DNA from: an uncultured Planctomycetia bacterium | GTDB lineage: Bacteria; Omnitrophota; Gorgyraeia; JABMRG01 | Assembly (NCBI GenBank): GCA_964493115.1 | Contig: CAZBNF010000003.1 | Location: 1 to 40,417 of the forward strand | Length of the DNA: 40,417 nucleotides | Direction: 5' to 3' | Shown: piece after piece, positions 1 through 40,417 of the stretch | How the letters are laid out: each line of letters begins with the position of its first letter | How positions within the stretch are numbered: the first letter of the stretch is position 1 | Translations under genes and position numbers: made by a program | The notes under the pieces: generated by a model | What the model was told of the DNA's origin: nothing | Seen by the model: only the letters and a program-made list of their open reading frames with translations | Databases searched by the model: none

Positions 1-142
1 CGAAATGAACAAAGTGAGTGTAGGGCGCCGATTCCTGCTCGGGGCACCAGTTTTTACAGGAATCGAATAGAGCCCTGTTTTGAAATGCGATGAGTACCTG
101 CCTACCGGCTTTGGTCGCATCATCAGGATAAATTCGGCCTAT

Positions 143-178
143 ACCCCCATGCTTTCTTGCGAAAGCAAGAATGGGGGT
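143..178. repeat. Hairpin repeat, CCCCCATG-core family, copy 1 (core only)
   Basis: The sequence is A CCCCCAT GCTTTC TTGC GAAAGC AAGA ATGGGGG T. The same core recurs at 29821-29854 with a compensatory change in the inner stem (GCTTTC/GAAAGC versus GTTTTC/GAAAAC). Confidence 0.7.
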
Positions 179-188
179 GGCCTCATTT

Positions 189-226
189 AAAAGCCAAATG
201 TGCTGCTTCAGCAAAGGCAAAAGCGG
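189..226 (+). repeat. Half copy (3' arm only) of the ~100-nt structured repeat family
   Basis: AAAAGCCAAATGTGCTGCTTCAGCAAAGGCAAAAGCGG aligns with the right half of the copies at 9766, 17058 and 22659 (AAAAGCCAAATCGCTGCTCTGACAAAGGCATGG). No matching left arm is present upstream. Confidence 0.5.
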
Positions 227-259
227 CTGCTTACGAGTCAGTATGCTTTCTTTTTATAA

Positions 260-289
260 TTGACACTATATATAACTTTATGTTAGTAT
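260..289 (+). promoter_or_regulatory. Candidate sigma70-type promoter for the tRNA operon
   Basis: TTGACA at 260-265 is followed by an 18-nt spacer and TAGTAT at 284-289, with a TG dinucleotide one base upstream (extended -10 like). It lies 50 nt upstream of the first tRNA-like sequence. Identified by pattern match only. Confidence 0.3.
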
Positions 290-338
290 AGAGACCATTT
301 TGGCGAAAAATACCTGTAAAAAGGTTTACAATTTTTAT

Positions 339-361
339 GCCCGCATAGCTCAGTTGATAGA
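339..361 (+). pseudogene. Truncated tRNA 5' fragment (acceptor 5' strand + D-arm)
   Basis: GCCCGCA TA GCTC AGTTGATAGA matches the first 23 nt of the intact tRNA-Lys at 1078 (GCCCCTA TA GCTC AGCTGGTAGA) at 19/23 positions, then diverges. No anticodon arm, T-arm or 3' acceptor strand follows. Confidence 0.55.
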
Positions 362-387
362 ATAATGGTAAAAAATATTATATATCG

Positions 388-1173
388 ATGAAAAAACAAT
401 GGGAAACCAAAGAAGAGGTAAGGAGTTTAAGGAAGCAAGGCTTAAGTTATAAGGAAATAAGGGTCAAGATCCCTATAGCAAAGAGCACTGCAAGTGACTG
501 GTGCAAGGATATTCAGTTAACTGAAGAACAAATTACAAGGCTCCAACAGTTGAAAAAGACGGGCAGCTATCGCGCAGGCCTTATAGGTTCAAAGGTTAAT
601 CAGGAAAAAAGGGCTAAAGAGATACGCCTGATTAAGCAAATTGCAAAATCTCAAGTGCCATTGTTGATAAATGAAAAATTATGGCTTGCCGGACTAATGC
701 TTTATTGGGCTGAGGGACATAAGTCAGGAAAAGTCGGTATTTCCAATTCCGATCCAGATATTATTGGGTTTTTATTGAAATGGCTTAGGGTATATTGCAA
801 AGCAGCTGACGAAAAAATGAAGCCCTATTTAAATTTGCATTCAGGGCAAAATGAGGATAAGGTTAAAGAATATTGGTCTAGGATTATAAAACTACCCAAA
901 AAACAATTTGGGAAAAGTTATATAAAGAAAGAAGGGACAGGGCATAGAAAAAATATTTTATACAATGGAACGCTGCGCGTAGATATATGCAACTTAAATC
1001 TTTTGTATACTATATTAGGTTGGATAGAGGGTGTAACAGACCTTTTTTATAGTAATGAGTTGTTATTATCAGATAGTGCCCCTATAGCTCAGCTGGTAGA
1101 GCACCTGCCTCTTAAGCAGGTTGTCCCAGGTTCGAGCCCTGGTGGGGGTACCAAGGTTTATTCGTTCTTTTAG
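388..1173 (+). CDS. HTH + LAGLIDADG-type homing endonuclease-like protein; 3' end of the ORF reads through tRNA-Lys
   Basis: The N-terminus resembles a resolvase-type HTH (LRKQGLSYKEIRVKIPIAKSTASDWCKDI). A single LAGLIDADG-like motif, LWLAGLMLYWAEGHKSGK, is followed by about 115 aa, typical of one endonuclease domain. There is no in-frame stop until TAG at 1171-1173, so the last ~31 codons are encoded by the tRNA gene. No obvious SD precedes the ATG. Confidence 0.6.
   Translation: MKKQWETKEEVRSLRKQGLSYKEIRVKIPIAKSTASDWCKDIQLTEEQITRLQQLKKTGSYRAGLIGSKVNQEKRAKEIRLIKQIAKSQVPLLINEKLWLAGLMLYWAEGHKSGKVGISNSDPDIIGFLLKWLRVYCKAADEKMKPYLNLHSGQNEDKVKEYWSRIIKLPKKQFGKSYIKKEGTGHRKNILYNGTLRVDICNLNLLYTILGWIEGVTDLFYSNELLLSDSAPIAQLVEHLPLKQVVPGSSPGGGTKVYSFF
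1078..1153 (+). tRNA. tRNA-Lys (anticodon CTT), CCA encoded
   Basis: Manual cloverleaf: GCCCCTA TA GCTC AGCTGGTA GAGC A CCTGC CTCTTAA GCAGG TTGTC CCAGG TTCGAGC CCTGG TGGGGGT A CCA. The acceptor stem has G1-U72 and U6-G67 wobble pairs. Confidence 0.88.
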
Positions 1174-1178
1174 AATAA

Positions 1179-1189
1179 GCGGATGTGGC
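1179..1189 (+). pseudogene. Short tRNA-Leu-like 5' remnant (acceptor strand only)
   Basis: GCGGATGTGGC is identical to the start of the longer remnant at 1257 and close to the intact tRNA-Leu (GCGGATGGTGG). It is followed by unrelated sequence containing an 8-bp stem, CCAAATTT...AAATTTGG. Confidence 0.3.
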
Positions 1190-1256
1190 ACCCGAACCAA
1201 ATTTATAGGCAGGTCTTGTGTAAGCAAAATTTGGTACGGGGCTGTTAGTAGTTTAT

Positions 1257-1280
1257 GCGGATGTGGCGGAACTGGCAGAC
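1257..1280 (+). pseudogene. tRNA-Leu-like 5' remnant (acceptor strand + D-arm), truncated by GC-rich palindromes
   Basis: GCGGATGTGGCGGAACTGGCAGAC resembles the intact gene (GCGGATGGTGGAACTGGCAGAC). It breaks at the end of the D-arm, and no anticodon arm or T-arm follows. Confidence 0.6.
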
Positions 1281-1319
1281 CTGCCTGCCGGCAGGCAGGC
1301 CTGCCTGCCGGCAGGCAGG
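1280..1319. repeat. Tandem duplication of a perfect 20-bp GC-rich palindrome
   Basis: CCTGCCTGCCGGCAGGCAGG occurs twice head to tail, and each unit is its own reverse complement. It is about 75% GC in an AT-rich context. A degenerate half site, CCTGCCTACCGG, lies at 97-108. Confidence 0.9.
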
Positions 1320-1348
1320 CGCGCTCGCTAGTAATATGTTTTATAAAA

Positions 1349-1433
1349 GGGCGGATGGTGGAACTGGCAGACACGTTAGCCTTAGGAGCTAATGGAGAAA
1401 TCCGTGGAGGTTCAAGTCCTCTTCCGCCCACCA
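1349..1433 (+). tRNA. tRNA-Leu (anticodon TAG), long variable arm, CCA encoded
   Basis: Manual fold: GGGCGGA TG GTG GAACTGGCAGA CAC G TTAGC CTTAGGA GCTAA TGGAGAAATCCGT GGAGG TTCAAGT CCTCT TCCGCCC A CCA. Confidence 0.88.
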
Positions 1434-1451
1434 TTGATATTATAAAAGGAT

Positions 1452-1527
<76 letters not shown>

Positions 1528-1590
1528 TAGTTCTTAACTTTATAATATATGATTTCAAATAGATTGTTTAAAGAGGAGACACAGGACAGT

Positions 1591-2052
1591 ATGAAAGTAT
1601 TCGATTTTTTAGATAAGGACGCTATTAAGGCAGATATGAAATCAACTAAAAAAGAAGATGTTATAAAAGAATTAGTAGGATTATTGTCTTCAACCCGTTC
1701 CATAAAAGACAAGGCGTCTTTAGTCCAAACCCTAATGAACCGTGAATCCTTAGGTTCTACAGGTATAGGCCAGGGCATAGGTATCCCACATGCAAAATCT
1801 AATTGCGTAAAAGAACTTGTTGGAGTATTGGGTGTTTCAAAAAATGGGGTTGACTTTGATTCCTTGGATGGCGAACCAACCTATATATTTATGCTCTTAG
1901 TTGCCCCGGAAGACGCCGCGGGGCCCCACCTTAAAGCTTTAGCCAGGATATCTCGTATGCTTAAAGATAAATTTGTAAGAGATGCTCTTATAGCAGCGAA
2001 GGATGAAAAAGCCATACTCAATATCATAGCTCAGGAAGACGGGAAGTCTTGA
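1591..2052 (+). CDS. ptsN: PTS EIIA-Ntr-type regulatory protein (PtsN-like)
   Basis: EIIA(fructose/Ntr) signature GIGIPHAKS with the phosphorylatable His, plus LLVAPEDAAGPHLKALARISRML. The start is moved to ATG 1591 because AAGAGGAG lies upstream. The ORF track begins at 1549. Confidence 0.8.
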   Translation: MKVFDFLDKDAIKADMKSTKKEDVIKELVGLLSSTRSIKDKASLVQTLMNRESLGSTGIGQGIGIPHAKSNCVKELVGVLGVSKNGVDFDSLDGEPTYIFMLLVAPEDAAGPHLKALARISRMLKDKFVRDALIAAKDEKAILNIIAQEDGKS

Positions 2053-3356
2053 TAGTGGGCAAAAAAACGAAATTCAAAAAGAAATTATTCCAGTTCTTAA
2101 AACCCTTTAAGTGGTTTTATCCCGGCATGGGGGTAAAACGCTGGCTGTTCCTTTCATTTATAGGAGTTATTTTTATAGTAGCGGGCGGGCAGTTTCTTTC
2201 GGGCCCAACAGCCCTTTTTAGAGTAGTTGGTATCGCATATATGTTCATTGGTATAGTCGTTATAGCTCTTGGGATAAAACGGGTTATGTTTACCTTTCTG
2301 GGAGTTATATTACCTGATAGGCAGGAAGAGCTTGTAGATCTTTTGTATCAGAAAAAACATCTTGAGCGAGGGCTGAAGATAGTTGCAATAGGGGGAGGCA
2401 CAGGATTGTCCGCACTCCTACAGGGTTTAAAACAGTATTCAAGCAACCTTACGGCTATTGTTACTGTGGCTGATGATGGAGGATCATCAGGCAAACTTAG
2501 AGAAGATTTTAATATTCTGCCGCCAGGCGATATTAGAAACTGTCTTGTAGCCCTTGCCGATACCAGCCCATTAATGGAGGAACTTTTTCAGTATCGGTTT
2601 GAGGGTGAATCAACATTAGGGGGCCATAGTTTTGGCAATATATTTATATTGGCTCTTTCAAGGGTAACAAAAGGTTTCGAAGAAGCGGTCCAGGCAGCAA
2701 GCAAGATACTCGCGATAAGGGGGTGTGTTCTTCCTTCTACTTTAACCAAGGTAAGATTAGTGGCTGATTTAGAAGATGGTTCTACGACATCAGGCGAATC
2801 AAATATAACAAAAAGAAAAAATAAGAGCCCAATTAAAAGGCTATATCTTGAGCCCGCAGATTGCCAGCCTACAACAAGCGCAGTGGCGGCAATAGCTAAT
2901 GCCGATGCTATTGTATTAGGCCCAGGAAGTCTCTATACCAGCATAATGCCCAATCTTTTGATAGATTCTATAGCAGAAGCGATAAACAGCTCGCCTGCTA
3001 TCAAGCTGTATGTGTGTAATGTTATGACTCAGCCAGGAGAGACAAACGGTTATAAATCAAGTGATCATATAAAGGTTTTATACGCCAATACAAAATTAAA
3101 ACGCATAGATTATGCGGTTATAAATAATTCCAATATACCAAAGCCTCTTGAACAACGGTACATGTCAGAAAGCGCGTATCAGGTAGAAGCTGATTTAGAC
3201 CAGATCAAGAAAATAGGCGTAATTCCTATAGAAGGTAGTTTTATAACTGTAAATGAGATAGAAAATAAAGAATATTTAAGGCATAATCCCAGAAGGCTCG
3301 CGAAGTCAATTATAGATATTATATCTATAGCAAAATCAGAAGCAGCGCATCGATAG
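2049..3356 (+). CDS. yvcK: YvcK/CofD-family gluconeogenesis-factor-like protein with an N-terminal membrane anchor
   Basis: IVAIGGGTGLSALLQGLKQYSSNLTAIVTVADDGGSSGKLREDFNILPPGDIRNCLVALAD is the UPF0052/YvcK core. The first ~100 aa contain two hydrophobic helices. The TTG start overlaps the ptsN stop, so the exact start is uncertain. Confidence 0.8.
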   Translation: MIVGKKTKFKKKLFQFLKPFKWFYPGMGVKRWLFLSFIGVIFIVAGGQFLSGPTALFRVVGIAYMFIGIVVIALGIKRVMFTFLGVILPDRQEELVDLLYQKKHLERGLKIVAIGGGTGLSALLQGLKQYSSNLTAIVTVADDGGSSGKLREDFNILPPGDIRNCLVALADTSPLMEELFQYRFEGESTLGGHSFGNIFILALSRVTKGFEEAVQAASKILAIRGCVLPSTLTKVRLVADLEDGSTTSGESNITKRKNKSPIKRLYLEPADCQPTTSAVAAIANADAIVLGPGSLYTSIMPNLLIDSIAEAINSSPAIKLYVCNVMTQPGETNGYKSSDHIKVLYANTKLKRIDYAVINNSNIPKPLEQRYMSESAYQVEADLDQIKKIGVIPIEGSFITVNEIENKEYLRHNPRRLAKSIIDIISIAKSEAAHR

Positions 3357-3385
3357 CTCATGCAGAACTTAATCAACGCAAAAAA

Positions 3386-3676
3386 ATGACACACAAGACG
3401 ATAAAAAAAGATGTAGTAATAAGAAGTAGGCAGGGTTTGCACGCCAGGCCCGCCGCGCTTTTTGTGCAGATTGCCAATAAGTTTGACAGTGATATATCCA
3501 TCATAAAAGATGGTGAAGAGGTGAATGGCAAGTCTATAATGGGCATACTTATGCTGGCGGCTGAACAAGGTACTAAAATATGTTTAAAGGCAACAGGGTC
3601 AGATGCTGAAGATGCTATCGCCCAACTCGAAAAGATATTAATCGAAGATAGGGATGATTTATCTAATTTGAAATAA
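3386..3676 (+). CDS. ptsH: Phosphocarrier protein HPr/NPr
   Basis: [11 protein letters not shown] contains the active-site His, [13 protein letters not shown] matches the Ser46-region motif, and the length is 96 aa. Confidence 0.9.
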
Positions 3677-3705
3677 GCTTGAGGCGCAAAAGAAAGGCAT
3701 GTAAG

Positions 3706-5442
3706 ATGTTTAAGGGAATTTCCGCATCACCGGGTGTAGCTATAGGTAAAGCGTTTCTTTATAATAGTGAAGATATCAGGGTCCCAAAGATAAAACTTAA
3801 GCTTTCCGAAATACCCCATGAGATAGCCCGTTTTGAAGAGGCACTTATAAAAACTCGTTCTGAGCTTATAACCATACGTAACAATATTTCCTCAGAGATG
3901 GGCACAAAGCACGGGGAGATATTCAATGCCCATCTTCTTGTGCTTGAAGACAGTATGATAATAGATGAGGTGGTTAGCCGCCTGAGAAAGCAGAAATATA
4001 ATGTTGAATATGTGTTTGAGGATGTTCTAAAAAAATATGTAACAGCATTCCAAAAGATGGATGATGAATATTTAAGAGAACGTATAACCGACATAGAAGA
4101 TGTCGGAAAAAGGCTCTTAAGAAATCTTCTTGGAAAGAAAAAGCAAACACTGCTCGATATACCGCCTGAGTCCATAGTAGTTGCTTATGACCTAGCTCCA
4201 AGTGATACAGCCACAATGCACAGAAAGCACATACTAGGGTTTGTAACAGACATAGGGGGTAAGACATCCCACACTGTTATTATGGCTAAATCGCTTGAGA
4301 TCCCTGCTGTTGTAGGCCTTGAAAACATCACAGCAAATGTCAAGAGCGGCGATATCCTTATTATAGACGGTACAACAGGCAATGTTTATTTAAATCCAGA
4401 CAGAGCCACTATAGCCCAATATTTAAAGGAACAGAAAAAACTTTTAAAATTTGATAAAGACCTGCAGGAGATCAAATTTTTACCTGCCGAGACAAAAGAT
4501 GGCCACAGGGTTGAGCTGGGCGCTAATATAGAACTTCCGGATGAAATACCCGGTGTCCTTTCGCATGGTGCTGAAGGCATAGGTCTTTATAGGACAGAAT
4601 ATTTTTATATGAATCGTGTGGGCCTGCCAACAGAGGAAGAGCATTACCAGGCTTATAAGTCTGTGGTTGAGAATATAAAACCCAATGCGTTGACAATCAG
4701 AAGCCTTGATTTAGGCGGGGATAAGTTTCTTTCGCAGCTTGATGTACCAAAGGAGATGAACCCTTTCCTGGGCTGGCGCGCTATACGCTTAAGCCTTGCA
4801 AACCCTGAAATTTTTAAGACACAGCTTAGAGCTATATTGCGTGCGTCCGCGCATGGTAAGGTAAGGTTGATGTATCCTATGATATCAGGCGTAGAAGAAC
4901 TTGAAGCGGCTAATAAATGCTTGGAAGAAGCCAGGCAGGAGCTGAAGGCAAGAAAGATTCCTTTTGGCCGAAATATGGAAGTAGGCGTAATGATAGAGGT
5001 GCCGTCAGCGGCCCTTATTGCTGATATACTTGCAAGCAGAGTGGATTTTTTCAGCATAGGGACAAATGACCTTATACAATATGCTCTGGCAGTAGACAGG
5101 GTAAATGAAAAGATCGCTTATCTTTATGAACCCGCGCACCCTGCGGTGCTGCGTCTTTTAAAGAACGTAATAGATGCCGGGCACGCTAAGGGCATTTGGG
5201 TTGGAATGTGCGGTGAAATGGCTGGCGAACCAAAGTTTGCACCATTATTATTAGGCTTAGGTCTGGACGAATTCAGTGTTCCTGCCCCTTATCTTTTAAG
5301 AATAAAAAAAATCATACGTTCCGTAAGCTATGAAGATGCCAAAGACATGGTTCAACAGGCGCTTGGGCTTGCAACAGGCAAGGAAGTAGAAGCGCTGGTA
5401 TCAAAACGATTTAAAGATATAGTCTATGAGGTTATTGAGTGA
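3706..5442 (+). CDS. ptsI: Phosphoenolpyruvate-protein phosphotransferase (PTS Enzyme I)
   Basis: The N-terminus is [37 protein letters not shown] carries the catalytic His, and the C-terminal PEP-utilising TIM-barrel motifs [11 protein letters not shown] and [12 protein letters not shown] are present. The start is trimmed from 3679 to ATG 3706. Confidence 0.92.
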
Positions 5443-6176
5443 TGAAGGCGATAATATTAGCGGCGGGATATGCTACAAGGCTTTGGCCTCTTACGCTTGA
5501 TAGGCCTAAACCGCTTTTACATATAGGTAAAAGGCCGATGATAGAGCATATCATAAAGAGGTTAAACAAAATAAATGGTTTAACCCAAATACATGTTGTC
5601 TCTAATACAAAATTTGTCGACGCGTTTGTTCAGTGGGAAAGCCAGTATAAGGGCCCTAAAAAAATATTTATAACAGATGACGGCATGAAGTCGCTGGATG
5701 AGAGAAGGGGTTCTATAGGCGATATTCTTTTCGCAATAGAGAAAAGAAAGATAAATACCGATACCATTGTTGTAGCAGGGGATAATATATTTGATTTTGA
5801 TTTAAATGGTTTCATAAAAAATGCTAGCGCAAATTCACAAAGCGCATCAATAGGCCTTTTTGATATAAAAGACAGGAAGCTTGCAAAAGAATATGGCATA
5901 GTAGCTATTAATAAAGATCTGACTATAGCCTCTTTTGAAGAAAAGCCATCAAAGCCAAAATCTACACTTGCCGCCATGTGCCTTTACTATTTTCCGAAAG
6001 ATAAAATCAGGTTGCTCAGAAAGTATAAGGCAGATGGAAACCCTTTGGATTTAGCAGGGTCTTTTATAAAATGGCTTTCATCGAGGGAGAGCGTTTATGG
6101 GCATGTGTTTAAGGGTAAGTGGCTTGATATCGGGGATAAGAAGTCTTTGAAAAAGGCGCAAACGATGAAGTGGTAA
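5439..6176 (+). CDS. Sugar-phosphate nucleotidyltransferase family protein
   Basis: The N-terminal motif [22 protein letters not shown] is the NTP_transferase G-rich loop. The sugar specificity is not determinable. Confidence 0.7.
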
Positions 6177-6194
6177 AAAAAAGGAGAAGATAAA

Positions 6195-7340
6195 GTGAAG
6201 AGAGAAAAGCACCTATTTACATCAGAGTCAGTGACAGAAGGACACCCAGATAAGATATGTGATCAGATATCAGACGCTATCCTAGATGCTATATATGATA
6301 ACGACCCTAACGGCAGGGTTGCATGCGAAACAATGGTTACAACAGGCCTGGCAATTGTAGCAGGCGAGATTACAACATCCTGTTATGTCGATATACCCAA
6401 GATTGTGCGCAAGACCATAAAAGGTATAGGTTATACAGATGCTGCCTATGGCTTTGATTATCATACATGCGGAGTTATCACTGCTGTTCAGGGGCAATCT
6501 CCTGACATAGCATTAGGTGTTGATACAGGAGGCGCGGGCGATCAGGGCATGATGTTTGGCTATGCCACAGATGAGACAAAAGAGATGATGCCTTTGCCTA
6601 TAAGTTTGGCGCATAAACTTACCCGAAGGCTTGCTGAGGTACGCAAAAAGGATATTTTAAAGTACTTAAGGCCTGACGGTAAAAGTCAGGTCACCATTGA
6701 ATATGATGAAAAAGGCCCTAAAAGAATAGATACGATAGTAATAAGCGCTCATCATGACCGCAAGACCAAAATGCAGCAGATAAAAAGGGATATTAAAAAA
6801 CTTGTCATAGATTTTGTCGTTCCTAAAAATATGATAGACAAAAATACGCTTATATATATAAATCCAACCGGCAGGTTTGAAGTGGGTGGCCCGCAGGGGG
6901 ATACTGGTGTTACGGGTAGGAAGATAATAGTTGATACCTATGGAGGTGTAGGCAGCCACGGAGGCGGGGCTTTTTCAGGAAAAGACCCAAGCAAGGTGGA
7001 CCGCTCAGCTTCGTATATGGCGCGTTATATGGCAAAGAATATTGTTGCCGCCAAATTAGCGAGAAAATGTGAAATACAAATTGCCTATGCAATAGGCGTT
7101 GCAGAACCTGTGAGCCTTAATGTAAATGCTAATGGCACGGGGAAAATCAGCAATCAAAAGCTGCAGAAGCTTTTGTGGGAAAACTTTGATCTTACCCCGA
7201 GAGGTATTATAGACGGGCTAAGATTAAGAAGGCCGATTTATAAAGAAACAGCGGCCTATGGACACTTTGGCAGGCCTTCTTTTACTTGGGAGGATACGGA
7301 TAAAGCGGTCCTGTTGGCAGAGAAAGCCAAGAGGATTTAA
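6195..7340 (+). CDS. metK: S-adenosylmethionine synthetase
   Basis: Supported by [36 protein letters not shown] and [20 protein letters not shown] start with GGAG upstream. Confidence 0.95.
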
Positions 7341-7377
7341 TTGGGTATATAAAATATTACAAAAAAATGGAGTGAAA

Positions 7378-8634
7378 ATGAAATATGATATAAAGAATTT
7401 AAAACTCGCTAAGCAGGGACTGCTTAAGATAGAATGGGCTGCCAAGGATATGCCAGTTCTGGAGAAGATAAAAAACCGTTTCGTAAAAGAAAAACCTCTC
7501 AAGGGAATAAAGCTTGGCTGCTGCCTGCACGTTACAACAGAGACAGCTAATCTTATGATAGCGCTAAAAGCAGGCGGGGCTAAAGTAACGCTTTGCGCGT
7601 CTAATCCTTTAAGCACACAGGATGATGTGGCGGCATCGCTTGTCAAGGATTTTGATATACCAGTGTTTGCCATAAAAGGTGAAGATGATAAAACCTATTA
7701 TAAGCACTTAAATGCTGTTCTTGATATTCACCCTGATATAACGATGGATGATGGAGCGGATCTTGTGTCCGCTCTTCATAAAGAACGTAAAGAGCTTGCA
7801 AAGGATGTTATGGCAGGCACAGAGGAAACAACAACAGGAGTTATCAGGCTTCGTGCTTTACAAGATAAAGGATTGTTACGTTTTCCTGTTATAGCGGTGA
7901 ATGATGCTCAGACTAAACATCTTTTTGACAATCGTTATGGAACAGGGCAGTCGACCATAGACGGTATACTAAGAGCAACAAACAAACTTTTGGCAGGTTC
8001 TATTTTTGTAGTATGCGGTTATGGTTGGTGTGGTAGAGGAGTCGCCTCGCGAGCTCGTGGAGCGGGCGCAAATGTGATTGTTACGGAGGTAGACTCTTTG
8101 ATGGCCCTTGAGGCTGTCATGGATGGATATAGAGTAATGCCTTCCAAAGATGCAGCTAAGATAGGGGATATATTTGTTACCCTTACAGGCAATACCACGG
8201 TTATTGGCAAAGAACACTTTAAATTAATGAAAGATGGGGCTATCGTGGCAAATTCCGGGCATTTTAATGTGGAGATAGATATTCTGGCATTAAAAAAATC
8301 AGCAAAAAAAATAAGGCATATCAGGGATTCGGTGGAAGAGTTTACGCTTAAAGACGGCAGAAAGATATATCTCCTTGGCCAGGGTAGGCTTATAAACTTA
8401 GCCAGCGCAGAGGGTCATCCTGCCAGTGTTATGGATATGAGTTTTGCTAATCAGGCGCTTTCAGCAGAATATGTTGTAAAGCATTCACATAATCTCTTAA
8501 AACAGGTATATCCCGTGCCGAAGGATATTGATAAAAATATAGCATTTTTAAAACTTAAGTCAATGGGCATAAAGATAGACATCTTAAGCAAGCAGCAGAG
8601 AGAGTACCTTAACAGCTGGGAACTCGGGACATGA
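7378..8634 (+). CDS. ahcY: Adenosylhomocysteinase
   Basis: Supported by [25 protein letters not shown], the NAD-binding motif [12 protein letters not shown], and GHFNVEID. The start is trimmed to ATG 7378; the track ORF from 7258 overlaps the metK 3' end. Confidence 0.93.
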
Positions 8635-9716
8635 GAATAGACGATTATCTTAAACAGATGGATGAAAGGCATGCGTCTGATTTATATTTTAAGGTGGGAA
8701 GCACGCCTTATTTAAGAATAGATGATAACCTGGTGCCTGCGGCCAAAGAGAAACTTGAAATATCCGACCTTGACAGCATAATAGAATCGGTTTTAACAGG
8801 CGAACAAAAAAGGCATTTTGAGCTTACTAAAGAACTTGACGGAGCCTATAGTATTCCCGGATTAGGCAGGTTTCGTTTTAATGTATATGTACAGCGCTCA
8901 ACCAAGGCAATAACGTTTCGTTCCATCAAAAAAGAGATACCATCTTTTGCGGAACTTAATCTGCCTGTTGATATTTTACAGAATCTTTCATCACAAGGAA
9001 GAGGGCTTGTCCTCGTTACCGGGTATGCAGGAAGCGGTAAATCAACAACAATAGCCTCAATTGTAGATTATATAAATAAGAATTTTAGCAGGCACATAAT
9101 AACAATAGAAGACCCTATAGAGTTTGTATATACTGATAATAAATCAATAATCTCGCAGAGAGAGGTAGGCTCTGATACAATGGACTTTGACAGTGCCCTT
9201 AGGCACATAATAAGGCAAAGCCCGGATACTATAGTGATAGGCGAAATGCGCGATGCCGCTACTATGCAGACGGCTATTATGGCAGCTGAGACAGGGCATC
9301 TGGTTTTAAGCACCCTGCATACAGTGGATGCTACGCAAACAGTAGATAGGATCATAAATTTTTTTCCTGCGCACACCCATAGCCAGATAAGGATGCAGTT
9401 AAGCGAGTTATTAAAAGGTATTATATCCATGAGGCTTGTGCCGAGATCCGATGAACCCGGCAGGGTGCCTGCGTGCGAGATAATGGTGTCAACGCCTACT
9501 ATAAAAAAATATATAGCAGAAGGGAAAACCAATCAGCTCATGCCTTTAATAGAAGAGGGTAAACTTTTTGGCATGCGTTCTTTTAATCAGTCTCTTGCCG
9601 GATGGCTTAAAAGCGCTGTTATAAACAAAGAAACAGCGTTAAATTATGCTTCTAATCCTGATGAGCTGGCCCTTAAGCTTAAGGATATTCTATCCGGCAA
9701 CGGAAATCGCGCTTGA
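8631..9716 (+). CDS. PilT/PilU-family type IV pilus retraction ATPase (paralog 1)
   Basis: [18 protein letters not shown] is present. Walker A is [10 protein letters not shown]. The Asp box/Walker B is ITIEDPIEF...[10 protein letters not shown], and the His box is [10 protein letters not shown]. Confidence 0.85.
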
Positions 9717-9765
9717 TGGAATATTTTTATAAACCAGTTCTTTTGATTTTATAGTTATAGTTATT

Positions 9766-9860
9766 CTTCCATGCCCTTGTCTCCGCAGCGATGGTATTTT
9801 TGCATAGATTGAAATCAAGGCAAAAAAAGCCAAATCGCTGCTCTGACAAAGGCATGGAAG
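9766..9860 (+). repeat. ~100-nt structured intergenic repeat, copy A
   Basis: Sequence: CTTCCATGCCCTTGTC TCC GCAGCGAT GG TATTTTTGC [ATAGATTGAAATCAAG] GCAAAAAAA GCCAA ATCGCTGC TCT GACAAAGGCATGGAAG. About 30 bp of pairing are arranged in four stacked stems. Confidence 0.85.
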
Positions 9861-9890
9861 GTATTGTGAATAACATATAAGGAGTATAAA

Positions 9891-10946
9891 ATGGCAAATG
9901 TTGATATAAAAGAATTGTTAAGATACGCGGTTGATAAAGATGCTTCTGACCTGCATTTTACAGAAGGCCTGCCCCCCACCTTGAGGATAGACGGGGTTTT
10001 ACAACATACAGCATATCCTGTATTGTCACGCGAAGACAGCAAAAGAATAATATATTCCATATTAAATGATGCCCAGAAAGTAAGATTTGAGACTGAACTT
10101 GAGTTGGATCTTTCTCTATATATACCCGACCTTTCCCGCTTCAGGGTAAATGTGCATATGCAAAGAGGAAGTATAGAAGCGGCTTTTAGGGTTATACCGT
10201 CAAGAATAAAGACAATAGAAGAGCTTGGCCTCCCTGCTATAGTAGCTGACCTCGCGAGAAAACCCAATGGCCTTGTCTTGGCCACAGGGCCTACGGGAAT
10301 GGGCAAAAGCACAACCCTTGCCGCTATGGTTGATCTTATAAATACCGAAAGGCAGGCCTTGATAATAAGCATAGAAGACCCCATCGAGTATGTGCATAAG
10401 AACAAAAAGAGTATTGTAAAACAAAGAGAAGTAGGCTCTGATACAAGAAGTTTTGCAAACGCATTAAAGCATGCTTTGCGCCAGGACCCGGATGTAATAC
10501 TTGTAGGTGAAATGAGAGACCTTGAAACCATATCAACAGCGATAACAGCTGCTGAAACAGGCCATCTTGTTTTGAGCACGCTTCATACCCCCGACGCCCC
10601 TCAGACAATAGACCGTTTAATAGATATATTTCCGCCTTATCAGCAGAAACAGATTATGATCCAGCTTGCGGGATCTTTGCAGGGTGTTATATGCCAGCAG
10701 CTTCTTCCCAGGAAAAACAGCACAGGCCGAGTGGTGGCCTGCGAGATAATGACAGTGACACCTGCCGTAAGAAGCCTTATAAGAGAGCAAAAGACAGAGC
10801 AGCTTTCAACGGTTATTCAGACAAACGCCAAAAATGGCATGGTGACAATGGATAAGACCTTAAAAAAGCTGTACGAAGCAGGCATAATAGACGAAGACAC
10901 TGTTAAATTCAAGGCAAAGGATAAAGGGGAATTTGATAAGTTATGA
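9891..10946 (+). CDS. pilT: Twitching motility ATPase PilT (paralog 2)
   Basis: Supported by ASDLHFTEGLPPTLRIDG, Walker A GPTGMGKSTT, ISIEDPIEYV, DVILVGEMRD and [18 protein letters not shown] precedes the start. Confidence 0.9.
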   Translation: MANVDIKELLRYAVDKDASDLHFTEGLPPTLRIDGVLQHTAYPVLSREDSKRIIYSILNDAQKVRFETELELDLSLYIPDLSRFRVNVHMQRGSIEAAFRVIPSRIKTIEELGLPAIVADLARKPNGLVLATGPTGMGKSTTLAAMVDLINTERQALIISIEDPIEYVHKNKKSIVKQREVGSDTRSFANALKHALRQDPDVILVGEMRDLETISTAITAAETGHLVLSTLHTPDAPQTIDRLIDIFPPYQQKQIMIQLAGSLQGVICQQLLPRKNSTGRVVACEIMTVTPAVRSLIREQKTEQLSTVIQTNAKNGMVTMDKTLKKLYEAGIIDEDTVKFKAKDKGEFDKL

Positions 10947-11914
10947 CTAAAATAAAAAGAATAGCTTTCTTAACAAGCGGCGGAGACTGCGCGGGAATGA
11001 ATACCGCGATTAGGAGCATTACAAGGACAGCCGTATATTATGGGATAAAACCCTTTGCTGTAATGTATGGGTACAAGGGGCTTATGAATGGTGATTTCAA
11101 AGAATTTAACAGGCGCTCTGTAAGCAGTATTATAAATTTAGGAGGCACTATAATAAAGACCGCGCGTTCAGAGGAGTTTATGACAAAAAAGGGGCGCGCT
11201 AAAGCTGTTAGAAACTTAAAGCGGCATAAAATAGATGGCCTTGTTGTTATAGGAGGAAATGGTTCATTTCAGGGGGCTCATGCCTTGTGCAATGAATCAG
11301 ACATAAAGTGCATCGGCGTACCGGGCACAATAGATAATGACATAAATGGGACAGACTTTACCATAGGTTCTTTTACCGCTGTAGGCGTTGCCCTTGACGC
11401 GATAGATAAGATAAGAGATACTGCCACAAGCCTTGAGAGGATATTTGTCGTAGAGGTAATGGGGAGAGAAAGTGGTTATATAGCAATGAGGGTTGCGCTT
11501 GCAGGGGGCGCGGAAGATGTACTTTTGCCTGAAACAAAGCCAGATCTCAATGGCATATGCAGAGAGATAAAATCAGCTTATAAAAAAGGCAAGGTGAGCT
11601 GGATACTTATAGTAGCCGAAGGCGCTGGACATGGCCATAAAATAGCAGAAAGAATTGAAAATATAACAGGATATGAGACAAGGGTCACTGTGCTTGGGCA
11701 TATACAAAGAGGAGGCGCTCCAAACGCTATAGACAGAATTCTTGCCTCTCGCCTTGGCTCAGCAGCAGTAACAGCCCTTATGGATGGTGAAACAGATAAG
11801 ATGGTAGGTATTGTTTCAAATAGAGTAGTCTTAACTGATTTTGCGATAGCATGCAGGAAAAAGAAAGAATCCGATGAAGAGCTTTATAAGCTCTTAAAAA
11901 TATTAGAGGCCTGA
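10943..11914 (+). CDS. pfkA: 6-phosphofructokinase
   Basis: Supported by IAFLTSGGDCAGMNTAIRS, LVVIGGNGSFQGA, GVPGTIDNDINGTDFTIG and VLGHIQRGG. Confidence 0.9.
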   Translation: MTKIKRIAFLTSGGDCAGMNTAIRSITRTAVYYGIKPFAVMYGYKGLMNGDFKEFNRRSVSSIINLGGTIIKTARSEEFMTKKGRAKAVRNLKRHKIDGLVVIGGNGSFQGAHALCNESDIKCIGVPGTIDNDINGTDFTIGSFTAVGVALDAIDKIRDTATSLERIFVVEVMGRESGYIAMRVALAGGAEDVLLPETKPDLNGICREIKSAYKKGKVSWILIVAEGAGHGHKIAERIENITGYETRVTVLGHIQRGGAPNAIDRILASRLGSAAVTALMDGETDKMVGIVSNRVVLTDFAIACRKKKESDEELYKLLKILEA

Positions 11915-12012
11915 CAAGGCTTAACAGAAGTCCTGCCGCAATTATTACAAAATCCTGATATTAAAGAATTCTAATTATTCTCTAGTATATAATAAAAATA
12001 GGTATATATATC

Positions 12013-14106
12013 ATGATAGAACGTATGATGATGCTTGTTATTCAGCTTGGATTGATAATATTTGCCGCGCGTATAGGCGGATTGATATTTGAGCGACTTC
12101 GTATGCCGGCGATTATTGGGGAAATAACGGCTGGTATTATCATAGGGCCATATCTTTTAGGAGGCGTTAATATACCGGGGCTTGGACAGTCCTTGTTTAC
12201 TGTATATGGAGATTTTCCTATATCTTTTGAGTTATATGGCTTTACTACCGTTGCTTCTATAGTGCTTCTTTTTATAGTAGGCCTTGAAACAGATCTTGAG
12301 ATGTTTATGAAATACTCGCTAGTAGGGTCATTAGTTGGCATAGGAGGGGTAGTCGTATCGTTTATATTTGGCAACCTTACAGCTGTTTTTCTTTCAAAAT
12401 ATCTTTTTGGCGTTCAGTACGGATTTTCGCATCCGGTAAGTTTATTTTTAGGCGTAATATCAACAGCTACATCAGTTGGCATAACGGCGCGCATATTATC
12501 TGAAAAGAAAAAAATGCAGTCCCCTGAAGGAGTGACTATCATATCAGGCGCTGTTATTGATGATATATTAGGTATAATCGCCTTGGCTATTGTAATAGGA
12601 ATAGCAAAAAGCGGGCATTTCGAATGGCATAAGGTCACAGGTATTGCCATAAAATCAATTCTTATATGGATGGGTTTTACGTTAACCGGCATATTCTTCT
12701 CAAAGCATATCAGCCTGTTCTTAAAGAAATTTAAAGATACAACTACTATAACTGTGATGAGTCTTGGGATGGCTCTTATTCTTGCAGGAATTTTTGAAAA
12801 GGCCGGGCTAGCCATGATTATAGGGGCCTATGTTATGGGGCTGTCTTTATCAAGGACAGATTTGGATTACGCTATACAGGAAAAACTCTCAACCATACAT
12901 AGATTTTTTGTGCCGATATTTTTCTGTGTAATGGGGATGATGGTTGATCTTTCGACGCTGACCTCATTGCATGTAATATTTTTTGGCCTTGTTTATACAG
13001 TGGCAGGCATTATTGGAAAGATAATAGGTTGTGGTTTACCGGCTCTGTTTTTAAATTTTAATGCCAGAGGTGCTTTGCGCGTAGGGCTTGGCATGACTCC
13101 GCGCGGGGAGGTAACACTTCTTATAGCGAGCATAGGCTTAACCGCAGGCATTCTTGGCCAGGAGGCTATTGGGGCCATAGTTATGATGACTATAATAACA
13201 GCACTTATAGCCCCCGCCATGCTTTCAGCTTCTCTAAAATCCGATAAACCTGTTCTAAAAAAACCAAAGCCTGTGAGAGACAAAACCAAAAATATCAGGT
13301 TTGAAATGCCCACGCCTGATACTTCAGAATTGATATTAAGTAAAATAGTTACAGCGTTCAATAACGAAGGCTTCTTTGTGCATAGGCTTGATACGGACCA
13401 AAGAGAAGTAAAATTGTTTCAGATAAGAAAAGATCAGGCATTTATAGTTATGAGGGCATCTTACGAATTTATAGAATTTGATTGCAAGCATGAAGATAGC
13501 ATTTTTATAAATACTCTTATATATGAGGTTATTGGTGATTTGGAAAATACTATGCATCAACTTCAGACGCTCATAGACAGCAGATCGATGGGCAAAAAGA
13601 TATTTATGGATCAACCGGTTAAGGTATCGTCAAATAATAAAATGGTAGGAAGGATATACCCTAATGCTGTTAAAGTAAATTTAACAGCAACGGATAAAAA
13701 AGCCGTTATAGAAGAGATGGTAGAGGTTGTTATAGCGTCAGGACAGCTTAAGGGAGATAAAAAAACAGATGTCCTTAAAGCCATCATGGAGCGGGAAGAG
13801 ACAATGTCCACTGGTATGCAATATGGTATAGCTATGCCTCATGCGAAAACAGACGCTGTAGGCAATATAATATGCGCTTTAGGCATAAAAAGAGAAGGCA
13901 TTGACTTCAAATCCTTAGATGGTGAAACATCTAAGATATTTGTAATGATACTATCACCAAGAGACGGTACAGGTCCGCACATAAGGCTCATGGCTGATAT
14001 AAGCCAGATTCTTACGGATGCCAATTTTAGACAGCGACTTTTAAGCGCCAAGGACGATAAAGAGGCCTTTGCTATTTTTACCCAGAGCAGCGTTTTAAAA
14101 GCTTAA
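12013..14106 (+). CDS. CPA2-type cation:proton antiporter fused to a C-terminal PTS EIIA (Ntr-type) domain
   Basis: The first ~400 aa are polytopic membrane sequence, Kef/Na_H-exchanger-like (GEITAGIIIGPYLLG, VGLETDL). The last ~150 aa are an EIIA domain with GIAMPHAKT and ILSPRDGTGPHIRLMADISQIL, which parallels PtsN at 1591. Confidence 0.8.
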   Translation: MIERMMMLVIQLGLIIFAARIGGLIFERLRMPAIIGEITAGIIIGPYLLGGVNIPGLGQSLFTVYGDFPISFELYGFTTVASIVLLFIVGLETDLEMFMKYSLVGSLVGIGGVVVSFIFGNLTAVFLSKYLFGVQYGFSHPVSLFLGVISTATSVGITARILSEKKKMQSPEGVTIISGAVIDDILGIIALAIVIGIAKSGHFEWHKVTGIAIKSILIWMGFTLTGIFFSKHISLFLKKFKDTTTITVMSLGMALILAGIFEKAGLAMIIGAYVMGLSLSRTDLDYAIQEKLSTIHRFFVPIFFCVMGMMVDLSTLTSLHVIFFGLVYTVAGIIGKIIGCGLPALFLNFNARGALRVGLGMTPRGEVTLLIASIGLTAGILGQEAIGAIVMMTIITALIAPAMLSASLKSDKPVLKKPKPVRDKTKNIRFEMPTPDTSELILSKIVTAFNNEGFFVHRLDTDQREVKLFQIRKDQAFIVMRASYEFIEFDCKHEDSIFINTLIYEVIGDLENTMHQLQTLIDSRSMGKKIFMDQPVKVSSNNKMVGRIYPNAVKVNLTATDKKAVIEEMVEVVIASGQLKGDKKTDVLKAIMEREETMSTGMQYGIAMPHAKTDAVGNIICALGIKREGIDFKSLDGETSKIFVMILSPRDGTGPHIRLMADISQILTDANFRQRLLSAKDDKEAFAIFTQSSVLKA

Positions 14107-15184
14107 AAGCTATTAGAAGGAACAATATGTTTGGAAGATGAGCAGCAACTAGAGGAGGCAACAGCCCGCCTTTTCCCATAGCAAGCACTACATATATTGA
14201 CCCGTAGTATAATAATCCGATAAATATGCTCGTTCCTATTCCTGACATTGCCCCGCCTCTTTTTGTTGAAAGGGCGAATGGTATCCCAAGCAGCATTATT
14301 ATGATGGAGACAAACGGCAGTGCTGTTTTAAAATAAAGGTCTGTTTTCATGCTCTTTAATATCTTTGAATTTGAGCCCGATAGCCTGTCTATGTGACTTT
14401 TAAGCTCCTTATAACTCATATACTCCGCCTGAAATTCATATCCCTGAAGCTGCTGAGGAGTTTCTGCCAGGTCTATGATTTTTTCCTTAAATACAAGTGG
14501 ATTGCCCGAAGATTTTCCTGCCTTGTCAAATCTATATATTATGCAGTCATAAAAAGTCCATTTCTCATTTTCCCACGAAGCTTTCCCTGCCAGTATTTTT
14601 CTGCGCAGTTTATGTTCGTTATTGCGTTCAATTATTATTATGCCTGTTAAACTATTGTTTTCAAGGCTCAAGCTTTGAGCGTAAACGAGCTGGTTTTTTT
14701 TACTGTAAAATGTAAGGTCCTCTATTAAAGAGGCTTTTTTAGCACCCCCGTATCTTGATTTTATGTATTCTGATTTTATCCTTTCAGCTTTTATCATGCC
14801 ATTGGGTACGGCGGTCTCGTTCATAATAAAGTTCAGCAAACCCAGAATCACGGACATGATAAATATAGGCAGGAGAAGCCCTCTTATGCTGATGCCGCAG
14901 GCTTTAGCAGCGGTTAGCTCATTATTTTTATTAAACGCACTCAGCATGTATACAATAGCTAAGAGTGATGCAATTGGCAGGGTTTGCACGAATATTGTAG
15001 GCATGAATGATCCGTAGTATTGAAACAGTATTGCGATAGGTACCTTATTCTGCAGTATATCCTCTAAATTACCGAATATGTCCGCTATCACATATAGAAA
15101 CATAAATAAAAACAGGCAGTATATGAGAGGCAGAAGAAAGTTTTTTGTAAGGTATCTATCAAATATCTTCATATAGTACAGCAC
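14078..15184 (-). CDS. lptG: LPS export ABC permease LptG (YjgP/YjgQ family)
   Basis: MKIFDRYLTKNFL is a typical LptF/G N-terminus. The protein has 6 predicted TM segments and a periplasmic beta-jellyroll insert, and the gene directly follows lptF. The alternative start at 15172 (MKIF) is equally plausible. Confidence 0.8.
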   Translation of the reverse strand: MLYYMKIFDRYLTKNFLLPLIYCLFLFMFLYVIADIFGNLEDILQNKVPIAILFQYYGSFMPTIFVQTLPIASLLAIVYMLSAFNKNNELTAAKACGISIRGLLLPIFIMSVILGLLNFIMNETAVPNGMIKAERIKSEYIKSRYGGAKKASLIEDLTFYSKKNQLVYAQSLSLENNSLTGIIIIERNNEHKLRRKILAGKASWENEKWTFYDCIIYRFDKAGKSSGNPLVFKEKIIDLAETPQQLQGYEFQAEYMSYKELKSHIDRLSGSNSKILKSMKTDLYFKTALPFVSIIIMLLGIPFALSTKRGGAMSGIGTSIFIGLLYYGSIYVVLAMGKGGLLPPLVAAHLPNILFLLIAFKLLKRCSG

Positions 15185-16303
15185 TCATTGTTCTATAACA
15201 ATAGATGTTAATATTATACCTGTTATGAAATAAATTAAGTTTGCCATCCATACACCAAATATCGCGGGCACCATACCGCGCAATGACAAAGCCATGCCGC
15301 CGAAGAGTATAAGATAGTATAAAGTTAAAATTATTAAACTCATAGCAAAGCCAACTGATTTTTCCCGTTTCTTTGTATTTATCGCCAATGGAAGCGCTAC
15401 CAGCACGAAAACAAAACTCGAAAATGCCATTGCTATTTTTCTGTGTATTTCTGTGAGCCTCTCATTAATCTCTTTTATTATGTGCTCAGAACTGCCGCCG
15501 GATGCTTTTAATTTGGCAATATTCTCTTTCAATTCCTTTATTGTCATTGATTTTGGCTTTACTTTTTTTATATCATCCAATGAAATATCTTTGTCCAGAT
15601 CGAGCGTCATATCGTAGGTTTTAAAATTAAGCTTGTAAAATATACTGGGATCCTGCGGGTTTGGCTCATCGACCGAGCCATTGGACAGCCTTAATGTTAT
15701 AACCCCTTTGTTCAGGTGAGTTATAAATTCCCCGCTTTCCGCTATAACAGTCCTGGTAGGGCCTTTATCCTGCAGCTGGTATATGAGTATGCCCTCAAGG
15801 TTTTTCCCTTCTATTTTATCAATCCTTACTATATAACCTTTAAACGTTTTAATAAATATCCCAGGCTCAAGATATGCCGAAGGGTTCTTTAAGGCAACGC
15901 TTTTTACCAGCCTGTAAGAGGCAAAGTGCGAGGCAGGCAGAATCCTGTCGTTTAAATATACCGAGGCAAGGCTTATTAAAAACGCAAGGACAACTACCGG
16001 AAGGCCTATCCTGTAAAGACTTATGCCGCTTGCCTTCATGGCAGTTACTTCATTGTCAGAGGCAAGCCTGCCGAAACAAACCATTGTTGCCGTCAATATA
16101 GCCATGGGTATGGTATAGCTTAAAATGTAAGGAATTAAATATAAAAAAAGTCTGATTACATCTATAATGTCTACGCCCTTATTTATCATAAGATCGGCAA
16201 GTTTAAAGATATTGCCGACTAAAAGAACAAATGTAAATACTGCCAGCGAACCAATCAACGGGCCGGCAATTTCTTTTAATATGTAGTTTCTTAATATTCT
16301 CAT
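15185..16303 (-). CDS. lptF: LPS export ABC permease LptF (YjgP/YjgQ family)
   Basis: The N-terminus is MRILRNYILKEIAGPLIGSLAVFTFVLL. The architecture matches lptG and the gene lies adjacent to it. Confidence 0.8.
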   Translation of the reverse strand: MRILRNYILKEIAGPLIGSLAVFTFVLLVGNIFKLADLMINKGVDIIDVIRLFLYLIPYILSYTIPMAILTATMVCFGRLASDNEVTAMKASGISLYRIGLPVVVLAFLISLASVYLNDRILPASHFASYRLVKSVALKNPSAYLEPGIFIKTFKGYIVRIDKIEGKNLEGILIYQLQDKGPTRTVIAESGEFITHLNKGVITLRLSNGSVDEPNPQDPSIFYKLNFKTYDMTLDLDKDISLDDIKKVKPKSMTIKELKENIAKLKASGGSSEHIIKEINERLTEIHRKIAMAFSSFVFVLVALPLAINTKKREKSVGFAMSLIILTLYYLILFGGMALSLRGMVPAIFGVWMANLIYFITGIILTSIVIEQ

Positions 16304-16309
16304 AGCCTG

Positions 16310-16987
16310 TTAGGTACCCTTTGCAAGTGTCAGCGCCAAGATTGAACTTGCCCCGTATAAATTTAATGTTCTCGCGCATTCATTTATTGTGGCGCCTGTA
16401 GTGAATACATCATCTATAACAAGAATGCATTTATTATGAAAACAGCCCTGCTCTTTGCATGAAAAGGCATTTTTTATATTGTTTAATCTTTCGGTTCTTT
16501 TAAGGCCTGCCTGGGCCCGGGTTATTTTAGATTTTATAAGAGTATTTTCGAAAGCTGTATTTATTTTTTCTGAAAGCCCTTTTGCCAGTATGGCGGACTG
16601 ATTAAAGCCCCTTTTTCTTTCATCCGCACGGTGCATAGGCACAGGCATTACTATGTCTATCTTCTCTGATACCATCTTTGTAATGAACAGATTATGCAAT
16701 AAACCGATAAAGGCGTTTTTGAGAAATATCTTTTTATTGTATTTAAATTTGTGTATCAGTTCTTTTATCAAGCCGTCGTATTGACAACAGTGATAAGCCC
16801 TTTTGATAAAAAGCAGGCCCTCTCCTGATGTACAAGAGGAGATAGCGGGATTGCTTAGTTTTTCGAAGCACTTCTGGCACAGCGAAAAGTTGTTATCGTA
16901 TTCCAGCGGCGTTTCGCATCCCTGGCAGTATAGGGGAAATATTAAGTTTAAAGCGGCTTTGGGTATTTCGGAAAAGGTTTGCTTCAT
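16310..16987 (-). CDS. comF: ComF-family phosphoribosyltransferase-domain protein
   Basis: An N-terminal zinc ribbon (CQGCETPL...CQKC) is combined with the C-terminal PRTase motif ILVIDDVFTTGATINE. Confidence 0.8.
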   Translation of the reverse strand: MKQTFSEIPKAALNLIFPLYCQGCETPLEYDNNFSLCQKCFEKLSNPAISSCTSGEGLLFIKRAYHCCQYDGLIKELIHKFKYNKKIFLKNAFIGLLHNLFITKMVSEKIDIVMPVPMHRADERKRGFNQSAILAKGLSEKINTAFENTLIKSKITRAQAGLKRTERLNNIKNAFSCKEQGCFHNKCILVIDDVFTTGATINECARTLNLYGASSILALTLAKGT

Positions 16988-17057
16988 ACTTCGATACTAT
17001 ACCATCAAACAATTCCCTTGTCAACGCTCGCTTACATGCTTACTACGCTCTATAAGT

Positions 17058-17161
17058 ATAGCGTTTATACCTTTGCCTCCACAGCGATGGTATTTTTGCA
17101 TATATTTAAAATCAAGGCAAAAAAAGCCAAATCGCTGCTTCGGCAAATGTATAAACGCTAT
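17058..17161 (+). repeat. ~100-nt structured intergenic repeat, copy B
   Basis: Sequence: ATAGCGTTTATACCTTTGCC TCC ACAGCGAT GG TATTTTTGC [ATATATTTAAAATCAAG] GCAAAAAAA GCCAA ATCGCTGC TTC GGCAAATGTATAAACGCTAT. The outer arms differ from copy A but still pair with each other. Confidence 0.85.
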
Positions 17162-17185
17162 TATTGTCGTCTACGTATTTTTTGC

Positions 17186-17213
17186 TTGCATATCTTCTAT
17201 TTTTGCATATAAT
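17186..17213 (+). promoter_or_regulatory. Candidate sigma70-type promoter for fba
   Basis: TTGCAT at 17186-17191 is followed by a 16-nt spacer and TATAAT at 17208-17213, 55 nt upstream of the fba ATG. Identified by pattern match only. Confidence 0.35.
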
Positions 17214-17268
17214 AGTCTTATCTTTCCTAACAAAACACAAATATATAAAAAAAGAAAGGGGTAGGATT

Positions 17269-18201
17269 ATGGCTTTTATTTCATCAAAGGCTTTATTTGA
17301 AAAGGCGTTGAAAGAAGGTTACGCGGTAGGGGCTTTTAATGTAAACAACATGGAGATAGTCCAGGGCATAACAGAGGCGATAAAGGAAAAAAATGCCCCC
17401 TTGATATTACAGGTATCAGCAGGGGCGCGTAAGTATGCAAAACACGCTTATCTTATTCATCTTATACAGGCTGCTATGGAAGATACAGGGCTTGATATTG
17501 TACTCCATCTTGACCACGGAGAAGATTTCCAGATATGTAAGTCATGTATAGACGGGGGATTTAGCTCTGTTATGATAGACGGCTCAAAGCATCCTCTCGA
17601 AGAGAATATACGCTTAACAAAACAGGTGGTTGATTATGCTCATTCCAAGGGTGTTGTAGTTGAGGCAGAGCTTGGGAGATTGAAAGGTATTGAGGATAGT
17701 ATATCTGTATCTGAGAAAGAGGCTATATTGACTGATCCCGATGAGGCGGTAAGGCTTGTGAAAGAGACAAGATGTGATTCCCTTGCCATTGCTATAGGGA
17801 CAAGCCACGGTGCTTATAAGTTCAGCGGCGCCGGCGAACCAAAACTTTATTTTGACAGGCTTAAGGAGATACAGGATAAGCTCCCTGGATATCCTCTCGT
17901 GCTTCATGGGGCATCAAGTGTGTTGCCTGAGCTGGTAGAGATCTGCAATCAGCACGGCGGAAAGCTCCCAGGGGCTAAAGGCGTCCCTGAACCAGCAATC
18001 ACTAAAGCCGCTAGCATGAATGTATGTAAGGTAAATATAGATACTGATCTTCGCCTTGCAATGACAGCAACGATACGCGCGGAATTTGACCGCACACCAG
18101 CCAACTTTGATCCTAGGAATTATCTAGGCCCTGCACGCGAGGCAATAAAAAAGGTAGTAGCCCATAAGATAGATATACTCGGTTGTGCCAACAAAGCATA
18201 G
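17269..18201 (+). CDS. fba: Class II fructose-1,6-bisphosphate aldolase
   Basis: Supported by GYAVGAFNVNNMEIVQGI, LHLDHGEDF, EAELGRLKGIED, SLAIAIGTSHGAYKF and LVLHGASS. The start is trimmed to ATG 17269, which has an AAAGGGGTAGG RBS. Confidence 0.92.
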   Translation: MAFISSKALFEKALKEGYAVGAFNVNNMEIVQGITEAIKEKNAPLILQVSAGARKYAKHAYLIHLIQAAMEDTGLDIVLHLDHGEDFQICKSCIDGGFSSVMIDGSKHPLEENIRLTKQVVDYAHSKGVVVEAELGRLKGIEDSISVSEKEAILTDPDEAVRLVKETRCDSLAIAIGTSHGAYKFSGAGEPKLYFDRLKEIQDKLPGYPLVLHGASSVLPELVEICNQHGGKLPGAKGVPEPAITKAASMNVCKVNIDTDLRLAMTATIRAEFDRTPANFDPRNYLGPAREAIKKVVAHKIDILGCANKA

Positions 18202-18204
18202 CGT

Positions 18205-18870
18205 ATGACGAAACCCTATATATCAAAATATATAGAAGACACCTACATTGAAATGATACTCAGGTTTGCTATTGCGGCTGAGTATAAGGATGATGAGATA
18301 GGCCGTCATATCATAAGGGTAAGCGATTACTCGACAGCCATAGCAAGGGCACTGAACTTTTCATCAAAGAAACTCAAGATTATCAGGTTCGCCTCTATAA
18401 TGCATGATATTGGTAAAATCGGAGTTTCAAGTGTGATACTTCATAAAAAAGATATAACCGCAAGCGACTACGATAAGATAAAAAATCACACTAAAATAGG
18501 CGGTAGGATATTTTCAGGCTCATTATCTCCGGTGCTTCAGGCAGCAGGTGAAATCGCGCTTTACCACCATGAGTGGTATGATGGAAGCGGCTATCCTTTT
18601 GGGCTTCATGGCAAACAAATCCCACTGTATGCCAGAATAGTAACATTGGCGGATGCCTTTGACGCGATAGTCTCGGAAAGATCGTATAAAAAATCCGAGA
18701 CAATCGATTATGCCATTGAGGCAATAAAAAAAAGAAGCGGCACGCAGTTTGATTCTGGCATAGTTGATGCTTTTATCAGGATAGTTCCTTCCATGAAAGA
18801 CATATTAAAAGCAACCAACACGATAGACGATTTCTTAAAAGAAAATAAGAGGTTTCTTAAGGCCCTTTAG
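18205..18870 (+). CDS. Stand-alone HD-GYP domain phosphohydrolase (putative c-di-GMP phosphodiesterase)
   Basis: Supported by MHDIGKIGV, HHEWYDGSGYPFGL and TLADAFDAIVSERSYK. No receiver or sensor domain is present. Confidence 0.8.
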   Translation: MTKPYISKYIEDTYIEMILRFAIAAEYKDDEIGRHIIRVSDYSTAIARALNFSSKKLKIIRFASIMHDIGKIGVSSVILHKKDITASDYDKIKNHTKIGGRIFSGSLSPVLQAAGEIALYHHEWYDGSGYPFGLHGKQIPLYARIVTLADAFDAIVSERSYKKSETIDYAIEAIKKRSGTQFDSGIVDAFIRIVPSMKDILKATNTIDDFLKENKRFLKAL

Positions 18871-18884
18871 GAGAAACAATTGTT

Positions 18885-20498
18885 ATGACAAGAGAGCTTA
18901 TATTTGGTATATTCGGAGGGCTAGGCCTGTTTGTGTATGGTATACACATCATGGGAGATGGCCTTCAAAGGGTAGCTGGTGATAAATTTCGTAATGTCTT
19001 AAAGGCCCTTACATCAAACCCCTTAAAAGGTGTTTTAGTAGGAGCTGGTATTACCGCCCTTATACAAAGCTCAAGCGCGACAACTGTTTTAGTTGTTGGC
19101 TTTGTAAATGCAGGCCTTATGACACTTTCGCAGTCCTTAGGTGTTATATTTGGTGCTAACGTTGGTACCACGATTACCGCCCAGATCATTGCTTTTAAAC
19201 TAACAGATTATGCTTTGCCTATAGTAGGTATAGGTATGATTCTTTATATATTTGCGAAAAAGAGATTTTGGAAATTCTTAGGCCTGTTTTGCTTAGGATT
19301 TGGAATTCTTTTTTTAGGTTTAAGTATAATGACAAGCGTTGTAAAGCCTTTTGCGGATCATCCGGCTGTTATAAATGCCTTTGCTTCTATCAACGGGAGA
19401 GTTCTTTACGGCGTGCTTGTAGGCGTGTTAATTACAGCCCTTTTGCAGAGCTCAAGCGTTACAGTGGGTATGGTATTAGGGTTTGCCTCAATAGGCCTTA
19501 TAACTATAGAGGGCGCAATACCAATAATATTAGGCGCCAATATAGGAACCTGTATTACTATTATAATAGCTTCAATAGGCGCTAATGTTGCCGCTAAAAG
19601 AACCGCAGCAGCGCACCTTCTTTATAATATAATAGGCGCTGTAATATTTCTTACAGTGCTTAAGCCTTTTACAGGGCTTATCACGCATACTTCTAGTAAT
19701 CTGTTGAGGCAAATTGCTAATGCGCATACTATTATGAAAATAATCGAAACCCTTATATATCTGCCGTTTATCGGTTTGTTTGCAAAGGCGGTTGAGCGCA
19801 TTGTCCCGGGCGAGGAGATTGTTATAGAGACAGGTCCCAAGTATCTGGAAAAGCACCTTATAAATACCCCCGTTTTTGCACTTGACGCGGCCTCAAAAGA
19901 GATAGTCAGGATGGCACAGGCGGCAAAAGTAATGGTTGATGAGGCATCAGCTGGATTTTTAAACCTTGATGAAAAGATCTTAAAGAATCTTCCCAAAAGA
20001 GAAGAGGCATTAGATGGGCTTCAGGAGTCTATCACAGATTATCTTATGCTCCTTACCCAGCGTGACTTAAGCGAAGAAGAGGCCCGTAAGATACCGGCAT
20101 TCTTGCATTCTGTAAATGATATAGAGAGAATAGGAGACCATTCCGAAAACATTATGGAGCTTGCCTTAAGGAGGATTAATTCAGACCTTCCTTTCAGCCA
20201 GGATGCCATAGATGAGATAAGGCTTATGCTGTCGCATGTTGATAACATGATGCAGCATGCAGTAGATGCATTAAACGATAATTCAATTGAAAAAGCTGAA
20301 GAGGCTTTACATTTAGAGAACAAGGTAAACGAGTTTACGGAGACTCTCCGTAAAAATCATATTGATAGATTAAGCCAAAACAAATGTAATGTACTCTCTG
20401 GCATAATGTTTCTTGATATGGTAAGTAACTTTGAAAAAATAGGTGACCATGTTACCAACATTGCCCAGGCGGTAATGGGCAGACTCCAGTGGGATTAA
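18885..20498 (+). CDS. Na+/phosphate cotransporter family protein with C-terminal PhoU-like repeats
   Basis: The Na/Pi cotransporter membrane motif is duplicated (LIQSSSATTVLVVGF and LLQSSSVTVGMVLGF). The C-terminus carries two PhoU-like helical repeats (NDIERIGDHSENI and SNFEKIGDHVTNI). Confidence 0.85.
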   Translation: MTRELIFGIFGGLGLFVYGIHIMGDGLQRVAGDKFRNVLKALTSNPLKGVLVGAGITALIQSSSATTVLVVGFVNAGLMTLSQSLGVIFGANVGTTITAQIIAFKLTDYALPIVGIGMILYIFAKKRFWKFLGLFCLGFGILFLGLSIMTSVVKPFADHPAVINAFASINGRVLYGVLVGVLITALLQSSSVTVGMVLGFASIGLITIEGAIPIILGANIGTCITIIIASIGANVAAKRTAAAHLLYNIIGAVIFLTVLKPFTGLITHTSSNLLRQIANAHTIMKIIETLIYLPFIGLFAKAVERIVPGEEIVIETGPKYLEKHLINTPVFALDAASKEIVRMAQAAKVMVDEASAGFLNLDEKILKNLPKREEALDGLQESITDYLMLLTQRDLSEEEARKIPAFLHSVNDIERIGDHSENIMELALRRINSDLPFSQDAIDEIRLMLSHVDNMMQHAVDALNDNSIEKAEEALHLENKVNEFTETLRKNHIDRLSQNKCNVLSGIMFLDMVSNFEKIGDHVTNIAQAVMGRLQWD

Positions 20499-20516
20499 GG
20501 AGAAAAGGCATTTAAA

Positions 20517-20720
20517 ATGGAATGCAAGATAGCCAAAAATAAGAATACATGTAATTGCAGCTATGAGCCATGTAGCAGGAAAGGCGTATGCTGTGAATGC
20601 GTAGCATATCACAGAAAAAATGACCAGCTTCCCGCCTGTTATTTTTCGGATGATGCTGAAAAGACTTACGACCGCAGCATAGAGAATTTTATACGCCACT
20701 ACAGAGGTTTAAAACATTAG
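20517..20720 (+). CDS. Small cysteine-rich cytoplasmic protein, function unknown
   Basis: It is 67 aa with 8 Cys within the first 41 residues ([39 protein letters not shown]). A GGAG is present 13-16 nt upstream of the ATG, a long spacing. The stop overlaps the GTG start of the next gene by 1 nt. Confidence 0.55.
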
Positions 20721-21802
20721 TGAAAGACAAAAAATATTTAAAAAATAGGGCTGAGGTTATTTTCTTGGCCCTATTTTTTATTTTTGCCATAACATTATTA
20801 ATTTCCCCCATCGCATATTCCTACGATAAATCCGATCCCAGAGATTCCCAAAGCCCTTACGGAGTCCTAGATTTTCTTATGTGGAATCATGAGTGGAATT
20901 ATTATCATTATGATACCAAAGAAAAGATAGAGCGTGCTGTTGATATGATGAAAGACGCCGGTATCGGGTTTGTCCGCATGGATTTTCTATGGTATGACAT
21001 AGAGCCTGTCCCCGGACACTTTGATTTCGCCAAGTACGATATGATAGTCGATATCATAAGGAAAAGAGGTATAAGCGTATTAGGCATCCTGCATTATAAC
21101 CCATCTTGGGACAACGAGCCCTGGAACAAGGCGCCCAATATAGAATTATATACCAAGTACGCGTGCAAGGTAGTTGAGCATTTTAAAGATAGAATTATGT
21201 ATTGGGAGATATGGAATGAACCGGATGAGCCTGAATACTGGATCCCGCAGGATGAGATGAAAACCTATACGGCCTTGCTAAAGAGGGTATATCCTGCAAT
21301 TAAAAAAGTTGACCCAAGCTGCAAGGTGTTGATGGGAGGGGTATCTAATAAAATACCCTATTCCCTTAAAAGAATATATGAAAACAATGGAAAAGATTTT
21401 TTTGATATAATAAACATCCATCCATTCGAAAATCCCGGCGGAGAGGACCCCGTAAAAAAAATATATTACACTTATAAAGCGGTGCGCGATGTCATGGAAA
21501 AATACGATGATTACGATAAAAGCATATGGTTTACTGAGATAGGCTGTCCGGGCGTGAAAACATCTTCAAAGAGAATAGGGTGGTGGTTCGGGCAGGGTCC
21601 TGATGAACAGGTACAGGCTGAATGGGTCAGGCAGATATACGATAATTGCCTTAAATGGCAGGGCGTTGATAAGGTATTTTGGGCTTTCTTTAGAGACACA
21701 GACTGTCATTTTAAATCTGCTGTGGATTATTTCGGCCTTGTAAGAAATGATTTCAGTGAAAAACCCTCCTACCAGGCTTATAAAGATATTGCGGGAAAAT
21801 AA
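20720..21802 (+). CDS. Membrane-anchored or secreted clan GH-A TIM-barrel glycoside hydrolase (PslG/GH5/GH39-like)
   Basis: The N-terminus has a hydrophobic anchor. FVRMDFLWYDIEP and WEIWNEPD are present, the latter being the NEP acid/base motif of clan A hydrolases. FTEIGCPG is a candidate nucleophile Glu. The family assignment is approximate. Confidence 0.6.
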   Translation: MKDKKYLKNRAEVIFLALFFIFAITLLISPIAYSYDKSDPRDSQSPYGVLDFLMWNHEWNYYHYDTKEKIERAVDMMKDAGIGFVRMDFLWYDIEPVPGHFDFAKYDMIVDIIRKRGISVLGILHYNPSWDNEPWNKAPNIELYTKYACKVVEHFKDRIMYWEIWNEPDEPEYWIPQDEMKTYTALLKRVYPAIKKVDPSCKVLMGGVSNKIPYSLKRIYENNGKDFFDIINIHPFENPGGEDPVKKIYYTYKAVRDVMEKYDDYDKSIWFTEIGCPGVKTSSKRIGWWFGQGPDEQVQAEWVRQIYDNCLKWQGVDKVFWAFFRDTDCHFKSAVDYFGLVRNDFSEKPSYQAYKDIAGK

Positions 21803-21806
21803 CAGC

Positions 21807-22655
21807 ATGGATTATTACAAGCATTCTGACTACCTAAGAAAAAGATTCGGGGTAAAAGTTCATAAGGTAAGTGTGGATGCGGGATTTGCATGCCCTAACA
21901 GAGACGGAAAAATAAGCCGCACAGGGTGTATCTATTGCGATAACAAGGCCTTTAACTTTCAGTCTCGTAGCGGGCATAAGTTATCTATTGAAGAACAGAT
22001 AGAAACAGGTATGGCTCAGGCCAGAAAACGTTTTAAGGCTGAGAAATTCATAGTGTATTTTCAAGCGAACACCAATACGTATGCTTCTTTGGAGGAGCTT
22101 AAGGATAAATATAATGTTGTAAAAAAATTTAAAGATGTGGTTTCCATATCCATTGCCACAAGGCCCGACTGCGTCGATAAAGACATATTGAATCTTATAT
22201 CAGGCTATGCCAGAGATTATGAGGTATGGATTGAATACGGACTTCAGAGTATTCATGATAAAACGCTTGAGTTTATAAACCGCGGGCACAATTATGATGC
22301 TTTTCTGAAGGCCTTTGCCCTGACAAGAGAGTATCCTGTCAGGGTGTGCGTTCATGTGATATTGGGCCTGCCGGGCGAGACAGAAGACATGATGATGAAG
22401 ACAGCCACAGAAGTGGCGCGTTTAAAAATAGACGCTATTAAGATACACCCCCTGCATATCGTAAGAGGTACTGTCCTGGAAAAGGTATATCAGGAGGGGG
22501 CCTGTACCCCGCTTGGCCTTGAGGAATATTCCAGGCTCTTGAAAGAGTTCATAAAGCGCCTCCCTTCAGATGTCATAGTCCAAAGACTAAGTGCCTATTG
22601 CCCAAAGGACATATTAGTTGCCCCTGCATGGGTTTCAGAAAGACACGTGTTTTAA
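21807..22655 (+). CDS. Radical SAM protein, TIGR01212-like
   Basis: The N-terminal cluster motif is VSVDAGFACPNRDGKISRTGCIYCDN. The size of ~282 aa and IKIHPLHIVRGT are typical of that family. The start is trimmed to ATG 21807. Confidence 0.7.
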   Translation: MDYYKHSDYLRKRFGVKVHKVSVDAGFACPNRDGKISRTGCIYCDNKAFNFQSRSGHKLSIEEQIETGMAQARKRFKAEKFIVYFQANTNTYASLEELKDKYNVVKKFKDVVSISIATRPDCVDKDILNLISGYARDYEVWIEYGLQSIHDKTLEFINRGHNYDAFLKAFALTREYPVRVCVHVILGLPGETEDMMMKTATEVARLKIDAIKIHPLHIVRGTVLEKVYQEGACTPLGLEEYSRLLKEFIKRLPSDVIVQRLSAYCPKDILVAPAWVSERHVF

Positions 22656-22658
22656 GCT

Positions 22659-22761
22659 AATCTTCCGTGCCTTTACTTTCGCAGCGATGGTATTTTTGCG
22701 TATTATTTGAAATCAGGGCAAAAAAAGCCGAATCGCTGCTCCAGCAAAGGCGCGGAAGATT
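22659..22761 (+). repeat. ~100-nt structured intergenic repeat, copy C
   Basis: Sequence: AATCTTCCGTGCCTTTACT TTC GCAGCGAT GG TATTTTTGC [GTATTATTTGAAATCAGG] GCAAAAAAA GCCGA ATCGCTGC TCC AGCAAAGGCGCGGAAGATT. It starts 3 nt after the upstream stop codon. Confidence 0.85.
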
Positions 22762-22857
22762 TTTTCATAAGGATGCTTCGATAGTTTTTATTTTTTCTTT
22801 ACTTACTATAATACTCTATGTTATAATAAATTTTCCTTAAACCCCATATCGTGCACA

Positions 22858-23955
22858 ATGAAAAATAAAGCATTAAAACAGACCCCCTTATTAAATCAGC
22901 ATAAAGACTTAGGCGCAAAGCTCGGCCCTTTTGGCGGTTGGCTTATGCCCATACAGTATGAAGGCATAATCGCAGAGCATATTTGGACCAGGCAGTCAGC
23001 GTCATTGTTTGATATCTGCCACATGGGGGAGTTTTTGATCCACGCAGAACCCAAAAACATAGAGTCAGACAATATATTTACATTCAGATTATCATCTATG
23101 CCGCTCGGCAGTTGCAAGTATGGTTTTATGCTTAATGAAACAGGCGGTATAATAGATGACCTTGTAGCATACAGGCTGGAAACAGGTAAGTGGATGATAG
23201 TCGTAAACGCCTCTACCAAAGATAAAGATCTCTTGCATATAAGCGGCAATCTGTCGCCAGAGATTATAATAGAAGATATATCAGCCAAAACCGCCAAACT
23301 TGACCTTCAGGGCCCTCTTTCAGGAGATATTATTAGCCAGCTGGCAGGAGAAGGCATAGGTGGTCTTAAATATTATCAATGCGGAAACTTTATATTGCTC
23401 AATCGAAACGTTATTATAAGCCGTACTGGATATACAGGAGAACTTGGTTTTGAGATATATGCAGACAGGCAAGAGACTGCAGATATATGGGATATTATTC
23501 TTGCGGATAAAAGAGTAAAGCCAGCAGGCCTTGGCGCAAGGGATACCCTGAGGCTCGAAATGTGCTATCCATTGTATGGCCAGGATATTGATGATAAGAC
23601 CACCCCTCTTGAGGCAGGGCTTGAACAATTTGTGGATTTTAAAAAAGATTTTATAGGTAAAAATGCCTTGCTTAAACAGCGCGAGGAAGGTGCAAGCAAG
23701 AAGATCATATCATTTATTTCAGATACCAGAAGAAGCCCGCGGCATGGCGATAAGATATATTCAGAAGACAAAGAGGTAGGCTTTGTCGCAAGCGGGTCAT
23801 TTTCCCCAAGCCTGGGATTTGGAATAGGGATTGGTTATGTTGAGAATGGCTATGACTGGATCGGAGCTCATATATCAATAAGGAATGAAAGGTCTGAATT
23901 GGCCGCACAGATAACAGACAGACCATTTTACAGGAAAGGAACAGCGAGAAGATGA
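22858..23955 (+). CDS. gcvT: Glycine cleavage system aminomethyltransferase (T protein)
   Basis: Supported by TPLLNQHKDLGAKLGPFGGWLMPIQY, FDICHMGEF, ISRTGYTGELGFEIY and GLGARDTLRLEM. Confidence 0.92.
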   Translation: MKNKALKQTPLLNQHKDLGAKLGPFGGWLMPIQYEGIIAEHIWTRQSASLFDICHMGEFLIHAEPKNIESDNIFTFRLSSMPLGSCKYGFMLNETGGIIDDLVAYRLETGKWMIVVNASTKDKDLLHISGNLSPEIIIEDISAKTAKLDLQGPLSGDIISQLAGEGIGGLKYYQCGNFILLNRNVIISRTGYTGELGFEIYADRQETADIWDIILADKRVKPAGLGARDTLRLEMCYPLYGQDIDDKTTPLEAGLEQFVDFKKDFIGKNALLKQREEGASKKIISFISDTRRSPRHGDKIYSEDKEVGFVASGSFSPSLGFGIGIGYVENGYDWIGAHISIRNERSELAAQITDRPFYRKGTARR

Positions 23956-24341
23956 ACGTGCCGGAAGATTTACTTTATACAAAGGAACACGAATGGATAA
24001 AAATAGATGAGAAGCTGGCAACCATAGGGATTACGGATTACGCCCAGCACTCATTAGGCGATATAACTTTTGTTCAACTGCCTGAGGCCGGTGCAGACAT
24101 AAATAAGTCAGCGGTGCTGGCAACGGTTGAGTCTGTAAAGGCCGCATCGGATGTGTATGCGCCATTAACAGGCAAAATGACCAAGATTAATCAGGATATT
24201 GTTGATAGCCCGGAGCTTGTGAATCAATCTCCTTATGAAAAAGCATGGTTTGTAATTATTCAGGTAAAAGACTTCGCAGAGAAGGAAAGCCTGTTAAACC
24301 CGTCGGATTATAAAAAATACCTGGATGAACTGGCAAAATGA
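23952..24341 (+). CDS. gcvH: Glycine cleavage system H protein
   Basis: YTKEHEWI is present, and ESVKAASDVYAPL contains the lipoyl-lysine motif. Length 129 aa. Confidence 0.93.
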   Translation: MNVPEDLLYTKEHEWIKIDEKLATIGITDYAQHSLGDITFVQLPEAGADINKSAVLATVESVKAASDVYAPLTGKMTKINQDIVDSPELVNQSPYEKAWFVIIQVKDFAEKESLLNPSDYKKYLDELAK

Positions 24342-25669
24342 GTTATATCCCCCATACAAAAAAACAAACCGAACAGATGCTTGAGACTATAGGCGCTTCA
24401 TCTATTGAAGAGCTCTTTAGTGATATAGGCCCCTCATTAAGGCCTAAATCATTTAATATCCCAAGTGGTATCTCGGAATCTCAGATTGTCTGCTACATGA
24501 ATGAACTTGCGTCGAAAAACACCATTGACCTTAAGAGTTTTCTTGGCGCAGGGTTCTATGACCATTATATACCCGCGGCAGTTGATGCGCTAGCCAATCG
24601 CTCAGAGTTTTATACAGCGTATACCCCGTATCAACCGGAATGTTCCCAGGGATGGCTCCAGGCTATATATGAATATCAGACCGCCATATGCCAGCTTACA
24701 GGCCTGGATGCGGCTAATGCCTCATTGTATGATGGAGGCACAGCTATTTATGAAGCAGCTATGATGGCAATAAGGGTAACCGGGCGAAACAAGATAATAA
24801 TGGACAGCGGGTTGAACATGATATACAGGACCATGCTTTATACCTATACATCAAACCTTAATATAGAATTTGTAGAGACTCCTGTTGTGCATGGCCAAAG
24901 TTGCCGTGAAGAAATCTATAAGCATTTAGATGATAAGACCGCGGCAGTGATAGTGCAGAACCCAAACTTTTTTGGTGCTGTTGACAACCATTCAGACATT
25001 GTGGATAAGGCGCATTCTTTCGGGGCCTTGGCCATAATGAGCGTTTATCCTGTTTCTCTTGGGCTGCTACAGAGCCCCGGCGAGATGGGTGTAGATATAG
25101 CAACAGGAGAGGGCCAGAGTCTAGGCATACCTCTTTCTTTTGGAGGACCTTATCTTGGTTTTATGGCGTGTAAGCAGTCTCTTGTACGCAAAATGCCGGG
25201 CAGGATAGTAGGAGCTACTGTTGACAAAGACGGAAAACGCGGTTTTGTACTTACTTTACAGGCAAGAGAACAACACATAAGACGAGAACGGGCAACTTCA
25301 AATATATGCTCAAACGAGGCCTTATGCGCGCTGAGGGCCTCTATATATCTGTCATTACTAGGTAAGGCAGGCATATCGGAACTTGCAAAATTAAATTATG
25401 ATAAGGCTGAATATGCAAAAGACTGCCTTGGAAAGATTCCGGGTGTTCAGGTTAAAAGAAGCTCGCCTACATTTAATGAATTTACGATTCTTATCAATAA
25501 AAATGCTGATGTTGTTGTGGAGAAGATGATAGATAAGGGTTTTGCCCCGGGTTTTCCTTTGGGGAGATTCTATAAAGGCATGAACAATTATCTCCTTGTT
25601 GCTGTTACAGAAAAAAAGACAAAAAACGATATAGACCAATTTGCCCATGCGCTGGAAAAGGTGTTATGA
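24338..25669 (+). CDS. gcvPA: Glycine dehydrogenase (decarboxylating) subunit 1
   Basis: Supported by FLGAGFYDHYIPAAVD, YTPYQPECSQGWLQAIYEYQT, REQHIRRERATSNICSNEAL, and its position between gcvH and gcvPB. Confidence 0.92.
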   Translation: MSYIPHTKKQTEQMLETIGASSIEELFSDIGPSLRPKSFNIPSGISESQIVCYMNELASKNTIDLKSFLGAGFYDHYIPAAVDALANRSEFYTAYTPYQPECSQGWLQAIYEYQTAICQLTGLDAANASLYDGGTAIYEAAMMAIRVTGRNKIIMDSGLNMIYRTMLYTYTSNLNIEFVETPVVHGQSCREEIYKHLDDKTAAVIVQNPNFFGAVDNHSDIVDKAHSFGALAIMSVYPVSLGLLQSPGEMGVDIATGEGQSLGIPLSFGGPYLGFMACKQSLVRKMPGRIVGATVDKDGKRGFVLTLQAREQHIRRERATSNICSNEALCALRASIYLSLLGKAGISELAKLNYDKAEYAKDCLGKIPGVQVKRSSPTFNEFTILINKNADVVVEKMIDKGFAPGFPLGRFYKGMNNYLLVAVTEKKTKNDIDQFAHALEKVL

Positions 25670-27132
25670 AGTTAATATATGAAAAAAGCGTAATATCAAG
25701 AAAAGGATTTAAACTTCCTCAACCAGATGTACCTCGGCGGGGCAGTATTGACTCTAAGTATGCCCGCAGGCAGGCCCCATGCCTTCCTGAGGTATCTGAG
25801 CTTGATGTTGTCAGGCATTACACAAATCTTTCGCGCATGAATTTCTCAGTGGATAATAATTTCTATCCTCTTGGATCCTGTACCATGAAATATAATCCAA
25901 AATTTGCAGAAAAGATTGCAGGCATGGAAGGGTTCTCTGACCTTCACCCTCTTATGCCGCAGCTATTAGGAGGAGGAAGGCTTTCTCAAGGGGCTTTGGA
26001 GGTTATATATAATACAGAAAAATTGCTATGTGAGATTACGGGCATGGAGGCATTTACAATGCAGCCTCTGGCAGGTGCCCACGGGGAACTCACAGGCATA
26101 ATGCTCATAGCAGCGTATCATAAGAGTAAAGGCCGCCGCAGAAAACATGTTATTGTCCCGGACTCGTCCCATGGCACTAACCCCGCAAGCGCTGCAATAG
26201 CAGGATACGATGTGGTAGTCGTAAAAACAGATAAAGCAGGTTGTATGGATATGGAAAAGTTTAAGGATGCCTTAAACGAAGATACCGCCGCTGTTATGCT
26301 TACATGCCCTAATACGCTTGGCATATTCAATACCAGGATAAAGGAGATTACGGATCTCGCGCATTCAGTGGATGCCCTGGTGTATTATGATGGGGCAAAC
26401 CTTAATGCGATAATGGGCAAGTGCCGTCCGGGAGACATAGGTTTTGATGTTGTGCATCTTAATCTTCACAAGACATTTGCGACGCCACATGGAGGCGGAG
26501 GTCCGGGGGCAGGGCCTGTTGGGGTAAGTGAAAGCTTGGTTGAATTTCTGCCCATATCAAGGGTAATGAAAAGGCCTGCAGGGGCTCTTTATCTTGATTA
26601 TAATAATTCGAAATCAATAGGCTATATTGCGCCTTTTTATGGAAATTTTGGGGTGATATTAAAGGCTTATGCTTATATTCTTTTTCTTGGGCGGGAAGGG
26701 TTGATAGAGGCAAGCGAATATGCGGTACTTAATGCCAACTATTGCCTTGCCCGGCTTAGAGAATATTATGATGTTTCCTATGATAGAAGATGTATGCATG
26801 AGTGTGTATTATCAGCTCAAAGGCAGGCAAAGAAAGGCGTGCGTGCGCTTGATATAGCGAAATATCTCATTGACCAGGGTTTTCATCCTCCAACTATATA
26901 TTTTCCTCTTATCGTAAAAGAGGCGATGATGATAGAGCCTACTGAAACAGAATCAAAAGAGACTCTGGATGAATTTATAGATGCAATGATCGCTGCCGCA
27001 GGATTAGCCCAGGCAGATCCGCAGAGGCTTATGGATGCACCTCTTACAATGCCAATAAAGCGCCTTGACGAGACAAAGGCAGCCCGAGATCTAGACCTCT
27101 GCTGGAAACCCGATTTTATAAAAACTTCTTAG
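25666..27132 (+). CDS. gcvPB: Glycine dehydrogenase (decarboxylating) subunit 2
   Basis: Supported by YPLGSCTMKYNPK and SSHGTNPASA. NLHKTFATPHGGGGPGAGP contains the PLP-binding Lys. Confidence 0.92.
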   Translation: MKLIYEKSVISRKGFKLPQPDVPRRGSIDSKYARRQAPCLPEVSELDVVRHYTNLSRMNFSVDNNFYPLGSCTMKYNPKFAEKIAGMEGFSDLHPLMPQLLGGGRLSQGALEVIYNTEKLLCEITGMEAFTMQPLAGAHGELTGIMLIAAYHKSKGRRRKHVIVPDSSHGTNPASAAIAGYDVVVVKTDKAGCMDMEKFKDALNEDTAAVMLTCPNTLGIFNTRIKEITDLAHSVDALVYYDGANLNAIMGKCRPGDIGFDVVHLNLHKTFATPHGGGGPGAGPVGVSESLVEFLPISRVMKRPAGALYLDYNNSKSIGYIAPFYGNFGVILKAYAYILFLGREGLIEASEYAVLNANYCLARLREYYDVSYDRRCMHECVLSAQRQAKKGVRALDIAKYLIDQGFHPPTIYFPLIVKEAMMIEPTETESKETLDEFIDAMIAAAGLAQADPQRLMDAPLTMPIKRLDETKAARDLDLCWKPDFIKTS

Positions 27133-27178
27133 GAACGGTTCTCGAGCACAAGTACTTGTGCTCGAGAACCGTTCCTAA
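27129..27178. repeat. Perfect 46-50 bp palindrome (AGGAACGGTT outer-arm family, copy 1)
   Basis: TT AGGAACGGTTCTCGAGCACAAGT ACTTGTGCTCGAGAACCGTTCCT AA. It overlaps the gcvPB stop codon. No T-tract follows. Confidence 0.9.
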
Positions 27179-27187
27179 AGCAATCAT

Positions 27188-28006
27188 ATGAAAAAGTGGA
27201 GATTCATAGATACGGGAGAGGATACCTGCTATAGCAATATGGCTATAGATGAGGCATTGTTTCAGGCTTATGATGCATCTTGCTCTATGCCCATATTGAG
27301 AATATACAAGTGGAGCCCCCCGGCGTTTTCAATCGGTATTTCACAGGACCCTGCTATTGAGTTCGACTTTAAAGAATGTGATATATCAGGCGTCGGTTTT
27401 GTACGGAGAATGACAGGCGGGGGTATTATATTTCACGACAATGAATTGACTTACAGCATCATATGTTCGGAAAAAGACATAGAGGGGGCATATTTTGCAA
27501 AAGAGGTTTATAGGACCCTCTGTTCTTTTCTGATAGAGGCTTATCGTGCTATGGGCATCTCTGCAGAGTTTTCTTTAAGGGCTGATAAGGCGCCGAAATC
27601 AGGATGGGTATGCTTTAAGCAGAAAGAAAGATACGATATCGTAATAGGCGATAAAAAGATAGGGGGCAATGCGCAGAGAAGAAAACGCGATCTGATATTT
27701 CAGCATGGCTCGATACCCCTTCAATTAAACCCCGGAAGATATCAAAGATTTTTAAAAAACAAAATAGTTTTGGATGAAGATGGCGCATGTTCTTTAAGCC
27801 AAGCCCTGAAAAGGGACGTCGGATATGATGAGTTAAGAAAAAATCTTTTAATTGCCTTTAAATCGAGTTTTAACGCGGAGTTGGTATATGATACGCTTGC
27901 TCCTGCTGAACAAAGCCTACGGAATTATCTTATAAAATCAAAATATAGCACAAGGGAATGGAATTTTTTTAAACATGCTGACAGCGCAAAGGCCTTCGTG
28001 GCTTGA
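27188..28006 (+). CDS. Lipoate-protein ligase / octanoyltransferase family protein (LplA/LipM-like catalytic domain)
   Basis: Supported by NMAIDEALF, GGGIIFHD and the conserved-Lys motif KKIGGNAQRR. The gene sits between gcvPB and lipA. At 272 aa it lacks the LplA accessory domain. Confidence 0.8.
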   Translation: MKKWRFIDTGEDTCYSNMAIDEALFQAYDASCSMPILRIYKWSPPAFSIGISQDPAIEFDFKECDISGVGFVRRMTGGGIIFHDNELTYSIICSEKDIEGAYFAKEVYRTLCSFLIEAYRAMGISAEFSLRADKAPKSGWVCFKQKERYDIVIGDKKIGGNAQRRKRDLIFQHGSIPLQLNPGRYQRFLKNKIVLDEDGACSLSQALKRDVGYDELRKNLLIAFKSSFNAELVYDTLAPAEQSLRNYLIKSKYSTREWNFFKHADSAKAFVA

Positions 28007-28841
28007 GAAAAAGATAAGTCTAAAAGACTGCAGCCAGATGAAGTCTCTCTTAAGGGGCCTGGGCTTAAATACAGTATGTGAAGAGGCATCTTGCCCTAAT
28101 ATATCGGAATGTTTTGTTAGAGGCATTGCCACGTTTATGATACTTGGCAGCAAATGTACTAGAAGTTGCAAATTCTGTAATGTAGGAAAAGGAGAACCAG
28201 ATTCCTTAGATGTCTCTGAACCATGCCGTGTCGGGGAGGCGGTAAAGCAGCTCCGGTTGAACCATGCAGTAGTCACAAGCGTCACACGTGATGATTTAAA
28301 AGATGGTGGCGCGAGCCATTTTGCTGATACAATAAAATCCGTACGCCGGGAAAGCAGTAAAACAACTATAGAGGTTCTTATTCCAGATTTTAAGGCTGAT
28401 ATAGAGGCAATAAGCTGTGTTGTAAATGCAGGCCCTGATATTATAAATCATAATGTTGAAACAGTACCTAGTATATATCCAGAGGTAAGGCCTGAAGCTG
28501 ATTATAATAGATCGCTTGATGTTTTAAGGATTGCAAAAACTGTTTCAAAAGGCGGGATCTATACTAAAAGCGGCATTATGCTAGGCTTAGGAGAAACAAG
28601 AGAAGAAGTGCTGGAGGTCCTGCGTGATTTAAGAGGTGCTGGCTGTGATTTATTAAGCATAGGGCAGTATCTGGCCCCAAGCAAGCTGCACTATCCTGTT
28701 AAAGATTATATAGAGCCCGAACTTTTCAGATATTATAAGGAGCAGGCAGAGGCATTTGGTTTTCAATTTACAGCAAGCGGGCCTTATGTAAGAAGTTCTT
28801 ATCGGGCAGATGAATATATAAAGATGGAGAATCGTTTATGA
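27975..28841 (+). CDS. lipA: Lipoyl synthase
   Basis: RPSWLEKKI is present. The auxiliary cluster is TVCEEASCPNISECF and the radical-SAM cluster is CTRSCKFCNV. SGIMLGLGET is also present. It overlaps the upstream gene by 32 nt. Confidence 0.93.
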   Translation: MLTAQRPSWLEKKISLKDCSQMKSLLRGLGLNTVCEEASCPNISECFVRGIATFMILGSKCTRSCKFCNVGKGEPDSLDVSEPCRVGEAVKQLRLNHAVVTSVTRDDLKDGGASHFADTIKSVRRESSKTTIEVLIPDFKADIEAISCVVNAGPDIINHNVETVPSIYPEVRPEADYNRSLDVLRIAKTVSKGGIYTKSGIMLGLGETREEVLEVLRDLRGAGCDLLSIGQYLAPSKLHYPVKDYIEPELFRYYKEQAEAFGFQFTASGPYVRSSYRADEYIKMENRL

Positions 28842-29806
28842 AAGTAGTAGTAACAGGAGGCTCAGGATTCATAGGAAGTGCCTTTTTATGGAAACTTAAT
28901 AAAGAAGGCATCAATGACATACTTGTTGTTGATGTAGGCGAGGATAACAGGAATGCCCCTAATATAAGAGACAAAGAAATAACAGGCTATATTGAACGCG
29001 ATAAATTTATTGAACTTGTAGAATCAGATAAGCTCGATAAAAATATAGATATGATAGTCCATTTAGGCGCATGCGCTGATACCACAGAGACCGACAAGGG
29101 GTATCTCAACGATAACAACTATTTATACTCAAAGTCGCTGGCCGAGTGGTCTCTTAAAAATGATAAGCTGTTTTTTTATGCAAGCAGTGCCGCGACATAT
29201 GGCGCAGGAGAGCTTGGTTATTCTGATGAGGATAGGCTTATCCCGTCCCTTAAGCCCTTAAATGAATACGGCAGGTCAAAGCAGCGATTCGATCTGTGGC
29301 TTCTGGAAAACACTCTTACAGAAAGAATAGTCGGGTTTAAATTTTTTAATGTATATGGCCCTAATGAATACCATAAGCAGGATATGAGAAGCATGGTAAA
29401 CAAAGGCTACTATCAGATAAAAGAGTCCGGCAAGCTTAGGCTCTTTAAATCCTACAAACCCGAATATCTGCATGGCGGGCAAAAGAGGGATTTTATATAT
29501 ATAAAAGATGCCCTTGAAGTGATGTGGTATTTTATGAATAATCCGGATAAGAAAGGAATATTCAATGTAGGCACAGGCCGCGCCCATACATGGAATGAGC
29601 TTGCCATTGCCTTGTTTAAGGCCCTTGATAAAGAGCCCAATATAGAGTATTTTGATATGCCGGAAAACATAAAGGACCAATACCAGTATTTTACGCAAGC
29701 AGATCTGTCTAAATTAAGAAGCGCAGGGTGTGGCTATCAGTTCACTGGCATAAATGATGCGGTAAAAGACTATGTCAGCTATCTCGAAAAAGGAGAATAT
29801 CTTTAG
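28838..29806 (+). CDS. hldD: ADP-L-glycero-D-manno-heptose 6-epimerase
   Basis: Supported by VVVTGGSGFIGSAF...INDILVVD, ASSAATYG, VGFKFFNVYGPNEYHK, KRDFIYIKD and YQYFTQADLSKLRSAG. The protein is collinear with E. coli HldD as recalled from memory. Confidence 0.88.
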   Translation: MKVVVTGGSGFIGSAFLWKLNKEGINDILVVDVGEDNRNAPNIRDKEITGYIERDKFIELVESDKLDKNIDMIVHLGACADTTETDKGYLNDNNYLYSKSLAEWSLKNDKLFFYASSAATYGAGELGYSDEDRLIPSLKPLNEYGRSKQRFDLWLLENTLTERIVGFKFFNVYGPNEYHKQDMRSMVNKGYYQIKESGKLRLFKSYKPEYLHGGQKRDFIYIKDALEVMWYFMNNPDKKGIFNVGTGRAHTWNELAIALFKALDKEPNIEYFDMPENIKDQYQYFTQADLSKLRSAGCGYQFTGINDAVKDYVSYLEKGEYL

Positions 29807-29870
29807 GAACGGTTTTTGAGCCCCCATGTTTTCTTGCGAAAACAAAAATGGGGGCTCAAGAACCGTTCCT
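29805..29870. repeat. Composite nested palindrome: AGGAACGGTT outer arms enclosing the CCCCCATG core hairpin
   Basis: AGGAACGGTTTTTGAG CCCCCAT GTTTTC TTGC GAAAAC AAAA ATGGGGG CTCAAGAACCGTTCCT. The outer arms are shared with 27131-27176 and the core is shared with 144-177. Confidence 0.9.
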
Positions 29871-29894
29871 AAAAAAAAGAAAAGAGCTATAAAG

Positions 29895-31094
29895 ATGAAA
29901 AATAGAAGAGTGTACCTTGATAATAACGCGACAACTCCTCTCCATCCTGAAGTCAAAAAAGCTGTAAATGAGTCGATGGCCATATATGGAAATGCCTCAA
30001 GCCTTCACAGTTTTGGAAGAGAGGCTAAAGCCGCAATAGAATCGGCAAGGGCTGATATCGCGTCGTTTATAAATGCTGAATCAGATGAAATTGTTTTTGT
30101 CGGAAGCGGATCCGAGGCAAATAACACTATATTGAATATGGTTTCATGTTGTTCTGCCATATGCGGGTCTAAGTGCGGCGGCAGGCATCAGGTCGTTATC
30201 TCTGACATAGAACACCCATGCATAATAGAGACGTCAAAGTGCATAGAGCAGAAAGGCGTATCAATAATTCGGACAGGTGTAGACAGATATGGGAAAGTGG
30301 ATATCGATAAATTAAAAGATATTATAACAGAGAAAACCATGCTTGTATCCATTATGATGGCAAACAATGAGATAGGCACAATACAGGATATAAAAAAAAT
30401 ATCCGATATCGCGCATATAAAAGGAGCGCTATTTCACACTGATGCTGTCCAGGCGGTTGGCAAGGTCCCTGTTGATATTAAAGCGCTTGGAGTTGATTTT
30501 CTGTCTTTTTCCGCGCACAAAATATACGGCCCAAAAGGAATAGGTGCTTTGTATGCTAAAGCAAAGGCCCCGTTCTGCCCTTTTATAAGAGGGGGGCATC
30601 AGGAGAAGGGCCGCAGGGCAGGCACAGAAAACACTATCGGTATTATAGGTATGGCAGCTGCTATAGGCTGCAGAAAAAAAGAGATGGACAAAGAAGCCCA
30701 AAGGCTTACGCGGCTAAAAGAAAGATTGAAAACTTTTATTGAAAATAAAATAGCGGATATAAGTTTTAACGGGCACCCTAAGGATTCACTGCCTGGCACG
30801 CTTAATGTATCATTTAAAGGCGCGGAAGGGGAGGCAATGCTTCTTTATCTTGATATAGAAGGTATTGCTGTTTCAACAGGTTCAGCATGCGCGTCAGGCT
30901 CGCTGGATCCATCTCATGTGCTATTAGCAACAGGTATAGGCGCTGAAGAAGCGCACGGTGCCATACGTTTTAGCCTGGGAAGGGAAACGACGGATTCTGA
31001 CATAGATTACGTAATAGAAAAACTTCCGTTGGTTATTAAAAAGGTACGCGGCATATCATCAGCGTATTCTAAGAAAGGAAAGGCCTTGATATGA
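29895..31094 (+). CDS. nifS: Cysteine desulfurase, NifS type
   Basis: RVYLDNNATTPLHPEV is present. SAHKIYGPKGIGALY carries the PLP Lys and VSTGSACASGS carries the active-site Cys. The start is trimmed to ATG 29895; the track ORF from 29826 begins inside the palindrome. Confidence 0.9.
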   Translation: MKNRRVYLDNNATTPLHPEVKKAVNESMAIYGNASSLHSFGREAKAAIESARADIASFINAESDEIVFVGSGSEANNTILNMVSCCSAICGSKCGGRHQVVISDIEHPCIIETSKCIEQKGVSIIRTGVDRYGKVDIDKLKDIITEKTMLVSIMMANNEIGTIQDIKKISDIAHIKGALFHTDAVQAVGKVPVDIKALGVDFLSFSAHKIYGPKGIGALYAKAKAPFCPFIRGGHQEKGRRAGTENTIGIIGMAAAIGCRKKEMDKEAQRLTRLKERLKTFIENKIADISFNGHPKDSLPGTLNVSFKGAEGEAMLLYLDIEGIAVSTGSACASGSLDPSHVLLATGIGAEEAHGAIRFSLGRETTDSDIDYVIEKLPLVIKKVRGISSAYSKKGKALI

Positions 31095-31699
31095 CAGAGC
31101 CTCTAAAGTGGGTGTATACAGACAAGGTTAAGGAACACTTTACAAGTCCAAAGAATATATTGGATGAAGAGTCTTCCTACGATGAGGACGGAAAAGGTCT
31201 TGTTGGCAATATCAAATGCGGAGATCAGATGCTGATGGTGATAAAGGTAGATAAAACCAAAGGTGTAATAGCGGATTGCAAGTGGAAAACATATGGTTGT
31301 GCAAGCGCTATTGCCTCTACATCCATATTGTCGGAAAAGGTAAAGGGCATGAAAATAGAAGATGCATATAAAATCTCCCCTAAAGATATAGCGGCAGAAC
31401 TCGGCGGCCTCCCAGAGCACAAGATACACTGCTCTGTTTTAGGAGATAAGGCCCTGCGCGCTGCCATAGATGATTATTATAAAAGAAATGGTATGGAAAA
31501 TAAGGTAAAGCAGTACCCTGAGCGGACTATTTGCCAGTGTATGAATGTTACTGACAAGGAGATAGAAGATGCTGTGCTTGAAGGGGCAAGGACATACCAG
31601 CAGTTGCAGGAAAAGACCAAGGCAGGCACGGTCTGCGGGCAGTGCAAAGAGGAAACACTAAAACTCTTGGAAAAATACAATAGCAGGCATTTTAGATAG
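31091..31699 (+). CDS. nifU: NifU-type Fe-S scaffold (IscU-like domain + BFD-like [2Fe-2S] domain; no C-terminal Nfu domain)
   Basis: The three scaffold Cys contexts GNIKCGDQM, YGCASAIAS and HCSVLG are present. The BFD-like domain is CQCMNVTDKEIEDAV...GTVCGQCK. Confidence 0.88.
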   Translation: MTEPLKWVYTDKVKEHFTSPKNILDEESSYDEDGKGLVGNIKCGDQMLMVIKVDKTKGVIADCKWKTYGCASAIASTSILSEKVKGMKIEDAYKISPKDIAAELGGLPEHKIHCSVLGDKALRAAIDDYYKRNGMENKVKQYPERTICQCMNVTDKEIEDAVLEGARTYQQLQEKTKAGTVCGQCKEETLKLLEKYNSRHFR

Positions 31700-31836
31700 A
31701 AAGCGAGGTGATGCATATGTTTACAAGAAAATGGATGCTTAGACAGGTTGCTCATTGCAAGGAGGGCTGCAGTATTTGGTCCTGGGCACGACACTAAAAG
31801 GCCTTTTTAATTTAATAATCGATAAGGGATTGACAA

Positions 31837-32325
31837 ATGATAAGCAAAAATTTAGCGGATAAAATTAGTTATCAGATAAACAGGGAGATATATTCAGGCT
31901 ATCTGTATCTTGGCATGGCCTCTTATGCCCATTCAATAAACTTAAAAGGTTTTGCCAATTGGTTTAAATGCCAGTTCAGGGAAGAGCTTGAGCATGCTGA
32001 CAAGATGTACGATTATTTATCGAAAAAAGGTGTGCGCGTTGCACTTGATGGTATCGAGGCACCACCACAGGATTTTAAATCAGGGCCTGAGCTTTTTGAA
32101 AAAACACTTGCCCATGAAAAGGCTGTAACAAAACTTATACAAGGACTTTTTGATATCGCAAAACAGGAAAATGATGATGAAACCGCTGAATTCCTGAGCT
32201 GGTTTGTAAAAGAACAGATCGAGGAAGAGGCAACGCCAGCATCAATTATAAAGAAGACAGATGAGGCAGGCGGGGATAAGCAGGCCGTTGCAAAGATAGA
32301 TGCCATGCTCTTAAATCGAAAATAA
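31837..32325 (+). CDS. ftn: Non-haem ferritin
   Basis: Supported by the ferroxidase ligands in [17 protein letters not shown]...[15 protein letters not shown], plus LAHEKAVT and [13 protein letters not shown]. Confidence 0.88.
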
Positions 32326-32338
32326 AAGGAGAAAGATT

Positions 32339-32563
32339 ATGCTTAAAGACAGGGTAAAAGAGGTGCTTGATAAGATAAGGCCGACATTGCAGGCTGATGG
32401 AGGTGATGTCGAGCTTATAGATGTAACAGAAGACGGCACCGTAAAGGTAAGGTTAAAAGGCGCCTGCGCGGGATGCCCTATGAGCCAGATGACATTGAAG
32501 CAGGGTATTGAGAGCACATTAAAGCAGGAAATCCCCGAGGTAAAACAGGTAATATCAGCATAA
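32339..32563 (+). CDS. NifU C-terminal (Nfu-type) Fe-S cluster carrier domain protein
   Basis: Supported by [21 protein letters not shown] and [18 protein letters not shown] (CxxC). It is 74 aa and has an AGGAG RBS. Confidence 0.85.
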
Positions 32564-32579
32564 AGACTGAAATAATTCC

Positions 32580-33011
32580 ATGAAAAATGCTAATAAATTC
32601 ATATGCACTGATTGCGTTAAACTGCAGAAATGCAAAGAGCCATTTTTTTCATGGGTTTTATTTTTTATAGCTCTTGTCGCAATAATATCTATCAGGGCTG
32701 TAAATGTTTTAATGGATGTAAATCCTGCAATGGCCAAGATATTTTGGTACACAGGGATAGTGGGTTTTCTTATATTTTTTGCATATAAATTTCAATATGA
32801 TACAGCATTGCAAAAAGAGCTGGCTAGTACGCGGCTTTCAGACAAACTGCTTTCAAAAAATGCCCTTTCAGAGCACGATTACCACGTGCTGGCAACTATT
32901 GTCTGTAAGCTATCATCAAAGAAAGATGCTATAAATTACTTTTTTATATTTTTCTTTTCAGGCATTGCCCTGGCATTGGCAATATATGTGGATTTCATTA
33001 AACCGGCGTAG
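32580..33011 (+). CDS. Hypothetical membrane protein (3 predicted TM helices, N-terminal CxxC...C)
   Basis: The only evidence is hydrophobic segments and a position in frame within a tightly packed operon. No recognisable family. Confidence 0.45.
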   Translation: MKNANKFICTDCVKLQKCKEPFFSWVLFFIALVAIISIRAVNVLMDVNPAMAKIFWYTGIVGFLIFFAYKFQYDTALQKELASTRLSDKLLSKNALSEHDYHVLATIVCKLSSKKDAINYFFIFFFSGIALALAIYVDFIKPA

Positions 33012-33029
33012 AAGCGTAAGGCAATAATT

Positions 33030-33500
33030 ATGAAACTAAGCGATGAAATAATCCATTTTCTTTATAGGCAACATTATACTGTGATTTCGACCATAGACAA
33101 GGATGGCGCCATACACAATTCCTGCAAAGGGATAGTCAACATAGACAAGAAGGGCCGCATATATCTTTTAGATTTGTATAAGCAAAGGACATATGAGAAT
33201 TTAAAGAATGACCCTAATATAGCGCTTACGGTTGTAGATGAGCATAAGTTTAAAGGCTATTCATTAAAAGGAAAAGCAAAAATAATCATCGAGGATAAGA
33301 TAAAACCGGATATCCTGGCAGCATGGGATAAGAAGATATCAGGAAGGATATCGCATAGAATACTTAAAAATATAAGCGGCGAAAAAGGCCACGCAAGACA
33401 CCCTGAAATTCTTTTGCCCAAGCCAGAATATATAATAGAAGTGCGGGTAGATAAAATTGTAGACCTTACGCCGCACAAACTAAAACACGTAAAAGCTTAA
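33030..33500 (+). CDS. Pyridoxamine 5'-phosphate oxidase-like FMN-binding split-barrel protein
   Basis: The length (156 aa) and the N-terminal pattern (FLYRQHYTVISTIDKDGAIHNSCKG...YLLDLY) are typical of the PNPOx-like/flavin reductase superfamily. This is a weak assignment made by eye. Confidence 0.5.
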   Translation: MKLSDEIIHFLYRQHYTVISTIDKDGAIHNSCKGIVNIDKKGRIYLLDLYKQRTYENLKNDPNIALTVVDEHKFKGYSLKGKAKIIIEDKIKPDILAAWDKKISGRISHRILKNISGEKGHARHPEILLPKPEYIIEVRVDKIVDLTPHKLKHVKA

Positions 33501-33518
33501 ATGGAAGGAGAAATACAC

Positions 33519-34094
33519 ATGAAAAGCATAAAGGGAACAAAGACAGAGAAAAATCTTTTAGCATCATTTGCCGGGGAGTCTCAGGCAAGGAATCGTTATA
33601 CCTATTTTGCGGGTGTTGCAAAAAAGGCAGGCTATGAGCAGATAGCAGCAATATTTTTAGAGACTGCTGAAAATGAAAAAGAGCATGCTAAGAGGTTTTT
33701 CAAGTATCTTGAAGGAGGAGATACCCAGATACAGGCAACATATCCTGCGGGGATTATAGGAGATACTGCACAGAATCTTGCCGCATCAGCTGCCGGAGAA
33801 AATGAGGAGTGGACAAAGCTTTACAAAGAAGCTGAAGCAACAGCAAGGCAGGAAGGGTTTGATGAGATAGCCGATCAGTTTAAAGAAATAGCAGAGGTTG
33901 AGCAAGAGCATGAGAAAAGATACCGTAAGCTCCTTAAAAACATAAAAGAAAATACCGTGTTTGCGAAAGCCTCAGTTGTAAAGTGGAAATGCCGCAATTG
34001 CGGGTATGTACATGAAGGCGCTCAAGCGCCTGATAAATGTCCGGCCTGCCTGCATCCACAGGCTTATTACGAAATATTGTGCGAAAATTATTAA
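33519..34094 (+). CDS. rbr: Rubrerythrin
   Basis: The diiron four-helix-bundle motifs are [32 protein letters not shown] and [10 protein letters not shown]. The C-terminal rubredoxin-like domain is CRNCGYV...CPACLHP. The start is at ATG 33519, after AAGGAG. Confidence 0.92.
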
Positions 34095-34110
34095 AACAGG
34101 AGGCATTAAG

Positions 34111-34554
34111 ATGAATGGCTATACATGTAAGATATGCAAGTATATAGCAATTGATGGGGCTGCGCCTGATAACTGTCCTGTCTGCGGTGCCCCGAAGAGT
34201 GCTTTTTTAGAAAGCAAGGATGCCATTAAGGAGCCGCAAGATAAGGACAGCTTAACCGAGCTTGAGAAGAAGCATATACCTGTTATAACAGTTGTGCATA
34301 AATGCGGCCTGATACCTGATGGCTGCCATGATGTGCATGTAAAACTTGGCCAGATACAGCATCCTATGGAAGATAAACACTATATTATGCATATAGATTA
34401 TTATATTGATAGGAAGTTTATAGCACGTGTACACCTTAGCCCGCAGAAGTGTAATCCCGCGGCAGCGCTCCACCTCAAACCAGGTGAAGGCAAGATTGGC
34501 GCAGTAGCATTATGCAACCAGCATGGCGCATGGTTTAATGAAGCAGAGCTCTAG
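34111..34554 (+). CDS. Superoxide reductase (neelaredoxin/desulfoferrodoxin Fe-binding domain) with an N-terminal rubredoxin-type CxxC...CxxC zinc-ribbon domain
   Basis: The N-terminus is YTCKICKYIAIDGAAPDNCPVCGAP. The SOR centre II ligand contexts are EKKHIPV, CHDVHVKLG..HPME and LCNQHGAW (the CN-HG motif). The start is trimmed to ATG 34111, which follows AGGAGG. Confidence 0.8.
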   Translation: MNGYTCKICKYIAIDGAAPDNCPVCGAPKSAFLESKDAIKEPQDKDSLTELEKKHIPVITVVHKCGLIPDGCHDVHVKLGQIQHPMEDKHYIMHIDYYIDRKFIARVHLSPQKCNPAAALHLKPGEGKIGAVALCNQHGAWFNEAEL

Positions 34555-34563
34555 GATCAATCC

Positions 34564-35277
34564 ATGATAATATTCGAGACAGAGCTTATCTCTGTTATAG
34601 AGAGAAACCCTGGCGTAAAGAGTTTTAGGTTTAAGACAACAAACGACCTTGTATTTAAGCCAGGACAGTTCTTTTTTGTCGGTATAATGATAAATGGACA
34701 GGAAAAAACCAAGCACTTTTCATTTTCCAATTCTCCGACCGAAACAGGTTACATTGAATTTACCAAGCGCTTAACAGGCAGCGAGTTTTCAAGCGCGCTT
34801 AATAATCTTAAGCCGGGTGATTGGGCTAAGATAAAGGCGCCTTATGGTAAATTTACTTTTGAAGGTGAACATGAAAAAATAGCTTTCCTTTCAGGGGGCA
34901 TAGGCATAACCCCGATAAGAAGCATATCAAAATATGTAGTTGATAAAGGCCTGCCCACCGATATGGTATTGTTGTACGGTAACAATACCGAGAAAGACAT
35001 TATATTTAAGCAGGACTTTGACAAGATGGCAGAAGCCAGGAGCAATTTTAATGTTGTATGTACACTTACTGCCAAGGATATCAATAAAGATAGTTGGCAA
35101 GGCAAGACAGGCTATATAGATGCAGATATGATAAAAAAGGAGATCCCTGATTATAATGACAGGGTCTTTTTTATATGCGGGCCGCCAGCTATGGTTGAAG
35201 TATTGAATAAGACCTTAAAAGAGAAGTTACTAATAAGAGAAGAAAAAATTGTAATAGAGAATTTTACAGGTTATTGA
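34564..35277 (+). CDS. FNR-superfamily FAD/NAD(P)H oxidoreductase (no Fe-S domain)
   Basis: The flavin-binding motif KHFSFS is RxYS-like. The NAD(P)-binding motif is FLSGGIGITPIRS, and the C-terminal motif is FICGPPAMV. Confidence 0.75.
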   Translation: MIIFETELISVIERNPGVKSFRFKTTNDLVFKPGQFFFVGIMINGQEKTKHFSFSNSPTETGYIEFTKRLTGSEFSSALNNLKPGDWAKIKAPYGKFTFEGEHEKIAFLSGGIGITPIRSISKYVVDKGLPTDMVLLYGNNTEKDIIFKQDFDKMAEARSNFNVVCTLTAKDINKDSWQGKTGYIDADMIKKEIPDYNDRVFFICGPPAMVEVLNKTLKEKLLIREEKIVIENFTGY

Positions 35278-35278
35278 T

Positions 35279-36313
35279 ATGGAACATGAACATCCCTGCT
35301 GCAAAAACAAAGCTAGGCCATGGTATAAGAACAAGGCATTCATAATCTCCGCTATCCTGATTTTTCTGAGCAGCCTATCATATTTTGTTCCGTTGCTTGA
35401 GCCTTTTAGAAAATCATTATATATGTATTTTTCAAGGATATGGTGGGCAATACTACTGGGGTTTTTGTTAGGCGGCGCAATCGATTATTTTGTTCCCAGA
35501 GAGTATATATCATCCACACTGTCTAAAAAAAACAAGCGCACCATACTATATTCTGTAATATTGGGGTTTTTTATGAGCGCATGTAGTCACGGCATACTTG
35601 CTTTATCCATAGAGCTCCATAAAAAAGGTGCGTCAAACCCCGCTGTAGTGGCATTCCTTCTGGCATCACCCTGGGCCAATCTGCCGCTTACTATAATGCT
35701 CTTAGGTTTTTTCGGGTTTAAGGCGTTTTATATAATAACAGCCGCGATTTTAATAGCAATAACAACCGGTATCATATATCAATTCTTAGAGCGAAAAAAT
35801 CTTATCGAGATTAACAACAATACGGTTATGGTAAAAGAGGGTTTTTCCATAAAAGGGGATATCCGCAGAAGGATGCGGTCTTATAAATTCACCAAGGTAA
35901 GTCTTTTAGAAGGTTTAAAAGGAACAATAAATGGCTCCGTATCACTTGGCGATATGGTCCTATGGTGGATACTTATTGGAATTGGCCTTGCTAGCGTGAC
36001 AGGGGCTTATATACCACAGGCTGTGTTCCAAAGGTTTATGGGGCCTACATTTTTAGGCCTGCTTGTAACATTGGCCTTTGCAACCGTGCTTGAGGTATGC
36101 TCCGAAGGCACAGCGCCTCTTGCTTTTGAAATATACAGGCAGACCGCTGCTTTAGGAAACAGTTTCGTATTTTTAATGGCAGGGGTTGTGACAGATTATA
36201 CAGAGATCGGCCTGTTGTGGCATAATGTCGGAAGAAGGGTTGCTATATGGCTTCCTATTATCACCGTGCCACAGGTGGTATTTTTTGGTGTTATAGCAAA
36301 TATAATATTTTAA
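35279..36313 (+). CDS. Permease family membrane protein (DUF318/ArsP-like) with a His/Cys-rich N-terminus
   Basis: It is polytopic, with about 8-9 hydrophobic helices. The N-terminus is MEHEHPCCKNK. The family assignment is by general resemblance only. Confidence 0.55.
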   Translation: MEHEHPCCKNKARPWYKNKAFIISAILIFLSSLSYFVPLLEPFRKSLYMYFSRIWWAILLGFLLGGAIDYFVPREYISSTLSKKNKRTILYSVILGFFMSACSHGILALSIELHKKGASNPAVVAFLLASPWANLPLTIMLLGFFGFKAFYIITAAILIAITTGIIYQFLERKNLIEINNNTVMVKEGFSIKGDIRRRMRSYKFTKVSLLEGLKGTINGSVSLGDMVLWWILIGIGLASVTGAYIPQAVFQRFMGPTFLGLLVTLAFATVLEVCSEGTAPLAFEIYRQTAALGNSFVFLMAGVVTDYTEIGLLWHNVGRRVAIWLPIITVPQVVFFGVIANIIF

Positions 36314-36315
36314 CC

Positions 36316-36963
36316 ATGCGAAAAATAGAACTTATCATATTTGATCTTGACGGCACTCTTGTCGACTCTAGGCAGGATATTGTAAATGCTGCAAACTTTA
36401 TGCTTAGAAGTTTAAATTTAAAAGAAAGGCCTTTTGAGGAAATTATCTCATATGTAGGTAAGGGTGTTAATGAACTTATTAAGAGTTCTCTTGGTAAAGA
36501 TGCTGATGGCTTAAAAGACAGGGCATTTAAGATATTCAGGTCTTATTATCAGGCTCATCCTGCTGATAATGCCTATGTGTATCCGGGCGTTTCTGAAATA
36601 CTTGATTATTTCAAGAACAAGGACAAGGCAGTTATAACAAACCGCAATCACAGAGCATCCGAGATAATTTTACAGAAAATGGGTATAGCCAGCTATTTTA
36701 AAAACGTGATAGGTGATGATAATACAAGCTGCTTAAAACCAAGCAGGTGCCAGTTTGACAAACTGTTTGGGAAAACCTCTGTAAAAGACAAGGGGAAAGT
36801 CATTATGGTAGGTGATATGGATATTGATGTCTTGGCAGGCAGGGCATCGGGTATAGTTACATGCGCTGTTACTTACGGGATAGGCAAAAGACAGGACATA
36901 GAACGGGTAATGCCCGATTATATAATAGATGATATACTCCAGCTTAAGAAAATTATAGAGTAA
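36316..36963 (+). CDS. HAD-superfamily phosphatase (phosphoglycolate phosphatase-like)
   Basis: IIFDLDGTLVDS is HAD motif I, AVITNR is motif II, and MVGDMDIDVLAG is motif IV. The start is trimmed to ATG 36316. Confidence 0.8.
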   Translation: MRKIELIIFDLDGTLVDSRQDIVNAANFMLRSLNLKERPFEEIISYVGKGVNELIKSSLGKDADGLKDRAFKIFRSYYQAHPADNAYVYPGVSEILDYFKNKDKAVITNRNHRASEIILQKMGIASYFKNVIGDDNTSCLKPSRCQFDKLFGKTSVKDKGKVIMVGDMDIDVLAGRASGIVTCAVTYGIGKRQDIERVMPDYIIDDILQLKKIIE

Positions 36964-36985
36964 AGTACTTTAAGGAGAACCCAAG

Positions 36986-37936
36986 ATGAATATACAAAGA
37001 CCTAAGATAGCGATTATAGGGTGCGGAAATGTAGGTGCTGCCTTTGCATTTGCCTTAAGCATAAACGGCACAGCCCGCGAGATAGTTCTTATAGATAAGA
37101 ATGATAATCTATCACGCGGCGAAGCCATGGATTTAAATCACGGTGCAAGCTTTATAAAACCAGTTGAGATATCGTATTCCGGTTATGAGGGCTGTAAAGG
37201 CGCTGACATAGTTGTAATAACAGCAGGCGCTAAACAGAAACCAGGCCAGAGCAGGATAGACCTTGTACAGGCTAATGCGCATATATTCGGTGATATAATT
37301 TCAAGCATTACCAAGCATACAAAAGACGCTATATTGCTTGTGGTATCAAATCCTGTTGATGTGCTGACTTATATCACGCTTAAGATATCGGGGTTTCCTT
37401 CAAACAGGGTAATAGGCTCAGGCACAGTACTTGACAGCTCAAGGCTCAGATTTCTTATAGGCAAACACTGCAAAGTCGATGCAAGGAATGTCCACGCTTA
37501 TATTGTCGGTGAACATGGCGATACAGAGTTGCCTATATGGAGCCATGCTAATATCGCAGGCATGGTATTAAAGGAATATTGCCCGTTGTGCAATGATAAG
37601 TGTGATTACAATAAGGAGCTTGACAGCATATTCAGCCAGGTAAAAAACGCGGCTTATGAGATTATAAATACAAAAGGCGCTACATATTACGCCATAGCAT
37701 TGGCATTGGTAAGGATTGTCGAGGCGATCATAAGGGATGAAAACTCGGTTTTACCGGTGTCTACTCTGATAGAAGACTATTATGGTATAAGTGATGTATG
37801 CTTAAGCATTCCTTCTATAGTAAATAAGACCGGTGTTAAGAATTTTTTAAAGCTCAAGCTTTCAGATCAGGAACAGGCACAGCTTAAGAGTTCCGCAGAT
37901 TCATTAAAGGGTGTTTTGAAGTCAATAAAGTTTTAA
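36986..37936 (+). CDS. ldh: L-lactate dehydrogenase
   Basis: The Rossmann motif is IAIIGCGNVGAAFAF. AGAKQKPGQSRIDL has Gln at the LDH/MDH discriminating position. VSNPVDVLT and VGEHGDTELPIWS are also present. Confidence 0.85.
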   Translation: MNIQRPKIAIIGCGNVGAAFAFALSINGTAREIVLIDKNDNLSRGEAMDLNHGASFIKPVEISYSGYEGCKGADIVVITAGAKQKPGQSRIDLVQANAHIFGDIISSITKHTKDAILLVVSNPVDVLTYITLKISGFPSNRVIGSGTVLDSSRLRFLIGKHCKVDARNVHAYIVGEHGDTELPIWSHANIAGMVLKEYCPLCNDKCDYNKELDSIFSQVKNAAYEIINTKGATYYAIALALVRIVEAIIRDENSVLPVSTLIEDYYGISDVCLSIPSIVNKTGVKNFLKLKLSDQEQAQLKSSADSLKGVLKSIKF

Positions 37937-37951
37937 ATAAGGAGGTAGTGT

Positions 37952-38077
37952 ATGGCAGTTGAAAATGCAGGGGAACGTTATAGGTGTAATATATGTGGAA
38001 ATGAGGTTACGGTCACAAAGGTTGGAGGTGGTGAGCTTGTATGCTGCAACCAGCCGATGGAAAAAATAGAAGGGTGA
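37952..38077 (+). CDS. Desulforedoxin (free-standing Dx domain, 41 aa)
   Basis: This ORF is not in the ORF track because it is under 60 aa. The protein is MAVENAGERYRCNICGNEVTVTKVGGGELVCCNQPMEKIEG. It has the diagnostic CxxC-x15-CC spacing and the GGGxLVCC motif of desulforedoxin and the Dfx N-terminal domain. AAGGAGG lies 6 nt upstream of the ATG. Confidence 0.85.
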   Translation: MAVENAGERYRCNICGNEVTVTKVGGGELVCCNQPMEKIEG

Positions 38078-38088
38078 AAGGGGGAAAA

Positions 38089-38325
38089 ATGGATAAAAAG
38101 ATAACAGTTTACAGTACTGCAACATGTCCGCACTGTATAAGGCTGAAAGAGTTTTTAAAAAATAATAATATAGCGTTTGAAAATATAGATGTATCATCAG
38201 ATCCTGCGAAAGCAGATGAAATGATGAAAAAAAGTGGCCAGATGGGTGTGCCTGTCATAGATATAGATGGCCAGATAATGGTCGGCTTTGACAGAACTGC
38301 CATAAGCCAGAAGCTGGGTATATAA
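38089..38325 (+). CDS. Glutaredoxin-like protein (NrdH/YruB type)
   Basis: ITVYSTATCPHCIRLKEFL carries the CPHC active site, and GVPVIDIDGQIMVGFD is present. It is 78 aa. The start is trimmed to ATG 38089. Confidence 0.85.
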   Translation: MDKKITVYSTATCPHCIRLKEFLKNNNIAFENIDVSSDPAKADEMMKKSGQMGVPVIDIDGQIMVGFDRTAISQKLGI

Positions 38326-39245
38326 TGGTTTATGAGATTATAATAATAGGCGCTGGCCCTGCAGGTATTACCGCAGCCATATATGCTGCCCGAAAAAAGA
38401 TGAATCTTCTGGTGTTAAGCAAGGACATAGGCGGGCAGACTTTATGGACAGGCGATATAGAAAATTATACAGGGTATCAGATTGTAACAGGTGCTGAGCT
38501 TACAGAAAAATTCAAAGAGCATATAGATGCCTATAAGATAACGGTAAATGAGAACGAGAATGTCTTATCTGTTGAAAAGGCAAAAGATTCGGTAACCGTA
38601 AAGACAGATAAAGCGCAATACAGCTCCAGGACAGTTGTGATTGCCTCAGGCACGACCCCCAAAGAGCTGAATGTCCCGGGTGAAAAAGAATATAAAAACA
38701 AGGGTGTTGCTTATTGCGCAACATGCGATGGTCCGCTGTTTGCAAAAAAAAGAGTAGCTGTAATAGGTGGAGGAAACTCTGCCCTTGATGCTGCGATATC
38801 ACTTTCAAAAATAGCAACAGAAGTCCATGTTGTAAATATAGCCGATGATCTTACAGGTGATGTTATTATGCAGGAAGCGCTTAAGGCAGCAAAAAATGTC
38901 ACTATATATAACAAGAGCAGCGTAAAGAGCATAAAGGGCGATAAATTTGTAAAAGCTGTAGAGATCCAGACCCCGCAAGGGGTTAAAGATATTGTGCTTG
39001 AGGGCGTATTTGTAGAGATAGGCCTTGTGCCTAATTCTGATTTCATAAAGGGTGTTAGAAAAAACAGCCTTGGAGAAATAGAAGTAAATTGCGCCTGCCA
39101 GACTGACACAGCAGGGATCTTTGCAGCAGGCGATGTAACAAGTGTCCCTGAAAAACAGATAATAGTTGCCGCAGGAGAAGGCGCAAAGGCTGCTTTATCC
39201 GCATTTCGCTATGTCATAGGATATGGCCAAAAGGATAGCGCGTAG
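38325..39245 (+). CDS. Thioredoxin-reductase-like FAD/NAD(P)H disulfide oxidoreductase (AhpF C-terminal-like)
   Basis: Supported by IIIIGAGPAGITAAIYAAR, GGQ..DIENY, the redox-active CATCDG, VIGGGNSALDAA and FAAGDVT. The ATG overlaps the grx-like stop (TAATG). Confidence 0.85.
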   Translation: MVYEIIIIGAGPAGITAAIYAARKKMNLLVLSKDIGGQTLWTGDIENYTGYQIVTGAELTEKFKEHIDAYKITVNENENVLSVEKAKDSVTVKTDKAQYSSRTVVIASGTTPKELNVPGEKEYKNKGVAYCATCDGPLFAKKRVAVIGGGNSALDAAISLSKIATEVHVVNIADDLTGDVIMQEALKAAKNVTIYNKSSVKSIKGDKFVKAVEIQTPQGVKDIVLEGVFVEIGLVPNSDFIKGVRKNSLGEIEVNCACQTDTAGIFAAGDVTSVPEKQIIVAAGEGAKAALSAFRYVIGYGQKDSA

Positions 39246-39247
39246 GC

Positions 39248-39898
39248 ATGGCAAGATACAGGTCTACTGCCCAGCTTTTAAAAGATTATCGCCTTAAAAA
39301 AAATGATATTCGCAAAAGGCTTAAAAGCTTTAAGAGGCTTGATAGATTATCTGAAAGGCAGGTATTTGAAGAGCTTGCGTTCTGTATATTTACCCCGGGC
39401 TCAAAAGCTTTAAATGGTAACAGGGCTGTTAAGGAATTAAAAAGAGAAAACCTCCTGTTTAATGGCAATAGGCACAACATAGCAAAGAGGTTGAGGGGTA
39501 TTGTAAGGTTTCATAATAATAAGGCATTATACCTTACCCAGGCAAGAAGGTATTTTAAAAAGGGCCTTAAGTTTAATATAAAAAGTTTTATATTAGCTGA
39601 TCATCCATTTATGGTAAGAGAACAACTTGCCAAAAATGTAAAAGGAATCGGCTATAAAGAAGCGAGCCATTTCTTGCGCAATATAGGCCTTGGCAGAGAC
39701 CTCGCTATTCTGGATACTCATATATTAAAAAATCTCAAGAGGTTTAATGTTATAACTGAAATCCCTGCATCAATTGGTGAAAATAAGTATCTCGACTTAG
39801 AGGACAAGATGACCGAGTTTTCAAAATATGTCAAGATCCCCATTGGCGAGTTGGATCTTTTGTTCTGGTCTCGCCAGACAGGTTTTATTTACAAATAA
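39248..39898 (+). CDS. ogg: 8-oxoguanine DNA glycosylase / AP lyase, Ogg2 (archaeal-type) family
   Basis: The HhH-GPD region is VKGIGYKEASHFLRNIGLGRDLAILDTHILK, with the catalytic Lys and Asp contexts. FEELAFCIFTP is present. Length ~216 aa. Confidence 0.75.
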   Translation: MARYRSTAQLLKDYRLKKNDIRKRLKSFKRLDRLSERQVFEELAFCIFTPGSKALNGNRAVKELKRENLLFNGNRHNIAKRLRGIVRFHNNKALYLTQARRYFKKGLKFNIKSFILADHPFMVREQLAKNVKGIGYKEASHFLRNIGLGRDLAILDTHILKNLKRFNVITEIPASIGENKYLDLEDKMTEFSKYVKIPIGELDLLFWSRQTGFIYK

Positions 39899-39913
39899 GA
39901 GAAGAGGCCAAAT

Positions 39914-40093
39914 ATGGATTATGTGTGCCCTGTATGCAATAAATCAATGGAAAGAGATCTCATTGATATCATAACGCATACAGATAAACATATAGTTGAT
40001 GTAATAAAAAAACTTCACCCGGAATGGGTAGAGTCAGACGGGGTATGTAAGAAGTGTTTCGAGTATTACAAAAAACAGCTTCACCCTGATTAG
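39914..40093 (+). CDS. Small zinc-ribbon protein (59 aa), function unknown
   Basis: This ORF is not in the ORF track. The protein is MDYVCPVCNKSMERDL...DGVCKKCFEYYKKQLHPD, with two CxxC pairs. The upstream sequence GAAGAGG is a weak RBS. It fills the gap between ogg and the cupin gene. Confidence 0.45.
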   Translation: MDYVCPVCNKSMERDLIDIITHTDKHIVDVIKKLHPEWVESDGVCKKCFEYYKKQLHPD

Positions 40094-40103
40094 GAGTATT
40101 TGA

Positions 40104-40417
40104 ATGGATACAATAATAGGCAATGCTAAATCAATGGAAACGCTTATAGGTTATCAGAAGGATTCTGTTGTAAGTAAAACGCTTATAGATAAGCAAACAG
40201 GCACTGTGACTCTATTTGCATTTGATAAAGGGCAGGCCTTAAGTGAGCATACAGCACCATTTGATGGGCTTGTTTTTATAGTTGACGGCAGAGCAGAGAT
40301 TGGAATAAGTGGAGAGGTCAAAGAGGTGTCAAAAGGTGATATTATAACAATGCCAGCAAATGAGCCCCATTTTTTAAAGGCAAAGGAGCCTTTTAAGATG
40401 CTTCTTATAATGATAAA
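40104..40417 (+). CDS. Cupin-domain protein (3' end truncated by the window edge)
   Basis: GTVTLFAFDKGQALSEHTAPFDGLVFIVDGRAEIGISGE...GDIITMPANEPH is a typical small cupin barrel. AGGAG lies 7 nt upstream of the ATG. Confidence 0.65.
   Translation, partial: MDTIIGNAKSMETLIGYQKDSVVSKTLIDKQTGTVTLFAFDKGQALSEHTAPFDGLVFIVDGRAEIGISGEVKEVSKGDIITMPANEPHFLKAKEPFKMLLIMI

Follow-up and report, generated by a model that had tools for sequence, protein, structure and literature searches.

How does a protein-coding gene come to lie in a tRNA operon without a stop codon of its own ahead of the next tRNA gene? This question is raised by an open reading frame (ORF) in an Omnitrophota contig of 40,417 nucleotides (the window, by which we mean this stretch of DNA at its full length). 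The original prediction, made from the letters of the window, described the ORF as a LAGLIDADG-type endonuclease gene that had inserted itself into the operon.

The tRNA operon and the ORF within it

The locus contains the following features.

260–289, plus strand: σ70-type promoter of the resident tRNA-Lys operon (TTGACA-18-TAGTAT with an extended TG, 10 of 12 matches)
339–361, plus strand: 5′ stump (nucleotides 1–23) of the resident native-type tRNA-Lys(CUU), recognised by homology with alleles that lack the ORF
362–387, plus strand: AT-rich leader from the stump to the start codon, its last ~15 nucleotides homologous with the leader of locus L087
388–1173, plus strand: ORF of 261 amino acids (reading frame, homologues and dN/dS)
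676–726, plus strand: family signature, a helix and a turn, KLWLAGLMLYWAEGHKS (homologue alignment)
1078–1153, plus strand: working tRNA-Lys(CUU/CTT) of a foreign sequence type (ARAGORN and Rfam, 67.9 bits)
1171–1173, plus strand: TAG, the first in-frame stop, 18–20 nucleotides past the tRNA-Lys 3′ end
1179–1190, plus strand: first short stump, of a native-type tRNA-Leu (gcggatgtggca; sequence reading), kept in L087
1257–1280, plus strand: second stump, nucleotides 1–24 of the native tRNA-Leu(UAG), 24/24 identical to the tRNA-Leu of L081, L083 and L084
1281–1318, no strand assigned: two copies of the palindrome CTGCCTGCCGGCAGGCAG inside the tRNA-Leu stump (sequence reading)
1349–1433, plus strand: working tRNA-Leu(UAG) of a foreign type (ARAGORN and Rfam; identity comparison)
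1452–1527, plus strand: tRNA-Gly(GCC) of a non-native type (ARAGORN and Rfam; identity comparison)

The promoter lies where it had been predicted, and the block TTTATAATTGACAC...TTTATG.TA.TATA does not vary among three alleles without the ORF and two with it. This putative promoter is now the one from which the stump, the ORF and the tRNAs are transcribed. Since every promoter-like site on this strand lies upstream of the ORF, the tRNA must be transcribed through the ORF, in agreement with the co-transcription proposed originally, and the host would therefore be unable to silence the ORF without losing the tRNA.

The ORF starts with ATG at position 388, 26 nucleotides past the tRNA fragment. 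Both its reading frame and its N-terminal helix-turn-helix (HTH), a three-helix unit in the predicted structure, bear out the first description. The HTH occupies residues 1–58 and is followed by a long helix (68–93), a conserved C-terminal domain (95–222) and a linker (223–230), while residues 231–261 are encoded by the tRNA-Lys gene and 17 nucleotides past its end. The ORF is under strong purifying selection, with a dN/dS of 0.08–0.13 against three orthologues. No second copy was found within the window. The G+C content of the ORF (36%, against 41% for the window) was dropped as evidence because the difference is too small.

As had been noted, no stop precedes tRNA-Lys: the gene is contained wholly in the reading frame, which stays open across all of its 76 nucleotides and closes at the TAG at 1171–1173. 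A sequencing or assembly error might account for a lacking stop codon, but nothing except the oddity of the arrangement speaks in its favour. Of the 120 closest relatives (independent protein clusters), at least 96 have tails encoded by a tRNA, in all three frames, and no member of the Omnitrophota clade L001–L019 has a stop of its own upstream of the tRNA. Since the relatives also enter the tRNA, the missing stop is not an assembly artefact, and we give an error of this kind practically no credence; orthologues that stop before the tRNA, named at the outset as the finding that would point to such an error, are not what most of the closest relatives present.

The ORF lacks its own stop because its end is so close to nucleotide 1 of the tRNA. 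RNase P cleaves at the 5′ end of tRNAs, and a cut there would leave an mRNA without a stop codon; since no in-frame stop occurs from 388 to past the tRNA 5′ end at 1078, it follows logically that a processed transcript would have none. The 261-amino-acid product would then be obtainable from unprocessed precursors only, and ribosome rescue on the stop-less mRNA, by tmRNA tagging as proposed originally, could plausibly cap the level of the protein.

Empty and filled alleles of the same operon

The fragment at 339–361 (GCCCGCATAGCTCAGTTGATAGA) had been proposed as a tRNA 5′ remnant with 19 of 23 positions identical to tRNA-Lys at 1078–1100. The count is confirmed, and the local alignment of the two pieces (score 15, z = 8.5) was equalled by none of 200 shuffles. 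The match to the native tRNA-Lys of an ORF-free relative is higher (22 of 23), and the acceptor strand of the fragment, GCCCGCA, is of the type found in all six empty alleles. Homology is moreover continuous with the upstream DNA: window positions 253–361 align with the promoter, leader and tRNA-Lys nucleotides 1–23 of the ORF-free locus L081 at 82.6% identity over 109 nucleotides (E = 6e-28), and with L084 and L083 likewise. The tRNA model of Rfam did not report 339–361 in positions 1–2000 even at E ≤ 10, because the piece is too short; the check by covariance model suggested originally thus gave no support, and tRNA identity was obtained from synteny with the ORF-free relative. By this synteny, 339–361 is what remains of the resident tRNA-Lys, with the promoter and leader of that gene still in front of it. 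We also considered a remnant of tRNA-Arg(TCG), a gene present upstream of the ORF homologue in many loci, and rejected it, since the empty alleles show the fragment to be the continuation of the native tRNA-Lys promoter and leader. The leader between stump and start codon is homologous with that of L087 over its last ~15 nucleotides and is therefore part of the incoming segment; in L087, the stump has been lost by a 41-nucleotide deletion and the leader retained.

The syntenic locus has the gene order AdoMet_dc, DUF3047, tRNA operon, ptsN, cofD, HPr and ptsI. An endonuclease-free allele of the tRNA cluster, the existence of which was put forward for checking, was found in five ORF-free lineages with common flanking genes (L081, L083, L084–86, L101/102 and L105/106), and filled alleles occupy the same locus in three ORF-bearing lineages (the window, L087 and L090). 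This is the presence/absence pattern of free-standing homing endonuclease genes.

Three tRNA genes were placed by ARAGORN and Rfam at 1078–1153, 1349–1433 and 1452–1527, and all three differ from their native counterparts. One type of tRNA-Lys is common to the six empty alleles and another to the window, L087 and L089. The working tRNA-Lys of the window is only ~76% identical to the native one, with differences in both halves, and in both halves its type is that of the ORF-adjacent tRNA in L087 and L089. Each of the three filled syntenic alleles has a foreign tRNA-Leu; that of the window is 80% identical to the native type, which is identical across four empty alleles, and 92–96% identical to that of ORF-bearing L087 and L090. 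The native tRNA-Gly type is 97–100% conserved among the empty alleles and kept in L087; tRNA-Gly is foreign in the other two filled alleles, the window (83% identical to the native type) and L090. A foreign tRNA-Lys and tRNA-Leu thus accompany the ORF, joined by tRNA-Gly in two of three cases, so the replaced tract varies in length, as in co-conversion.

Judged from these alleles, resident genes were replaced by a segment carrying the ORF, a foreign tRNA-Lys(CUU), a foreign tRNA-Leu and, here, a tRNA-Gly, while by the same comparison the resident promoter, the leader and the first 23 nucleotides of the old tRNA-Lys remained upstream as a stump. The original prediction held that the ORF had duplicated or displaced the 5′ part of a tRNA gene. 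Displacement agrees with the alleles and duplication does not: the resident gene lost its entire 3′ part, and the tRNA-Lys that came in with the ORF is complete and of another sequence type. The more general view, in which the ORF is mobile, looks selfish and has inserted itself in a tRNA operon, also agrees with the empty and filled alleles.

A point against simple replacement is that the replaced tract contains tRNA-Leu stumps of native type, which require one or more extra events. The second of them probably resumes at ~1319–1331, beyond the palindromic insert; in L087, the palindrome termini flank a longer insert, and L001 has one copy. No near-identical filled/empty pair was found among the alleles compared, so there is no case for recent mobility. 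The insertion in this clade is old: dS has reached saturation, and relatives have either a decayed stump or, after deletion, none.

A large family tied to single tRNAs

The ORF belongs to a family with 666 homologues at 90% clustering and 3,881 clusters (~3,900) at 50%, distributed among Omnitrophota, Patescibacteria and the tRNA arrays of jumbo phages. No description of the family was found in the literature on the motif LYWAEG or on homing endonucleases, the candidate phyla radiation and tRNA. At 80 species-level loci, the ORF lies almost always 0–80 nucleotides upstream of a co-oriented tRNA. A tblastn search of the INPHARED phages gave no match, and the matches in IMG/VR were distant homologues only; all ten of these have tRNA genes within a few hundred nucleotides on the viral contigs, and most sit inside tRNA arrays. 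Clades of the protein tree correspond to the isoacceptors Lys-CUU, Arg-UCU and Arg-CCU, whose anticodon loops are one-nucleotide neighbours. The Arg-CCU clade is exceptional in that the ORF is located downstream of the tRNA, with no tRNA after it. Across these loci, the ORF is evidently a traveller tightly linked to a copy of the same tRNA.

Such constancy could also be expected of a domesticated DNA-binding factor that serves the host in transcription or maturation of the tRNA operon and is inherited vertically, the tRNA differences being ordinary operon turnover. Three observations would suit a factor of this kind: the ORF has persisted for long under strong purifying selection, its place and orientation in tRNA operons are conserved, and no catalytic domain is detectable. 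They have to be set against the patchy presence of the ORF among close relatives with otherwise identical tRNA genes, the truncation of resident tRNA genes, the foreign origin of the linked tRNAs, the homologues in phage tRNA arrays, the association with a group I intron (see below) and the targeting of different tRNAs in different clades. We consider a host-serving role improbable.

Stumps upstream of ORF homologues were recognised at 12 or more loci. They end at tRNA nucleotides 23–39, none beyond nucleotide 39, and the best-preserved ones end at nucleotides 34–39, that is, in the anticodon loop; at several Lys-clade loci, the ATG follows 0–6 nucleotides later. Many loci have no stump, which counts against a homing-like reading. 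At L022, L025 and L032, the ORF-adjacent tRNA-Lys is split between nucleotides 33 and 34 by a group I intron (RF00028, 62–99 bits). No mention of a group I intron in tRNA-Lys(CUU) was found in the literature searched, and positions 1–2000 of the window gave no match to Intron_gpI or to any other intron or ribozyme (Rfam, E ≤ 10). An ORF-containing intron in a split tRNA was considered and rejected, since nothing is missing from the downstream tRNA and the stumps extend 2–5 nucleotides beyond the intron insertion site. The native tRNA-Lys genes have hypervariable, compensated anticodon stems.

Stump ends in the anticodon loop with the ORF start directly after them might be produced by a small site-specific recombinase or transposase, whose circular ORF-carrying element would enter the loop and bring the tRNA 5′ half needed to rebuild the gene, as tRNA-targeting integrases do. 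The HTH at the N terminus belongs to the resolvase/transposase type, with HTH_23 and HTH_7 passing the Pfam thresholds in phage homologues, and small inserts with tRNA-end repeats at their borders are common in these operons. However, a crossover in the anticodon loop should yield a hybrid tRNA whose 3′ half is native, and the working tRNA-Lys is foreign in both halves, for which reason we rejected an integrase-like crossover at this position. Furthermore, the downstream tRNAs have been replaced as well, the displaced native 3′ half of tRNA-Lys was searched for and not found, and no Phage_integrase, Resolvase, DDE or transposase profile matched in the members searched. Elements with tyrosine integrases do resemble this one in using a tRNA gene for entry and in being flanked by a partial tRNA copy on one side and a functional tRNA on the other; they differ in that they duplicate the 3′ part by a crossover within the gene, which gives a hybrid tRNA, whereas here the 5′ part was left and the working tRNA is foreign throughout; the unit also lacks an integrase domain and measures only ~0.8 kb. 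A recombinase is thus an unlikely agent.

Lys and Arg tRNAs are classic substrates of anticodon nucleases, so the protein might instead act on RNA, cutting or binding the anticodon loop and forming an addiction or anti-defence module together with a resistant tRNA variant. Its constant tie to a variant copy of one isoacceptor would be consistent with this, and phage tRNA arrays are known counter-defence loci (PMC13096335). The scars, however, are in DNA: genes reduced to stumps, tracts that have been replaced, and an intron at the very same DNA site. The HTH, too, hints at a protein that binds duplex DNA, and neither known anticodon nucleases nor PADLOC models show any likeness to the protein. 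We therefore see little chance for a module of this kind.

The protein and its proposed mode of action

The string LWLAGLMLYWAEG at residues 98–110, on which the LAGLIDADG assignment had been based, is indeed present. It forms part of a signature whose residues G102, M104, L105, Y106, E109, G110 and K112 are invariant, and which is kept as AGCMLYWAEGSK in phage homologues. As in LAGLIDADG enzymes, LAGLMLYWAEG occupies a helix (97–109) with the invariant pair E109-G110 at its end, followed by a β hairpin, and the family contains single-domain proteins, tandem genes and head-to-tail fused doubles. The motif is two residues longer than the LAGLIDADG consensus, and the likeness is without statistical support.

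Profile searches covered the window protein, 26 bacterial and 8 phage homologues (35 members) at thresholds from E ≤ 0.1 to 10. No match to LAGLIDADG_1, _2, _3 or any other nuclease profile of Pfam was obtained in any of the 35; Pfam, NCBIfam, PHROGs, PADLOC and PDB (phmmer and hmmsearch) returned nothing beyond weak N-terminal HTH matches, the PDB profile search by hmmsearch being empty. None of the nuclease domains GIY-YIG, HNH, LAGLIDADG, His-Cys box, PD-(D/E)XK and EDxHD was recognised. Alignment of the domain profile with I-CreI, the sequence of which was checked against PDB, gave a probability of 0.2% in hhalign. Two AlphaFold models, one of the full-length protein (pLDDT 85) and one of the domain, were used in three Foldseek searches, two against PDB and one against BFVD. 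Neither model had a significant PDB match (E ≥ 2e-3, TM ≤ 0.42), the best being OmpA-like and IspF folds, and no LAGLIDADG chain appeared among the 50 listed matches of either PDB search, though the library holds many. The BFVD search gave no significant match. LAGLIDADG enzymes have an αββαββα fold; the predicted order of strands and helices here has an extra helix and strand between β3 and β4. As modelled, the C-terminal domain fits no known fold.

The profile check proposed originally therefore recovered the HTH and not LAGLIDADG, and the label "LAGLIDADG-type" is not supported; a homodimer of the I-CreI kind, with one motif per chain and an HTH in addition, now seems very improbable to us.

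We conclude that the ORF probably belongs to a large family, not described so far, of selfish genes that are free-standing, specific for tRNA genes and similar in behaviour to homing endonuclease genes. The protein, consisting of an HTH and a C-terminal domain, would recognise and cut the DNA of one tRNA gene, probably as a dimer; a dimeric unit is suggested by the tandem ORFs and fused double proteins. The cut would fall in or beside the region coding for the anticodon loop, and the stump ends in that loop and the group I intron there fit a putative homing-endonuclease-like gene aimed at the anticodon region. The linked tRNA copy would be immune, either by its differing sequence or, in some genomes, by a group I intron splitting the site. 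Two points count against this scheme: no nuclease, recombinase or transposase domain was recognised in the protein, and the linked and native tRNAs agree in their anticodon loops.

Several known systems resemble the arrangement in part. Mobile endonuclease ORFs of mitochondria, such as that at atp6 of Allomyces, bring a replacement for the gene part that they displace, and the original part stays behind as a pseudogene remnant. The ORF described here is likewise a mobile one with a substitute and leaves a remnant of the original; in Allomyces the 3′ end of an organelle protein-coding gene is concerned, and here a whole tRNA in bacteria. I-Ssp6803I, a PD-(D/E)XK enzyme, also has the anticodon region of a tRNA gene as its homing target, but it is encoded within the intron, whereas our ORF lies outside the tRNA and matched no such profile.

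The analogy drawn at the outset was with segB of phage T4, and it is a fair one. SegB, a free-standing GIY-YIG homing endonuclease in a tRNA gene cluster (PMC2330249, PMC13096335), recognises a tRNA-gene motif and spreads itself along with neighbouring tRNA genes (PMC2330249). The two have in common a free-standing selfish gene between tRNA genes with a recognition site within a tRNA gene, the erasure of the recipient's tRNA markers and associated duplications of tRNA segments. In contrast to SegB with its GIY-YIG domain and T-psi-C region, the ORF family has no known nuclease domain and its scars are at the anticodon loop; it occurs in chromosomes of Omnitrophota and Patescibacteria and also in phages, keeps to one isoacceptor per clade and adjoins the tRNA so tightly that the stop codon is missing. 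Collaborative homing, exemplified by F-CphI with the psbA intron and mobE with the nrdB intron (PMC3984707, PMC2790892), has the same geometry (PMC3984707), given that the intron at nucleotides 33/34 in L022, L025 and L032 is a few nucleotides from the stump ends elsewhere. It differs in that the window has no intron and the variant tRNA linked to most members of the family is uninterrupted.

More tentatively, and with less than even confidence, the family may constitute a new structural class of homing endonucleases that target the anticodon-loop DNA of single isoacceptors, are protected by a variant or intron-split tRNA, force their own transcription by separating an essential tRNA from its sole promoter and have tRNA 5′ processing in place of a stop codon, whereby each processed message would become a non-stop mRNA. 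In that case, an arms race with the nuclease would have left its mark in the compensated, hypervariable anticodon stems of native tRNA-Lys. Should the protein prove to be a nuclease, its fold would be a new one among endonucleases, its natural targets would be long and specific for tRNA genes, and nature would supply thousands of variants for study. The obligate read-through, for its part, is a natural test case in which RNase P processing, translation and ribosome rescue meet on one RNA.

The locus would illustrate a route to a selfish gene that is hard to remove, in which the gene's own copy replaces an essential tRNA and the gene sits inside the transcript of that tRNA. It would link chromosomal tRNA operons to jumbo-phage tRNA arrays and to a group I intron in tRNA-Lys(CUU), and would account for the tRNA gene stumps and the mosaic make-up of tRNA operons in Omnitrophota and Patescibacteria, perhaps also for the rapid change of their anticodon stems.

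An ORF that runs into the neighbouring tRNA gene

Everything that the original prediction read from the sequence (an ORF, a tRNA fragment in front of it, read-through of tRNA-Lys and a promoter) is present in the window, in the following arrangement.

Features of the operon
260-289, plus strand: promoter-like site TTGACA-18-TAGTAT (sequence match)
388-1173, plus strand: ORF, ATG start, 261 aa
1078-1153, co-oriented with the ORF: tRNA-Lys(CTT) (ARAGORN and Rfam, 67.9 bits)
1349-1433, co-oriented with the ORF: tRNA-Leu(TAG) (ARAGORN and Rfam agree)
1452-1527, co-oriented with the ORF: tRNA-Gly(GCC) (ARAGORN and Rfam agree)

The ORF has no stop ahead of the tRNA: its frame is open through the entire tRNA-Lys gene, and the first stop is the TAG at 1171-1173. 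The fragment at 339-361 is identical to the first 23 nt of tRNA-Lys at 19 of 23 positions, a score never reached when the upstream region was shuffled 200 times. No plus-strand promoter-like site was found inside the ORF, which sits between the tRNA and the sole upstream promoter-like sites on its strand. A second such site, TTGATA-16-TATTAT at 354-381, overlaps the end of the tRNA fragment just 5′ of the ORF start and could be an ORF-proximal promoter born from decay of that fragment.

A one-genome-per-species scan retrieved at least 561 loci with homologues, of which 80, mainly from Omnitrophota and Patescibacteria, were kept for analysis. In nearly all of them the ORF is placed 0-80 nt upstream of a co-oriented tRNA.

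First in-frame stop of the ORF in the 80-locus set
0-18 nt before the tRNA: 29 loci
On U8-A9-G10 of the tRNA (TAG), nt 10-11: 18 loci
On U36-A37-A38 of the Lys anticodon loop (TAA): 7 loci
Elsewhere inside the tRNA: 7 loci
Beyond the tRNA: 8 loci and the window

Throughout the Omnitrophota clade (L001-L019) the ORF lacks a stop of its own before the tRNA, and tRNA-encoded peptide tails, in all three frames, are found in at least 96 of the 120 closest protein clusters. This recurrence excludes assembly error as the cause; the missing stop is a trait of the family.

Empty and filled alleles of the operon

Relatives of the operon were located via the downstream ptsN gene. The shared neighbourhood (AdoMet_dc, DUF3047, tRNA-Arg, tRNA-Lys, tRNA-Leu, tRNA-Gly, ptsN, cofD, HPr and ptsI) is found without the ORF in five lineages (L081, L083, L084-86, L101/102 and L105/106; empty alleles) and with it, besides the window, in L087 and L090. 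Positions 253-361 of the window match empty allele L081 at 82.6% over 109 nt, a stretch that includes promoter and leader and runs into an intact tRNA-Lys, where the homology ends exactly after nt 23. This homology identifies 339-361 as a stump (a leftover 5′ piece) of the resident tRNA-Lys that has stayed in its original setting.

Six empty alleles have one common, native tRNA-Lys type, GCCCGCA...TGCGGGTACCA. The native tRNA-Lys(CUU) genes of ORF-free loci L081, L083, L084, L101, L103 and L105 are near-invariant outside the anticodon stem, in which positions 28-31 and 39-42 show compensated changes between lineages. In the window, L087 and L089, the tRNA-Lys linked to the ORF belongs to a different, foreign type across both halves, GCCCC[T/C]A...TGGGGGTACCA, from which it follows that the working tRNA-Lys arrived with the ORF. 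The same property bears on recombinase-like integration, to which we assign a low probability: an integrase-style crossover inside the tRNA gene is excluded by a tRNA-Lys that is foreign in both halves. Four empty alleles have identical tRNA-Leu genes, but a foreign type is common to all three ORF-bearing operons (the window, L087 and L090); of these, L087 alone keeps the native tRNA-Gly, that of the other two being foreign. Comparison of the alleles shows that resident tRNA genes were replaced by a segment comprising the ORF and tRNA, and the right-hand end of the replaced tract is variable, as co-conversion predicts.

In the window, the interval from the foreign tRNA-Lys to the foreign tRNA-Leu contains a native-type tRNA-Leu stump (1257-1280, 24 of 24 nt identical to native), interrupted by a palindromic insert at 1281-1318; a shorter tRNA-Leu stump occupies 1179-1190. 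The window operon has, on this evidence, been struck more than once.

These operons also contain small inserts. The palindrome at 1281-1318 consists of two tandem copies of CTGCCTGCCGGCAGGCAG, whose termini also flank an insert of ~60 nt in L087 (~3855-3930), and L001 has a single copy 5′ of its ORF (~240-262); the palindrome resembles a small element of the REP or MITE kind, common to Omnitrophota genomes. A segment of ~60 nt between the two tRNA-Leu stumps (window 1191-1240, L087 ~3768-3825) carries a 9-bp inverted repeat, ACCAAATTT...AAATTTGGT, and the block around it can be aligned between these two loci at ~77%. The window, a complete contig, begins within the diverged 3′ end of a tRNA-Arg(TCG) (1-54), and a segment of ~50 nt from this region is found in L083 on both sides (875-1045 and 3210-3323) of a 2.3-kb island encoding an Xre-type HTH protein together with a RES-domain protein, which resemble a toxin-antitoxin pair. 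Inserts of ~180-200 nt flanked by exact tRNA 3′-end repeats of ~21 nt occur in L084 (3487-3850, three repeat copies, at tRNA-Leu), L090 (2635-2875) and L014 (2149-2871; both at tRNA-Arg); such miniature integrated elements are present in ORF-free alleles as well.

The family and its probable anticodon-loop site

Homologues form 666 clusters at 90% identity, and a domain profile retrieved 3,881 clusters (50% identity) at E ≤ 1e-3 and 1,910 at E ≤ 1e-10. A neighbour-joining tree contains four clades (Lys-CUU, Arg-UCU, Arg-CCU and phage) that track the linked isoacceptor; the geometry of the Arg-CCU clade differs, with the ORF just downstream of the tRNA. The anticodon loops concerned, CTCTTAA, CTTCTAA and CTCCTAA, show single-nucleotide differences. 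In L021 the ORF lies between near-identical tRNA-Lys genes (2859-2931 and 3670-3743, 69 of 71 nt), the upstream one with anticodon CTT and the downstream one with TTT; the anticodon seems to have switched once the gene had been duplicated. Large viral contigs in IMG/VR carry ten distant homologues (26-31% identity) with the same AGCMLYWAEGSK motif and an N-terminus exceeding the Pfam HTH_23 threshold; each of the ten is within a few hundred nt of tRNA genes, and the majority lie inside tRNA arrays.

Stumps 5′ of the ORF were found in at least 12 loci, in the Lys and Arg-UCU clades alike, and their acceptor type is often unlike that of the working tRNA. None reaches past tRNA nt 39, and the best preserved stop in the anticodon loop: at nt 39 in L056, at nt 38 in L006 and at ~nt 35 in L003 and L090. 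Those of L004 and L010 are apparently the same as that of L006, with “...TTAA” followed three nt later by the ATG. A distance of 0-6 nt separates the stump from the ATG in several Lys-clade loci. In L022, L025 and L032, the tRNA-Lys(CUU) directly after the ORF is split at nt 33/34 by a group I intron (Rfam RF00028, 62-99 bits; ~3660-3990, ~3648-3960 and ~3628-3950, respectively). Together, the stump ends, the close ATG and the intron position point to anticodon-loop DNA as the site of action. The three intron-bearing loci come from groundwater MAGs; no tRNA-Lys(CUU) intron was found in the literature searched, the search not being directed specifically at one. Their arrangement resembles “collaborative homing”, in which a free-standing endonuclease gene adjoins an ORF-less intron in its target site (PMC3984707).

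The ORF protein and the proposed mechanism

Searches of Pfam, NCBIfam, PHROG, PADLOC and PDB sequences gave only weak N-terminal HTH matches. An AlphaFold model (27 homologues as input, mean pLDDT 85) is composed as follows.

Predicted structure of the ORF protein
Residues 4-39, extending to 58: three-helix HTH
Residues 68-93: long helix
Residues 95-222: compact alpha/beta domain

The string LAGLMLYWAEG is strongly conserved (invariant G102, M104, L105, Y106, E109, G110 and K112), and the original prediction took the ORF for a LAGLIDADG-type endonuclease. All tests of this assignment, profile searches included, were negative. Neither the full model nor the domain alone had a significant Foldseek match in PDB or BFVD; the best PDB matches were OmpA-like and IspF folds (E ≥ 2e-3, TM ≤ 0.42), and no LAGLIDADG structure was among the 50 matches listed. 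Alignment of the domain profile with I-CreI (hhalign; I-CreI sequence checked against PDB) gave a probability of 0.2%. The protein is not a LAGLIDADG enzyme and matches no assigned fold, and no catalytic domain was recognised in it by profile and structure searches.

In some family members (P0277, P0306, P0331 and P0349), a single polypeptide contains two complete HTH-plus-domain units, head-to-tail, and in three Patescibacteria loci (L027, L029 and L030) a tandem pair of ORFs precedes one tRNA-Lys, which suggests a dimeric working unit. A dN/dS of 0.08-0.13 for the window and three orthologues shows that the gene is functional, and since dS is saturated, the insertion in the window's clade is old. 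That the gene is a domesticated operon factor, or encodes an RNA-level toxin accompanied by a resistant tRNA, we hold to be improbable in either case.

We propose instead that the ORF protein would itself make the break. The closest precedent is T4 SegB (PMC2330249): this free-standing endonuclease recognises a motif in a tRNA gene, and the tRNA genes next to it spread along with it. If the ORF protein acts in this way, escape from the nuclease might account for the variability of native tRNA-Lys anticodon stems. Cleavage by RNase P is needed to make a tRNA. A cut at nt 1077/1078 would leave an ORF message without a stop codon, the 261-aa product would be possible only from unprocessed precursors, and ribosome rescue might keep the amount of protein low. 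In lifestyle, the element is best described as a variant of a free-standing homing endonuclease, with a fold that has no known match, and the finding is more general than could be seen in the original prediction.

Follow-up and report, generated by a model that had tools for sequence, protein, structure and literature searches.

A stretch of DNA of 40,417 nucleotides (the window) carries copies of a non-coding, interspersed palindromic repeat family that, with a probability that we put at about 0.7, has spread recently through one uncultured Omnitrophota lineage in the manner of a selfish repeat and is not a regulatory RNA. The family is high in copy number, dispersed, restricted to its lineage and polymorphic for presence and absence. 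Its copies also decay and rearrange in place: cores have been deleted between short direct repeats, palindromes have been nested at one internal site in either orientation, and cores have been inverted. The first-pass annotation of the window had taken compensatory change in the stems as the mark of a selected RNA or cruciform rather than of a recently copied selfish repeat. This conclusion is not supported in view of the lineage restriction, the empty orthologous sites and the 99% identical copies at unrelated loci, as well as the occurrence of copies in either orientation, the indel and inversion polymorphism between strains, and a wobble pattern that does not track the transcribed strand. 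Covariation in this family needs no selection on RNA.

Results

The three full copies in the window

Three full copies on the + strand had been proposed in the window; all were found on the sequence at the positions listed in Table 1, and all are intergenic. The 19-mer of the core has three window matches at no more than three mismatches, against 0.04 expected by chance, and repeat finding within the window returned the same three places without a fourth full copy. Many more copies lie beyond the window, in line with the original description of a dispersed family with a near-invariant core. In copy A, helix 3 is formed by GCAGCGAT (9785-9792) and ATCGCTGC (9834-9841), and helix 4 by TATTTTTGC (9795-9803) and GCAAAAAAA (9820-9828); between the two helices lies a GG/GCC step with a T and an AA unpaired. 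The TAG stop codon attributed to copy A exists, at 9805-9807 and not at 9804-9806.

Table 1. Features of the palindromic repeat family in the window.
Feature	Positions	Strand	Content or context	Basis
5'-truncated long variant, right-hand part	108-227	+	module TTTGGTCGCATCATCAGGATAAATTCGGCCTATAC, hairpin 144-177, then CTCATTTAAAAGCCAAAT..GCTGC and right outer arm	
Copy A, full element	9766-9860	+	between two T2SSE/PilT-type ATPase genes	covariance model, 113 bits
Copy A, left outer arm (helices 1-2, variable, covarying)	9766-9781	+	pairs with 9845-9860	
Copy A, core left half (helix 3, bulge, helix 4)	9785-9803	+	GCAGCGAT-GG-TATTTTTGC	
Copy A, apical loop, 16 nt	9804-9819	+	3' half (T/G)AAATCA(A/G)G conserved	
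Copy A, core right half	9820-9841	+	GCAAAAAAA-GCC-AA-ATCGCTGC	
Copy A, right outer arm	9845-9860	+		fold
Copy B, full element	17058-17161	+	between a divergent gene pair	covariance model, 121.5 bits
Copy C, full element	22659-22761	+		covariance model, 120.9 bits

All three window copies form a single long hairpin, with energies of -45.6 to -49.5 kcal/mol and z-scores of -5.8 to -9.1 (copy A: -49.5 kcal/mol, z = -9.1), and the complementary strand folds equally stably. The covariance model of the family, described below, gives the window copies 113 to 121 bits on the + strand versus 53 to 59 bits on the - strand. This difference marks the element as asymmetric, with a polarity. At the gathering score, the Rfam search of the window returned only three tRNAs, and in E-value mode the matches were limited to unspecific long hairpins of the miRNA-precursor type, which fell well short of their thresholds; neither the short nor the long variant of the element matched an Rfam family.

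The neighbors of copy B are a 225-aa gene on the - strand and a class II FBP aldolase gene on the + strand. A radical-SAM gene ends 3 nt upstream of copy C and gcvT starts 96 nt downstream, and copy C alone is followed by TTTTTT. The leader region of the gcvT-H-P operon is mostly taken up by copy C, and upstream of the operon (22762-22857) neither a glycine riboswitch nor a member of another Rfam family came up at the gathering threshold. The window is of metagenomic origin. The identical locus was retrieved from ENA, JGI, and Logan assemblies made independently, and a number of short contigs break off within copy A, as is typical at repeats. Elsewhere in the window, between pfk and lptG, a 697-aa gene (12013-14106) encodes a Na+/H+ exchanger-EIIA fusion that is also found in 'Ca. 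Orphnella occulta'-like contigs (L137, L138; labels of this form designate retrieved loci or contigs) and is missing in the syntenic relatives L136, L139, and L141.

Size, carriers, and anatomy of the family

JGI metagenome contigs were scanned with a pattern of the inner stem, and a covariance model was then built from the copies found. The scan yielded 76 loci with 97 copies (73 distinct) from a handful of samples. The covariance-model search for further copies, which had been suggested in the first pass, returned 98 copies that score more than 89 bits across 0.58 Mb of related metagenome contigs, including some missed by the exact pattern, and merging of orthologous places leaves about 70 distinct intergenic places (72 unique places). 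Among GTDB species representatives, the 18-mer CAGCGATGGTATTTTTGC gave 50 hits, all by chance and none with the right half, and three patterns gave 0 hits in IMG/VR. The host belongs to Omnitrophota; the named sequences that match its PilT best come from 'Candidatus Orphnella occulta' (87%) and from MAGs labelled 'Ca. Omnitrophica/Omnitrophota bacterium'. PMC12281948 lists the name Orphnella occulta Williams et al. 2021. As a separate observation, the chance 18-mer matches in seven Desulfobaccales or 'delta proteobacterium' MAGs (L027, L037, L045, L049, L053, L054, and L057) share one conserved sequence of ~140 nt, GCCGCAGAAAGGCCCGGGGACGACCGCACAAAGGGCAGCGATGGTATTTTTGCACTGCAAACTTGG..., which is unrelated to the family of the window and may be a conserved non-coding element of Desulfobaccales.

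Mean pairwise identity reaches 96% in the core stems versus 65% in the outer arms and 67% in the loop; the AAAT.A columns of the loop are conserved at 90% or above. Helix 4 is invariant in 80 distinct copies, most of which were selected by a pattern that fixes helix 4, so that the conservation of the inner stem is partly imposed; the copies found by the model only share helix 4 too. The outer arms diverge between copies and keep their complementarity within each copy, as had been described for the window. These arms are not arbitrary in sequence and follow a family consensus, ..ATCGTTTATGCCTTTGCC ... GGCAAAGGCATAAACGAT.., with recognizable subfamilies. One arm subfamily, AATCTTCC(A/G)T(G/A)CC, unites copies A and C of the window with L063. 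Beyond TTTATGCC, the stem extends by 2 to 11 bp, varying between copies and running outward into flanking sequence that is unique. In another subfamily (L077, L076, L109, L123, L086, and L133) a non-palindromic 3' tail of ~22 nt, TAACTYTAATAATAAGATTAAA, lies directly 3' of the right arm. A shorter form of the tail, TAGATTAAAAT, was seen in L114, L106, and L070, and a recurring module, CAGCRGYTTGGATATAAAAGCAGCT, is found close by in several loci.

Long variants and nested palindromes

Long variants of 160 to 290 nt (L090 at 1532-1735 and 3534-3737, L097 at 8732-8909, L062 at ~6006-6291, and L072 at 3079-3361) keep the outer arms of the family and the frame GCAGCGATGGTATTTT ... AAAAGCCAAATCGCTGC, and in them the apical TGC-loop-GCA is replaced by 'AAATGAG ... 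CTCATTT' around further hairpin modules. The half copy reported at 189-226 of the window does match the right half of the element; it is actually the right end of such a long variant, truncated on its 5' side and starting at about position 108. When compared with both L090 copies, L062, and L072, this segment matches the right-hand 120 nt of the long form, including the module TTTGGTCGCATCATCAGGATAAATTCGGCCTATAC, and its nested hairpin occupies the position where other copies hold different hairpins. The cargo of L109 is reversed within the same frame, and one and the same locus exists in a 283-nt form (L072) versus a 102-nt form (L087).

Several other palindromes recur in the same DNA. A 34-nt hairpin, CCCCCATGCTTTCTTGCGAAAGCAAGAATGGGGG, is nested in different host palindromes (window 144-177 and 29821-29854; L109 ~1330-1365), and CCTGCCTGCCGGCAGGCAGG, a perfect palindrome of small size, turns up repeatedly in other hairpins' loops in related loci (L062, L070, L090, L097, and L109). 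A second palindromic repeat family, TTAGGAACGGTTCTCGAG ... CTCGAGAACCGTTCCTAA, has copies at 27129-27178 and 29802-29873 of the window, the latter with a hairpin, CCCCCATGTTTTCTTGCGAAAACAAAAATGGGGG, nested in its apex. Each occupies a short spacer that separates genes of the + strand (gcvP/lplA and the following genes), and the model of the main family scores them weakly, at 34 and 18 bits. The intergenic DNA of the lineage is a mosaic of nested palindromes.

Two tRNA-like sequences were also noticed near the start of the window. A sequence resembling a tRNA 3' end, GATTCCTGCTCGGGGCACCA, occurs twice at a distance of ~130 nt, at 27-49 of the window and at 1-33 of L001 (110 nt upstream of the window start), each copy being followed by a similar stretch of ~45 nt, AGTTTTT..GCAGGAATCGAA.AGAGCCCTGTTTTGAAATGCGA.GAGTA. 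This arrangement resembles a duplication of an att-type site at a tRNA gene and lies directly next to the truncated long variant. At 337-361, ATGCCCGCATAGCTCAGTTGATAGA is similar to the 5' part of a tRNA (acceptor and D arm), as at the starts of the tRNAs at 1078 and 1452. ARAGORN called no tRNA at 337-361, and the segment overlaps the start of an ORF at 388-1173 that has no Pfam match.

Gain, loss, and placement of copies

The gene order around copy A is kept in syntenic Omnitrophota relatives whose PilT is 95, 94, 93, 89, 87, and 86% identical, and the site of copy A is empty in them: the spacer between the ATPase genes measures 174 nt including copy A in the window versus 16 to 51 nt, or an unrelated 157 nt, in the six relatives. 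Copy B is missing at the orthologous site in four relatives, and 118 kb of the relatives' DNA contains no covariance-model hit at E<=1. Presence/absence differences also exist within the lineage (L103 4063-4165 versus L106, L103 762-864 versus L114, and L130 5783-5885 versus L101). Moreover, L114 3723-3842 and L123 9758-9877 are 99% identical over the whole element and have unrelated flanks, indicating that the sequence was recently copied between loci.

No direct repeat of 2 to 8 nt in a consistent register exceeded shuffled controls as a target-site duplication, and no target motif was found. The exception in this test is a set of self-complementary end dinucleotides, AT..AT in 24 of the 72 places, and one empty/filled pair permits an ambiguous 7-nt direct repeat (CGTTTAT/CGTCTAT).

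The statement that all copies share the + orientation is right for the window only, and the wider family includes copies in either orientation relative to genes. Of the copies between co-directional genes, 29 are co-oriented and 20 opposed (p=0.25); a further seven are flanked by divergent genes, and convergent gene pairs have none. With genes called by a simple ORF heuristic, none of the 72 places falls within a called gene. At the median, a copy lies 40 nt past the preceding stop codon and 105 nt ahead of the following start codon, and 35 of 49 copies are nearer the stop than the start (p=0.004), the figures being equal in both orientations. A host function, and not tolerance, could lie behind this preference for sites close downstream of stop codons.

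Rearrangement in place

At L060 only the arms are retained, the core having gone between TCG repeats, and the full element stands in L115 and L077. The arms-only hairpin was considered as an unoccupied target of a mobile core; its loop, GCTGC, is a core remnant, hence a deletion. At one locus, the flanks and both arms of L068, L102, L084, and L122 align contiguously, and the central segment of L122 is entirely reverse-complemented; L122 versus L084 is a clean case of a core inverted in situ between the inverted arms. The counterpart of copy B in the near-identical strain L070 (flanks 95 to 98% identical) has the opposite orientation and different arms, with 316 nt of other hairpin modules beside it; it was not counted as a clean inversion because the immediate flanks differ. 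Between the orthologous L072 and L100, the element is 96% identical versus 78 to 85% for the flanking coding DNA, an excess conservation that could be due to constraint or to homogenization.

Covariation and strand asymmetry

Covariation was computed on the model alignment (98 rows, 80 distinct), and the covariation of the stems claimed from the window copies is statistically supported. Standard pairs occupy 95.1% of the cells, versus 85.1±0.3 in shuffles and 41 to 49% when the partners are slid by 1 to 3 columns. Changes on both sides occur in 22 of 33 pairs, and double-change cells number 285 versus 67±7 in shuffles. All 13 pairs of the outer helix, all 3 of helix 2, and 5 of the 6 of helix 3 covary (e.g., GCAGAAAT/ATTTCTGC and GCAGCAAT/ATTGCTGC). 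Clearly orthologous copies from different strains, at a per-site divergence of 4.5%, show 9 pairs changed on both sides versus 1.1 expected, with Watson-Crick pairing kept in 7 of these 9 (P about 3e-6); L135 and L082 are not orthologous pairs and were left out of this count.

If the stems were under selection in an mRNA, tolerance of G·U would be expected on whichever strand is transcribed. On the + strand of the element, A·C mismatches number 67 versus 30 G·U (67 unique places, the invariant U·G excluded), with A·C exceeding G·U in 16 columns and the reverse in 4. The ratio is the same in either gene orientation (19 versus 10 in copies co-oriented with genes, 22 versus 9 in opposed copies; Fisher p=0.78), and a wobble signature linked to transcription is absent. 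These counts, which are non-independent through shared ancestry, hint at an asymmetry intrinsic to the element, with G·T tolerated on its - strand. T-runs come after 3 of the 49 hairpins versus 5 of 49 on the control side, and a reading as intrinsic terminators was rejected. A reading as promoters was likewise rejected, 47 promoter-like sites versus 42 expected being no enrichment.

Discussion

A model for the spread and upkeep of the family

We propose that the family spreads as a non-autonomous element, the conserved asymmetric central hairpin being the part that would be recognized by a trans-acting enzyme. The substrate of such an enzyme would probably be a folded single strand, like the IS200/IS605 ends and REP sequences that HUH/Y1 enzymes act on. 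Complementarity of the arms, their variable length, and the core inversions may mostly be upheld by template switching of replication between the inverted-repeat arms. Selection for the stem during propagation may contribute, selection for a functional RNA would be unnecessary, and any influence on neighbor genes, for instance through a hairpin at the 3' end of the upstream mRNA, would come second.

Template switching at imperfect inverted repeats is known to homogenize and extend the arms and to invert spacers (PMC8604942). It can create compensatory changes in inverted repeats (PMC8794818, PMC8604942), and arm homogenization, extension, and spacer inversion are also described as its products in PMC8794818 and PMC13100816. 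Compensatory changes, outward extension of the stem, and spacer inversion are thus three products of template switching, and covariation does not require selection on RNA. Arm homogenization, outward extension, and spacer inversion are all found in the family, which in this respect resembles quasipalindrome evolution. Unlike an element family, however, template switching is a mutational process, and it explains the upkeep of pairing and not the spread to new loci.

Regarding the enzyme, a motif regex and tblastn with IS608/IS200 TnpA queries, a weak test, gave no hit to a Y1/RAYT transposase in the 0.58 Mb. An autonomous IS with the same ends was also not found in the 0.58 Mb of the lineage, the unpaired left and right ends there being only fragments or chance matches. 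The ends of the family are its least conserved part, which counts against a transposon recognized at its termini. A more specific version of the model, which we consider speculative and rather unlikely, is that of a novel structure-defined mobile element or domesticated DNA hairpin in Omnitrophota, in which the fixed core GCAGCGAT-GG-TATTTTTGC / GCAAAAAAA-GCC-AA-ATCGCTGC would be read by a single-stranded DNA enzyme and the flanking stem could be any sequence that pairs. If this is true, the surplus of A·C relative to G·U seen on one strand of the element, whatever the gene orientation, would identify the folding strand.

Relation to known repeat families

The family is, by its architecture, closest to ERIC/IRU, BOX elements, and REP/BIME mosaics, and its behavior is REPIN- or MITE-like. 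The ERIC/IRU elements of enterobacteria are imperfect palindromes of ~127 bp that lie between genes in both orientations and are best conserved at their center (Hulton 1991; Sharples & Lloyd 1990; Wilson & Sharp 2006). The present family likewise consists of long imperfect intergenic hairpins of ~100 to 130 bp in both orientations, with a conserved center and size variants due to internal indels, and it falls in the loose ERIC/BOX class of intergenic imperfect palindromes by likeness of architecture only. Size variants of ERICs are produced by internal deletions and by insertions at fixed internal sites, and TA duplications have been reported for ERICs in Yersinia. The family differs from ERICs in its host phylum, Omnitrophota, and in its far more variable outer arms; no likeness to ERICs was noticed in its sequence, and a TA-type duplication is not detectable in it.

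In REPINs, two highly conserved ends (16-mers overlapping REP palindromes) surround a variable spacer, compensatory changes keep the hairpin, and the folded single strand has been proposed as the substrate (PMC3116915). Like REPINs and the REP/BIME elements of RAYT (TnpA-REP) systems, the family is made of non-coding, extragenic, high-copy hairpins of ~100 nt maintained by compensatory changes; unlike them, it has a conserved center and variable ends, and it lacks the two inverted REP units with conserved ends. BOX elements of Streptococcus pneumoniae are boxA-boxB-boxC mosaics, in which the outer modules pair in a long stem around variable inner modules (Martin 1992, Croucher 2011). The family is a modular intergenic mosaic of the same kind, with a long outer stem around variable inner modules, and differs from BOX in sequence and host as well as in its cargo modules, which are themselves palindromes and occur in either orientation. 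MITEs carry conserved terminal inverted repeats matching a parent IS, together with target-site duplications. Classical MITEs such as Correia/NEMIS and Nezha share with the family the small size, the absence of coding sequence, the multiple intergenic copies, the hairpin, and the presence/absence polymorphism, but the outermost 6 to 10 bp of the family are its most variable part and conserved termini are lacking. Altogether, the family is new and unusual in its architecture of conserved center and variable arms, and it is of a known kind of DNA, the interspersed intergenic palindromic repeats.

Alternative explanations

The first-pass annotation preferred a functional structured RNA, either a 3'-UTR or intercistronic hairpin stabilizing the upstream mRNA or an sRNA, with stems kept by selection on RNA folding. 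The very stable folds, the strong covariation, the position of the copies past stop codons, the conserved loop motif and bulges, and the orthologous copies conserved above their flanks would all agree with this reading. We nevertheless judge it improbable, as close relatives with the same genes in the same order have empty sites and both orientations are common, opposed copies being bound to transcribe the complement of the conserved core. The copies between divergent genes are without an upstream mRNA. The A·C excess irrespective of gene orientation, the lack of excess T-runs or promoter-like sites, and the absence of a matching Rfam family also speak against it.

Equally improbable in our estimation is a host-domesticated DNA site, in which the core would be bound as double-stranded DNA or as a cruciform by a host protein (nucleoid-associated, gyrase, or IHF-like, as in BIMEs) or would act like an uptake signal, orientation being irrelevant. 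Independence of orientation, the near-invariant asymmetric core with its A7 tract, the exclusion from genes, and a mismatch asymmetry belonging to the element itself are what such a site would show. Against it stand the lack of the family in close relatives with the same gene set, the frequency of truncated copies and decay products, and the lack of a candidate binding protein; the reading is, moreover, compatible with a selfish origin.

Integron attC-type sites, or another site-specific recombination array, share the imperfect palindrome, the conserved extrahelical bases, and the location just after ORFs, but this reading is effectively refuted by the genomic context: the copies are scattered in both orientations among housekeeping genes (PTS, metK, ahcY, pilT, pfk, lptFG, fba, and gcvTHP), no cassette array in one orientation and no integrase nearby being found, and their conserved center and variable ends are the reverse of attC, which has R and L boxes at its ends and a variable center. 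Chance similarity or an assembly artefact, for which only the contigs broken within copy A could be invoked, is refuted by the identical locus in independent assemblies, the excess of matches in the window, and the ~70 distinct flanking contexts.

Significance

With the palindromic repeat described here, Omnitrophota, whose known genomes all come from uncultured members, gain one more repeat family. Assemblies of Omnitrophota are broken by repeats of this sort, as seen from the contig ends inside copy A, and the family is usable as a marker for strain typing. It also offers an unusually clear natural case in which compensatory stem changes, stem extension, and spacer inversion are found together at one locus. 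The case is a warning that stems which covary in a repeated inverted repeat do not, on that ground alone, point to a functional RNA. Should there be a cognate enzyme, the bulged core, being conserved, offers a defined substrate to look for.
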